Source: Octopus vulgaris (Eukaryota). From it: a stretch of 64,000 bases of DNA. Shown here piece after piece: positions 1 through 64,000 of the stretch. Positions within the stretch are counted from its first letter, which is position 1. Each line of letters starts with the position of its first letter. A model generated the notes under the pieces. The model saw only the letters and a list, made by a program, of their open reading frames with translations. It was not told the DNA's origin and did not search any database. The translations under genes and the position numbers were made by a program. The DNA lies in assembly GCA_951406725.2 (NCBI GenBank), contig OX597815.1:185256001-185320000 (forward strand), read 5' to 3'.

Positions 1-401
1 TGTGTGTGTGTGTGTGTGTGTAAATGATTCCGAAACGAACGGATGTCCATACCTTTCTCAAAACTTCAGAATATTTTCCTGGTGTATTGTGGTAAGCTAA
101 TTTAACAATGTATTCATTCTTTTCATCGATATTGTAGTTGGTTGATTGTAAACTCGAGAATTATTTGCAAAAATCCTGAGAAAGTTATTGAATAGTTGAA
201 ATGTTATGGACTTCATACACGGTTTTTTTTTAAATTTATATTTGCGCGATTCCATTCATGCGGAACTAAAATTTGACAATGGAAATATCTAAATCTGACA
301 GAAAAAAAATGTAGTTTATCTGCTGCTCTTTATGGCAGATAATGCAGATTGCATAGAGAACTGTCTAACCAATCCATGCCAACGGAGCGAACCTGACATA
401 A

Positions 402-434
<33 letters not shown>

Positions 435-570
435 GTGGTGGTTGGGGATGGTGGTGATGGTGGTGGTGGTGGTGGTGGTGGTGGTGGTGGTGGTGGTGGT
501 GGTGGTGGTGGTGGTGGTGGTGGTGGTGGTGGTGGTGGTGGTGATGGTAGTGGTGGTGGTGGTGTGATGA

Positions 571-604
<34 letters not shown>

Positions 605-716
605 GGTGATGTTGATGATGATGGTGGTGGTGGTGATGATGATGATGATGGTGATGGTGATGATGATGATGATGACGATGATGATGATGATGATCATGAT
701 GATCATGATGATCATG
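402..716. repeat. Compound (TGA)n/(TGG)n trinucleotide microsatellite
   Basis: Direct reading; it accounts for the poly-His/Thr/Gly/Met ORFs in the track. Confidence 0.95.
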
Positions 717-1000
717 AGTCTTTTGTTTTGTAGAAGTAATTGTGTTTTTGTCAGTCCTAGCTTTTACCTTAGCCAATGACCATCTAGTATATTCTTCTTT
801 TGCAATTGATGGAGATCTTCTTGAGAGGAGGGGCTATATTGGCTTATACATTAAAATGTTTTATTGTCGTCAATGTTGATATACGAATTGATATTTTTTC
901 TGTTTGGATTTTTTTAATACTTTGTTTTGAAAAACAACATGGAGAAAACGAAGACGAAAGCATTTTAAATGCAAGTCAAAATACCCGACATAGACACTGT

Positions 1001-1245
1001 TTTATTTACATTATTTACATTTGACAGATATTTGTCCTCATCTTGTTTGTTGTTAACACAACGTTTCGGCTGGTATACCCTCCAGCTTTCTTCAGGTGTC
1101 TTGGGGAATTTTCGAACCTGGGTTCTCATTCCTAAGGTATTTTTCGATGTCATTATTATTATTATTATTCAGGTTTCTGCTTGGAATTGAACTCGGAATC
1201 TCGGGGTTAGTATCCTGCGCTCTTAACCACTACGCCATATGCCCG
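1001..1245 (-). mobile_element. tRNA-headed SINE-like element with a minimal hammerhead ribozyme in its 3' part
   Basis: Minus strand: GGGCATATGGCGTAGTGGTTAAGAGCG (A box) ... GAGTTCAATTCC (B box), then (AAT)n, a body with the hammerhead and a (ATGTAAATA)2 tail. Possible TSD TGTTTTA at 998-1004 and 1247-1253. Confidence 0.7.
1055..1100 (-). ncRNA. Minimal type I hammerhead ribozyme (Penelope-type)
   Basis: GACAC-CUGAAGA-aaGCUGG agggUAUa CCAGCc-GAAA-C-GUU-GUGUU. Stem I GACAC/GUGUU, stem II GCUGG/CCAGC, loopless palindromic stem III AACGUU. Confidence 0.7.
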
Positions 1246-1473
1246 TTGTTTTAAGTGGAATCAAAACTATCCACATGTACACATTCTTGTATGTATATAG
1301 ATAGGTAGGCAGGTAGGCAGTGAGGCAGGTGTATATACGAACGCACACACATACAAACACACGGGAAAATGTGCATAGCATTTTTTTTACTGAGAAAGGG
1401 TGTTCAGATTTTACGTGTTTCTAGATAAATTCTTCCTTAATACCAACTTTTTTCTTGTTATTTTCCATTGCAG

Positions 1474-1531
1474 GCCAATAATGTATTCGAAGCAGAAGAA
1501 ATGGTTGCTGTATGTCCAACATCCAAAGAAG
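1474..1531 (+). CDS. Candidate internal exon of an unidentified host gene (ANNVFEAEEMVAVCPTSKE)
   Basis: Strong polypyrimidine acceptor ttttccattgcag, open frame, donor AAG|gttact. Its phase fits the next candidate exon. Confidence 0.35.
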
Positions 1532-1739
1532 GTTACTGTTTGTTTATGGAGAACAATAGATGGAGGGGTTTGAAGAAGGGGAAAGAATCATTGAAGAAAA
1601 TCATGCAGTGGTAGGCCATCAAATCAGACCACAAATAAGGAATCATCAGGAAATGGACAAATCGATTCCCACAGGAATAAAAGGCAGAAACCCTAAAATC
1701 ACTTCCCCATGACAAAAGAAGTTTAAAAGCCAACGATCA

Positions 1740-2060
1740 AAGCGAAACATAACAGCGATTGTTTTATTAGATGACCAGAGCATCATTCCTGGAAGATGAC
1801 ATTACCATGAACTGCGAGCATTATACAGAAGCATTCGAAAGTCTTTGAGAAGCCATTTCGGGGAAGAAAACAAAAGCCTGAAGCGATCCACATTCACATT
1901 GACAACACTCGACTGAACACGTCTTTCTTCATTCTTCCAACATCAAGAGTATAACCTAGATTTGGCGCCCTCCGACTTTCACTCGCTTGATCAATGAAGA
2001 AACAGTTACGGCTACAACGATTTGATGACACAGGCGGTAATAGTGCGACTACGAAGAAGA
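1740..2060 (+). mobile_element. Heavily decayed mariner transposase relic
   Basis: Fragments read like HxDN (cacattgacaac) and DLAPSDF (gatttggcgccctccgacttt). Confidence 0.55.
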
Positions 2061-2073
2061 CCTTATAACCCTT

Positions 2074-2489
2074 ATTTATTTATTGCCCACAAGAGGCTAA
2101 AACGCAGAGGGGACAAACAAGGACAGACAAACGGATTAAGTCGATTATATCGACTTCACTGCGTAACTAGTACTTATTTAATTGACCCCGAAAGGATGAA
2201 AGGCAAAGTCGACCTCGGCGGAATTTGAACTCAGAACGTAGTGGCAGACGAAATACCTATTTCTTTATTACCCACAAGGGGCTAAACACAGAGGGGACAA
2301 ACAAGGACAGACAAACGGATTAAGTCGATTACATCGACTCCAGTGCGTAACTGGTACTTATTTAATCGACCTCGAAAAGATAAAAGGCTAAGTCGACCTC
2401 GGTGGAGTTTAAACTCAGAACGTAAAACGGACGATATACTGCTAAGCATTTCGCCCGGCGTGCTAACGTTTCTGCCAGCTCACCGCCTT
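2074..2489 (-). mobile_element. tRNA-derived SINE family A, tandem dimer form
   Basis: Head GGCGGTGAGCTGGCAGAAACGTTAGC, two body units, and a 12-bp TSD CCTTATAACCCT (2061-2072 and 2490-2501). Confidence 0.85.
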
Positions 2490-2559
2490 CCTTATAACCC
2501 TACACTCCAGAATATTTTCAAAGTGGATTCAAGAGTAAGATAAACGATGGCTTTAACAG

Positions 2560-2588
2560 GTTTTAGTAACGGCTGTTATGCTGAATAG
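2560..2588 (+). CDS. Candidate terminal exon (GFSNGCYAE*)
   Basis: Acceptor ctttaacag; joins 1474-1531 in frame and ends in TAG. Confidence 0.25.
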
Positions 2589-3651
2589 TCTCTTTGTACG
2601 GAAGAAGAGCTACGCAACAAACATGTGCAATTTGAACAACCTATCTCAGAAAATATAAAACAAAACTATGTCCACATTTGTATTACCTATTCAGAACCTC
2701 ATATCTACACATATTTAACATTACGAACATAATGGAGGTAGTTGCCGGTTGACAAAACGAAAGCAGAGATATAAAATCTAGGATTCTAAATGTTCATATT
2801 CTTCTATCGGCGTATACACAGAAACTACGCACATCTTGTTTGTTTTTCTTGGTTGGACCTTTATAAATTCCTGTTGTCCAGATTTATTTCCGTCTGAACG
2901 ACGCCATAAAATAAGAAATTTTTCTTCTTTTTGATTAAAAATAAATTAATATAAAAGCAGAGTATATCAAACATCATCGAAATTACACCTTAGAGTCGGC
3001 TCTCTTTCTTTCTCTCACTCTCTTTCGTCTCATTTTTCTCTTTTAAATTTCATTTTGGCACAAAGGAATCATAAAGCCGTCGTCTTTATGCAGTACTATG
3101 CTGGTAGTGTTGCCTATCTGTTCTACTACACGACAGAGAAATCGAATGCCATTCATCTTGTCGTAGCTACCAAATAAACCTCAAACGCTTCTCTGTTTTC
3201 ACTTTCCTCAACATTCGTTGTTGCTAAACGTGAGTGAAAGCCAAGATCAATTTACATATTTCAACTAGTCTGATGTTACGATTGCGTGTTTAGATGCGAA
3301 TTGTATGGTTTCGTGGAAGTGAGTTTTGGTGAAAGAGGGGTAGAAAATTGAATTAATAGGCATCGGTTTTTAACCTCTGTTTGATTGAGACCGTCACACA
3401 CAAAATTAAAGCTGTGGAAAAATGCCATTAGGGGTGATGAATTAGCTTAAAGTATTCTAAGGTTAAAATGGAGGTGAATTGAGCCAGTATGACATTTTAG
3501 ATTATTACCCTCCATCACCAAAAGACTTCTGTACAAGTACAGTCGACATTCATCTCCACATAATGGAAAAAGATGAAGAAAATCACTAAGAAGCAATGGA
3601 GTGTGAAACCTCATTTTTGAAATAAATGAATACAAGGGTGTGTATGTGCGC

Positions 3652-3719
<68 letters not shown>

Positions 3720-4086
3720 ACAATATACATACATATGTACTTATAAACATACCTATAGACATATATATATATATATATATATAGACTTGTGTATAACTTT
3801 ATATATTATAAATGGAATTCGCACTTCAGAAATATTAGAAAAAGTATTTTATATAAAGTACATGTATGTCCATGTACAACCATGAGCGGATCTCTTAACT
3901 AAGCTGGGTCACGTTTTATGCACCCACTAGAAGAATACAAGGTGCAAATACTTCTGCACATAGTTTAATATTCACCTGATGTTGTTTGGGTTTGCAAATG
4001 AGATCAACGTAACAAGCTGCCTCTATTTAACAAACCTAATTCAACCACGATCAACAACAAATTGACTACCATCGATTATTATTTTT

Positions 4087-4125
<39 letters not shown>

Positions 4126-4177
4126 AAAGAAAGAAAGAGAGACAGAAATACATACGTATATATGTACATATATATGT

Positions 4178-4323
4178 TTATGTCCCGTTACTTAGCGGTT
4201 CGGCAAAAGAGACCGATAGAATAAGTACTGGGCTTACAAAAGAATAAGTCCCGGGGTCGAGTTGCTCGATTAAAGGCGGTGCTCCAGCATGGCCGCAGTC
4301 AAATGACTGAAACAAGTAAAAAG
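4178..4323 (+). mobile_element. SINE family B 3' fragment
   Basis: Matches the 3' half of the full copy at 50859-51250 (GGCGGTGCTCCAGCATGGCCGCAGTCAAATGACTGAAACAAG). Confidence 0.8.
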
Positions 4324-5228
4324 CACATAAGGTAGAAAATATATATGCAAATAAAAATACAAGATATGTAGACCGACCAGAAGTTTTTTTTATACTTTTC
4401 TGAAAGTATAAAGAAGTAAAGCTAGATGTGGTAAACGGTATTTAGTTTGCTTACTGGGTTTCGAAACCGGATTGTAAAAATTCCTATGATTAGCAGCCAC
4501 CTACATGTTTAGCCAAGAAATTTTTTTTTTTTTTTTTTTTTTGTGTGTTAGAAAATTTTAGACGGGTCCTGCTATAGGTTATTATCTTTAAATTAGGTTC
4601 TGCAGCTGTTTTGTAACTTTTTTGATCCTGTTCATCCTGGCGAAGGGGTCATTGCCATGATGCATATTAACTCGTAATCGGACCGTGGCAGTTAACTCCT
4701 GAAATGGCCATAGATGTGTTTTGAAGTGATTTTGTGGAATTCTCATACGCTCCTTGGACTTCAACCTACCGTTGCTTTTATGGAACGAGCTATTTTATCA
4801 TATTTTTAATTGAGGTAAGTACACACTTTTTTTTTTAGTCGATTAATATATATATATTTTTTAAAAGCTTCTACTCACCTGGCACGCTTTTGCTTTAGTA
4901 ATTCATTTTGATTTAGTTTTAGTTGATTGTATATAACTTTTCTTGAAAGGTCGTTCTATATATTTTGTATTTTTATGTGCAATATATATTTTTACCTCCT
5001 GCGATTTTAATATATGTATTCCTTTTATATATTAAATGCCATGGTAATGTTTATATAGGATCAAATGTATGGAAGCGTGGTGATATATAAAGTTGTTGCC
5101 TCGAATTTGATGTCTACTCTCTACATAATGTTTTATTTTTCTCTGTCTAATTTCATTTGAGCATTTCGTTTTTGGAGTTCTATGAACGCTTGTCTCTCCA
5201 TATAAAGAGGCAAAAGTTATTTCTCGTA

Positions 5229-5264
<36 letters not shown>

Positions 5265-5291
5265 CGGTGTGTGTGTGTGTGTACATATGTG

Positions 5292-5331
<40 letters not shown>

Positions 5332-5509
5332 TATATATATATTTATGTACATACGTAGATATATATATATATATATATATAAATATATCACAATCAAGGA
5401 ACGGCCATAATAGGCCATTCACCCACTAGAAATAACAGCCAAAAGCTTTAACCGCAAAATAACATTAATACCGTAAACCAGGAGAAAATTGAAAAACTTT
5501 TACCCTGTA

Positions 5510-5616
5510 ATTTCTTAGACGATGCACCGTTTCATCTACCGTTTAATGGTAAACTAACCTGATTAAATTAAATCAAGCCAATCCACCATAGGCCCTTAGA
5601 CTCATCAGTAAGAAAT
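5510..5616 (-). ncRNA. Type I hammerhead ribozyme, copy 1
   Basis: AUUUCUUA-CUGAUGA-GUCUA...UAGAU-GAAA-CGGUGCAUCG-UC^UAAGAAAU. Confidence 0.88.
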
Positions 5617-5994
5617 AGCCAAATCGGAACAGATATTTTTCACGAGGCATTCCTCTTGCTGCCTCGGCAATATCTGACCTAAAATTTTCAAATCGTCGCA
5701 CTCGCGCCAAATTTATCGGCAGCAAATGAACCACCGATTCCGTTACGGAACTAACCAGAAAATTCATAATTAATCAATATAGGGTGGCAAAAAAAATTTT
5801 GTAGAATTCTTTTGCCACCAGCGGCCTAGTAGGAAAAAATTAAATAGTCATAAACCATTTTTACGTTCAACATCACAATCAAGGAACGGCCATAATAGGC
5901 CATTCACCCACTAGAAATAACAGCCAAAAGCTTTAACCGCAAAATAACATTAATACCGTAAACCAGGAGAAAATTGAAAAACTTTTACCCTGTA

Positions 5995-6101
5995 ATTTCT
6001 TAGACGATGCACCGTTTCATCTACCGTTTAATGGTAAACTAACCTGATTAAATTAAATCAAGCCAATCCACCATAGGCCCTTAGACTCATCAGTAAGAAA
6101 T
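5995..6101 (-). ncRNA. Type I hammerhead ribozyme, copy 2
   Basis: Same core and stems as copy 1. Confidence 0.88.
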
Positions 6102-6479
6102 AGCCAAATCGGAACAGATATTTTTCACGGGGCATTCCTCTTGCTGCCTCGGCAATATCTGACCTAAAATTTTCAAATCGTCGCACTCGCGCCAAATTTA
6201 TCGGCAGCAAATGAACCACCGATTCCGTTACGGAAATAACCAGAAAATTCATAATTAATCAATATAGGGTGGCAAAAAAAATTTTGTAGAATTCTTTTGC
6301 CACCAGCGGCCTAGTAGGAAAAAATTAAATAGTCATAAACCATTTTTACGTTCAACATCACAATCAAGGAACGGCCATAATAGGCCATTCACCCACTAGA
6401 AATAACAGCCAAAAGCTTTAACCGCAAAATAACATTAATACCGTAAACCAGGAGAAAATTGAAAAACTTTTACCCTGTA

Positions 6480-6586
6480 ATTTCTTAGACGATGCACCGT
6501 TTCATCTACCGTTTAATGGTAAACTAACCTGATTAAATTAAATCAAGCCAATCCACCATAGGCCCTTAGACTCATCAGTAAGAAAT
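6480..6586 (-). ncRNA. Type I hammerhead ribozyme, copy 3
   Basis: Same core and stems as copy 1. Confidence 0.88.
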
Positions 6587-6963
6587 AGCCAAATCGGAAC
6601 AGATATTTTTCACGAGGCATTCCTCTTGCTGCCTCGGCAATATCTGACCTAAAATTTTCAAATCGTCGCACTCGCGCCATATTTATCGGCAGCAAATGAA
6701 CCACCGATTCCGTTACGGAACTAACCAGAAAATTCATAATTAATCAATATAGGGTGGCAAAAAAATTTTGTAGAATTCTTTTGCCACCAGCGGCCTAGTA
6801 GGAAAAAATTAAATAGTCATAAACCATTTTTACGTTCAACATCACAATCAAGGAACGGCCATAATAGGCCATTCACCCACTAGAAATAACAGCCAAAAGC
6901 TTTAACCGCAAAATAACATTAATACCGTAAACCAGGAGAAAATTGAAAAACTTTTACCCTGTA

Positions 6964-7070
6964 ATTTCTTAGACGATGCACCGTTTCATCTACCGTTTAA
7001 TGGTAAACTAACCTGATTAAATTAAATCAAGCCAATCCACCATAGGCCCTTAGACTCATCAGTAAGAAAT
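6964..7070 (-). ncRNA. Type I hammerhead ribozyme, copy 4
   Basis: Same core and stems as copy 1. Confidence 0.88.
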
Positions 7071-7447
7071 AGCCAAATCGGAACAGATATTTTTCACGAG
7101 GCATTCCTCTTGCTGCCTCGGCAATATCTGACCTAAAATTTTCAAATCGTCGCACTCGCGCCAAATTTATCGGCAGCAAATGAACCACCGATTCCGTTAC
7201 GGAACTAACCAGAAAATTCATAATTAATCAATATAGGGTGGCAAAAAAATTTTGTAGAATTCTTTTGCCACCAGCGGCCTAGTAGGAAAAAATTAAATAG
7301 TCATAAACCATTTTTACGTTCAACATCACAATCAAGGAACGGCCATAATAGGCCATTCACCCACTAGAAATAACAGCCAAAAGCTTTAACCGCAAAATAA
7401 CATTAATACCGTAAACCAGGAGAAAATTGAAAAACTTTTACCCTGTA

Positions 7448-7554
7448 ATTTCTTAGACGATGCACCGTTTCATCTACCGTTTAATGGTAAACTAACCTGA
7501 TTAAATTAAATCAAGCCAATCCACCATAGGCCCTTAGACTCATCCGTAAGAAAT
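7448..7554 (-). ncRNA. Type I hammerhead ribozyme, copy 5, core-mutated (CUGAUGA to CGGAUGA)
   Basis: Plus strand reads CATCCG instead of CATCAG at position 7545. Confidence 0.8.
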
Positions 7555-7932
7555 AGCCAAATCGGAACAGATATTTTTCACGAGGCATTCCTCTTGCTGC
7601 CTCGGCAATATCTGACCTAAAATTTTCAAATCGTCGCACTCGCGCCAAATTTATCGGCAGCAAATGAACCACAGATTCCGTTACGGAACTAACCAGAAAA
7701 TTCATAATTAATCAATATAGGGTGGCAAAAAAAATTTTGTAGAATTGTTTTGCCACCAGCGGCCTAGTAGGAAAAAATTAAATAGTCATAAACCATTTTT
7801 ACGTTCAACATCACAATCAAGGAACGGCCATAATAGGCCATTCACCCACTAGAAATAACAGCCAAAAGCTTTAACCGCAAAATAACATTAATACCGTAAA
7901 CCAGGAGAAAATTGAAAAACTTTTACCCTGTA

Positions 7933-8039
7933 ATTTCTTAGACGATGCACCGTTTCATCTACCGTTTAATGGTAAACTAACCTGATTAAATTAAATCAAG
8001 CCAATCCACCATAGGCCCTTAGACTCATCAGTAAGAAAT
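7933..8039 (-). ncRNA. Type I hammerhead ribozyme, copy 6
   Basis: Same core and stems as copy 1. Confidence 0.88.
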
Positions 8040-8085
8040 AGCCAAATCGGAACAGATATTTTTCACGAGGCATTCCTCTTGCTGC

Positions 8086-8615
8086 AAGAATTCTACAAAA
8101 TTTTTTTTGCCACCCTATATTGATTAATTATGAATTTTCTGGTTAGTTCCGTAACGGAATCGGTGGTTCATTTGCTGCCGATAAATTTGGCGCGAGTGCG
8201 ACGATTTGAAAATTTTAGGTCAGATATTGCCGAGGCAGCAAGAGGAATGCCTCGTGAAAAATATCTGTTCCGATTTGGCTATTTCTTACTGATGAGTCTA
8301 AGGGCCTATGGTGGATTGGCTTGATTTAATTTAATCAGGTTAGTTTACCATTAAACGGTAGATGAAACGGTGCATCGTCTAAGAAATTACAGGGTAAAAG
8401 TTTTTCAATTTTCTCCTGGTTTACGGTATTAATGTTATTTTGCGGTTAAAGCTTTTGGCTGTTATTTCTAGTGGGTGAATGGCCTATTATGGCCGTTCCT
8501 TGATTGTGATGTTGAACGTAAAAATGGTTTATGACTATTTAATTTTTTCCTACTAGGCCGCTGGTGGCAAAAGAATTCTACAAAATTTTTTTGCCACCCT
8601 ATATTGATTGATTAT
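8086..8615 (+). mobile_element. Inverted, slightly longer than monomer copy of the retrozyme unit
   Basis: Reverse complement of the tandem unit, joined at GCTGC|AAGAATTC. Confidence 0.9.
8281..8387 (+). ncRNA. Type I hammerhead ribozyme, copy 7 (inverted unit)
   Basis: Stem I 8281-8288/8380-8387, CTGATGA 8289-8295, GAAA 8364-8367, predicted GUC cleavage after 8379. Confidence 0.88.
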
Positions 8616-8649
8616 ATATAAATATATATATATATTTATGTACATACGT

Positions 8650-8714
<65 letters not shown>

Positions 8715-9226
8715 TGAGTATTGTAGATCGCTTGAAGCATTGTGTATTGTTTGTAAAGAATAAGATGTTTTGAATGGTACAACAATGCACTATAATGCAA
8801 ACAATTGGCTATATACCTGATGTAATTTAGTTATCCATAATCTGATATGATATTTTGGAATCATATTCCTTCTTCAAATATTATTAGAATATACTCCATC
8901 TAAGAATCTCTGGAGAGGAATATTGTTCCGAAATATCATATCATATTATGGAATGACTAAATTACAACCGGTATATAGCCCATTGTCTGTATTATGGTAC
9001 AACGTTGTATCATTCAAAACTTTTTATTCGTTATATATATATATAGATATGTGTGTGTGTGTGTGTGTGTGTAACAAATGTGGAGTGGAAAGCGATATAT
9101 ATATATATGTCCATATTTAGATTCAGATGAATATGGTACGTAAGATGAGGCACTAGAATTTAGTACAGTATTATCCATACAATTTCAAAATAAGGCGATT
9201 AAAATCAAAACAAAGCTATCCGAAGA

Positions 9227-9663
9227 TAATGCAGTACGATCGTTTCAACCAACTCCATTTAATTGAACAATGGAATCATTACATCAATTTAAATGCAGAG
9301 CAATCCTGAGCTGCATAAAGACATGGAATTTAAGTAAGTTAAAACAGAGGAAGACATTAGAATAATTATCCCCTAAAATCTCCAAGAAGGGTAGGAGATA
9401 GGCAAAGAACATACTGTCTTCACTTTAGCTTAGAAGTTACTCTAAGCTGAAGCTACTTCTAAGCTGAAGTGAAGACAGCATGTTCTTTGTCTATTCCTTA
9501 TCTTCTAGGAGATTTTAGTAAAAATTATACTAATGTGTCCATCTGTTTTAATTTAATTAATTGCTACGTCTTTATGCAGCTGACGATTGCTCTGCAATTA
9601 AATTGATGTAATGATTGCATTGTTCAATTAAATGGAGTTGCTTGAAACGATCGTACTGCATTA
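9227..9663. repeat. Imperfect inverted repeat of about 200-bp arms; each arm ends in a hammerhead-like motif (Penelope-like pLTR pair)
   Basis: TAATGCAGTACGATCGTTTCAA...TTGAAACGATCGTACTGCATTA. Right arm: ATGCAG-CTGACGA...GAAA-CGATCG-TA-CTGCAT at 9574-9661. Confidence 0.7.
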
Positions 9664-9694
9664 CCTCTTGATGTCCTTCATGCTTATTTTGATG

Positions 9695-9699
9695 TTATA

Positions 9700-9755
<56 letters not shown>

Positions 9756-10014
9756 CATATATATATATACATATATGTATATATATGTACATATATATAC
9801 ATATATATGTGCGTATATAAATACATATGTACAAATATATACATATATTCATATGTAAATATATATACATATATATATATTACATATATACACATACATA
9901 TATGTACATATATTTATGTACATATATATATTTATGAACATATATATATGTACATATATATATATATACATATATATATGTATGTCTACATATATATATG
10001 TACATATATACATC

Positions 10015-10060
<46 letters not shown>

Positions 10061-10118
10061 CATATGTGTACATATATATGTACATACATATATGTTCATA
10101 ATTATATGTACGTATATT

Positions 10119-10178
<60 letters not shown>

Positions 10179-10180
10179 TA
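9695..10180. repeat. (TG)n/(TA)n compound microsatellite
   Basis: Direct reading. Confidence 0.95.
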
Positions 10181-11334
10181 CTTTGATACTTTGATAGGTT
10201 TCGGCCATTATTGGCCCAGGCCATGTCTAACTTAATAGCACCACCTGGTGAAGTCTTTCAAGTCAGAATTTGGGCACTATGGCCGACTCAAGTAGAGAGT
10301 TATTGTTTACAGAGACATATCCGGGTGTAGGGGGTTTATCCGGGATTTCTTGAAGGAATCTGTCCAAAGACTTCTTGAACCCTATAGGGTCAGTTTCTGT
10401 TTTAATGTGTTTTGGTGTAATGTTAAAGAGAGCGGGGCCAATTGAGGTGAAATAATTGTGCCGTATTGTTGTTATGAGATGAGAGTGCGATTTTTGTTTT
10501 GGGCGGATGGCACGGGGCCCAAGCCTTGGATGTACCTTAAAGGTGATGCCAACATCATTTGGGCAATGCTGATGGAATATTTTCCACATCATGCAGATGA
10601 TGTAGCGCTCACGACGACGTTGGAGAGAATAGAGTTTTAGCTTTTCTAGTCGACCCCAATAGTCGAGGCCTGTCATGCCATCTATCTTTTTTGTGATTGC
10701 CCTTTGAGGTGCTTCGACTTTTTTGATACCTTGTATTGTGTGGGGAGACCACAGTGGACAACAGTATTCAAGGTGGGGTCGGGCAAAAGTGGAGAAGAGA
10801 GGGATAATGGTGTGGATATCTCTCGACTGGAAAGTTCTGAGAATCCAGGAACACATTCTGCGGGCCATGTCAACTTTGGTGTTTATATGAGTGGCCCAGC
10901 TTACGTTGTTGTCCACAATTACTCCCAAGTCTCTGATGTTGTTGGACGCCGCGAGAGTTTCACCTGAAGGAAGGGAGTATGGGAGTTTCAGGGCATCCTC
11001 TTTTCCAAAGTGGATTAGCTCAAATTTATCCTCGTTCAGCAGCATATTGTTTTTTTCTGCCCATTGGATAACAGCCAGTAGATCTGACTGAAGGCATGTC
11101 CGGTCACTCGCCTCATTTATGACCTTCTGTAGCTTGGAGTCATCTGCAAAGATTTTTATGTTGCTGTGCTTGATGATGTCATTAATGTCATTAATGTAAA
11201 TGATAAAAAGAAGTGGGCCCAGCACAGTGCCTTGCGGAACGCCACTACTGACTTTGGCTGGGCTTGATTTTACCCCTTCAACTACAACATGTTGAGATCT
11301 GTCTGTCAGGAAACACTTAATCCATTTCAGTAAC

Positions 11335-11335
<1 letters not shown>
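10181..11335 (-). mobile_element. 5'-truncated LINE (CR1/L2 group), family 2; open RT C-terminal frame
   Basis: Frame is open from 11335: LLKWIKCFL...[14 protein letters not shown]...FADD...PHLEYCCPLWSP...LYSLQRRRER, stop at 10263. Short 3' UTR ends in (TATCAAAG)2. Flanked by (TA)n on both sides. Confidence 0.93.
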
Positions 11336-11855
<520 letters not shown>

Positions 11856-11943
11856 GATTGATTGATTGATTGATTCCAGTTCCAGCCCATGAGCTGTGGC
11901 CATGCTGGGGCACCGCCATTTGGTGTTGCTACTTGGTTTTACT

Positions 11944-14900
11944 TCATGGGGGCTTTCTAGCAACTGCTATTTGGTGCATGAGAGAGTTCGATGCAGCTGC
12001 CCTCATCTGCCCCTCCTGCCGTGAAGTTGGTTCATCTGGGACACCAGACAGGAAGAGATCCAGCTTCATTTTAAAGACATCTGTATCCACCCCATGCAGG
12101 TCTCTCAGGTTCTTCGGGAGGATATTGAAGAGCTGTGGGCCTCGGAAGCCCAGGCTATCACAGAATCTTGTCCTACATCTTGATGGCAGGTTTGGAGTCC
12201 TAGGCACCACGCAGTGCGCCCAGTTCTGGCATTTGTGTAACTCTCGATGCCAAAGTTCAGGACACTTCCCTCCAGGATCTTCCAGATGTATATTATGGCA
12301 TATCTTTCCCGCCTACGCTCCAGGGAGTATAATTTTAATCTCTTGAGTCTTTCCCAGTAGCTTACATTCTGCATAGAGGCTATCTTCTTTGTGTAGCTTC
12401 GTTGGATCGCCTCAAGTTCTGTGATCAACTTGACACTGGATGGTGACCATAGCTGAGAGCAATAGTCAAAGTGGCTTAGGACAAGTGTCTTCCAGAGGAC
12501 CATCATGGTTTCTTGTTCTCTTGTTCTAAAGGTTCTAAGAATCCAGCCAGCCAGCCGTCTACATTTCACTGTCAGTTTAGCAACATGTACATGAAAGGTC
12601 GCGTCATCACTCATGTGAATACCCAGGTCACGCACTGATTGTGCCTCTGGGATTGCAATCCCTCCGGGTCCAGTGTATTCATTGGGTATTGCATTCAGTT
12701 TTGCATGCTGATAGTATAAAGCTTGAAACTTTCCAGCATTGAACTGCATGCTATTCTTTTCAGCCCACTTGTATATTTCGTCCAGCTCACATTGCAGGTT
12801 TTTAGTGTCCTCAGGGTTCTGTATTGCCTGTGAAACTTTTGTATCATCTGCATAACTTGTGATCGTGGATCTCTGCGTGGCTGAGGGCATGTCTGAGAGG
12901 GCCATTATGAACAGTAGTGGTCCCAAAACAGTGCCCTGTGGAACACCACTCATTATTTGCGTGTTAATGGAAGTGGCCCCATTGGCTACTACCACCTGAC
13001 TTCTATTCTTCAGAAAGTCGTGAAGCCATTCTCCTAGTTTTCCAACTATGCCAAGATCACGCAACCTGTGACATATCATTCCGTGATCGACTTTATCGAA
13101 GGCCTTTGCGAAGTCGAGATATATGACTTCCACATTTGAGTGGTTGAGCAGTTGTTTCAGCACCCAGTCATAGTGCTGCAGGAGCTGAGTTAAGCAGCTT
13201 CTTCCTGGTCGGAAACCATGTTGGGTGTCAGGCAGCAAGTCATTTTCTTCAAGGAAGGTGATTAGTTTCCTTCTGACTATTCGTTCCATGACCTTGCTGA
13301 TGTGTGAGGTCAGAGAGATAGGTCTGTAGTTCTTTGCCTCCGCTCTGCTACCTCCTTTATGAATAGGGCATATTTTACCTTCCTTCAGTCCCCTTGGAAG
13401 TTTGCCAGCTGCAAGGAAGCTCTGAAAGAGGGACTGCAGTGGTCTTGCTAAGACTCTCTTACATACTTTTAGGAGGATTGCCGGGAATCCATCGGGGCCA
13501 GTAGCTGAGTCTATTTTCATTTCATCTATAGCCTTTATTACATCGTCTTCCTTTATCTCGATGTAACTTATCGTCGCCGCCTCTGATTCTATATCTGCAG
13601 TGGTAAAGAAGTCAGTTGGATTGCTGATTTGGAAATGCCCAAGGGGTGGAGTGAAAACACTCTTGAATTGTTCATTCAGTATTTCACTTACCCTCATTGG
13701 TTTTCCTGTGAGTGTGCCATCCTTTTCAAGGAGTGGCCCTATCCTACAGTGCACTGTAGCCGTTTCTTTGGCATACCTGTAGAAAGCTCTGGGGTTAGTT
13801 TTTATGTTGTCTATAGCCCAGGCTTCTTTGTCTGCTCTTTCCTTCTCATGGGAAAGTTGCAGACAATTTTCAATTTCCAACAGTTTTATTTTCAGGCGGG
13901 ACTTTTCACTACTTTCAATTTGTTTGTTTAGGCGATTTGAAATTTTTGTACGCCGTCTCATTAAAATTTTCCTCTCTCTGGGGATTTTGTTCTTGTGTAC
14001 AGTGGCCTTTCTCTCTGGGACACATTTGTAGCATATGGCTTGCATTACAGACATGAATTGTTGAAGTATCATGTCGATGTCCGGCGAGGAGAGACATTCA
14101 GGCCAGTTTTGTTTGAGGATCTCTTTCTCAATTTGTTTCCAGTTTGCCTTATTGAAGTTCAAGCTGGAAAGATTCTGAGGGTTTCTTGTAGGCTGCATGT
14201 CCGTGCTCTCTTTTGGCCCGTACATGGTCAGCTCTACCATGTTGTGATCCGAGAGTAGTGTCGGTGTCACTTTCACATTATGGATGAGATCCATATTATT
14301 TGTGAAGCAGAGATCCAGTGTGTTACCTGCTCTGGTTGGTTGCAGTACTACTTGCTCCATGTACAGGGTGTTGGTGAGGTTCAGGAGGGACCTCGCCTGT
14401 CCACGTTCACATCTTGTCATTCCTGGGAGAGAAAGGCCCTCGGGCCATCTGACATTCGGTAGATTGAAGTCTCCCATGAGAAGTACACTTATGTGTTGTT
14501 CTAATGTGGTTAGAACTTCTTCTATTTTTAAAAGGCAGTCCTCGAACTTGCCCATATGACTTGGGGCATCTGGAGGGCGATATGTAGCACACACAACTAC
14601 ATCAAGTTGCCTTATGTGTACAATTAGTGTGTCACACACCGAGTTTGAGTATGACAAAAGGACCTGGGGTGTGAGGTCCCCACGGATGTACATAGCAACT
14701 CCTCCATGACTCCTTTCTTTCCTGTCGGTCCGTAGTACAACATACTGTGGTATGTGTAATTCCGCATCTGCTATGTCCGGTTTCAGATGCGTTTCTGTGA
14801 GTGCTATGCATAAGGCTTGATTGCATGCGACAAAGTCTCTCAGGAACGGGACTTTTGTCCTGTTACTGTGTGTTAGTAAACCTCTGATGTTCAGTAGGAG

Positions 14901-15242
14901 CATCGAGGTGAGGTGTATGCTGTTGCCGGCGTTGTCCACCCTGGGTCCATCTGCTGTGGCGGTCTTGTGAACTGTGGGCAGTTCCATCTGCGAGCCTGAG
15001 CCTGATGGAGCCAGGTTAACTGCTGTACAATCTTTTGTGCCATGCACAAAAAGATTCCTGCTCAGCAGCTGCCCTTTCAACAACACGTTGGTGGTTTGTG
15101 GTACGCACCACATCTGCGTACCTCCGTTTTGGGGCAGGTGATGCCTGGTCCATCCCATTTCCTTTCGGTGGTTGGTTTCTGTGGCAGGGTCCCGGATGTG
15201 CAAAGCGGCAGCCTGCACCTTCCTCTCCATGCCGGCAGGCAC
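11944..15242 (-). CDS. LINE ORF2, apurinic-type endonuclease plus reverse transcriptase; one 1-bp frameshift near 12215
   Basis: EN motifs LNIRG, ALTETHL, YRPP, GDFNLP, LDLCF, SDH. RT motifs [37 protein letters not shown]. The C-terminus continues in the 11944-12210 frame. The real start may be the ATG at 14987. Confidence 0.92.
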
Positions 15243-15780
15243 CTTTCAGGTAGAACCTACATACCCGTGTGCGCTGCTTGTTTCCATCCTTTTTGGCATA
15301 TGGACCGTTAGGTTTGCCTCTGTCCCTGGCTGCCTTGTCCCTTGGCTTTGTCTGAGTTTTAGCTTCAGTTTTTCCTCTTTTTTTGGCCTCTTCATCTCCA
15401 TGTCCACGGCTTTTGGAGCCGGTAGGAGCATCCGTACCTGGGTTCACCTCCCGGGCAGGCCTATCGTTGGAGTTTTCTTCCTGGGCGTCCACCAGGTGGG
15501 GGTGACCCTCCTCATCTGCGCCCACGTCTCCATCCTTGCCATCTTTACTTTGTTCGCGTTTTTCGCTGTTAAAAATGGCATCCAGTGTGTTTATGTGCGA
15601 TCTGACAAGTGCGTATGAGCGTACGAACTCTTGCCTCTTCCGCTCTATTTGTGCTGATGTCCTTTTGAATCCTTTGTTCTTTAGTGCTGCCGCAATTATG
15701 TTACTTGGACTTTCTCCGTCAGCGCATTGCCATCCTCGCAGGAACCACACCAGTTCATCACGTTTCCAAGCTCTGGACAT
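15016..15780 (-). CDS. LINE ORF1 protein with a CCCH-type zinc finger and a possible Myb/trihelix-like N-terminus
   Basis: [22 protein letters not shown] (C-x7-C-x8-C-x3-H). N-terminal AWKRDEL...RTSAQIERKRQE. Lies directly upstream of ORF2. Confidence 0.8.
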   Translation of the reverse strand: MSRAWKRDELVWFLRGWQCADGESPSNIIAAALKNKGFKRTSAQIERKRQEFVRSYALVRSHINTLDAIFNSEKREQSKDGKDGDVGADEEGHPHLVDAQEENSNDRPAREVNPGTDAPTGSKSRGHGDEEAKKRGKTEAKTQTKPRDKAARDRGKPNGPYAKKDGNKQRTRVCRFYLKGACRHGEEGAGCRFAHPGPCHRNQPPKGNGMDQASPAPKRRYADVVRTTNHQRVVERAAAEQESFCAWHKRLYSS

Positions 15781-17378
15781 TCTTGATATATTATCTATCT
15801 ATCTAATTATGTTAAGTAATATTAATCCAAAGTAGGGGGGTAATAGAGAAAGAGAGCGTCTATGTACTTAAGGAGAGATTGGGAGCCAAGAGAAGAGAGC
15901 AGGAGAGAAGAGGAAGAGGAGAGATATTTTGTCTATCTATCTATCTATCTAGTTATATTAAGTTATATTAATCCAATAGTGCAATAGGGGGGGTAGGGGG
16001 TAATAGAGAAAGAGAGCGTCCGTGCACTTAAGGAGAGATTGGGAGCCAAGAGAAGAGAGCAAGAGAGTAGAGGAAGAGGAGATACTGAGTGCTGAAGGAA
16101 GATAGAGAAAGCCTCTAGAGGAGAGCTGAGATAGACAGAGAAAGCGCAAAGGGAGAGAACCGAAGAGACAGACAGAGAGATCTAAACGAAGCTATTGGGC
16201 CAAGGAGGGGCGCAAGGGAGAGAACTGGAGAGACAGATAGAATTCTAAGCGAAGCTATTGGGACATACATATGTATACACACACACACACACATGTACAC
16301 ACGTGTGCACATGCACATATATAGACAAGAGTAACAAGTGAGTACACAAAGAGACAATAATAATAATGAAACATATATAGGCATATATTACAAAACATAT
16401 ATAAACATATATTACAAAGTAATAATAGTAAGAGATTATAAGACAATAATAATAATAAAAATGAAAAATAAAATAAAATAAAACAGCTGAAAGAAAAGAA
16501 AAGAAAGAAAGAAAAAACAGGCCAGGAGGTTTTACAGAGTTTATATATATATATGTAGTATATACATACGCACATATATATATATAACACACACACATAT
16601 ATTTAACAAGTGATAATAATAATAGATAATAAAATAGTGTAATAATATATTTGTCCGCCGCAACAGACAAATTCTTCTATAACAAAACTATAACTAATTG
16701 CGACTATACCTTTAATAATAATTAAAACAGCTGAAAGAAAACACGCCAAGAAATGGCAATATATATTTATTTTAAGATAAACTAATGTCTCTTAAGATAA
16801 ACTACAATACGATTCTACTACTAACACACATGCACGTATATATAGATATATGCGCACATACATATATAAACAGAGTAACAGGTAATTTATAGATAATAGA
16901 TTTAACGAAATTAACAGTAACAAGAATTTGTGATACGTTTTTGCAAGGATATAAACGATTCTACTACTAACACACACACACACATGCACGTATATACTAA
17001 CACACACACACATACGCACATACATATATAAACAGAGTAACAGGTAATTTATAGATAATAGATTTAACGAAATTAACAGTAACAAGAATTTGTGATACGT
17101 TTTTGCGAGGATATATACAGGAATTTGGGTACTTATCGTCTGGAAATAAAATTAGATTCCACGTGCGTATCGCTCGAAAGAGATCTTTGTGTCAAAACTT
17201 GACTTGTGGCAGAAATATATTGCGATTTTTAAGCAAATATCCAGGTACGCGTCTATAAAGTAACAATTTCCACGTTTTGTGAGTGATTTGCCAAGTTATT
17301 TCGTCGATTTTATGCAGCCCTTCTTGTTTTTTATCGCAGAGAGAGACAACACGTGTTTACTCTACGAAAGCCGGAAGT

Positions 17379-19570
<2,192 letters not shown>

Positions 19571-19837
19571 AGATCGATAAATATTAAAATATATACACGC
19601 ATATATTAATAAATATTAATATTTCCTATAAATGATAATATATGTTTGTGTGTGCGTGTGCGTGTATGTCTGCATGTATGTGTGTATAAATATATCTCTG
19701 CATATATGTGTTTATGCCATAATGAATGTATTCTTTCTAAATCGCCAAACTCCCATGATAAATGTTAGTCTTTTGTGTTGTAAATATTTGACGTAGCTTG
19801 ATTGTTGTTTGGTTGCTTACAAACAGTTTTGTTACAA

Positions 19838-20146
19838 TTGCAGCTGCTGCTGCTGCTGTTGCCGCCGCTCCTGCATTGTGGATTTTGCTGCTGCTGCTGC
19901 TCTTTCAGTTGCACGTGTTTCTGCCGTTGTTGCTTCTGCTGCTGCTGCTGCTACATCTGTTGCTGGTTGTGGTTTTGTTGCTTGTGTTCCCGCTGGTGGT
20001 AGTGATAGGTTTGTTGTTTTGTGTTCGTGGTGCTGGAGTGAGGGGGGATATTGCTGTGGTTTCTGTTGCAGTTACTTCTGTCATAGTTGCTTGTGCTGCT
20101 ACTGCTGCTGCCGCTGCTGCTTTGTGTTGTTGTTGTTCTTGTTGTT
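19838..20146. repeat. Degenerate (GCT)n/(GTT)n low-complexity tract
   Basis: Direct reading. Confidence 0.75.
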
Positions 20147-20349
20147 TAATCTCAGGTTAGTTCTATTCAAAGAGATCAACGATCAAAGACATTTCCAGTT
20201 CTAAGCATCCCGTTCTTTTGTGTACGTAGGGTTATATTCTTAAATATGTCCTTCCTACTTTGAAGCAATAGAATGTACTTTGAAGAATATTTAACTGCTA
20301 TTCGTAGCAGATAGAGCGATCATATACAACTCCCCTTTATTGTTGTTAG

Positions 20350-20595
20350 TATTCGGTTGTCCGGAAAGTTCGTACCGATGTTTAAAGGAAAGAAAAATGT
20401 CAATAAATACTTGCCATTACATTTTAACCAACCAAATATGAACCATTTTGTTGCACAATGCGTCTCCATCTTCCTTTAACTTGAAAATATCCTCTTCCCA
20501 GAATTGAGGAGGTTTCATGGCAAAGAATTCATCAAGGTATCTTTTTACGTCACCCACGGAATTGAAATTTTTACCATTAAGACTATTCTGTGAGA
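20350..20595 (-). mobile_element. Mariner 3' fragment with one TIR
   Basis: QNSLNGKNFNSVGDVKRYLDEFFAMKPPQFWEEDIFKL resembles a mariner C-terminus; TA plus TIR-like TTCGGTTGTCCGGAAAGTTCG. Confidence 0.75.
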
Positions 20596-20667
20596 TGAGG
20601 AATGAGGATGGCTGAAGTCTTTCTGTACAATACATTGAAGAACTTAAACTTATAAAAGTGTGCTGCA

Positions 20668-21100
20668 CTGTGGTGTGACAGTGTGGTAAGAAGTTTGCTT
20701 CCCAACCAAACCTCATAAAACCAGATTCGGTCCCACTCAGTGGCACCTCGGGCAAGTGTTTCTAGTATACCTTCGGGCCGCCCAAAGCCTTGTGAGTGGA
20801 TTTGGTAGACGTAAGCAGAAAGAAGTCCATCGTATATATATATATATATATATATATATGGATGTGTTTATGTGTCTTTGTATTCGTGTCTTCCATCATC
20901 ACCGCTTGACAACCGGTGTTGGTTTGTTTACATTCAGTGACTTAGCAGTTCGGTGAAAGTCTCAGATAGAATAAGAACCAAGCGCTTTAAAAAAATATGT
21001 ATGTACAGGGATCGATTCCTTGGACTGTAACTAAAACGCTTCAAAACGGTGCTCCAGTATGGCCACAATCTAATGACTGAGACGCGTAACAGATAAAAGA
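20668..21100 (+). mobile_element. SINE family B
   Basis: tRNA-like head, GCACCTCGGGCAAGTG, internal (TA)n and the family 3' tail. Confidence 0.8.
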
Positions 21101-22325
21101 CAAACATAATACAATGTAACATTGTGTTGCTGTGCTGTCATTTGTTGATGACATTTAACCAAAGTTACCCATAATCTTCTCGACAGATGATGGAAATCCT
21201 TCCTGACATGACAAGCCTATTGTTTCGTATATCGAGCACTGCATTGTCCAATGTAACCCTATAAAAAAAGGATGGAATTTCAAAGAGATATTGTTATTTG
21301 TTTTCATTGTTTGTCATCAAGTCATCTGTGATCAAGCAAATTTATGATGATATTGACTATTATTTTCCCTTTGTGCACGGAACCCAGGGTCATACTTTCA
21401 GACAAGATGAGTAACTACACAGAAGCTTGTTTGTCGACTCAAGACTTCGCTACTTCTTCTAGCAGCCAAATCCACTAAGCAAAGGTCCTTTCTTCTTTGA
21501 CTCGCTTAATATAACGTAGCGTGGCATATTGGACCAGATATAAGTTTAATTTTCAGCGAAATAGTTTGATGTAATGTTGTAATACGCTAGAATGTCAGAT
21601 AGGCAGCCAAACGTTCTACACTTTGAGTTCAAGTCTCCCGTATACCCATATATATGTAACTCAAAATATAAACAATAATAAACCATAAAATGAATTTATA
21701 TCTTTCAAAATAAAACAGAACCAACAGGAAGTTGGAAATTTGGTTATTTTTGTATTCAAATAATTTTCTCCAGCTTTTTTAATTTCAAATTCTTTGATCA
21801 GATCCTCACCATGACAGCATGGGCCGGAAATTATATTTCCGCTCATATAAATCACTTTGAATATCATTTTTGCAAGTTTCAAGCGATTTCTTTTGTGCCG
21901 TAAACCCTTTACCATTTCTGTGTTGTCCCTGACTTCCTCTGATGACACCGAATCACATGCCTATTTGGCTTAATGGTTAATTCAGCGCCAGTCTTCTATC
22001 ACTAAGGTGCCCCGTTTTCTACTCAGGGCTAAATGGCCAATATTCCCGTCCGTTTTAAAGACGGCGATTTCTAGACTTGAGTAGGATTTCGGTTCTATAT
22101 CTAGTAGTTCTGGTAACCACATGGAGGCCTATTTCATTAGGTCGGTTGAGGAACATTTGTCAACAACTAAGAGACATCCACAGCTTGATATGTCAAGTGA
22201 TTAATTTATGCAATTATAATGGAATTGGAAGTGTAAAGCTTGGTCGTATAATTCATAGGGGGTGGTCATGTAAGACTGAAAAACTTACAACGGTGATGAA
22301 CGTAAGTGATTATAGAACTTATTAA

Positions 22326-22557
22326 GGCATCGAGCTGGCAGAGACGTTAGCATGCCGGGCGAAGTGCTTCGCGGTATTTCGCCCGTTGCTACGTTCTGAG
22401 TTCAAATTCCGCCGAGGTCGACTTTGCCTTTCATCCTTTCGGGGTCGATAAATTAAGTACCAGTTACGCACTGGGGTCGATGTAATCGACTTAATACGTT
22501 TGTCTGTCCTTGTTTGTCCACTCTATGTTTAGCCCCTTGTGGGTAATAAAGAGACAG
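22326..22557 (+). mobile_element. SINE family A monomer
   Basis: Head plus body; TSD ATAGAACTTAT. Confidence 0.85.
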
Positions 22558-22824
22558 ATAATAGAACTTATCGGACAAGTGTTCAAATCTTAAATGGTAT
22601 TACTAGTAATGTTGCAGTCGTTGTTTACACTCCTCCCTCATCGCCTTATGATCAACAACATTCCAACTATGACTGTCCTGTCTTTTAAACGGTAAGATTA
22701 CACTAATAAATATTGCCATGCGTAAGTTGGTAGGGTGTGGCGTGTGGAAGATTTGACTGCTATTTCTGGTAGACCAGATGAGTATATATAGGCGCAGTAA
22801 TTGCGGGTGGCAGCAGTACGGTAA

Positions 22825-23194
22825 TCTCTCTATATATAAAGTTGAAGTTGTCTGTGTATAGCAGGTTTGGTAGCCTTCAACTAACATTGTCTCCTCCGAA
22901 ACCCTGCGGCGCAAGTTGACCAAAATTGAGAGTATGATAGAAGAAGGCTTGTTCTTCCTTAAGTAGAAGAAAAAATTCAAATGGGACCATGTTAACACCA
23001 AAAATTATTTACATCAAAACGGTGCTTTTTTTTCTATGAAAATCCTTATTTTCTACGAATGCCGTGTATTTCAACCAGAAAAAATGTCCACTTAAAGAGA
23101 ATAACAAGCTACATAATACAAAATTTTTAATTTTCAAAAATTGCAATTCTAAAGGGTCGAAACAAACCCGAGCAAGCCCGGACGATACTGCTAG
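22825..23194 (+). mobile_element. Non-autonomous Helitron
   Basis: 5' TC(TC)TATATATAAA, subterminal GC hairpin CCCGAGCAAGCCCGG, 3' CTAG, inserted between A and T. A second copy lies at 35059-35453. Confidence 0.8.
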
Positions 23195-26100
23195 TATTTA
23201 ATATAACCATCATCATCGTCGTCGTCATCGTAGGTTTGGTATTTATTTGCCGTGCTCGTATGAGTGCATATGTATGTGTTTATGTGTGGGGGTGTATCTG
23301 TTAGTGTTGTGTAAGTTGCTGGTATTGACGCAAATGGTAAGGGTAGTAGTAGGCAGTGTTACAAGCATCGCACTTGTAGCGATGGTGATGCTGGCAGTGA
23401 TAATGCTGTATATTTATTGATGGTAATGATGATAAAAGTTTATCTGTACTGGCGATGGTGTTGATGGGGATTCCGTTAATGTAGAGGCTGGCGATGTATA
23501 CTCCTCTCTGCTTTCTGTTTTTTACGGTGGCGAATGCAATATCTGGGACTGTGGTGGCAGAGGCTATAATGCTGTTGATGATTGGAGTGGTGTTGGTAGT
23601 GGTTGTGGCAGTGACAGCAGCAGTGTATGTTCCAGTGAGTGTTGCAAAGTGGCAGTGAGAGTAGAAGTCTGGGAAACTGTGCACAGAACTAATGCTACGG
23701 TGTATGTAGTATGTGGGTGATGTTGTGGGATGAATAGAAAACGGTGAGAATGATGAGGTTGGAAACAGGTGGAGAGAGATAAGAGGAAGGTGAAGTTGTT
23801 GATGGCAGCAACACAAAGTAAGTGTGCGCTTGTGCATGTGTATATGTGTGTGTATAGACACACATATAAACATGCATTCGCTGATACGCATGCATACATA
23901 CATACATACATACATACATACATACATACATACATACATACATACATACATACATACATGTGTATATACACACACGTGTATATATTTATTTGTGAAGGTA
24001 TAATGGAAGAGGCGTGCGTGGTGAAGAGAAAGCAAGAAGAATGAGCTGGTTGGAACAACTTACGGAGAGAGTCCTAGTTAGAAAAGCGCTGATAATTTTC
24101 GATGTGTTGGTCATGCATGGTAGTAGTAACATTGAGAAAACTAAGCGATGAAGATAGTGGAGAGAGGGTTAGGCTTAGACTTATTGTGAACTAACGAATG
24201 AGAAGTTAGGACGTTCATGGCTTTCCTAAAATTATTTTCAGATAATTTCTCATTCGTACGACGCGAATTAGAACCCCGCTCTCTGGTTTTGCAAGCAAAG
24301 ACGAAAATAATAATTCTTGGTATCAATATGTAAACAACATGTAAACTGGGAATGTATTGTTTTAATAAAGCACAGTCTCATAACTGTCGGGTGGTGCCGT
24401 TTGAATTGAAATGGTAAGTTACGGTGCCTGTGTCTTATAGGAGAGTAGTTATTAGCGCAGTCAGAGAAGTGGCTTTCATTGAATGTTGGGGAAGTGGCTT
24501 ATGTAGTGTAAAATCATTTGTAAAGTGAAATGCTGGGTCACGTCCTTCAGACAACCTAGCTTGGAGTTTCATTAAACTATAGAAGGGAGAGGAGAGACAG
24601 AGATTTATAGAAGGTTACAGTGAAATAGAAACAAGGAGAGGTTTTTCAGAGATGGATGAGAGAATTAACAATACTTATGAGTTGTAGGTGGAGTGATGTG
24701 GGGGGAAAATGCAGGAGAAAGAGAAGAGAAACAAATGATATATGAGCAAGCGGAAATGAGAAAGAGGAAAATAGTTTTGAGGAGATGTGTAGGAAGGGAA
24801 TGAGAAAGAGCAAACGGAGAGATGTTGCTATGGGCAAGAAAGTTAATGAGTAGAAAAAGATGGAAAGTATGATGCTGAATGTTTGATATGAGGTGGTGGA
24901 CGAAAAGGGGTGGAATATGAAAGAGGAAAAAAGAAGGAGTAAAAGTAAGGGAGGTAGAAGGAAAGAAAGAGTGATAGAAAGAAGAAAATGGAATTGTGTG
25001 AGTTTGTGCGTGTCAAAACAGGAGAGTATAAAAGCGATAGAAGCGATCTAAGAGGCGAGAGAATTGGTGAGAAGAGCAAGGGAATGTTATAGTGGGAGTA
25101 GCAAGAGTTAAAAGTAAAAGAGTGAGATATAAAGAGAGAGAGATAGAGAGAGAGAGAGGAGGGGGAGAAAGTAAAAGTGATAGACAGAAAGTTAGAGAAA
25201 GTAAGAAGAGATGTGAGGGAAAGTAAAAACTGAGAGAGGAAGAGAGAGTTCGTGAGAGGGAGTATGTGAGTATGTGTGTTTGTGTGTGAGTAGCAAATAC
25301 TGAAGAACTGGTAAATAGTAAAAGTAAAAGAGTGAGAAATAAAGAGAGAGAGAGAGAGAGAGAAAGCAAAAGTGATAGATAGAAAGTTAAAGAAAGTAAG
25401 AAATGATGTGAGGGAAAATAAAAACAGAGAGGAAGAGAGAGTTCGTGAGGGGTAGTGTATGAGTCGGTGTGTTTGTGTGTGAGTAGCAAATAATGAAGAA
25501 TTGGTGAATATTAAAAGTGAGAGAGAAACGGTAAGCCCAGTGAAAGACAGAAAGCGAGGCGACGAGGAAATGTGTATGTTTGTCTGTTTCTTGTGTGTGC
25601 TTGTGGGAGCTTGTGAGAGTCTGATGTGCAGTAGTATAATTGCATATGCTACAGAATAAGTCTGTGTGGTGATAATGTGGGTGTATGAAATAAAAATGTG
25701 TAGATATATGTATGCAAACGTATGTGTGTTTGTCAGGTTGCATGATTGCATGCTAAAAAAACAACAAAACAAATAAAAGCAAGAATTCTGTAGTAGTGGA
25801 ATAATGCTTCATAACACAACTTGGTTGGCGGTGGAGTTGGAATAGCAAGGAGGATATATCAAAAAGACTTGCAGTTTCGTCTGCTTCTAACTTTAGCTGA
25901 CTGCGCTGCTTTGCCTCTATTTTCTCCCATCTTTCTTTTCGTTTTTTTTTTGTTTTTTTTTTTTTTTTGTTTTCTATTTTATCGATCTCTACTAACGTCG
26001 GACCTATCGATCCGCAATAGTTTAAGATGTGCTTCGCCTTCCTATCCTCTCCTCTCTCTCTCGTATCGTTATTCTACGACCTACCTATCTCAGAAACTAA

Positions 26101-26462
26101 GCTACACAACCAAACCTACATTGTAACTAACTGGCTTGTCTTTTTTTATACACTGTAATGCTGGCTAGAAGTAATGCAGAAAGAAAAAAAACAGAAGATA
26201 GATAATTAGATAAAGCAGGAAAGAGAGAGAAAACATACGAGAAAAACGAAAATAAATGGAATATTTTGATACCAGATAAGTATGAGTGACTGAAATAAGA
26301 TTTGATAGTTGTTGCTAGCCATCCACAATCACCACCACCACCATCACTATCAGCGACAAGACCACTGCTAACGTATCGTCATATAAATAAAAATGAAAAA
26401 CTCTCTTATACTAGCATAACATCATCAACAACAACAACAACAACGATAACAAGAACACTAGT

Positions 26463-26647
26463 GGTATTTTCGTCTGTCGTTACGTTCTGAGTTCAAATTC
26501 CGCCGAGGTCAACTTTGCCTTTCATCCTTTCGGGGTCGATAAATAAAGTACCAGTTTCGCACTGGGGTCGATATAATCGACTCAATCCCTTCGTCTGTCC
26601 TTGTTTGTCCCCTCTATGTTTAGCCCCTTCTGGGCAGTAAAGAAATA
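26463..26647 (+). mobile_element. SINE family A, 5'-truncated
   Basis: Matches the family A body. Confidence 0.8.
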
Positions 26648-27274
26648 TATTATATACCAATACTATCAACATCAATAACTCAATCAGATGAGAGTTGGTA
26701 GTTACTAACATCTCGTCCACCACTAAACTAGAAACAACGACAATACTACGGCATTAATTCGAGTTCCGAACGTTTGGGTGTTTTTGCCGTAATTTAAGTG
26801 CGGGGTCAGTTCTACCCCACGATCGTTCCAGGCCTGCGATAGCAAGCGTTCCATTCATAACCATCACGTTTTTAATTATATCTAAGACTACATTACTTAT
26901 GTGCCCCCCTATTTATTTATTTATTTATTTATTTGTTTATTTATTTGTTACTAAGGCGGTGCTCCAGCATGGCCGAAGTCAAATGACTGAAACAAGTAAA
27001 AGAGTAAAAGAATAAAATTCAAATGTCACCGGGGTCGGCTTTGCCTTTCGTCCCTTTTGGGGTTGATAATAAAGTACCAGTAGAGTACAGGGGTCGGTGT
27101 AACCGACTTGCCCCCTTCCCGACATTACTGGCCTTGTGCCAAATTTTGAAACCAATACCCTAAGATAGAATTTGCTGCTTCTCGCTGCTAGTCTGTTCAC
27201 ATAAACGTACCCTCATGGGTGCGAGGGGCTATTTGAATGTAAGTTCAAAATGGAGACATGTATTACATACTTTT

Positions 27275-28050
27275 CTACTCTAGGCAACAGGCCCGAAATT
27301 TTTGGGGGCGGGGGGGTCGCTTAAATCGGCCCCAGAACTTAACAGGTACTTAATTTATCGACTCCGAAAGGATGAAAGGCAAAGTCGACCTCGGCGAAAT
27401 TTGAACTCAGAACGTAAAAGATGAAATACCGATTTCCTTACAAGGGGCAAAACACAGAGAGGACAAACAAGGACAGACAAACGGATTAAGTCGATTATAT
27501 CGACCCCAGTGCGAAACTGGTACTTAATTTACTCGACCCCGAAAGGATGAAAGGCAAAGTCGACCTCGGCGAAATTTGAACTCAGAAGGTAAAAGATGAA
27601 ATACCGATTTCTTTACTACCCACAAGGGACAAAACACAGAGAGGACAAACAAGGACATACAAACGGATTAAGTCGATTATATCGACCCCAGTGCGTAACT
27701 GGTACTTATTTACTCGACCCCGAAAAGATGAATGGCAAAGTCGACCTCGGTGGAATTTGAACTCAGAACGTAACGGCAGACGAAATACCGCTAGGCATTT
27801 CGCCCGGGGTGCTACCTTTTCTGCTAGCTCGCCGCCTTTATTCTTTTCTACTCTAGGCACAAGGCCCGATATTTTGGAAGTGGCCAGTTGATTAGATCGA
27901 TCTCAGTACGCAACTGGTACTTGATTTATCGATCCAGAAAGGATGAACGGCAAAGTCGACCTCGGCGAAATTTGAACTCAGAACGTAGCGGCAGACAAAA
28001 TACCGCCAAGGATTTCGCCCGGCGTGCTAACGTTTTTGCCAGCTCGCCAC
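27275..28050 (-). mobile_element. Cluster of tandem SINE family A units
   Basis: Four GGCAAAGTCGACCTCGG body units and two heads. Confidence 0.8.
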
Positions 28051-28289
28051 CTAGGCATGTATTATATAAACCATTTCCTGGGGAACGAATCGAGTTTAAC
28101 GTTTCAAGAAAAGTTTGGATTTAAATTGCGACAGCGTGGAAAAGATGAGAGATGCAAGGTCATTCATTCAGATGAACAGTAATCTACAAATGTGACATCT
28201 ATCATTAAGCTAGGAGTTGTAGTTTGTCGGTAATATTTTTACATATTATATAAGGAAAAACAGCAACTCAGCTATCCTTTCTATTATAA

Positions 28290-28490
28290 ATACAAGACCT
28301 GGAATTTTGTAGCAGGGGATAAGTTGATTACATCGACCCCAGTGATCAACTGGCACTTATTTTATCGACCCCGAATGGATGAAAGGCGAAGTTGACACCC
28401 GATCTAGTTTGAACTCAGAATGTGAAGACTGACTACACACCGCTAAACATTGTGTTCGATGTTCTAATACTACTCCCAGCTCGCCACCTC
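28290..28490 (-). mobile_element. Old diverged SINE family A copy
   Basis: Degenerate match to the body and head. Confidence 0.65.
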
Positions 28491-28695
28491 GGCAGCAACT
28501 CGAACATGCGCATAGAACTGTAATGTACATAACACTTGCAGCATGTAGACTATTCGAGTTATGGCATGTAGCATTTTCAAATCCTTGAGAGGTGAAGGAC
28601 AAGGCTGTTTCTTTGATTTGTATAAGGATTGTATGTTTGCGCTATTGAAAGAAATGAAGTCGACATGGTCCCATTGAAGGGTATTCCTTATTTCG

Positions 28696-29078
28696 TGGAG
28701 GCGCAATGGCCCAGTGGTTAGGGCAGCGGACTCGCGATCATAGGATCGCGGTTTCGATTCCCAAACCGGGCGTTGTGAGTGTTTATTGAGCGAAAACACC
28801 TAAAGCTCTACGAGGCTCCGGCAGGGATGGTGGTGATCCCTGCTGTACTCTTTCACCACAACTTTCTCTCACTCTTACTTCCTGTTTCTATTGTACCTGT
28901 ATTTCAAGGGGCCGGCCTTGTCACTCTCTGTGTCACGCTGAATATCCCCGAGAACTACGTTAAGGGTACACGTGTCTGTGGAGTGCTCAGCCACTTACAC
29001 ATTAATTTCACGAGCAGGCTGTTCCGTTGATCGGATCAACCGGAACCCTCGTCGTCGTAACCGACGGAGTGCTTCCAC
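28696..29078 (+). mobile_element. tRNA-derived SINE family C
   Basis: GGAGGCGCAATGGCCCAGTGGTTAGGGC...GGTTTCGATTCC; TSD ATTCCTTATTT; a homologue lies at 60166-60552. Confidence 0.85.
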
Positions 29079-30017
29079 ACCAATTCCTTATTTATGAAAG
29101 CAGTGTTCGGCGTAGAGAAAATCTAGCTTGTGTTTGTACGTCTATAAACAGCAAATTAAAATAGTGATGTGAATTTATCACTCAAAGAGGAAGACACAAC
29201 TTGTGAGTGACATGCCGAAGAGATTGCCAAGTCGATCTGGCGCTAAGAAATTCATAAAAGTAATCCCAGATGAAGGAGAGAGGTGATTACCAACAGCTGT
29301 CCCTATCAGCTTTAAGATATTAAGGGTGAATGGGACAGACATGTATTGCAGGATCAGAGAGACTACTGTCTAGGGGACATGGGATATTGTGGTGTGTTAC
29401 AGCATTTTGGAAAAGATTTGCAGTGTGAGAGAAAAAGGGTTTAGAGAGAGAGGGGGGGGAGAACATGATGGCTTGATTGCGCACAGTGGTGGGATTGGTC
29501 TCTCTGTATATCTTTCTTTCTCTCTCTTTCTTTCTCTATCTGTCTCTCTCTCTCTTTCTCTCTTCTGCTTCTCTTATTCTTTTTCAGTTCTCACACTTTT
29601 GCTCCTTTCCTCTACCGTCTTTCTTATTTTCTCACCTGATATTTTGACTCCTTAATCTCTTTAATTTTCCGACCATTATGGTTAGAGTTGAAGATGAAGT
29701 GATCTTTTAAGTGATTTTCCCAGTATGGCCAAAATATTGATCTAACAATTTGTATTTGCCAAGTAATGCGTTATATTTGGTAGTCAGAATGTGCAATCGC
29801 TTCAGTTTTCATTATTTGCAATATATGAATGAATAACTGCATTTTAATTATTTGTTGCATTTCAATGAGTTGGGCCCAGTTTCTAATGAAAAAGCAACTC
29901 CCTAGTCACCATAGTCATTAATACCAAATAATTTTAGGAATGTTTGTATATTTCGACTATTTCATTATTTCTCACACGGATTGAACTTACAGAATCTTCT
30001 CTTACCTAAACCTACCT

Positions 30018-30327
30018 CAGTGGTTCCCAAACTTTTGGGGGCTGCCGACCCCTTGACATCCAGACCACATTCCTACCACCCTTCCTCCGACTGACCATCA
30101 CAGGCATAGACCTCTTTCTCAAAGAATTCAAAGCAATTGTATTATACAAATAAAACTTAACCTAATGAACCCATTATTTTGTTGCTTTTACATGAATCAC
30201 TACCCCATTATCACCCAAATTTTTACACGAATCGTTACCCCATAATCACTCCACTTTTTTTAACGCCCCCTTGGAACATTGTATCGCCCCGGGAGTGGGG
30301 CAATGCTACCCACTTTGGGAACTACTG
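30018..30327. mobile_element. hAT-type MITE
   Basis: TIRs CAGTGGTTCCCAAA / TTTGGGAACTACTG; 8-bp TSD ACCTACCT / CCCTACCT. Confidence 0.8.
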
Positions 30328-30769
30328 CCCTACCTGGTTAAAACTGTTATTTAAATACTTACTAACATAATCAGGTGAGCCAGTGGCATTGGGTACAACT
30401 GTAAACCCATAATCCTGTTTGGTATTTCGTAGATTCCGAGCTTTTAATTTTATCTTAATTTGCTTAAACTGGAGGAAGGGGAATTCCTCGTGACACTTGC
30501 AAGCCTTACAGAGACAGGTGAGTTTTATGCCGTTTAAACTATTACAAGTGAACACCTGCTGGAAAGACGTGAGGGGAGAAGAGATGTGCGAGAAACGATG
30601 TTCTGGGGGAGAAAGAAATAGTCATTGTAATGGCTGTCGTTGTCAAGAATAAATATTTTTCTTCATAATTATGAAATAAATGTGCATACCTATTGGCCAT
30701 CTATATCAGGCCTGTAATTTGCATTAGTGAGGTGTTTTGATGCATGTTCCCCCACAAATACTTGTCTGA

Positions 30770-31380
30770 GAAAAATAGCTTTGTGTTAAACTGGGCAAAA
30801 TCCCTTCAGGAACGTCTGAAATGCTTCAGACTATTTATGGATAAATTTGTATGAGCCGAACATCTGTTTTTTGCTGGTACAAGAAGTCATATAAAGCAAA
30901 TCCGCTGGGGAGCTTAAGTTGATCCCTTTTTTGGACAGTAACGGCTTCATTTACAACCACTGGGTTTCCCTGGTAAGACGGTCAACAACGAGAACTTTGT
31001 GGAGATCTTGAGAGAGTTCAGAGGAAGATTTCGTTGCAGAAGGTTAGATTGCTAGCACCAGAATAAGATACCCGTTCCCAATTTCATCCTGGTAACCAAT
31101 TACTTGATGTGAATCAAGCCTGTCCCTCACCCTCTCCAGAGTCAATACATCGCTCTCTGAAACTTTTGGTTGTTATCCAAAACTGAAGATGACGTTTACT
31201 ATGACAGGTGTTCTGAATATTTTCTCTGTTGAATGACTTCCATGGGGCCTTCAGGTTGAGGCTAAAGCGCTACAAGGAGTGCTTTGGATTTTAAAAATCC
31301 TACTTTGAAGAAAATTTTTGTACTTCATTGAAATTAATTTCTCTCTTGCAAAAGTCTCAAAACTTCTGGAGTTCACTCTT
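30770..31380 (+). mobile_element. Internally deleted, decayed mariner relic
   Basis: Fragments read KLGK, EMLQT, MSRTSVF, WYK and PHP; many frameshifts. Confidence 0.6.
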
Positions 31381-31599
31381 TATCATAATCATTCCATTCT
31401 CCGGATAGCATGGTAAGTCTTTAGCGACAAATTCACACTTCAGAAGAATAGAGTGTTTTCATAACTTATTTAGACAACTAGCCATTATATACGTAATGCA
31501 GTTATGTAGCATAATCGACATTTTCAATGGCTTGCGAGTTTAGGCATTGCAATTCTTATTTATCAGACAGATTTGTTTTTCGAATAACAGAGACTTAAC

Positions 31600-31885
31600 T
31601 CACGATTAGGGAGCAAATATTTAAGAAAAAGTGGAAGTGGATTGGTAGCACAATTAGAAAAGACACACCAAAGGTAGCGAAAAGTGCTTTACAGTGGAAG
31701 CCGGATGGATATAGAAAGAGAGGTAGGTCTAAGAACTTGTGGTGTAGATCAACACAAAAGGAACTAGAGAAAGGGGGACATTCCTGGCAGAGTATAAATA
31801 CAGAAGCGAAAAATTATGCGACATGGAATTCAATTATAAGTGGCCTATACTCCGCGTTGGAGGGTTGAAGGCAGAAAAAAAAACT
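31600..31885 (+). mobile_element. RTE-clade LINE 3' fragment
   Basis: KKKWKWIGSTIRK...ALQWKPDGYRKRGRSKNLW...WNSIISGLYSALEG* followed by an A-tract. Confidence 0.8.
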
Positions 31886-32742
31886 AACAGTCACAAATAA
31901 GTTAAATAAGTTATTTGGGGTGGGGGTGGCATAGGCATCATTTCATTCTTAAGTTTCTGGGGAAAATACCTGTGTATAATCTTATATATATTTTTACGTG
32001 ACGTACTTTTCCTTTGGGTCATTCTTTCAAGTAGTTTCGCTCAGGGAACATTTTTGGTAACCCAGTGACGTTTCAAAAATACATTTCGACAGTTGTTATT
32101 AAGGTTTCACTGGATTTTGGGAGTGGCTTTATCTCGCTCAATTATGTAACATAAACATTTAGAACATTTATGTTAACCAACTTTCATCTCTATATCAGAT
32201 AATTTTTTTTTATCAAAACTATTGATATTTCCGAAATACAATTCAAGCTTGTAAACAACGAAATTACACATTTGTTATGTTATTGCAGTCGTACGCCTTA
32301 GCATGTGGCCATCGAATGTTATACGACAATGGGTTTGGTACCAAAATAACAACACAGATAAACATTTCCTTTTGAAGTTTTGAGGAATGCAGAGCCAATA
32401 TTAGTTTTCTTATCAATCCATAGTGTCAGAATGTTTTATTAATCAGAAATTGTTTCACTCATTCCTATATTTCTTTATTTACACTTGCTCATTGACATTA
32501 CTACGTCGAACTCTCAATGCCGGATTCTCAGTTTTACCGTTGAAATAGCTTTGGTAAGGCTTGTGCATTTTGTTCAAGTAGTCTTTGAGTCTATAAATTT
32601 TTTTTCCGCATGAGTATCTTCATAATTGGGTATAAGAAGTGTGCAACATATGCCACGCTATTCTGGAAAGTTGGCTTTCAACACACACACACACATGTAC
32701 ATATACATACATATGCACACACACATACACGCACACACACGC

Positions 32743-32777
<35 letters not shown>

Positions 32778-32796
32778 GGGGGGGGTGTATGTATGT

Positions 32797-33032
32797 ATTC
32801 TTTTATTCGTTTACTTGTTTCATTTATTTGACTGCAGCTATGCTGGAGCAACGCTTTTAGTCGAACAAAATCAACCCCAGGATAGGACATATTCTTTGTA
32901 AGTCTAGTACTTATTCTATCGGTCGCTTTTGCCGAACCGCCAGGCTAAGGGTACGTAAACACACCAATATCGGCTGTCAAGCGATGGTGGGAGGACAAAC
33001 ACAGACACACAAATGCACACACAAACACGCGC

Positions 33033-33093
<61 letters not shown>

Positions 33094-33240
33094 CGACGAA
33101 GCTCTTTCAGTTTCTGTCTACTAATTCCACTCTCAACGCTTTGGTCGGCCCAAGACTATAGTAGAAGACACATCTACTCAAGATGCCACGCAGTGGGACT
33201 GAAATCGGAACCATGTGGTTGGGAAGTAAGCTTCTTACAC
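32797..33240 (-). mobile_element. SINE family B
   Basis: Family match with internal microsatellite. Confidence 0.8.
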
Positions 33241-34277
33241 ATACACACACACACACACACATGTGCTGGAAAGTTCCCCAGTTTGATTTTTCCAGCATAT
33301 TCCCCTCTCAAATTCATACACATTGCTGTGATCCTTTAGTTTTCTAAGCCCTGTAAAAGAACCCGGAAAGTTGCTCCTCCAACCAAGTCTTTAGTGATAT
33401 CCTTAAAATCAGGAACTTTTCATCACTCCGTCGTATACTTGAGCGGCCCTGCGTATAACACCATATACTAGAGACCACTAAGTCTCTATTAAGTGTCTTT
33501 TTTTTGCGCTTAGTGTACGTTCAGCATTTTACACTCTATTATTTACTATTGCTATTAATATATTAGTCATATTAGACTGGTTGTATTCTGCAATAGTGCC
33601 TTTAAATTAAATTCCTCTTTCTATGAAAAGGTTCTTTCAATAGCGATATTTCTCTACCGATATACACACTATATAATATATGGCTTTTTGTAAGCTAAAC
33701 ATTTATTCAATGCTCGGGTTTTTTTATGCTATCGCTTTTGATAAGTTTCTCTATGAAAATCTTGCATGCATACTTTAAAGCTATTAATCTCCTCCTAAGT
33801 GTTTGAAGTGTAGATTATCTGAATGCTTCCGTCTACTTTATTCGTAAGATATAGCTGCGTATAGTGAACTGTTTGCTTTCCCTTACATCTTATGATGACG
33901 TCAGTCATGGTTCGTTTTAATTTTTCTCGCTCATGTTCTAATTGAGCGCTTGTTTGAGCAAACGGTCTTTTAATAGTATCTAGGAATACACATTCAATGA
34001 ATCAGCTATCCTTTCTAATAGAAGGAGCGACAACACAGAAGTATGGCCAGTATTGTTATCCACCTCGGTGGCCTATGTGTAGTAATTTTGTTACTGTGTG
34101 CGCTGCAGGTATTTCGTATGTGTCACTTCTTAGCAAGAGCAGGTGTATACAGAACGCTATTGATTACTTCATACGTGATTTCGAATATTTTCCTGTTATT
34201 TGTAGGAATGTCACCAATAGCTTTCAACAGTGTTGGCTATTCGCATCCACTACTCATACTCGACAAAACTGTTATAC

Positions 34278-34502
34278 CTATTTCTTTACTACCCACAAGG
34301 GGCTAAACACAGAGAGGACAAACAAGGACAGATAAATGGATTAAGTCGATTACATCGACCCCAGCGCGTAACTGGTACTTAATTTATCGACCCCGAAAGG
34401 ATGAAAGGCAAAGTCGACCTCGGCGGAATTTGAACTCAGAACGTAATGGCAGACGAAATACGGCTACGCATTTCGCTCGGCGTGCTAACGTTTCTGCCAG
34501 CT
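34278..34502 (-). mobile_element. SINE family A
   Basis: Family match. Confidence 0.85.
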
Positions 34503-35058
34503 TGTCTAAATGATAATTTCAAGAGTTTAGAACTTTCTTCTTGATGTATGGTTTTTGGTTATTCTAAGTTGTGTATAATCGACAGTCATCTCTGTCAGAC
34601 CGGTTCTATACAGAGAAATATGAGTGGTCTTCTTGCTCCTGTTAAAGATAATAACAATGGAGTCGGTAGTTTGATTGCATTGTTCTCCCACGCTTCAGTG
34701 ACAGCTTGATGCTGTGTTGGAGTCTCTTGAAAAATTAAATGACACGAAGGGAAAATATTAATTGATATCTGTGACAGTCTTTTATTCAGTAATGAAACAA
34801 ACACATTTTTTAAGCTTTTTAACTACGAAATGCTTTAAGACTAGTTTCACTTTGTCCCGATAATATTTTAACAATTCCCAACATTTGATTGAAAGACCTT
34901 CATGCATTTTATTCTGACATCTAAATAGAATTAAGTTAAAGGCAGAATTTAAGTGAAATCAACAGAATACTTACGTCATTTGCGAAAACTCAGAGTATTG
35001 CTTGTACTGTTGTATTGGTTGTTGTTGTTATTGTTCTGCTTTCTTGTATTATCGTATA

Positions 35059-35453
35059 CTAGCAGTGTTGCCCGGCGTTGCTCGGGTTTGTTTTCTTTTC
35101 GATCCTTTAGAATTTGAACTTTTGAAAAGTAAAAATTTTGCATTATGTAGCTTCTTATTCTCTTTAAGTGAACATTTTTCTGGTTGAAATACACCGAAAA
35201 ATGGCGATACAGCAGTGAAAAAATTGTAGAAAATAGGGATTTTCATAGAAAAAAAAGCACCTTTTTGATGTAAATAATTTTTAGTGTTAACATGGTCCGA
35301 TTTGATTTTTTTCTTTTATGGAATAAAGAGCAAACCTTCTTCTATCATATTCTCAATTTTGGTCAACTTGCACCGCAGGTCTCAGAGGAGGTATTACTTG
35401 AAGCCTACCAAACCTGCCACACACAGACAACTTCAGCTTTATATATATATAGA
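35059..35453 (-). mobile_element. Non-autonomous Helitron, second copy
   Basis: 5' TCTATATATATATAAAG, hairpin CCCGAGCAACGCCGGG, 3' CTAG, A|T insertion site. Confidence 0.82.
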
Positions 35454-35977
35454 TTACTGATGTGTAGACGCTAAGGTCTTGAGTAAATGGCATTCCACTC
35501 ACACAGAAATCCTACGAAACAAGATTTTATTTAGATGCACTATCTGCTACAAATAGCAGTCAAATAGCATTTCAAAGTATACCCTACCAGCATAAAAATG
35601 GAAGGACAAGTTGGCTAATGCCATCCGAGATACATTATCTGCGAAACCGACGATACCCTGATTATAAATCTTGCTTCCACCGTTTATGGCTTTATTAGAG
35701 GAATAATGTATAAGTTATTACCGTTACAAAAGTGACAATAAAGCTAGAAGTCTTAAATTTAATTAGCATGCCTGACACAGAAGTTTATATCAAATCAATA
35801 TTCCTTAAATGTGTGCTAAGACAATAATAACATACATTGAGTAAGGAGCAATCAGGCATTTCAATTCGGACATATAATAAAAGCAAGGTTTTAACTCGAG
35901 TTTGTAAACTTACTGGTTTACATAGCTGTGCATAGAAGCCTCAGAATTTATACATTTCCCATCCACTTTGAATGTAT

Positions 35978-36179
35978 TGCTTGAAACATCAAGTGTAGCC
36001 CGTTGCCTATGTATAGTTGATTGCTCCTTTTCTATGCTGTTTCTTTGCTCTATATAAAATTCTATGAAATTTATCTACAATTTCACTCGGCACTTTCCCC
36101 AGTTTCAACATTTATGCGAGATTCTACTACATATATTACATTTACTTCGTGAATGTGTGTATGTATGTATATATATATA

Positions 36180-36216
<37 letters not shown>

Positions 36217-36412
36217 ATATTCTTTTATTCTTTTACTTGTTTCTGTCATTTGACTGTGGCCATGCTGGAGCACCGCCTCTAGTCGAACAAATCGATCCAA
36301 GGACATTCTTTCTAAGCCTATTACTCATTTTATCTGCCGAACTGCTAAGTTACAGGGACATAAGCACACCAACATCGGTTGTCAAGCGGTGGTGTGGGGA
36401 CAAACACAGAAC

Positions 36413-36450
<38 letters not shown>

Positions 36451-36646
36451 GTTCTGTGTTTGTCCCCACACCACCGCTTGACAACCGATGTTGGTGTGCT
36501 TATGTCCCTGTAACTTAGCAGTTCGGCAGATAAAATGAGTAATAGGCTTAGAAAGAATGTCCTTGGATCGATTTGTTCGACTAGAGGCGGTGCTCCAGCA
36601 TGGCCACAGTCAAATGACAGAAACAAGTAAAAGAATAAAAGAATAT

Positions 36647-36689
<43 letters not shown>

Positions 36690-36893
36690 TATATATATAT
36701 ACATACATACACACATTCACGAAGTAAATGTAATATATGTAGTAGAATCTCACATAAATGTTGAAACTGGGGAAAGTGCCGAGCGAAATTGTAGATAAAT
36801 TTCATAGAATTTTATATAGAGCAAAGAAACAGCATAGAAAAGGAGCAATCAACTCTATACATAGGCAACGGGCTACACTTGATGTTTCAAGCA
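35978..36893. repeat. Near-perfect palindrome of about 915 bp (inverted duplication) centred on (AT)n
   Basis: The arms are reverse complements apart from two substitutions, a 2-bp indel and microsatellite length. The interrupted SINE B resumes at 36935-37104. Confidence 0.92.
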
Positions 36894-36937
<44 letters not shown>

Positions 36938-37143
36938 CTGGCTTCTTTCAGTTTCCATCTACCAAATCTGCTCACAACGCTTTGCTCGGCCCAAGGCTAT
37001 AGTAGAAGACACTTGCCTTCTACTAAGGTGCCACGCCGTGGGACTGAACCTGGAACCATGTGGTTGGGAAGCAAGTTACTAACCACACAGCCACTCCTGC
37101 GCCCACATATATATCTTTACACACGTACACGTATACACACACG

Positions 37144-37227
<84 letters not shown>

Positions 37228-37996
37228 GTAAGACCTAAAAATAACAGGTCTTATTTTTCTCTTATCTTTACTTTCAATCTGATGTTAATGTTTCGTTTTA
37301 TTATTTCCAGTCTTATTAACTATTTCATAATGAGACTCGGCCTCTGCTAATATTTCCCCATCAATATTATACTACTGCATAATATACTCACCTCATCTCT
37401 TTTGTTGTATCTACATATTGTTCTGAAACTTTTTGCGATAGAGCAGGCATATTTCATCTGCCTCATTGTTTTTAAGATATCCACTCGCGTATAAACACTT
37501 TTGATATATTTCTGTGTGTAGTCGTATTACAGCATATAAACGATAAAGCATTAGGTTAGTTTCTGACATGCACGATTTCGTGCAAGTCAACTTTGAACGT
37601 TTTCTGTATTGAGAGTGGAATACGCATGGTTTGAATGTATAATTGATGATTATGCTCTCTAGACATAAAATGGCGTGTAGTACCAGTAACTTTCAATTGA
37701 AATGTCTTGAAGAATATTACAATCATAACGTTTATATAATAAATTCATCATTTTAGATATTAATCGTGGTGCATATTTCTTCTACCAGCAGTGTATGGAA
37801 TCATTTTAATGGCGAAGTTTATCTTGTTCACACACCAGCGCTCAGTGCGGTAGTAATATCCAGGTTTGAATTTCCGTGTGAATTGTCAATCCCATTACTC
37901 CATGGTTTATCCCGATGGAAATGCTTGTCTCTTGCTTATAAAATAGAACTGGCACCAACTATAATCGCCTTTGTAATATCTAATGTTTAAAGAATG

Positions 37997-38400
37997 CGGC
38001 GAGCTGGCAGAGGCGTTAGCATGCCGGGCGAAATACTTAGCGGTATTTCGTCTGCAGTTTCGTTCTGAGTTCAAATTCCGCCGAGGTCGACTTTGCCTTT
38101 CATCCTTTTGGGATCGATTAAATAAGTACCAGTTACGCACTGGGGTCGATATAATCGACTTAATCCGTTTGTCTGTCCTTGTTTGTCCCCTCTGTGTTTA
38201 GCCTCTTGTGGGTAGTAAAGAAATAGTTATTTCGTCTGCCGTTACGTTCTGAGTTCAAATTCCACCGAGGTCGACTTTGCCTATCAGGCTTCCGATGTCG
38301 ATAGAGTAAGTACAATTAAGTACCAGTTGCGTACTGCGGTCGATCTAATCGACTGGTCCCTCCTCATATATTTCAGGCTTTGTGTCTAGAGTAGAAAAGA
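37997..38400 (+). mobile_element. SINE family A dimer
   Basis: Head plus two body units. Confidence 0.8.
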
Positions 38401-38751
38401 ATATCTAATTTTAAAAACTAAAACAGGTGACATTGATTTAGGTTACTTCGTCGATATTCAAAGAGATCCTTCTAATTGGAAAAGAATTAATGAGAAATCA
38501 TCCTTTCTTATTGAGATGGAATACGATAGAAGTTTTTCAGATTATATCCAAACAAGTATTCTGTATAAGAACACATCCATTTCAACGATTTCGATATTAT
38601 GAAACAGGATGTTGTTCTCCCAAACAATTTCTTTATAAACGAAGTCGACATCAATAAAAGGGTAGAACGAGGCCACACCCTATGGTAGAAATAATGTAGC
38701 TCCAAGGTCATGCTTACTGCTATTCTTACCAACCTAACTGCAGCGGTTTTC

Positions 38752-39055
38752 CGGAATTTGAACTCAAAACGTAAAGACAGATGACATACCGCTAAACATT
38801 TCGCCCGGCGTGCTAACGTTTCTTATTTCTTTATTGCTCACAAGGGGCTAAACAAAGAGAGGGCAAACAAGGACAGACAAACGGATTAAGTCGATTATAT
38901 CGACTCCAGTGCGTAACTGGTACTTAATTTATCGACCCCCGAGAGGATGAAATGCAAAGTCGACCTCGGCGGAATTTGAACTTGGAACGTAACGGCAGAC
39001 GAAATACCGCTAAGCATTTCGTCCGGCGTGATAACGTTTCTGCCAGCTCGCCACC
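38752..39055 (-). mobile_element. SINE family A
   Basis: Head, body and a partial second unit. Confidence 0.8.
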
Positions 39056-39919
39056 TTAGATATTACAAATGCGATTATAAGTTGGTGCCAGTCCTATTTT
39101 ATAAGCAAGAGACAAGCATTTCTATCAGGATAAACAGATGTAAAATTTGCAGCAGATATTACGATATCCCATATCTGTTATCATTGTTATCACCAAAGAC
39201 ACACTGGAAGAGCAGTCTATTAAGACGTTATGTGTTGCTTTAATGATCTTTCCTTGGGATTCAGATAGAGAGTAATCGTATCATTATTTAGCTGCAAGAT
39301 ATTTCCCTCCTGTTTCTTCGACTAGAAGACGTCACATCACATATCCATACGAGCATTTAGGAGATTTTCATTTTTTGCTTAATCAAAGAATTCACTTCGC
39401 TAATATTCTTAATATGTGATTGCACACATCTAATATCACTCAACTGGCTGCCAACGCACATCCTATCAGATCTACTGACTGCAGGGAAAAGAGATTTCAA
39501 TTTCAACGCGTCTTTAATTAATTTTTAATCACTCTTATTACCGATTATCTGATCATCGACAACCTTTTGTCTGCTAATGTATTTTATATTCGCAATGTTA
39601 CTATTGCATCTTGTCAAAGTGAATTTCGCTTTTGTGTCAGCGTCAGCGTATGAAGCTACGTAAACCCTTTTGCTCATGGATGATCTAGTGGGGAAAATGA
39701 TTTTCGTGTCGAACAACTTCAAGCTTTTATCTATCTTTTATATGAAAATGAGAGTTAATCCCATATGTATAGTCATAATATGATTCCATCAAAATTTCCG
39801 TATTTTCTCCTTATGTGATAAAATAATTATGTCACTAATCATATCGCTAATATATATAAGGTTAGCTGAGTTAGAGGTTAAAGTAACCGCCTAAGGGATA
39901 GGAGCATCCATTACACTGC

Positions 39920-40138
39920 CGGCGAGCTGGTAGAAACGTTAGCACGCCGGGCGAAATGCTTAGCGGTATTTCGTCTGCCGTTACGTTGTGAGTTCAAATT
40001 CCGTCGCGGTCGACTTTGCCTTTCATCCTTTCGGGGTCGATAAATTAAGTACCAGTTACGCACTGGGGTCGATGTAATCGACTTAATCCGTTTGTCTGTC
40101 CTTGTTTGTCCCCTCTGTGGGTAATAAAGAAATAGGTA
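39920..40138 (+). mobile_element. SINE family A
   Basis: Family match. Confidence 0.85.
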
Positions 40139-40249
40139 TATTATCTATGTTTAACCATGGTCATACATATGCAAGCATATTATGCTCATAAATTATAGGT
40201 AAAGACAAGGATGAACATGAGTTTGTCAAGAATCAAAATGTAAAGAAGA

Positions 40250-40640
40250 CAGAAAATGGAGAAATATCGATGAATAACTATGGACTTACATCAATTATTT
40301 ATTAATTCAATATTAATAGACTGCATCCCATCTAACAGCTGTTTCTGCTTTCAATATTGTATGATATTGCTATTGATATGGTAAAAATATTTATCATGTT
40401 TGGTAATAAAACCGATCTGAACCATGGAACTTCATCAGAGGGAAGAATAAATAAAGAAGAGCATAGAGAAGAAATAGGGAAAAGTTGAATATGGTTGTAA
40501 TCATATCATTTTGCTTGTGTATTTCTTTGGGAAGTTAAGTAAAAACAGCTGTTAGATGGGATGCAATATATTTGTATTGAATTGATAAATAATAATTGAT
40601 GTAAGTCAATTGTTGTTCATCGATATTTTTCCATTTTCTG
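40250..40640. repeat. Inverted repeat of about 95-bp arms with a hammerhead-like remnant
   Basis: CAGAAAATGG...AACAGCTGTTT / AAACAGCTGTT...CCATTTTCTG. Minus strand has CTGATGAAG...GAAACAGCTGTT. Confidence 0.6.
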
Positions 40641-43036
40641 ACTCCTTATATATATATATATATATATATATACTTAATAATTACGGATAAAATTTTTGCG
40701 ATTTTATCAAGTAGTCAGTATGTATAAATAATATCTAATACGAGTATATATATATAAGTACAGTAATAAGGGCTCTAATAACTAGAGCCACATGCTGGAA
40801 ATAGACGGCAAATGGCACTAAGAACTACAGTTATTCGCTCCATTAGCACGTATTGAATGCGAAGAAAGCGAAGAAATAGTTTTTATAAAAATGGTTTAAC
40901 GACATATCGATTTCGGATCGCATATATAAATATAGACAAGTATAATTCTTGAAAATTCTACAGATTTTTACAGTTCCAGTAATGGTTTAGATTTGTATGA
41001 ACATGTCTAGGTATGCAAATGTATAGATGAGAACACATAGATAAAAAAAAAACCCACACGAATCTGCACGTATATATACATACATACCCTGTTCCTGATG
41101 TTGAAATTCCAATGAAGGTGCCTTGGATCTAGGTTAGAAACTGACTGTTTCTCTATTGGCAAAAAAATCTTGCAATAAATCTGAATAATGACAAACATGT
41201 ATACATACATATCTATATGAATATGTGTATCTATCTCTACACCTCTCTTTCTCTCTATATATATATCTGTTTGCTTGCTTATATACATACATACGTACAT
41301 ACATACATACATGTGTCAGTGTGAACGTGCTCACTCGCGCGTGTGTGTGCTTAGCTGGTTGTTTGTTCTGTATACGTGTTATCGACAAAATGCAAATTCC
41401 GTGTCTAGAAGAAAATAACGAAAACAACGAAAGAAAGTAAGGAAAGAATATATTCATATATACAGCAATTATGTTCTTAAGGTGGCTACAAGGCCAAATA
41501 TTTGGGGAAACGTGTATATTAAATTATATTGATCCCAATATTTCACTGGTATTCAATATATCGATCCATGAAAGTTAAAACCACTGTAGATGCATTTGAA
41601 TTTAAATCGCAATTAGATACTGCAATAGATTTCTATCTGTTTGTTGTGCTTAATGACAAACTAATAATTGTCTTCGATTTAGACGCAAGGCAGAATAATT
41701 GGAACAGGAGGGACTAATTTAAGCCATCGACCTCAATAATTCAATGAGGATTTATTTTGTCTTCCTCAAATGGATGAGAAACAATGTTAGGATTCGAAAT
41801 CAGAACCTAAGTCAGAAGAGAAGTATTGTATGAAAGTTTTCTTATCCTAATGAGAATCTTTCTCTTCGCCTTGAACGAGAAACTAAGAATAAAATATGAA
41901 AATGAAACGAAAAATTTATTAATGTAGGCATTGCTGAAAGTTTCGTGCTTAGTGGCTTTGAAATGAATAAATATGTTTAGTTTCTTTTCAATATTTCCAT
42001 CTATTTTCAAGCCAACTACTTAAGAGGCATTTCTTCGTTCGTTTTCATTTTTTGAGACCACATTCTATTATCTACTCTTTTCAGAGAAGCTGGCATTTGT
42101 CCAGTTTATGAAAAGGCTAGGCAAACAATGGCTGCCAGAAGATTGATAAATTCAAATATAAATTCACTTATTACATAACCATAAAACTCTTCGAAAACAA
42201 TAAATTACACAAAACTGTTTATGTTATGCCTCTCGCATACATTCATAAAAGTCACCAAAATCCATTACTGTCAAGCTTTTGAAAGAAGTAAATCTAATGT
42301 GCAACGAGACCCATCCTGTCTTTGGAATAAACAAATAGAACCCTTTATTGAATAGAATAGCAATGCCTCTGAGGCTATTTACTTTCCAGTACACAACATT
42401 TATAAAAGCATTGCCGCGAATGACTACCATTATATATCTAAAAGGATGCAATCACACATTCTTAAATGATTTTATAAAAGAATATAACGAGCGTGTTACT
42501 CGGTATGAGAGTTACAGTTGGAGTTAGAAACATCTCTCAAATGAGTTTCAGTGAAACCGTTTGTTCCTTTTTACAACAACCAGAAAAATAATTGTACATC
42601 GGTGAGTCGACGTCAGTATAAAAATTGTGGGCAGAGATGTAATACCAGGGGATGACGGTCGGTAGAGTGACATACTCTAGTATATAGCTACACAAAGCTG
42701 TAAGATTTACATTCACACAGCCATAATTTTTACTCTGAGACGAATAGCACTGCTGGTTCACCTCCAATGTCAACCATTCCTGGCCGTCCAGTGGAACACA
42801 ATACCTGAGTGGCAGATGCTTTACTTTGGTTTCGATCTGGATTGAGCTAAATTTAGTGAATCTTTTAACACCGAAATATTCAATAGCATTGAATAGATTT
42901 TTAAAAGAAGCCCTGCAAACAATCTTAAACTACGTAAATCTAAATTGCCTTGTTTTCAAGGAAACTATGGAAGCGTTTAAACTGAGCTTTCCAATAAATC
43001 CATAAAACCTCCTTTGTTTAGAAATAAATGCAATTA

Positions 43037-44294
43037 TTAGGTCGCCAAGTATGAAATTTGCAGTAAGGTATATGATAAATTTTGACAGCTGCTCATTTTG
43101 CGCCATCATTATAATTTAGCAATATTTATTTTTTTGTTAGAAAGCTGACACAGCTATTTATTCAAACTCATTTTGCGCCTTATAAAATATCTATAAATCG
43201 TTCTTTGCTATTCTTGTTTAAATATGGATAAGTCAGAAATTCGTACAGTTTTGAAATAGGAGTTCTTTCTTGGAAATACAGCATCACAGGCAGCTCGGAA
43301 TATTAATGGAGTATTTCGTTCTAATGTTATTACACAGCAAATTGGTTTGCAAAACTTCGTTCTGGTAATTTGGATCTCACAAATGAGCAAAGCTGTCGAC
43401 CAAAAACAAAGGTGGATACTAACGAACTGAGATTCATCGTCCGGTCAGATCCATCTCAAAGTGCCCGTGAATTATCATTGTTGTGTGGTGTTAGCAAGCA
43501 AACAATATTAACTCACCTAGTTCAAATAGGTAAAATGAAAAACTTGGATAAGTGGTTTCCACATGAACTCAATGAAAATCAGAAACAGCAACGTTTGAAA
43601 GCCTGCATTTCTCGTCACAAAAATGAATTATTTTTTAATCGAATTGTAACATGTGATGATAAATTGATCCAATACAACAATCGTAAACGTTCAGCACAAT
43701 AGTTGGACAAAGACAAGCCACCAAAATACAGTCCAAGAAGCAAAATTCATCAAAACATGCTCATGGTTGGTGTTTGGTGATCTGGCGCAGGTGTGACCCA
43801 TTATGAGTTCATTAAACCTGGCCCAAAAATCACGGTCGAAGTATACTGCAGCCAACTGGACCAAATGATACAGAAACTTGCAAAAAGACAGCCTAGATTA
43901 GTCAACAGATCTACTCCTATTTTATTGCAAAACAACACCAGACCATACATCGCAAAAATGACATTGGTGAAACTACAGGGGTTGGAGTTGGAAGCTCTCC
44001 ATCATCCACCATACTCACCTGATCTTGCCCCCACAGACTACAACTTCTTCCAGAATTTCGATAACTTTTTGATAGGAAAAAAAATAATTCCGACGATGCT
44101 GTAAAACAGGTCTTCCAAGATTTTATTGACTCTAGATTGCCAGGCTTTTACAGTTCTGGGTTGGACAAGCTACCGCTGAAATGGCAAAAGTGTATTGACA
44201 ACATGAAAGCATGTTTTGAAGAATAAAACTATTCCTTGTATATATAAAACATTGGCAAACTGTTTTTCTACAAATCTCATACTTGACGACCTTA
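43037..44294 (+). mobile_element. Full-length mariner (Tc1/mariner superfamily), 1258 bp, defective
   Basis: 24-bp TIRs TTAGGTCGCCAAGTATGAAATTTG with 3 mismatches; TA on both sides. Confidence 0.92.
43224..44226 (+). pseudogene. Mariner transposase pseudogene
   Basis: WFPHEL, IVTCDDK, LLQNN (second catalytic D lost), HPPYSPDLAPTDY; several stops and frameshifts. Confidence 0.9.
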
Positions 44295-44481
44295 TAGCTT
44301 CGATCTGGTGCCAAATCTAAATTGTGAATAATCTCACTAGGACGTCATCTTTTACACGAATCCCCTTTTGTAACTAATAAATGGGGTTACCTTATTGCAA
44401 ATCAAGGGGCCGTTTGAAAGTATGGAAGTTTAGGAGACAAATATGAATCTGTAAAATTAGCACTTATCAAAGTTGTTGTTT

Positions 44482-44745
44482 GTTCCTTCTCGTTTTCCCG
44501 GTTTCTTGGCGTATAGGTTCACCACCTGGACGGGACGCCGGTCCGTCGCAGGTGAGCTGCAAGATGCAGGAGGAAAGTGAGAGAAAGTTGTGACGAAAGA
44601 GTCAGCAGAAGTTTCGCCATTACCTTCTGCCGGAGCCACGTGGAGCTTAGGAGTTTCGCTCATAAATACACACATCGCCCGGTCTGCGATTCGAACCCAC
44701 GATCCCTCGACTGCGAGTCCGCTGTTCTAACCACTAGGCCATGTA
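44482..44745 (-). mobile_element. tRNA-derived SINE (family C related)
   Basis: Head TGGCCTAGTGGTTAGAAC...GGTTCGAATCG. Confidence 0.75.
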
Positions 44746-46094
44746 CCCCCACACACTTATTAAAGTATATAAGTGGCATACAAGATGTGAAGTTATTGAA
44801 GTGACTATGGAGCACACATTCGATTTGCCGAGAGCTTCACTGTCGCCTAAAAAGCACACACTATCACTGACAATACTGCGAAAATATATATTCAAGGTTG
44901 AGTTATGAGTTATTGCTATTAATTTAAAACTGCAAATAGACAAACCGATATTAATTTTTGACTCTCATAAATTTTCATTAAATTGTTTTAAAAAATCATT
45001 CCTGCTATAAATCTATCCAAAATACAAACGTGAATAATAAAAGAGTATGGTAGATTATGAGTTGATTAAAAGTATTTAAATGTACAGTTTATAAATAATG
45101 TTAATAGTGTAAATAATGTATTTAAATGTACTTTTTTATGATTTGCTTAATTTATTTAATAAATCTATCTATTTATTTATAAATAATGCAATTTGTAGTC
45201 TAATACATATTTGTCTGACTTGTGAACATACTTGTATATGAGGCATTGTATGTGTAAGAATAATACTGACAAATTTTGCTATAATTGCGATGAACTGATT
45301 TTACTAAAGACACGCAGGAACTTTGCAGATAACATTGTTATTCATTCTGTATGTAATGTATTACGTTTACTTCAGACGCGGCAATATTAGCGATCTGGCG
45401 CCTCTATTGAATATGCCTAATCGTCAATATTGGCGCCAAATATGTCTTACTTGACCAACAATAAGAGCTCTAGTGAGTGTCTATACGATTTGCTGTACCT
45501 ATGATTTGGAAAGAACAAATTAATTAAAGCATTCATTGTTATTAATTCAGAATGTCCCAGTTAGAACCCCTACACGAAACCAAATTTACATTCTTCTGAT
45601 TTATTTGTACCTAAATCATCTTCATATTTTCTATGTGATGAGTGGAATGATATACGGGGACATAGCGAAATATCAGGCACTGAGCCAGATCACTCATAGG
45701 ACTGCTATGATCTCATGACTTGAGCTTGACCAAATACACTAAAGCGTACTCCTGGCATTTTGTCTATAGCAATGGTAAGTATTTGCCCAAGGAAATAACT
45801 GGCTGTTGCCAGAGATCGAACGATAATCAACAATGTTTCTTTTACAACGTTACTGGATTATTTGCGTTTAGTAATGACTGGAAACTGTAAGAAAATTATG
45901 AAATTTTTCCCTCAAATTATGTCGAGTAGTTTATTCTAACTGAAATTTGTGTATAATTTTTATAACTAAGCATTTTAATTTATTTAAAGTAGAATTACAG
46001 TAAGTAATCAGTGGGATTTACAAACACAGTAAACAATCGTAAGATAAACAAGGAATCGTTTCAAAGACAAGTCTTAATTCTCGGTAATTATGAT

Positions 46095-46300
46095 ACTGGC
46101 TTCAAATTTTGGCGCATGGCTAGTAATTTCGAGAGAAGCGGTAAGTCGATTACATTGAACCCGGTGCTCAACTGGCACCCCCACCCCGAAAAAAAAATTA
46201 AACGGTAAAGTCGACCTCAGCGAAATTTGAACTCAGAACGTAGAGACAGATGAATTGTTGATAAGTATTTTAACCGGCGTGCAAATGATTCAGCCACTTC
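46095..46300 (-). mobile_element. Old SINE family A copy
   Basis: Degenerate match. Confidence 0.6.
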
Positions 46301-46341
46301 ACTGCTGCCATTGTTGGTAATTATATTAAGTATCCACAACT

Positions 46342-46607
46342 AGCCCAGTGGTTAGGGCAGCGGACTCGCGGTCAGAGGATCGCGGTTTCGATTCCCAGAC
46401 CAGGCGTTGTATGTGTTTATTGGGCGAAAACACCTGAAAGCTCCACGAGGCTCCGGCAGGGGGTGGCGGGGATCCCTATTGTACTCTTTCGCCCCAACGT
46501 TCTCTCTTTCTTCCTGTTTCTTGGGTAACGCTGCGATGGACTGGCGTCCCGTCCAGCTAGAGGGGGGGGGAACACATACGCCACAGGAACTGGGAAACCG
46601 GGCCCAT
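46342..46607 (+). mobile_element. SINE family C variant
   Basis: Head as at 28696, tail as at 48780. Confidence 0.75.
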
Positions 46608-47159
46608 AAAATAAAAAGTCCACAACTGATTCAAGAGCACTTATTTTTCCTCTGTTTCATATGGACGTTGGCATTCACTTGTAGCTCATCAATGTTCGAG
46701 ACAAGGATTCATGAACGTTTTCCTTCTCAAACACAAATTCCTGCCTCATTCTGACGCGAAAATTAAAAGTGGTGTCCTTTATAGTCCTCAGATGGGTACT
46801 TACTTTGGAGATCCGTATTATCACGTTTTATGCAAAACAAACAAAATACTTGGGATTTATTCAAAGAACTTTTATTTTTGGAGGGGAAACAATTACACAA
46901 ACATATAACTATTAGTAAAATGTACGTAATTTGCCATGCAGAATGAGATTAGATGTTAAATTTGTGCCTTCACTGGCTATTTTCCCATGTAAGACTTAAT
47001 GACATAACGGAAGAGAATATGGTAAGACGTTTCACCAGAACAGTTATCTTATTGATAAAATTCACCAAGAAAATGATCAAATGAAATATTTGATGGCTAC
47101 GACTGGAATAAGCAGCATGGCGCATCTTATCAGAACGTGAATTATGGTAGATATGCTAA

Positions 47160-47213
<54 letters not shown>

Positions 47214-47303
47214 GGCGGTGCCCCAGCATGGCCACAGCTCGTGAGCTGAAACTAGATAAAATTTTTAAAAATAAATAAATAAAATATATATACATATATA
47301 CAT

Positions 47304-47340
<37 letters not shown>

Positions 47341-47529
47341 GTCGGCATGATAAATCGTTAGCCACTACACACACTTTTTTTCTCTCCTTGTTTTTTTCTG
47401 TGTCCCTTTCTGTAGAAGAGCGTAGGCTCGAAACGTAAAAGACTTTTTCTATTCCTGAGCGTTATACTAATACATCTGTTTGTTTTGTACACCACCTATC
47501 TTCGTCTTTTGTTTTTTTTCGTAAACTCT

Positions 47530-47532
<3 letters not shown>
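47341..47532 (+). mobile_element. Short Penelope-like pLTR remnant with a minimal hammerhead-like motif, inserted in (TA)n
   Basis: CTTT-CTGTAGA-A-GAGC gtag GCTC-GAAA-CGTA-AAAG at 47406-47441. Confidence 0.6.
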
Positions 47533-47584
<52 letters not shown>

Positions 47585-47734
47585 ACAAAACAATTAGGAA
47601 GAGTCTCAGGACAGAATGTATCACGGTGTCTTTTCAATTCTCTGTGTTCTAACTAAAAATCTTGCTAAGTTCAATCCTGTTTTTTATCCTTTCGGGGTCG
47701 ATAAATAAAGGATCACTTTAGTACTAGTGTCAGT

Positions 47735-47865
<131 letters not shown>

Positions 47866-47990
47866 ACTCACACACACACACATACACTTTCACACACAAA
47901 CATACACACCTTACTCTTCTCTCCATGTGCGTGATACAATTATCAGCTTGGTCAGTTCTGGACAGTGATAGGCTGCACTAGGTTTAAATG

Positions 47991-48412
47991 TAGGCATAGG
48001 TTTGTAGTAAGTAGTTTGCTTCCCAATCACATGGGTCCGGGTTCAGTCCCACTGTGCGCCACCTCGGGCAAGTGTTTTCTACCATAACCTCGGGCCGACC
48101 AAATCCTTGTGAGTGGATATGGTAGGCGGAAACTGAAAGAAGCCCACCGTGTGTGTGTGCGTGTGTGTGTGCGCGCATGTGTATCTTTGTGTCTGTGTTT
48201 GTTAACCATCATCACTTGACAACCGGTGTTGGTGTGTTTATGCCACCCGTAACCGTGAGCGGTTTGGCAAGATTGACCGATAGAAAAAGTACCAGAATTA
48301 AAATGAAAAGAATTAATCCTGGGGTCGATTTATTCGGCTAAAACTCCTGAAGGCGGTGCCCCAGCATGGCCGCAATCATATGGCTGAAACAAGTTAAAAA
48401 TAAGGATAAAGA
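47991..48412 (+). mobile_element. SINE family B
   Basis: Family match. Confidence 0.8.
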
Positions 48413-48473
48413 TACATCATATTCTATGACGGCACCAGTACAAGTCTACAAGAACTTGAAACTTCATGAAAGG

Positions 48474-48638
48474 TTGTTTGCCAACATAACATGGCAGTCC
48501 TGGTTTAGGACGAATGTTGCTGTAATTTAGTCCCAAGAGACATCGTCTCCAGCTGGCTATACGACACGATGACTCCTGGGGATAAATTACAGCAACATTC
48601 GTCCTAAACCAGGACTGCCATGTTATGTTGGCAAACAA
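48474..48638. repeat. 165-bp palindrome with arms of about 72 bp
   Basis: TTGTTTGCCAACATAACATGGCAGTCC... pairs with ...GGACTGCCATGTTATGTTGGCAAACAA; the outer ~55 bp pair perfectly. Confidence 0.88.
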
Positions 48639-48779
48639 GCTTTACTCCAAAGTACTGTTGCTGAATATCTCTCGTTGTGAGAAGCTGGAATATCATGGAA
48701 TACCTTTCGTTACATTTGGTTTATAGACGAAAAGCTGATTGACGTAAATAATTTGAGTACTTATAAAAGCATTTAAGTG

Positions 48780-49025
48780 GTGGCGCGTGGCTTAGTGGTT
48801 AGGGTGTCAGTACCATGATCGTGAGATTGTGGTTTCGATTCCTGGACCGGGCGACGCGCTGTGTTCTTGAGCAAACCACTTCATTTCACGTTGCTCCAGT
48901 CCACTCAGCTGGCAAAAATGAGTAACGCTGCGATGGACTGGCGTCTTGTCCAGCTGGAGAACACATACGCCCTAGAAACCGGGAAACCGGGCCCATGAGC
49001 CTGGCTAGGCTTTAAAGGGGCGCAT
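48780..49025 (+). mobile_element. tRNA-derived SINE (C2 subfamily)
   Basis: GGCGCGTGGCTTAGTGGTTAGGGTG...GGTTTCGATTCC; a homologue lies at 54443-54690. Confidence 0.82.
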
Positions 49026-49914
49026 TTATTATATTATTTTAAAAACATTTAAACCTTCATAAGGTAAAATATAGTTATCGGAATTGATGAAACATTGGGC
49101 GTCTTTATCATACACAAGTCGAAAAATTTAAATGAAGTTTTGTTATAGTTTTCAGTGAGCGTAAAACTAATTTCAAATTTTTCAAATATGTATTTGTATG
49201 AAATTTCGTTCCTCGATCTTGTTACGTTAAGTTTGTCGGATATTGTAGGATATTTTGTCAGATATTGTAATATATTATCTAACAAAGCAACATGAGAACA
49301 ATAACTCAATTTTCTTAGCTGGTGATTTGTAGCCGTTCAGATTTTGTATAACTTAAGCCCCACTCAAGCAGACCTCCAAGCAAAAGAGTCCCCACTGTGA
49401 CCGTGTAGTGAAGTCCAAATCAGTATAAAATTTGAAGGCTAATCACCTGATTTTCTGAATAGGTCGAGTGACTACGCTACGTAGAGAATTTCTCATTACA
49501 TCGATCATTCGGAGAATATTGGATATCATGAAAAGGACAGGATTTAGATTAATATTCGGAAATCTATGCTGCTTATAAATCCCAGGTAACCATTGTCTGC
49601 TATAAATGCATGCGTTGGAGATAAAAGAACATTAATATTGGTCAGCATTCATTTCGGTGTTTAGCAACCACGAATTTCAAAATGTTACAGATATATGTAT
49701 GGCATTTTCAGGATTTTATGTATGGCATTTTCAGGATTTTATGTATGGCATTTTAGGACCGTAATGTTACGACATCGTAACATTATTCCTTTTTAAAAGA
49801 GGTTACGAATATTAACAGGAACTCATATCGGTCCGTATTTATTCCTACGTATCGTATTCTCTGCTAAAGTCGATTTCCTAGAAGGTTGAATCGATAATCA
49901 TGTACAAGTTATTA

Positions 49915-50325
49915 TAATAGTCTTATTGTTATCACGTGCTTTCACTGCATCACCGAGCGTAGCTCTGTGTGCCTTGGGTATGTGTTGTGGCTTGTTATAA
50001 TGCTCTTATTTTCACTGTATTGAAAGAGCTTGGACGTAGGATGTGTGCGGTATCTAGTAGTGCTATTTTCTGTATGTTATATACACTTGTAAGTCCTGGT
50101 ATTTTGGTTATGTATTTGTCTGAATGCTTTTTTTTGTTATACTTTTAAGAGTTACTTCTATTTTCAGATATTTGTATTTAGAAAGTTTCTCTGTTTCTTT
50201 TAGAGAAACATTGTCATCTGTTGGTATTGATACATCTATTAGAAAACACTTTTTTCTCTTGATGATCTCTGACAACTATATCCAGCCTATTGGTCTTAAT
50301 TTCTCTGTCTGTGTGTATTGACATA
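49915..50325 (-). mobile_element. 3' fragment of a non-LTR retrotransposon with restriction-like endonuclease (R4/Dong/NeSL type)
   Basis: IHTDREIKTNRLDIVVRD...CFLIDVSIPTDDNVSLKETEKLSKY...IQKIALLDTAHILR, with frameshifts. Confidence 0.78.
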
Positions 50326-50858
50326 TCTCATTTACTGTGACCTTTTCTCGCATGTACCCATACCACCTTTCTTCTGTTATTCCACGGTGTTGGCACAGCT
50401 TCCAGTGTACTATCATCATAATCATCATTTACTATCTGTGACTCTCCCTCACCATATTTTCTCTGATGTTTACTGTCTCCCTCCCTTTCGTTTTTTTATG
50501 TGTTCGTCACTACTTCTTACCCAGAAGGCAACTCTGTATCTACATTTTCTCACTTCTAATTCTATATTCTATATTTTCTTTCTGAACTATGCTAATTCCC
50601 GCTGTAATTTACTCTTGTTCAAAAATCATTAAGGGAACAAATTTCTAGTATACTTTTCTCATAAATAATAGTGACAAATTCATATGACACTGCAAATAAT
50701 TGTTGTTGACAACGATCCGGAGAAATTGTATTCACCTCTGTAGTCGTCATTGATTGGTTGAAATTGCCGAAATGCAAGAAATTAAACAACAAATAGCTTA
50801 CAAACTACAGAATTTTCTCGAGAAAGCCAAGAGAAAAAGATGTTTTATGTAACACATA

Positions 50859-51250
50859 GGCGCAGGAGTGGATGTGTGGTAGCTTGTTTACCAACCACAT
50901 GGTTCCGAGTTCAGTCCCACTGTGTAGCACCTTGGGCAAGTGTCTTCGACTATAGCCTCGGGCCGACCAAAGCCTTGTGAGTGGATTTGGTAGATGGAAA
51001 CTGAAAGAAGCCCGTCGTATATATGTTTATATGTGTGTGTGCGTGTGTGTTTGTGTGTCTGTTTGTCCCCCTAGCATTGCTTTACAACCGATGCTTATGT
51101 GTTTATGTCCCCGTCACTTAGCGGTTCGGCAAAAGAGACCGATAGAATAAGTACTGGGCTTACAAAGAATAAGTCCCGGTGTCGAGTTGCTCGATTAAAG
51201 GCGGTGTTCCAGCATGGCCGCAGTCAAAATGACTGAAACAAGTAAAAAGG
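50859..51250 (+). mobile_element. SINE family B, full length
   Basis: GGCGCAGGAGTGG head to ...GAAACAAGTAAAA tail; flanked by AACACAT repeats. Confidence 0.85.
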
Positions 51251-52194
51251 AAAATTTAAAAAAAAAACACATTCTACCAGTATACGAAGTTTAAAAGTGT
51301 TTAGTTACAAAGAAATAATTTTTAAAATCTGCCGGTCAAAGCGAAAAGATCCGAGTGTTGCATTCAGTGACGGTTAATGTTCTGTGATTCGTTAGTATCT
51401 AGAACAAGCTACTGGACTAGCAAATGGTTGTTATCTTCAAACAATGGCTTTGTTAGAACAGTTATAGAATTAACTGTATGTTTTTCTCAATTTAATTATT
51501 TCTGCACTTTCTTAAAAAATTGATTTCTTTATAATTGGCGGTTCTATTTGTGGCTTTTATGCATGCAAGTCTAAACTGATTCATTGAACAACACCAAGAG
51601 TCCTTTCAGCGAAAAGTAATTTTAAGTTTGATCATTTCTATAGTTTGTTATTAATTATTTGTTATTGACTGGCGATTTTATTTGTGACTTGGAGACTGAA
51701 TATAATAAATGAGTTTATTGAATAATGCTACTCTCTTAATTAGAACTATTTAATTATAAGAAGACATTCAGTTATCATTCTTTTTCTTAGTTGGTAATTT
51801 TAGAGACTCTAGATATTTTTAACAGCATTTCTTTCGATTTCGGTTTTATTGCAATTTGAGAATTACTGATTTTTCTAATTCCATGGGTATAAAGAATTAC
51901 TGATTTTTAAAATTCCATGGATATATTTTGAAAATCACTTGAATGTTGGGGGTTAACATTTTCTTTTTATGAACAACTTTGGTAAGAACCATAGCCCCAA
52001 AAGTGGAGGAGACATGCTCATTATAAAGACTTTAAAGTTTTTGAGTATAATTGTTAGTCCTATCTTCTTTTCTGATCTCATAGTCTCTTACTTTGCCTGT
52101 GGTGATAAACACAGTAAGATACCTCTCAGTTTCCAAATATTATGTTCGCTTCTACACTGTATTTGCATGTGTACAGTCGAGAACCTAATATTCC

Positions 52195-52587
52195 TTTCTA
52201 TCCTAGGCACAAGATCCGAAATTGTTGGGGAGGCGGCCAGTCGATTAGATCCACCCCAGTACGCAACTGGTATTTGATTTGTCAACACCTAAAGATGAAA
52301 AGCAAAGTCGACCTCGGAGAAAGTTGAACTCAGAACGTAAAGACAGACGAAATACTTATTTCTTTACTACCCACAAGGGGCTAAACACAGAGGGGACAAA
52401 CAAGGACAGACAAGCGGATTAAGTCGATTACATCGACCCCAGTGCGTAACTGGTACTTAATTTATCAACCCCGAAAGACGAAAGGCAAAGTCGACCTCGG
52501 AGGAATTTGAACTCAGAACGTAACGGCAGGCGAAATACTGCTAAGCATTTCGCTCGGCGTGCTAACGTTTCTGCCAGCTCGCCGCCC
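52195..52587 (-). mobile_element. SINE family A dimer
   Basis: Family match. Confidence 0.82.
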
Positions 52588-52775
52588 TGTCGAAAAATAA
52601 GCGAGATGAATGGCACAAATCGTGAAGGTATAAAAATCATAAAGCCACTCTGTAAGTAGGTTGAATCCGTCAGGAAAATAGCTAAGAGACAACGATACGG
52701 GAGGAAGAAAATATAACCGGTATAAATCTGGAAGTGCTGTAATCTATGGTGAATTTTCTCGCTTTTATATAACAG

Positions 52776-52869
52776 TCGGCCCAGAAGATTCTACAAGTTG
52801 TCTGGCGGGAAAACTTGCACTTTTCCTTTGAAGTTGCTGCCTTATTCATAAATAAGTCAGCCAGTGCAG
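52776..52869 (+). CDS. Candidate isolated exon (SAQKILQVVWRENLHFSFEVAALFINKSASA)
   Basis: Acceptor ttttctcgcttttatataacag, donor CAG|gttagt, one open frame; no homology recognised. Confidence 0.15.
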
Positions 52870-54442
52870 GTTAGTTAAACTATATTAGCGTAGACCTTAA
52901 TACGATTCATAGCAACTCCGTTCCTGTCATGGAAATGGCTTAGATCTTGATTATAAACTGGAAGTGTACCGGTTACTGCAAAAATACTTCCTTTGCAATG
53001 AGTTTACTTTACAACAAACAAAGCAAAAAATATACAATAAAAAAATAACTCGCAATATTCACAAAAGTTTGGAAAATTTACCAAAATAGTCCAAACTATA
53101 TCACAGCATTGAAATATATAACATTATACATAGTATATATTTGTATTTTGCAGACCAATGCACTCACCTGTCACTTCTCGTCGTACTGTTTTTTTTTTTC
53201 AGGAAAATAGCTTTTTGTGTTGTGGGTTTCTTTGTATTTATGAGTGAATTTAATGTTGTATGAACAGATGGCTGTGTTAGGTTTATTTACATCAATGATT
53301 TTAAATTTGATCAATATGGTGAGATAAATTGTGAAGAGCAGGAAAAACAGCGTCTATGTTTAATGAAGTACAAAATGCTGTCCATGACCAGGGGAAATAT
53401 CTTAATAGTTATACCTCGAGAAAGCAGGCAGAGGAACAAGACGGAATTCTGAATAGAATAACATTGAATTCCTTGGTTTTAATAATTCTTCATTAGAGTC
53501 TTGTACAGTAAGGATATCTTCAAAGCTTAACATCTGTTTCAAGACGGAACGTAACAATGTTAACTCTCAGTTTATAAGGGGTTAAATCTTGAGTTGAGAT
53601 ATTCATGTTGAATTGACGAGTACTTCGTGTTCTTTGAAAAAGCCATTAATATAATGAACCAGAAATTCATTCGCTGATCTTATTTTCCTTAATGTATAGA
53701 TATTACAGATAATATTGATATCAACCAGTAGACAGATCAAATATATGTGCGGATGGAATCACGTGAAATTGTTTTTCAATTTCAAAAGTTCATTAGGTGA
53801 CACATAAATTCTATCATTGTTATCATCGTTATCTAGAATGGCAAAGTTGTTGCTTTGGTGGCATTTTTTTATGATATATTTCTGAGAGCTGATCTGACAG
53901 ACTAAATTTATTGTCATCAATTAGCGGGATTCCTGCGAAAATTACGACTTTCAGAGTACTCTTAAGCTAACGCGCACACACACTTTCAAACACACACACT
54001 CACACACACACACACACACTTTCTCAAACATACATTCAAACATATATTTCTCCGTGTATATGTGTATCTTTCATCTTTCACTTACTTCAGTCATTGGACT
54101 GCGGCCATGCTGGGGCACCACCTTGCAAAGTTTTTATCGAACGAATCATCGACAGAATATTTTACCGTTCAGAGGTAATGTGGCCTGCCTCTTACATACA
54201 TGCACGATCACGTACAATCAGACGCAAACACATAACACACACACACACACCACGCACGCGCGACATCAAACACATTCAAGTAGGAATATATGCACACATA
54301 CAGATACATACACAAACTCAATAAATATAGACAGATACACACATTATCATAGTTTCATATATATATAGATGCAGCCCTATTCATAATCCCTCGTACGATT
54401 ATGAATACACAATGTAACGTTATACATACATACATAAATAAA

Positions 54443-54690
54443 TGCACCCTTTTAAAGCCTAGCCAGGCTCATGGGCCCGGTTTCCTGGTTTCAATGGTGT
54501 ATGTATTCCGCAGCTGGATGGGACGCCAGTCCATCGCAGTGTTACTCATTTTTTGCCTGCTGAGTGGACTGGAGCAACGTGAAATGAAGTGTTTTGCTCA
54601 AGAACACAACGCGTCGCCCGTTCCAGGAATCGAAACCACAATCTTACGACCATGGTGCTGACACCCTAACCACTAAGCCACGCGCCTCCA
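54443..54690 (-). mobile_element. SINE C2 subfamily
   Basis: Reverse complement of 48780-49025. Confidence 0.82.
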
Positions 54691-55847
54691 CTATACATAG
54701 ATACTTTAACATATAAATAGTCCGCCGCATAATCGTGCATTCATGCATGAATACCTTTGACACATATTATAAAAACACATAATAATGAATACTTTTGACA
54801 CACATAATAAACCGCTTGAGCCCTCTCATACCTGGGCCCCTTAACTTAACCCTTTCCCTTAGCTTCTAAGCATTAAAAAGAAGTAGTTAGATTGCAGGCA
54901 AACTAATGAAGAAAATCGGTAGCATCTTGGTGTTTTTTTCCTTCGTGTGTTGTTTATTACCGCCTTACCAGGAATCCAACAGAGATTATGTTTAAACTAT
55001 TCCCGCTATGGTGCGAATATGGCGTGACGGAGTTAATGATATAATGCAATTATGAAATATCCAAACGAGGATTTTTGTTAGTTGCAGAAGAGATACGTGT
55101 TTCAGGCATGTTGTATATAAAAATTATTTATATATTTTTGGCAGGAATGACCTGCAGATTTTTTTATAGCTGAATTCTTATTCTTTTTATTCAATACTAG
55201 TGTTTACATTCTGCATATTATAGATGCATTTTTTATGCATGCGTAAATTACGGCAGAAATTCGACGCTATGAATTTATACCTTCGAAAATTAAACAAGTG
55301 AGGAGAAAAAACACCGGATATATTACGTATAGAAAATATGGTATATACTTAAGAGCCCTGGTTGCTGTATGTTTCACTCAGTGTTTACATTGTAAGTCAC
55401 AGTTGATCTAAAGAGTTACTTGTTTTACCACATAACATACATTGCAAGTGTTTGATGCATAAATTGACCTGACGTATGCAAATGAATCAAACGGTGGCTT
55501 TATGTTATATATATATATATATAAATTGAGATAGGGGTTGTAAAAGGCTAATATTGGTAAAATGAGACATACTTATCTACATGGCCGAAACAGCTGTAAG
55601 ATGTAACCTATACTTATATTTATATTTACTTATATTTATATTCTCTTTTATATATATTCTACTTATTATACAACATTACTCTTTTATGTGCACTTTTTTA
55701 TGTACATTCCTTTATGTACACTGATTTGTTCTGCTTTTTGTATCTAACCCTACAGTCTCTTATGTGGTGGTTTAATAAAGTATGTGATTGAGTATTATCT
55801 GGTAATTGATATTTGATTTAGATGTATTTCTCCATTTTCTTATCTTG

Positions 55848-55878
<31 letters not shown>

Positions 55879-56809
55879 ATTTAGGAATGGTCATGTTGCC
55901 AGTTTAGCCAATAAAAACATACGCACTATATATTTGGTGTTAATTTGCTTCAGCTTTATTTATTTCTTACATTAATCTTAATCTTATTTCGGCCAGAGTT
56001 CTTTCGTCTCACTTCTGTGACCTCATCAATGATCCTTTGCTTTCTTCTTTATATTTGTGTGTCTCTCCTTACTACAAAATGGAATAAGGTGTGTGCGGTT
56101 ATCTATGGCAACAAAAGAACTCTAAAGAAAAAGAAATAGATAATCACTATGTTGTAAGCATTATACATTTAAACTAATAAAATATTAAACGGGTTCTTTT
56201 AATAAGTAATTTTGTCTATGCTCGACTGAATTATATTCAAGTATGTCAAATAAATATAATTTAAAGAAGGGCCAAGTTGCCGCAATATGTTTAAAACTGA
56301 ATGAAGTTAGTCTTAAATATTTTTTCAAAGGAACTAAGGAATCAAAAATTAATTCAGTAAATTACTTCAGACTATTTATTGATTATATTGTCGCGAAGAT
56401 AAAACATTTCGTTGGGTTTTAAATATTTAGTATTTTGAAGAGTAAGAACGGCATTAGGATTTGAAACTAAGCAACAGATATTTAAGTACGTCTTTTGTGT
56501 AGAAAAATTAAGTTTGAATATCGATGAAGCATATCAGTTTAATTACGATAATCTTTTAAACAATTTGCTACGTGGAGACAGAGAATAGAATTAGTATGAT
56601 ATGTGTATCTATGTGTTTGTATGTATGTATGTATGTATTTATATACACACATGTACACACACACATATATACATATGTATATAATTGTATCACTTAATCT
56701 ACCAAACATTCGGACAGTGTCATACACCGCTGTTCAAAGGGTTCTTTTAAGTCTTTCTTGTCCGAGCCTTCCTTTTCTATCTTGGTCTAAATAGTCTGTG
56801 ATTTTTTTA

Positions 56810-57530
56810 ATATATAAATCGACTTACCATCGTCGTAAAGATTTTCCGAGGGCCTTTCCAATCTTTTAGTTTCCATTCGGAAACTACACTGGTTCATCTG
56901 TTGTCTTTGAATCTTGCAACATTTTCTACGCAGCGGAATTTAGGCTTTTAGCTTTGGTAATCGAACCCACGATCTCGCAATCGTGAGTGCAACACCTTAA
57001 TCACTGACTGATCCGCCTTTAATATATATGCATATATGTATGCATATATTTCGGATATGCCCTCGCAATGATATGCCTACCATGGATATTCCTTCGTGAC
57101 ATAGCCAATTGATCTTATTCTCTCTTAGTTGTTGCCCATGTCTCATTTGCGTATAAGATCGCAGGTAGGACGATGCTGTTGAAGAGACTGACACATAGGA
57201 CCTTGTCCAGATTTGCTTTCAGCTCATTTTTACTCAGGTAAACGTCTACCATACGTCTATATTCTCTCCGAGATTTCGGCCTCCATTGAGCCGAGTAAAC
57301 GTAGTCCTTTATCTCTTCGATTACATTGCTGCCCATGTTTATTCAGCCTTAAGCTACCTTTCCAGGCTGTGCATATTTTGTTCGTTTTTAAAACCCACTG
57401 CTGGACTAAGGATACCCATCTTTAACAGCATGGTTTATAGCTGACCGGTGGTTTTGGCGAAGAGTACGCCATCTGCAAAATGGCCGTGTGTTAATATCTC
57501 ACTATTTCGCCATTGATGTTCAAACCACCT
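56810..57530 (-). mobile_element. Decayed RTE-clade RT fragment
   Basis: HFADGVLFAKT and LFNSIVLPAILYANETWATTK. Confidence 0.7.
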
Positions 57531-57534
57531 TTCT

Positions 57535-58053
57535 ATATCTGCGCGTGTGTGTGTGTGTCTGCATCTATATGTATTGATTTGTGAGTGTGTGCCCATGTAT
57601 ATGTGTCTGTGAGCGTGTGAGCATCTATATGTGTATGTTTGAGTGTGTGTGAATGTATATGTCTGTTTGTATGTGCGCATCTATATATATATCTGTGAGT
57701 GTGTGGGTATGCATCTATATGTATCTGTTTGTGAGAATGTGTGTTCATCTATATGCATCTGTTTGTGAGAGTGTGTGCATATATATGTGTCTGTGAGTGT
57801 GTGTGTGTGCATCTATATACATCTGTTTATGAGTGTGTGTATGTGTGCATCTATATGTATCTGTGAGCGTATGTGTGTGTGTGCATCTATGTATCTGTGA
57901 GTGTGTGCATCTATATGTATCTGTGTGTACATCTATATGTATCTGTGAACGTGTGTGCATCTGTATGTTTGAGTGTGTGTGCATGTATATGTCTGTTTGT
58001 ATGTGCGCATCTATATATATATAAATCTGTGAGTGTGTGCGCATCTATATGTA

Positions 58054-58083
<30 letters not shown>
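57535..58083. repeat. Degenerate minisatellite of about 26 bp (GTGTGTGCATCTATATGTATCTGTGA)
   Basis: Recurrent GCATCTATAT cores. Confidence 0.75.
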
Positions 58084-58084
<1 letters not shown>

Positions 58085-58311
58085 AAATGGTCCTATATTG
58101 ATAACACAAACAAGATTTCACTACATTACTTATAATGTCGCCCTTTATCGTGCGGGTGGTCGATAAAGTTGTAAGAATAAACAGGATAACATATAATGTC
58201 TAAGTTTAATTAAATATACGAATGTGACGTGGATACGTTTATTACAAATCAATAAAATGCATGCGTCTACCATACCCGTAATTACTAAAGACAATATGTA
58301 ATACGTGAAGA

Positions 58312-58315
<4 letters not shown>

Positions 58316-58363
<48 letters not shown>

Positions 58364-58579
58364 CGTGTAGTAGTAGTAGTAGTACGTGTAGTAGTAGTAG
58401 TAATATTAATAGTATTAGTACGTGTAGTAGTAGTAGTAGTAGTAGTAGTATGTGTAGTAGTAGTAGTAGAAGTTGTAGTAGTAATAGTAGTACGTGTAGT
58501 AGTAGTAGTAATAGTAGTAGTAGTAGTAGTAGTACGTGTAGTAGTAGTAGTACGTGTAGTAGTAGTAGTAGTAATACGT

Positions 58580-58624
<45 letters not shown>

Positions 58625-58703
58625 CGTGTAGTAGTAGTTGTTGTGTTGGTAGTTTTACTAGCAGTAGTAGTATTTGCACATGAAGTAGCAGTAGTGGTGG
58701 TAA

Positions 58704-58742
<39 letters not shown>
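58316..58742. repeat. (GTA)n microsatellite interrupted by CGT units
   Basis: Direct reading. Confidence 0.93.
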
Positions 58743-59623
58743 GTTAAAGAAAGGTTTATTTTTCGTTGATGATATGAATATTGAAGCCGAATTCGCAATA
58801 AGTATGAGCGGTGTAATAGAGAAAACAAACATTAGTAAAAGTATTCGTAGTATCTACACGAAAACTATGTGCAAATAGGCTTGTGATACTGGTAAGGAAG
58901 AAAAAAAGTTATAATGATATTGATTTTTGAGAAGTTCGGGTAATAAATTTTGTTAAGGAGACATTTTTAAAATAGAAACGAAATTCAGTGTGAATACAAT
59001 CTGAAAAGCAAGATTTAAATGTAAGATTTAAAATGAAAGTGAAACTGTGTTCAGGCAGAATAGATTTGTAGATATAGTAAGATCTATTAAGAAGAATAAA
59101 TTGACAATAACTATATATCATGTTAATGTAAAGGAAAAAAAAAAAACAAACAAAAAATTAGTGTTATGAATAAGGAGGGGGGGTTGAAGCCGCGAGCAAG
59201 CTTTTATATATATATGCAGATATCAAAGGCACGCATACATACAAACATACATACATACATACCATATGCACGAAAAACCACATGAATATGTGTGTGCACG
59301 TGTGTATGTGTATGTGCATGAGTGTTTATGTATTGTGTTTGTGTATATATATATATATATATATATGCATATGAATATATATATATAAACACATATGTGG
59401 GCGTATATATATATATATGTATATACATATGCATATATATATATATGCATATCCATATATATATATGTATATACATATATATATATATATGTATATACAT
59501 ATGCATATATATATTGCTCTGAGATTTATCATTGTCATATATATATAGATATATATATATGTATGTACATATGCATATATATATATATATGCATATACAT
59601 GTGTATATATACATATATGCATA

Positions 59624-59655
<32 letters not shown>

Positions 59656-59656
<1 letters not shown>

Positions 59657-59858
59657 TCTTTTATTCTTTTACTTGTTTCAGTCATTTCACTTATTCCATA
59701 CTGGAGCACCATTTTTAGTCGAATAAATCGATCCCAGGACATATTCTTTGTAAGCCTAGTATTTATTCTATCGGTCTCTTTTGCCGAGACGGTTGTCAAG
59801 CGATTGTGTGGGGACAGACACAAACAAACACACACACGCACACACACACACACACACA

Positions 59859-59907
<49 letters not shown>

Positions 59908-60067
59908 GACGGGCTTCTTTCAGTTTCCGTCTACCAAATCCACTTACAAGGTTTTGGTCGGCCTGAGCCTATAGTAGAATACACTTGCTGAAGGTACCAT
60001 GCAGTGGGACTGAAACCGGAACCATGTTGTTGGGAAGCAAGCTACTAACCACACAGCTACTCCTGCG

Positions 60068-60070
<3 letters not shown>
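59656..60070 (-). mobile_element. SINE family B
   Basis: Family match. Confidence 0.82.
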
Positions 60071-60107
<37 letters not shown>

Positions 60108-60165
60108 AAGATGTAGAGAGAGAGAGACAGACAGAGACAGACAGACAGACAGACAGACAGAGACT

Positions 60166-60552
60166 CGTGGAACTCCGTTGGTTACGACGACGTGAGTTCC
60201 AGTTGATCCGATCAACGGAACAGCCTGCTCGGGAAATTAAGGTGCAATTGGCTGAGCACTCCACAGACACGTGTACCCTTAACGTAGTTCTCGAGGAGAT
60301 TCACCGTGACACAGAGTGTGACAAGACTGGTCCTTTGAAATACAGGTACAACAGAAACAGGAAGAAAGAGTGGGAGAGAGAGTTGTGGTGAAAGAGTTCA
60401 GTAGGGTTCACCCCAACACACACAACTGCCGGAGACTCATAGAGCTTCAGAAGTTTTCGCTAAATAAACACTCACAACGCCCGGTCTGGGAATCGAAACC
60501 GTGATCCTACAACCGCGAGTCCGCTACCCCAACCACTGGGCCATTGCGCCTC
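60166..60552 (-). mobile_element. SINE family C
   Basis: Reverse complement of 28696-29078. Confidence 0.82.
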
Positions 60553-60593
60553 AACACATTATATATTACACATACACAGATACATATCCATAA

Positions 60594-60654
<61 letters not shown>

Positions 60655-60699
60655 TTACACATGCACAGATACATATCCATATTTATATATATATATATA

Positions 60700-60908
60700 G
60701 TTAATCCAAACAAGAAAACATTAAAAAAAAACAAAAAACACAACAACGCGAGGACGTGGAACAAATAAAGTATTATTGGACGCTCAGGAAAGAAGGGAAG
60801 AAGGAGGGTTTAACGTTTAGAGCGGAGCTCTTCGTCGGAAACATAGGTGAAGGAAAGATCCCGAGAAGGGAAGACAGAGGAAAAAAAATCGCCAGCGGTA
60901 CTCACGAG
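60700..60908 (-). mobile_element. Penelope-like pLTR remnant with a mutated minimal hammerhead, in (TA)n
   Basis: GTTT-CCGACGA-A-GAGC tcc GCTC-TAAA-CGTT-AAAC; shares TTCCTGAGCGT with 47341-47532. Confidence 0.5.
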
Positions 60909-60991
60909 ATATATATATATATATTACACATACACAGACACATATCCATGTAGCTATACACACACACACATACGCACACACACACACACAC

Positions 60992-61025
<34 letters not shown>

Positions 61026-61728
61026 CACTCACATAATATTGTATTATTGTATTAGTCATATACCCACTTGTGTTAACACTTGTAGTTTACGTATTAAAAA
61101 TTAAAATTGTATTTCGAAATATTTGAACAATGCTGCACTATATATCGTTATGAATATATGGAGGTGATGATAAATGTGTGTCGCAATGTAGTGTTGCCTA
61201 TTATAACAACATTATGTTAAGCATATTTTGCATGTATCTTTGTTCGAGTTTATTATTGAGAACAAATACGCATACGAGTTAATACTATGTTGTTAGAAAA
61301 TTTAAATTACATCGCACATAAAATACAATGTATTGGTTTATATGACAGACTGTGGGAATTAATAGAACAGTATAAAACTTAGATAATTTAAAATTGGAAG
61401 ATATCATAGTGTTCTGAAGCATAAGAGATGTAGGGTAATGTCCCATAAATGTCATATTACTTTTAGCATTCTAAGATAAATACATAAAAGACGCCATCGA
61501 ATACGTTTTGGGAAGGATTCATTTAAATAATGGTTGAACATCTGTTGTGGATTGTTCTCAATAAGTTAAGTTTATTGACGCTTTACCAAAGAAATTTTTA
61601 ATAAACATGAATGTAGCAATTCCCAGAATTAAATGCATATAACTAGGTAGACAAAAATTAAATATATTTTAAAATAGTTAATATAATACAGCGAAAGATA
61701 TAAACCTATTTTAAGAATAGATTTAAGT

Positions 61729-62100
61729 GCGAGTAGGGGTGTGTAGTAAAAAGCTTCCTTCCAAACCACATGGTTCCGGGTTCAGTCCCACTGCATGGCA
61801 CCTTGGGAAAGTGCCTTCTACTATAACCTCGGGCCTGCCAAAGCCTTGTGGGTGGATTTGGTAAACGGAAACTGAAAGAAGCTCGTCGTATATGTGTGTG
61901 TGTGTATATGTCTTTGTGTCTGTGTTTGTTCCCTCATCACCACTTGACAAACGATGTTGGTGTGTTTACGTCAGTAAAAGAGACCGATAAAATAAGTTCT
62001 CTTCTTTAAAAATAAGTTTTGGGTCGATTTGTTCGACTAAAACCCTCCAAGGCGGTGCTCCAACATGGCCGCAGTCAAATAACTGAAGACAGCAAAAGAA
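61729..62100 (+). mobile_element. SINE family B
   Basis: Family match. Confidence 0.8.
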
Positions 62101-62837
62101 CAGATCTGAATTTATTGATGGTTATTGTCATAAGTTCTCTATATCATAGCTATTGATACCAACTACAACCCTGCTAACATATTCAAATATTAAGATTTAT
62201 TCTTTTAACACCTTTTCAAAAGCTAGAGTTTAATGAAAAAATGCTGCCACTCGTCTTTTAAAAAGTTAACTATCTGCAACATATGGCACTCCTTATTATT
62301 AATATTTTAATTTTTACCCTTTGGTAACAACTATTTTTAGGGAGACACTTTTTAAATATAAAATATGATTCTGAAAATGCTACAAGTACATTTTCCATGA
62401 CTCACTTATCCCTTCACATAAGCTATAATAATTGCCTTCTGTAGGAACCTGAAAGATTTATCAAAAGGATTATTAGAAATATTTTCTAAAATTTCTCGTC
62501 TAAAGACGCAATAAAGACAATCACGCTTGAATAGCGCCAAAATGCCACTCTTATTATTTACTGCAACCATCCAAAGCTGATTTATTTTCAATGATTAAAG
62601 ATATCAAATTTATAAGGGACAAGAATATATTTTTCATAAAAGTGTTAAGAACTGTATAAGTTTAAATGCTAAAATCAAACAAAGATAAGTTTTAAATTTC
62701 GATTCAACAAGTATAAAACAGATACGTTAACCAAATAAATTTACCACACATTTCTATCTCAAACTATATGCTCGATCTATATTTAAAAACAAAAGATATG
62801 TTCTTTAAAAGTATATAAAAACAAATGACAAGAATAT

Positions 62838-63285
62838 TTATTTCTTCATTGCCCACAGCGGGGCAAAAGCTCGCGAGCAAAAGGGCAAAAACTCGCTCGA
62901 TAGAGGAGACAAACAAGGACAGACAAACGGATTAAGTCGATTATATCGACCCCAGTGCGTAACTGGTACTTATTTAATCGACCTCAAAAGGATGAAATGC
63001 AAAGTCAACCTCGGCGGAATTTGAACTCAGAACGTAACGACAGACGAAATAACTATTTCTTTACTACCCACAAGGGGCTAAACACAGAGAGGAGAAACAA
63101 GGACAGACAAACGGATTACGTCGATTATATCGACCCCAGTGCGTAACTGGTACTTATTTAATCGACCCCGAAAGGATGAAAGGCAAAGTCCACCTCGGCG
63201 GTATTTGAACTCAGAACGTAACGGCAGACGAAATACCGTGAAGTATTTTGCCCGACATGCTAACGATTGTGCCAGCTCGTTGCCC
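62838..63285 (-). mobile_element. SINE family A dimer
   Basis: Head plus two body units. Confidence 0.82.
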
Positions 63286-63464
63286 TATAAATGATAAAAA
63301 CATTGTCACAGAAGCAAGTTTATAGGACAGAGACACTAGTAATCAAACAAAAGAGCCTTATTTATTTTGCAAGATCACATAGCTAACATTATCAATCGCT
63401 CTTCAAGTAGACTTAATAATTCTTTCAACAAAAATTTTAACAAAATTAGTATATATAAAGCAGT

Positions 63465-63630
63465 GGATTGACAGATCGTTAGCACCCTCTGAATTCAGAT
63501 TCTGCCGTATCGACTGTGTCTTTAATCCTTTCGGGATCAATAAAATAAGTACCAGTTAAACATTGGGGTCCGTTTAATCGATGTAACCCCTCCCTCACAA
63601 CTTCTGGTCGTGTGCCAATATTTGAAGCCA
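63465..63630 (+). mobile_element. Old SINE family A copy
   Basis: Degenerate match. Confidence 0.55.
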
Positions 63631-63842
63631 ATACAAGTAAATGCATTTCGGATTTTATCAGCTAATCTTTAGCCTTAATCCATAATTACGTCTTTGGAAT
63701 AATTCCAATTCAGTAACAGATTTGTTTAATCTTATCCAGGATTTAAAACAACAATTTCCTTCGAATTTAATATATTTTTACTCTACAATCACTATACCTA
63801 TTGATACTTTTGCACTTAGCCATGCAAATTCGATCACTTTTA

Positions 63843-64000
63843 CTCTTTTAATGGTTTCAGTCATTTGACTGTGGCCACGCTGGAGCACCGCCTTTTAGTC
63901 GAGCAAATCGACCCTAGGACTTATTCTTTATAAGCCTAGTACTTATTCTATCAGTCTCTTTTGCCGAACCGCAAGGTGACAGGGACATAAACACACCAGC
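63843..64000 (-). mobile_element. SINE family B 3' part, running off the window
   Basis: Family match. Confidence 0.8.

Follow-up and report, generated by a model that had tools for sequence, protein, structure and literature searches.

Tandem hammerhead units in Octopus vulgaris: a likely non-LTR retrozyme with Penelope-type insertion anatomy

The tandem array at 5387-8615 of the window (the whole 64,000-nt stretch of Octopus vulgaris DNA analysed here) is very probably a retrozyme, and appears to be the first one from a cephalopod in the literature searched. As the initial annotation had proposed, it belongs to a young, dispersed, non-coding, hammerhead-bearing family with hundreds of short arrays genome-wide, and not to a local satellite. 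Our main reading is that this non-LTR retrozyme is mobilised in trans by a Penelope-like (PLE) GIY-YIG/RT protein; the whole chain of steps, including an RNA circle and twin priming, is assigned a probability of roughly 0.6.

Array structure and ribozyme

The description of the array as about 5.6 tandem units plus one inverted unit was borne out by TRF, which reports 5.6 copies with a period of 485 and 99% matches at 5387-8085. Comparison within the window showed that the inverted piece is a second arm, placed head-to-head with arm A, and that the whole insert is flanked by an exact 62-bp (TA)n duplication, which was missed in the first reading. The features are given below, with unit positions numbered from the hammerhead cleavage site.

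5320..5381, no strand: left copy of the target-site duplication, an interrupted (TA)n microsatellite of 62 bp with 13 non-TA steps, matching 8613-8674 exactly
5387..8085, minus strand: arm A, 5.56 tandem units; RNA-sense 3′ end at unit 131 (site A, 5387), 5′ end at unit 341
5387..5417, minus strand: site A, a fixed outer end, with the hairpin just upstream (unit 101-131)
5510..5616, minus strand: hammerhead, core intact, C17 at 5518
5518..6002, minus strand: reference monomer of 485 nt between consecutive cleavage sites; longest frame without a stop 66 aa; predicted fold better than that of shuffled sequences (z -5.25)
5995..6101, minus strand: hammerhead, core intact, C17 at 6003
6480..6586, minus strand: hammerhead, core intact, C17 at 6488
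6964..7070, minus strand: hammerhead, core intact, C17 at 6972
7448..7554, minus strand: hammerhead, core change U4>G at 7545, C17 at 7456
7933..8039, minus strand: hammerhead, core intact, C17 at 7941
8085..8086, no strand: arm junction, head-to-head (5′-5′), zero overlap at this locus
8086..8615, plus strand: arm B, 1.09 units with the 5′ end at unit 192 and the 3′ end at unit 232-237 (site B, 8610-8615)
8281..8387, plus strand: hammerhead; stem I 8281-8288/8380-8387, core CUGAUGA 8289-8295, 67-nt stem II, GAAA, predicted GUC cleavage after 8379
8590..8615, plus strand: site B, a fixed outer end (unit 212-237)
8613..8674, no strand: right copy of the target-site duplication, 62 bp, equal to 5320-5381

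The units of the family are 484-492 nt long with a GC content of ~37% and have no terminal direct repeats. The initial annotation regarded this monomer as long for an animal retrozyme, but families of 51-972 bp have been reported (bioRxiv 10.64898/2026.07.22.740005), and 485 nt is not unusual. No ORF was found in the unit beyond the 66-aa frame, and tblastn matches are unrelated flanking fragments at 3 loci only. The unit lacks RT and GIY-YIG coding capacity and is thus not an autonomous PLE. In addition, no tRNA gene was found in the unit, and a simple motif search of the sense strand found neither a Pol III A/B box nor a TATA element.

Seven complete type I hammerheads had been claimed for the array. 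All seven cleavage-site motifs and the 8-bp stem I are present, but only six of the seven cores are intact, and the hammerhead with C17 at 7456 is probably inactive owing to U4>G. The motif has the CUGANGA, GAAA, and UH core elements with stems I-III and is open at stem I, which defines type I; its stem III is a 12-nt palindrome, and four consecutive units in arm A carry an intact hammerhead. The motif CTGATGAG occurs 6 times versus 1.47 expected, a number reached in 0 of 100 shuffles. The covariance-model check gave no support, as neither the window nor the unit gave a hammerhead match in Rfam scans, at the gathering score or at E<=10, probably because of the 67-nt length of stem II. A mir-5728 match at 25.6 bits (cut-off 100) was rejected as a chance hairpin, and the 6 matches of RF00163 over the whole genome all belong to other families, none of them similar to the unit in the window.

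Among the sampled loci, the only core sites that segregate are N7 (T/C/G/A) and H17 (C/A), together with G/A at 10.1 opposite U. This confinement of variation to tolerant core positions indicates that the ribozyme is under constraint. A second subfamily, 87.5% identical to the first, shows A-U>G-C changes in both stem I and stem II, and its stem III is still palindromic; overall covariation is not above that of shuffles (54/500 for the score and 21/500 for pairs with changes on both sides). According to folding predictions, the minimum-energy fold of a two-unit transcript is a double hammerhead, and the fold with a single hammerhead lies 3.9 kcal above the minimum. Because a double (dimer) hammerhead is predicted, an uncleaved monomer transcript would still fit the retrozyme idea.

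The check in RNA data was answered in part: the unit is covered in all three RNA-type runs (contigs only; library type unspecified and RNA status assumed), but is not enriched over flanking repeats relative to a DNA run. Contig depths were unusable as expression levels, and a joint in X2 that 'goes back 485' was set aside as a sign of a circle, being compatible with a tandem as well. A feces metatranscriptome contributed a small share (0.08) and was kept out of the evidence.

Dispersal, fixed ends, and candidate enzymes

In the search for dispersed copies proposed at the outset, 40 of 831 candidate loci were scored, and they contain 226 matches to the unit. Exact ribozyme 3′ motifs number at least 955 and at least 212 for the two subfamilies, with 0 in reversed-pattern controls, and exact site ends amount to 418 for A+TA and 919 for B+TA.

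The array had been said to start and stop at arbitrary points in the unit, as expected for a copy of a circular template. The outer ends are instead fixed at unit 131 (A) or 232-237 (B), and only the inner ends vary, so that the argument for a circle from arbitrary ends is not supported. Sites A or B form the outer ends of 65/67 arms in the first sample (40 loci). Neither site contains a segregating position among the sampled loci, although for site A this was partly selected by the search pattern. The pairing of the ends is also strict: the 77 two-arm insertions scored comprise 71 with A+B, 0 with A+A, 0 with B+B, and 6 broken ones. A+B was found at 25/27 two-arm loci of the first sample and at 32/36 of a further sample; among the loci of the latter that were picked on the ribozyme motif alone, the proportion is 8/9. 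When ends were selected on site B (20 regions), 14 of 21 face an A arm (12 by BLAST, 2 by eye), 6 are single, and 1 is cut by the region edge. Arm junctions usually have an overlap of 0-6 nt. Moreover, (TA)4 is present at both ends in 68/78 loci, compared to a background of 8%; informative target duplications are seen at few loci only, namely the window (62 bp), L039 (70 bp), and L068 (15 bp).

The outer-end rule and the inverted arms are the Penelope 'tail' and inverted-arm signature, and the insertions show an inverted 5′-truncated arm, a tail at one end, and an AT-rich target. The suggestion of a Penelope-like enzyme is thereby backed by insertion anatomy and not by analogy alone, and PLE-type integration is considered highly likely. 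Autonomous PLEs co-occur in the genome as elements with RT + GIY-YIG and open frames of 781 codons. A Neptune-like PLE with many such frames targets (TA)n, and its two ends, ~40 nt apart, are distributed one per arm in 3/3 head-to-head loci. From the GIY-YIG search, 150 of 6136 candidates were scored and 20 loci extended. The unit showed no sequence similarity and no homologous pLTR to 50 GIY-YIG loci (~8 PLE families) by blastn and end comparison, whereas 24/57 retrozyme families of Xenopus have pLTR homology to a partner PLE. A 53-bp match at L072 was rejected as pLTR homology, since it represents a short insertion of an A arm into a TA tract, with a GIY-YIG fragment ~1.1 kb away; when the Neptune protein was compared with retrozyme loci by tblastn, only flanking fragments matched. 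A LINE with an intact ORF2 at 12105-15245 was also rejected as a mobiliser, because the retrozyme ends are PLE-like, without poly(A) or a repeat tail.

Template of the arms and proposed mechanism

The two arms of one locus agree at 50/51 informative sites, and the median arm-to-arm distance is 0.21%, compared to 1.66% between loci (43 pairs). Variants found in all units outnumber partial ones by 76:8 and 352:10 in two samples. At L155, which holds two separate neighbouring insertions, the arms are 99.2-100% alike. Arms reach 14 units, and their lengths decay exponentially with a mean of ~470 nt. The cut site is crossed 246 times versus 21 stops within 30 nt; the exact length is kept in 241/245 motif matches, and added bases at the cut occur in none. 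The 5′ ends of 21 arms fall at unit 1-30 (9.6 expected), and in four arms the end coincides exactly with the cleavage site (0.31 expected), both arms of L060 among them. These four stops are likely a footprint of real cleavage. A copying step from monomer to multimer is indicated by the sequence patterns. The partial variants (8 and 10) make some arrays mosaic, and the 14-unit arm shows a T/C block switch at one position; these are not explained by a single pass round one circle.

In the proposed mechanism, hammerheads would cut read-through transcripts of tandem copies after GUC/GUA to give 485-491-nt monomers, probably as double hammerheads that pair through the palindromic stem III. By analogy with the retrozymes of mussel, coral, and axolotl, a host ligase would circularise the monomer, in which a lone hammerhead would be poorly folded. 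A PLE protein would then nick both strands of a (TA)n tract, and, as the observed ends suggest, one 3′ end would prime at unit 131 and the other at 232-237, aided by a few bases of AT/TA microhomology. Both cDNAs would travel round the same template molecule, presumably a circle, over distances between tens of bases and 14 turns, in most cases passing the ligated cut site uninterrupted. Joining of the two cDNAs head to head, seen as junctions, would produce the A arm and the B arm, sometimes with a visible target duplication. We consider the chances about even that the insertions record, in the genome, how a Penelope-type enzyme reverse-transcribed an RNA circle in rolling-circle fashion, with obligatory priming of the two target strands at two fixed sites on one RNA molecule.

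The same retrozyme and PLE enzyme could also copy a linear multimer, transcribed from a parent array and left uncleaved, as the template, with no circle, the homogeneity coming from homogeneous parents or from later DNA-level conversion. RNA that has not been processed is the anole PLE's main substrate in vitro (PMC11167929), and uncleaved RNA would give seamless junctions; the mosaic arrays, the block switch in the 14-unit arm, and the lack of enrichment in the three RNA-type runs fit as well. However, given the exponential decay of arm length, copying alone would shorten arrays in every round. The 19 haplotypes among 38 loci include arms of 5-7 units in which every unit carries private variants (L050, L041, L049), for which a monomer bottleneck followed by re-multimerisation is needed. 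Partial states are also rare, and the strongly conserved ribozyme core suggests that cleavage matters, which makes the linear multimer unlikely as the template.

Another possibility concerns the inverted arm, which could arise if the first cDNA folded back and primed itself, or from an antisense template as proposed for Penelope, with no second target-primed start. Fold-back was proposed from junction palindromes (PMC3846280) and would agree with the haplotype common to both arms. Arms that end near the same point in the same turn occur at 9/57 loci versus 2.1 expected, several of them at palindromes (read by eye), and these fit fold-back too. Against this, the arms have no sequence in common in L130 and L146 and likewise, by eye, in L166, L199, and L204, and a variant confined to one unit of an arm generally has no mirror counterpart in the other arm. 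Neither arm is contained in the other at 8/57 loci, a pattern that later loss of the hairpin centre could mimic. An origin without a second target-primed start is thus judged improbable.

The excess of 5′ ends at unit 1-30, and exactly at unit 1, could be accommodated by a template that is a cleaved linear monomer, a nicked circle held by stem I, on which the enzyme jumps from the 5′ end to its own 3′ end in each turn. Non-LTR enzymes usually jump between templates imprecisely, but the 246 crossings show no pile-up and the cut carries no untemplated bases, and we give such jumping little credence. A satellite or minisatellite, locally expanded and with a decayed or incidental ribozyme motif, would account for the tandem organisation and the missing Rfam match, but is extremely improbable and largely refuted by dispersal and the end rule, in addition to the (TA)n targets, the target duplication, and the constrained core.

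Relation to known elements and implications

The family resembles metazoan non-LTR retrozymes (Cervera and de la Pena 2020, PMC7229834; bioRxiv 10.64898/2026.07.22.740005) in its dispersed, non-coding tandem units of a few hundred bp with low GC, one type I hammerhead per unit, co-occurring PLEs, long target duplication where visible, and lack of LTR, PBS, and PPT (here judged from the lack of terminal direct repeats). As in axolotl retrozymes, loop III is palindromic and dimer activity is predicted. However, the main texts of these two studies, in which cephalopods were unsampled, make no mention of an inverted second arm, of double 3′ ends at fixed positions, or of microsatellites as targets, all of which are found in the octopus family, and its stem II has 67 nt.

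Endonuclease-bearing PLEs such as Neptune, Poseidon, and Naiad (PMC11167929, PMC3846280, bioRxiv 10.1101/2021.04.23.441226) share partial tandems, an inverted 5′-truncated arm placed head to head, a 'tail' at one end only, two internal start sites, (TA)n or AT-rich targets, and a hammerhead near the ends. Unlike them, the octopus retrozyme has no ORF, a tail of ~100 nt rather than 30-40, a canonical instead of a minimal hammerhead, and arms built as multimers of a single short unit. Cleavage and extension of both strands have been shown for a PLE protein, whose two internal start sites on the RNA determine the tail; with the anole PLE in vitro, the start site showed no strand difference and ribozyme cleavage was not required (PMC11167929). 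The strict rule of one A and one B arm goes beyond this in vitro work, and both octopus start sites have target microhomology, in contrast to the anole element, whose start sites lack homology to the target.

Plant LTR retrozymes and viroid-like circles are likewise strongly folded, non-coding RNAs with hammerheads, whose processing would be paralleled in the octopus; they differ in that the octopus hammerhead is of type I rather than type III, with no LTRs and no ribozyme found on the opposite strand. The octopus family gave no sign of RNA-to-RNA replication, in contrast to viroid-like circles. In LINE-1 twin priming, both target strands prime on one RNA, resulting in a 5′-5′ junction with microhomology. 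The octopus retrozyme differs from it by fixed internal starts, the absence of a poly(A) tail, and two arms as the majority outcome.

The return of animal retrozymes to the genome through PLE enzymes copying circles is a hypothesis in the discussion of PMC7229834, the mechanism was left open by Li, Clavereau and Pollet (2026; bioRxiv 10.64898/2026.07.22.740005), and the origin of tandem and inverted PLE structures was called undefined in the Naiad paper (bioRxiv 10.1101/2021.04.23.441226). If true, the proposed mechanism would explain both the spread of animal retrozymes and the head-to-head arms of Penelope with a tail at one end only, and would offer a 485-nt natural substrate for testing them. 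The youth, copy number, and polymorphism of the family allow each insertion to be interpreted as a single event, with its priming sites, the run length of each strand, and the use of one molecule or two. Should the circle be confirmed, the family would represent natural rolling-circle reverse transcription with microsatellite targeting.

The array, its family and its ribozyme

The tandem hammerhead array with an inverted piece, as outlined in the initial annotation, is upheld and consists of two arms:

5387-8085, hammerhead sense minus: long arm, tandem array, period 485, 5.6 copies
8086 to ~8615, hammerhead sense plus: short inverted arm

Given these senses, the arms are joined 5' to 5'. The target is an interrupted (TA)n tract, with an exact 62 bp duplication around the insert. 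Numbered from the cleavage site, the complete units (n = 5) show 0-3 changes relative to the first; the unit has no coding capacity, and its folding beats 100/100 shuffles (z -5.25). Seven complete hammerheads had been claimed: all seven GUC^UAAGAAAU cleavage sites are present, but the CUGAUGA core is intact in six, with U4>G in the unit cleaving at 7456. Other elements in the window are as follows:

12105-15798, minus: LINE, 1046-codon open frame with AP endonuclease and RT
10263-11333, minus: second LINE, 3' part of the RT frame, adjoining a TA tract
8720-9030 and 9190-9700: MITE-like repeats of imperfect inverted-repeat structure, on the right side of the insertion and of high copy number in the DNA run
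2073-2424, 27316-27773 and 62902-63235: tandem doublets of a SINE-like repeat, period ~183

The first LINE has an upstream frame bearing a CCCH-like motif and appears to be recent and nearly full-length; the doublet repeat is presumably a SINE.

The expectation of dispersed copies was borne out by a search of the species' own genome (2.8 Gb), which yielded 831 candidates; in the 40 loci scored, full-length units show 94-100% identity. Exact matches, all lower bounds with reversed-pattern controls of 0, number at least 955 for the ribozyme 3' motif and at least 212 for that of subfamily 2, at least 919 for site B (unit positions 232-237) followed by TA, and at least 418 for site A (position 131) followed by TA, an undercount because site A has variants. 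A DNA run labelled as a second organism contains 0.62 of the words. The unit is present in many runs guessed to be RNA. Contigs from three RNA-type runs, which carry no strand, end or level information, cover it; scaled to the DNA run, its depth roughly equals or falls below that of flanking repeats. These runs do not support high expression, and circles would be lost had poly(A) selection been applied.

In locus majority sequences (without L040, L044, L045 and L163), segregation within the core is limited to N7 (four bases) and H17 (C or A), and stem I has no segregating site, compared to 12-17% of sites in linker regions, a pattern indicating that the ribozyme is under constraint. Subfamily 2 has A-U changed to G-C both in stem II and at the pair adjoining the cut; its stem III palindrome is UAUA-centred instead of UGCA-centred, with self-complementarity kept. 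The covariation score did not exceed shuffles (54/500, 12 distinct sequences), so that the conservation pattern carries more weight. In the subfamily found in the window, the fold with a single hammerhead is predicted to lie 3.9 kcal above the minimum, and a two-unit transcript is predicted to form a double hammerhead via a 12-bp palindrome, which would parallel the much better cleavage of axolotl retrozyme dimers described in PMC7229834. Rfam scans of the window and of the unit did not detect this hammerhead. A scan of the genome with RF00163 placed other loci above its cut-off:

L121, L122 and L125, about 1501-1608: second hammerhead family, long stem II, above the RF00163 cut-off
L120, L123 and L124: more short type I hammerheads, without tandem arrays

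The second family lies head-to-head in a TA tract (L121) and is followed by an ORF-like stretch (L122); it thus reads as, and probably is, a PLE (Penelope-like element) pseudo-LTR.

Fixed outer ends and the origin of the second arm

The array had been thought to start and stop at arbitrary points, whereas its outer ends are fixed. In sample 1 (the best 40 loci), 65/67 arms end at unit positions 131-134 (A) or 232-241 (B), and A+B accounts for 25/27 two-arm loci, with one rearranged and one N-masked locus as the exceptions; in 2 of the 13 single-armed loci a short second arm was seen by eye. Sample 2 (40 regions of contig C1, 31 chosen by A end and 9 by ribozyme motif alone; L163 excluded as rearranged) gave A+B in 32/36 two-arm insertions, one arm ending elsewhere in 4/36, and 4 single insertions. 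Among the 21 B ends of sample 3 (20 regions chosen by B end), 14 stand opposite an A arm (2 by eye), 6 belong to single arms, and the remaining one extends past the region edge. No A+A or B+B insertion occurs across the three samples. (TA)4 is found at both ends in 68/78 loci, and a further 9 have it at one end (background 8%). Inner ends are scattered across the unit (KS p 0.31). In the set selected by A ends, arm length follows an exponential distribution (mean ~470 nt); the arm-arm junction overlap is 0-6 nt in 40/61.

The second arm could have arisen by fold-back of the first cDNA, which fits near-equal arm end points in 9/57 loci (2.1 expected) and a correlation between the lengths of the arms (rho 0.42), although both would also fit a pair of enzymes travelling together along a single RNA. 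Arms without common sequence (L130 and L146; by eye also L166, L199 and L204) speak against fold-back, even if they could also result from loss of the middle of a hairpin, and favour two independent target-primed starts (twin priming). At L132, two separate two-arm insertions lie ~500 bp apart, suggesting that TA tracts are re-used.

The copied template

The two arms of one locus are identical at 50/51 informative sites, and the median arm-to-arm distance is 0.21%, compared to 1.66% between loci (43 pairs, 1 mis-paired). Variants shared by all units of a locus are commoner than partial ones, at 76:8 (sample 1) and 352:10 (sample 2). The 38 loci of sample 1 carry 19 haplotypes, with private variants fixed over up to 7 units and 99 single-unit changes in 73 kb. 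The longest arm has 14 units; since copying leads to truncation, arms that are both long and uniform yet carry new variants require a re-multimerised monomer. Copying passes through the cut site in 246 cases, stops within 30 nt of it in 21 (9.6 expected) and ends exactly at the cut in 4 (0.31 expected); 241/245 motif matches (1 spurious) have exact length with no extra bases there. The best fit is a covalent circle with an occasional nick at the ribozyme site. Against it stand mosaic units, the T/C block switch seen within the arm of 14 units, possible polishing artefacts and the observation that in vitro the anole PLE worked mainly on unprocessed RNA (PMC11167929). The switch sits in the long arm of a subfamily 2 insertion of 14 + 3 units (G000:C1:195860562-195870114; L155, L167-L182); a distinct subfamily 1 insertion lies immediately next to it within one TA-rich stretch. 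At L044, L048, L051 and L163, the junctions contain small pieces of the unit, repeated or scrambled, and resemble stuttering template switches.

Relation to Penelope-like elements

The same genome carries a young element with RT and GIY-YIG, which we take to be Neptune-type from a cysteine motif read by eye and from bioRxiv 10.1101/2021.04.23.441226:

L100-L115: young Neptune-like PLE family, intact 781-codon RT + GIY-YIG frames

This frame is the longest in 15/16 loci retrieved and is masked by a TA-repeat frame in the 16th. The element has a (TA)n target and two ends ~40 nt apart, with one end type per arm in 3/3 head-to-head loci (L082, L105 and L107). An ORF-like region upstream, partial tandems and a degenerate minimal hammerhead-like motif ahead of the 3' ends were also observed; another GIY-YIG PLE family (L116, L119, L073 and L097) has two TA-abutting 3' ends ~35 nt apart. 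In a comparison covering 50 GIY-YIG loci, neither the Neptune-like element nor about seven other GIY-YIG families have sequence in common with the retrozyme unit.

According to bioRxiv 10.1101/2021.04.23.441226 and PMC3846280, PLE insertions comprise partial tandems plus an inverted 5'-truncated copy, with a 30-40 bp tail at one end only. With AT-rich DNA as target, purified PLE protein cleaves and extends each of the two strands, using two internal RNA start sites, the interval between them being the tail (PMC11167929). Judged at the sequence level, the retrozyme insertion architecture is this Penelope anatomy.

Non-LTR retrozymes are a described class (PMC7229834; bioRxiv 10.64898/2026.07.22.740005), with units of 51-972 bp reported in the latter, so that 485 is ordinary and not, as had been supposed, unusually long. 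The main texts of both, as searched, make no mention of inverted arms or head-to-head structure for retrozymes. In the non-subscription literature searched, no description was found of an octopus or cephalopod retrozyme, hammerhead or ribozyme, of twin priming in Penelope elements, or of such a mechanism. Collectively, we can conclude that the retrozyme family is genuine and belongs to a known class; its insertion architecture is undescribed for that class and ties the family to PLE enzymes. This PLE-like architecture makes the model of a circle and twin priming directly testable.

Follow-up and report, generated by a model that had tools for sequence, protein, structure and literature searches.

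Within a window of 64,000 nucleotides of the Octopus vulgaris genome (GCA_951406725.2, contig OX597815.1, positions 185,256,001 to 185,320,000), a sequence-only reading had picked out positions 8086..8600 as a monomer that folds into a branched structure, with G-U pairs on its hammerhead strand only. It had proposed that selection acted on RNA of one polarity rather than on DNA cruciforms, as in viroid-like circular RNAs. This raises the questions of what kind of element the stretch belongs to, and whether its fold has been selected as RNA and on one strand.

Structure of the insertion

Positions 8086-8615 on the plus strand and 5387-8085 on the minus strand form one head-to-head insertion (5387-8615) in a (TA)n tract. 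The inserted element is an animal non-LTR retrozyme, a tandem retroelement that has a 485-base unit and codes for no protein, and its insertion here is recent. The stretch 8086-8615, one of the two arms, comprises 1.09 periods of the unit, is 5'-truncated and ends at a fixed 3' end, B (8610-8615). The minus arm contains 5.6 tandem units of 484-485 nt, which are 99% alike, is 5'-truncated at 8085 and terminates at 5387, a second fixed 3' end (A) that corresponds to 8510 in the plus arm. It holds five monomers that run from cleavage site to cleavage site (5518-6002, 6003-6487, 6488-6971, 6972-7455 and 7456-7940). A target-site duplication of 62 bases, formed by an interrupted (TA)n tract, lies at 5320..5381, inside the (TA)n tract, and at 8613..8674, on the other side of the insertion. 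No reading frame of 200 or more amino acids is present in 5387-8615.

The monomer of the sequence-only reading, 8086..8600, does contain one hammerhead and a full period, but it is a permuted period and not a cleavage-to-cleavage unit. The hammerhead strand is the plus strand in 8086-8615 but the minus strand in the adjoining arm. As the two arms face apart, a read-through transcript of 5387-8615 could form a near-perfect double-stranded hairpin of 530 bp that would replace the branched fold; the potential for such an inter-arm hairpin is common to most insertions of the family.

The hammerhead ribozyme

Each unit carries one predicted type I hammerhead, located at 8281..8387 of the plus strand in the window. 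It consists of an 8-bp stem I (8281-8288/8380-8387), a CUGAUGA sequence (8289-8295), stem II (8296-8300/8359-8363), a GAAA sequence (8364-8367) and a near-palindromic stem III (8368-8377), with the predicted cut after GUC, at 8379 (8379/8380). We take CUGAUGA and GAAA to be the conserved core motifs of the ribozyme. The insertion contains seven cores, six of them intact: besides the one on the plus strand, these start at 8031, 7062, 6578, 6093 and 5608 of the minus strand. The only altered core (7540..7546, minus strand) has a change at its second base. Stem III is a palindrome or near-palindrome in three different sequences across the subfamilies described below, and the circular fold of minimum energy mispairs the catalytic core; a fold that forms the hammerhead lies 3.9 kcal/mol higher. 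The antisense strand of the unit has no hammerhead core.

Rfam produced no match in the window at the gathering score, probably because the long stem II hides the hammerhead from it. A pattern with the same stem III and a short stem II (20-50 bases) had no matches in the genome. Two further observations concern hammerheads elsewhere. An array of about 15 units of the A3 subfamily (L196:581-7667) has the core CUGAAGA, a perfectly palindromic stem III and GUA at the cut, and a further type I hammerhead whose stem II is long (L109:39-112) belongs to an element that ends in (TA)n and does not match the retrozyme family.

The retrozyme family

Genome-wide, the exact core pattern matched 956 times, with no match to a control pattern, and the sister pattern 198 times. 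From the loci we fetched, we extracted 169 full units of 471-495 nt, which fall into five subfamilies: A1, to which the unit at 8086-8615 belongs, A2 (94% identity), A3 (88%), B1 (70%) and B2 (73%). A divergent right arm at one locus (L077), considered as a possible second family, reads as a damaged copy of this same family. Four other organisms (B to E) also have related sequence in their sequencing runs. Contigs from four runs, presumed to be of RNA, cover 28-30 of 30 bins and are uninformative on strand, level and circularity; a contig joint that leads back by 485 bases is equally compatible with tandem DNA and with a circle. Our literature searches found no paper on this octopus family, although the supplements of retrozyme papers may list such repeats.

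Folding of the two strands

All seven helices proposed for the plus strand are present, with 69 pairs, 12 of them G-U, and no mismatch, and all were recovered in the predicted structure of 8086-8600. The longest, a 19-bp helix with six G-U pairs and no mismatch (8308-8326/8333-8351, spanning 8308..8351), extends hammerhead stem II; in eight units from five subfamilies, 98% of its cells are paired. Upstream of the ribozyme lie small hairpins of 5 bp (8147-8151/8155-8159) and of 8 bp with three G-U pairs (8160-8167/8174-8181), as well as a 6-bp hairpin (8232-8237/8248-8253) that is the least conserved of the seven, with 85% of cells paired. Downstream, an 8-bp helix with one G-U pair (8468-8475/8549-8556) closes a branched domain, 8468..8556, which contains an 8-bp hairpin with one G-U pair (8477-8484/8491-8498) and, in a loop, the fixed 3' end A (8510). 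Just before the fixed 3' end B, a 15-bp hairpin with one G-U pair (8563..8598) has two pairs in which both partners differ in the B subfamilies.

The plus strand of 8086-8600 folds with -153.5 kcal/mol (z -4.54, none of 100 shuffles as good), the minus strand with -100.6 kcal/mol (z -2.05, 3 of 100 as good). For circular folds we took one monomer of the adjoining array that runs from cut to cut (6488-6971). Here too, both strands are better than shuffles and unequal, with -142.9 kcal/mol for the ribozyme strand (z -5.4) and -86.9 for the antisense strand (z -2.3), a gap of -56.0 kcal/mol, compared with -38.6 +/- 5.6 in shuffles, none of which reached it (0/150). When G-U pairs are forbidden, this gap nearly vanishes (-91.1 vs -84.4), so it is the G-U pairs that carry the asymmetry. 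Their share, however, is no higher than in shuffles (29 of 161 pairs, 18%, vs 20.5 +/- 2.2%), and the G+U-rich composition by itself yields about 39 of the 56 kcal. Since base composition accounts for about two thirds of the gap, the number of G-U pairs alone does not prove selection on one polarity.

The antisense strand also folds better than its shuffles, and strongly so in sister subfamilies. In real units of A3, B1 and B2, the z-scores were -5.2, -5.3 and -7.9 for the ribozyme strand and -3.5, -4.8 and -5.4 for the antisense strand; those of the strand gap were -2.3 (weak), -1.1 (not significant) and -3.3, respectively. Under DNA parameters, the gap is just 7.7 kcal/mol (-48.7 vs -41.0), which speaks against DNA cruciforms.

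Conservation of the fold across subfamilies

We scored the conservation of the seven helices in eight real units from the five subfamilies (544 cells). Paired states occupy 95.6% of the cells, compared with 29-49% when the partners are slid. Compensatory changes, which the earlier reading had expected among family members, occur at five pairs that change on both sides, but 46 of 500 shuffles reach this number. The cells with two-sided changes number 14, a count as high in none of 500 shuffles, and the further pair types 28, which is below the shuffles (31.1). Classical covariation in the seven helices is modest.

One-sided changes at the G-U pairs of the seven helices are more informative. Eleven of the twelve G-U pairs also occur as Watson-Crick pairs in sister subfamilies, which are 70-94% identical, the twelfth aligns to a gap, and none is broken; all twelve alternative states are Watson-Crick. 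Because the seven helices had been read from the window itself, we also used strand-neutral helices, which contain only Watson-Crick pairs, are found on both strands, and are defined in one family and scored in the other. Pairs defined in B had changed in A to G-U in 12 cases and to A-C in 3 (p 0.035), with other mismatches at 12 of 63; those defined in A had changed in B to G-U in 8 cases and to A-C in 3 (p 0.23, not significant). Among young copies, changes that occur throughout an array keep confident pairs in 12 cases and break them in 9, whereas those in single units keep such pairs in 26 cases and break them in 68 (Fisher p 0.019).

Beyond the ribozyme, too, the fold appears to be under selection, as five subfamilies keep the same helices while G-U and Watson-Crick pairs interchange in them. 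Selection on RNA of the ribozyme polarity, proposed earlier from the G-U pairs, draws most of its support from this interchange, from the drift of strand-neutral pairs and from the inherited changes, but not from the G-U count. We consider the support to be of moderate strength, because the subfamilies provide only a handful of independent branches.

Insertion footprint and copying

We parsed 73 loci of the A family, comprising 42 clean two-armed, 20 one-armed and 11 irregular or mis-parsed loci. All 42 clean two-armed loci join one end A (equivalent to 8510) to one end B (8610-8615), about 100 bases apart, and the B subfamilies, read by eye, end at the same two sites. TA tracts flank both sides at 58 of 69 loci. 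Informative target duplications were found at only three of the 69, since most flanks are pure (TA)n. Neither fixed end coincides with the ribozyme cut, which implies that copying starts inside the unit and, over as many as seven units, continues past the cut site. Our literature searches found no paper on coupled two-end insertions.

With the A3 array left out, 14 locus-private changes, in 13 loci, are present in every unit that covers them, ten of them in both arms; six are present in only some units and 163 in a single unit. The haplotypes of arrays are nested. Each new variant is thus funnelled through one unit before being multiplied, which is what copying round a circular template would produce. 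Four loci (L035, L038, L048, L081) have mixed arrays, which a single circle would not explain and which reveal additional template switching or the use of multimeric templates.

We placed the 5' ends of 117 arms in three registers, after excluding a probable duplicate, three arms whose shortness prevented placement, an extra piece of L084 and the A3 array. Eighteen lie at the helix that closes the branched domain, where 6.1 are expected (corrected p 0.004), and nine within 12 bases after the predicted cut, where 3.2 are expected (p 0.0045 for the preset window, 0.39 after correction for scanning). Both clusters fit stalling on a folded RNA template. At some loci, short arms are heavily damaged by small deletions and TA insertions beside an intact arm (L077:4993-5281, L049:2028-2184, L084:3151-3486), suggesting error-prone finishing of the second strand.

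Penelope-type elements in the octopus genome

The same genome contains young elements with a reverse transcriptase and a GIY-YIG endonuclease, in frames of 781 and 775 amino acids and with TA flanks. The 775-residue Penelope-type family has two 3' ends 32 bases apart, TA tracts and a minimal hammerhead-like motif. It is represented by loci L200-L229 (e.g. L206), where many 775-residue frames are open, 75 of the 76 matches listed are 100% identical in protein over 571 residues, and a hammerhead-like core, CCGAAGA, lies about 500 bases after the stop codon. In a second Penelope-type family (L132-L147), the 781-residue frames are accompanied by partial tandem and inverted copies, and the ends are 39 bases apart; a descriptor search found no hammerhead in its terminal repeat. 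Judged from the CxxxxCxxC linker motif alone, the local elements may be Neptune-like.

A blastn search of the unit against 20 Penelope-type loci matched only retrozyme fragments, and so did a profile of the unit against 51 and 30 such loci, which sample a part of the Penelope-type families of this genome. The offset between the retrozyme ends is about 100 bases, that of the local Penelope-type elements 32-39. Penelope-like elements are described, in the available part of PMC8557442, as having an inverted 5'-truncated copy, an extension of 30-40 bp at one end, and microsatellite targets.

Relation to known systems

The octopus family has features of three known systems. Hammerhead viroids and viroid-like satellite RNAs are, like the octopus unit, small, non-coding and branched, have many G-U pairs and process multimers by hammerhead cleavage. 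Hammerhead viroids, however, carry hammerheads on both polarities, whereas the octopus unit has the ribozyme on one strand only, is encoded in the genome and, unlike them, is likely spread by reverse transcription. The comparison with viroid-like circular RNAs made in the sequence-only reading thus holds as a resemblance but not further, given that the antisense strand lacks a core and that the unit spreads as genomic insertions with a Penelope-type footprint, in a family of at least 956 plus 198 cores.

With animal non-LTR retrozymes, as far as they are described in the available parts of PMC7229834 and bioRxiv 10.64898/2026.07.22.740005, the family shares non-coding tandem units of low GC content (36-38%) with one type I hammerhead each, RNA predicted to be strongly self-paired, long duplications of the target, copies scattered over the genome and the co-occurrence of Penelope-like elements. 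It differs in unit size (471-495 nt, compared with 220-245 in coral, 350-390 in mussel, 330-350 in axolotl and 51-972 in a vertebrate survey) and in its stem II, which the 19-bp helix extends to 68 nt. In these sources, insertions that are mostly head-to-head, with two coupled fixed ends, are not described. Further, no pseudo-LTR related in sequence to the octopus unit was found among the 51 and 30 Penelope-type loci sampled, whereas in Xenopus known elements are matched by 24 of 57 families. The 484-485-nt hammerhead tandem without coding capacity, its dispersal with a duplication of more than 4 bp and the stable RNA of the ribozyme strand make animal non-LTR retrozyme the right class, with self-cleavage and a circle being predicted.

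The similarities to Penelope-like elements with a C-terminal GIY-YIG domain, in the published part available to us (PMC8557442), are 5' truncation, partial tandems, an inverted 5'-truncated arm, a one-sided extension at the end, (TA)n targets and a hammerhead in the repeat. The octopus unit is distinguished by the lack of a reading frame, by the offset of about 100 bases rather than 30-40, and by a full-sized rather than minimal hammerhead. Its inverted arm with one-sided extension (42/42) and the local reverse transcriptase and GIY-YIG elements that share its target are what one expects of a non-autonomous Penelope-like element.

Self-paired folds had already been predicted for the animal retrozyme class (available parts of PMC7229834 and bioRxiv 2026.07.22.740005); the octopus family adds a comparative test of the fold, with five subfamilies in one genome. 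In addition, its young insertions record the copying, with two coupled start sites and one unit copied many times, a step that is proposed but not demonstrated in the retrozyme literature as far as these parts cover it. With identical, apparently active Penelope-type enzymes alongside, the octopus offers a ready system in which to test for rolling-circle reverse transcription of an RNA circle.

Proposed mechanism and alternatives

We consider it probable, taking the whole chain together, that a folded RNA of the ribozyme strand cuts itself, is circularised and is copied into (TA)n by a Penelope-type reverse transcriptase. A retrozyme array would be transcribed, and the ribozyme-strand RNA would cleave itself at 8379/8380 into unit-length pieces, which a host ligase of the RtcB type may then close into circles. 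Ligation to a circle by RtcB is reported in vitro for axolotl and mussel retrozymes in the available part of PMC7229834; according to that of bioRxiv 2026.07.22.740005, in vitro cleavage failed for eight of the nine retrozyme dimers from Xenopus. The reverse transcriptase, primed from both cut strands of the target in (TA)n, would begin at sites A and B and pass repeatedly round the template, producing two multimeric arms that lie head to head and meet at their truncated 5' ends. Because only the RNA template cycles, changes between Watson-Crick and G-U that keep its pairing would survive and changes to A-C would be lost, which would explain the polarity of the fold. We also suggest, tentatively and with more doubt than confidence, that the 485-nt circle is a folded recognition platform that is primed twice, with two reverse transcriptases rolling round it, one per arm. 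The priming sites would then be defined by structure, about 100 bases apart, and would bracket the conserved 15-bp hairpin. If so, the partner enzyme would be chosen by RNA shape and not by shared end sequence, and the genome would directly record rolling-circle target-primed reverse transcription.

The same element with the same selected fold could also be copied without a circle, with the Penelope-type enzyme reading a linear, partly cleaved multimeric transcript or jumping end to end between linear monomers. The mixed arrays speak for this, as do the nine arms of 117 that stop within 12 bases past the predicted cut (3.2 expected), as if some templates began there, and the linear multimers that axolotl retrozymes accumulate together with circles (PMC7229834, available part). 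The cut-site cluster, however, is not significant after scan correction (p 0.39) and equally fits stalling at the base of stem I, and the stronger cluster sits at another helix. Private changes that run through whole arrays and both arms, together with the nested haplotypes, need repeated passage through a single unit, and we regard a linear template as unlikely.

Copying round a circle by a reverse transcriptase is also to be weighed against three further explanations. In one, the polarity is a by-product of strand-biased mutation, such as A-to-G or C-to-U RNA editing, which would generate G-U pairs with no need for the fold to be selected. In shuffles, composition does suffice for 39 of the 56 kcal of the gap and for an equal share of G-U pairs, and the excess of G over C is greater in A (0.16-0.23) than in B (0.07-0.08). 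Yet the changes themselves show no editing-like bias, both throughout A1 arrays (A>G 3, T>C 6, C>T 2 and G>A 6 of 25) and in single units (A>G 3, T>C 13, C>T 12 and G>A 14 of 81), the branch-polarised changes are mixed as well, and the helices persist at 70% identity with two-sided changes, which makes this explanation very improbable. We give even less credence to a viroid-like RNA that replicates from RNA to RNA and is written into the genome only occasionally, in spite of a small, non-coding, highly paired, hammerhead-bearing unit, an antisense strand that folds better than chance, and RNA-RNA replication having been raised as a possibility for mussel retrozymes (PMC7229834, available part): the antisense strand has no hammerhead core, the at least 956 genomic cores stand in stereotyped insertions, and an antisense fold signal of this kind arises from Watson-Crick stems whichever strand is folded. 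An equally slim chance attaches to stems that act in DNA, as cruciforms or as hairpins in the single-stranded DNA of a rolling-circle transposon, and to a satellite grown by unequal crossover. In single-stranded DNA, too, G-T is better tolerated than A-C. Tandem arrays reach at least 15 units (L196), and local satellite-type expansion is discussed in the available part of bioRxiv 2026.07.22.740005. Against an origin in DNA stand the small difference between the strands under DNA parameters (-48.7 vs -41.0 kcal/mol), the conservation of the complete hammerhead, the dispersed, 5'-truncated, head-to-head arrays with coupled ends and target duplications, and the private changes, which affect all units or one and not blocks of neighbouring units.

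Other repeats in the window

The window contains further repeats. An open frame of 1046 amino acids at 12105-15245 (minus strand) has endonuclease and reverse transcriptase domains and belongs to a LINE-type element, and a second reverse transcriptase fragment lies at 10263-11333 (minus strand). Another repeat, dispersed and with a period close to 184 bases, which we take to be a SINE-type element from its appearance, occurs in tandem pairs at 2073-2424, 27316-27773 and 62902-63235.
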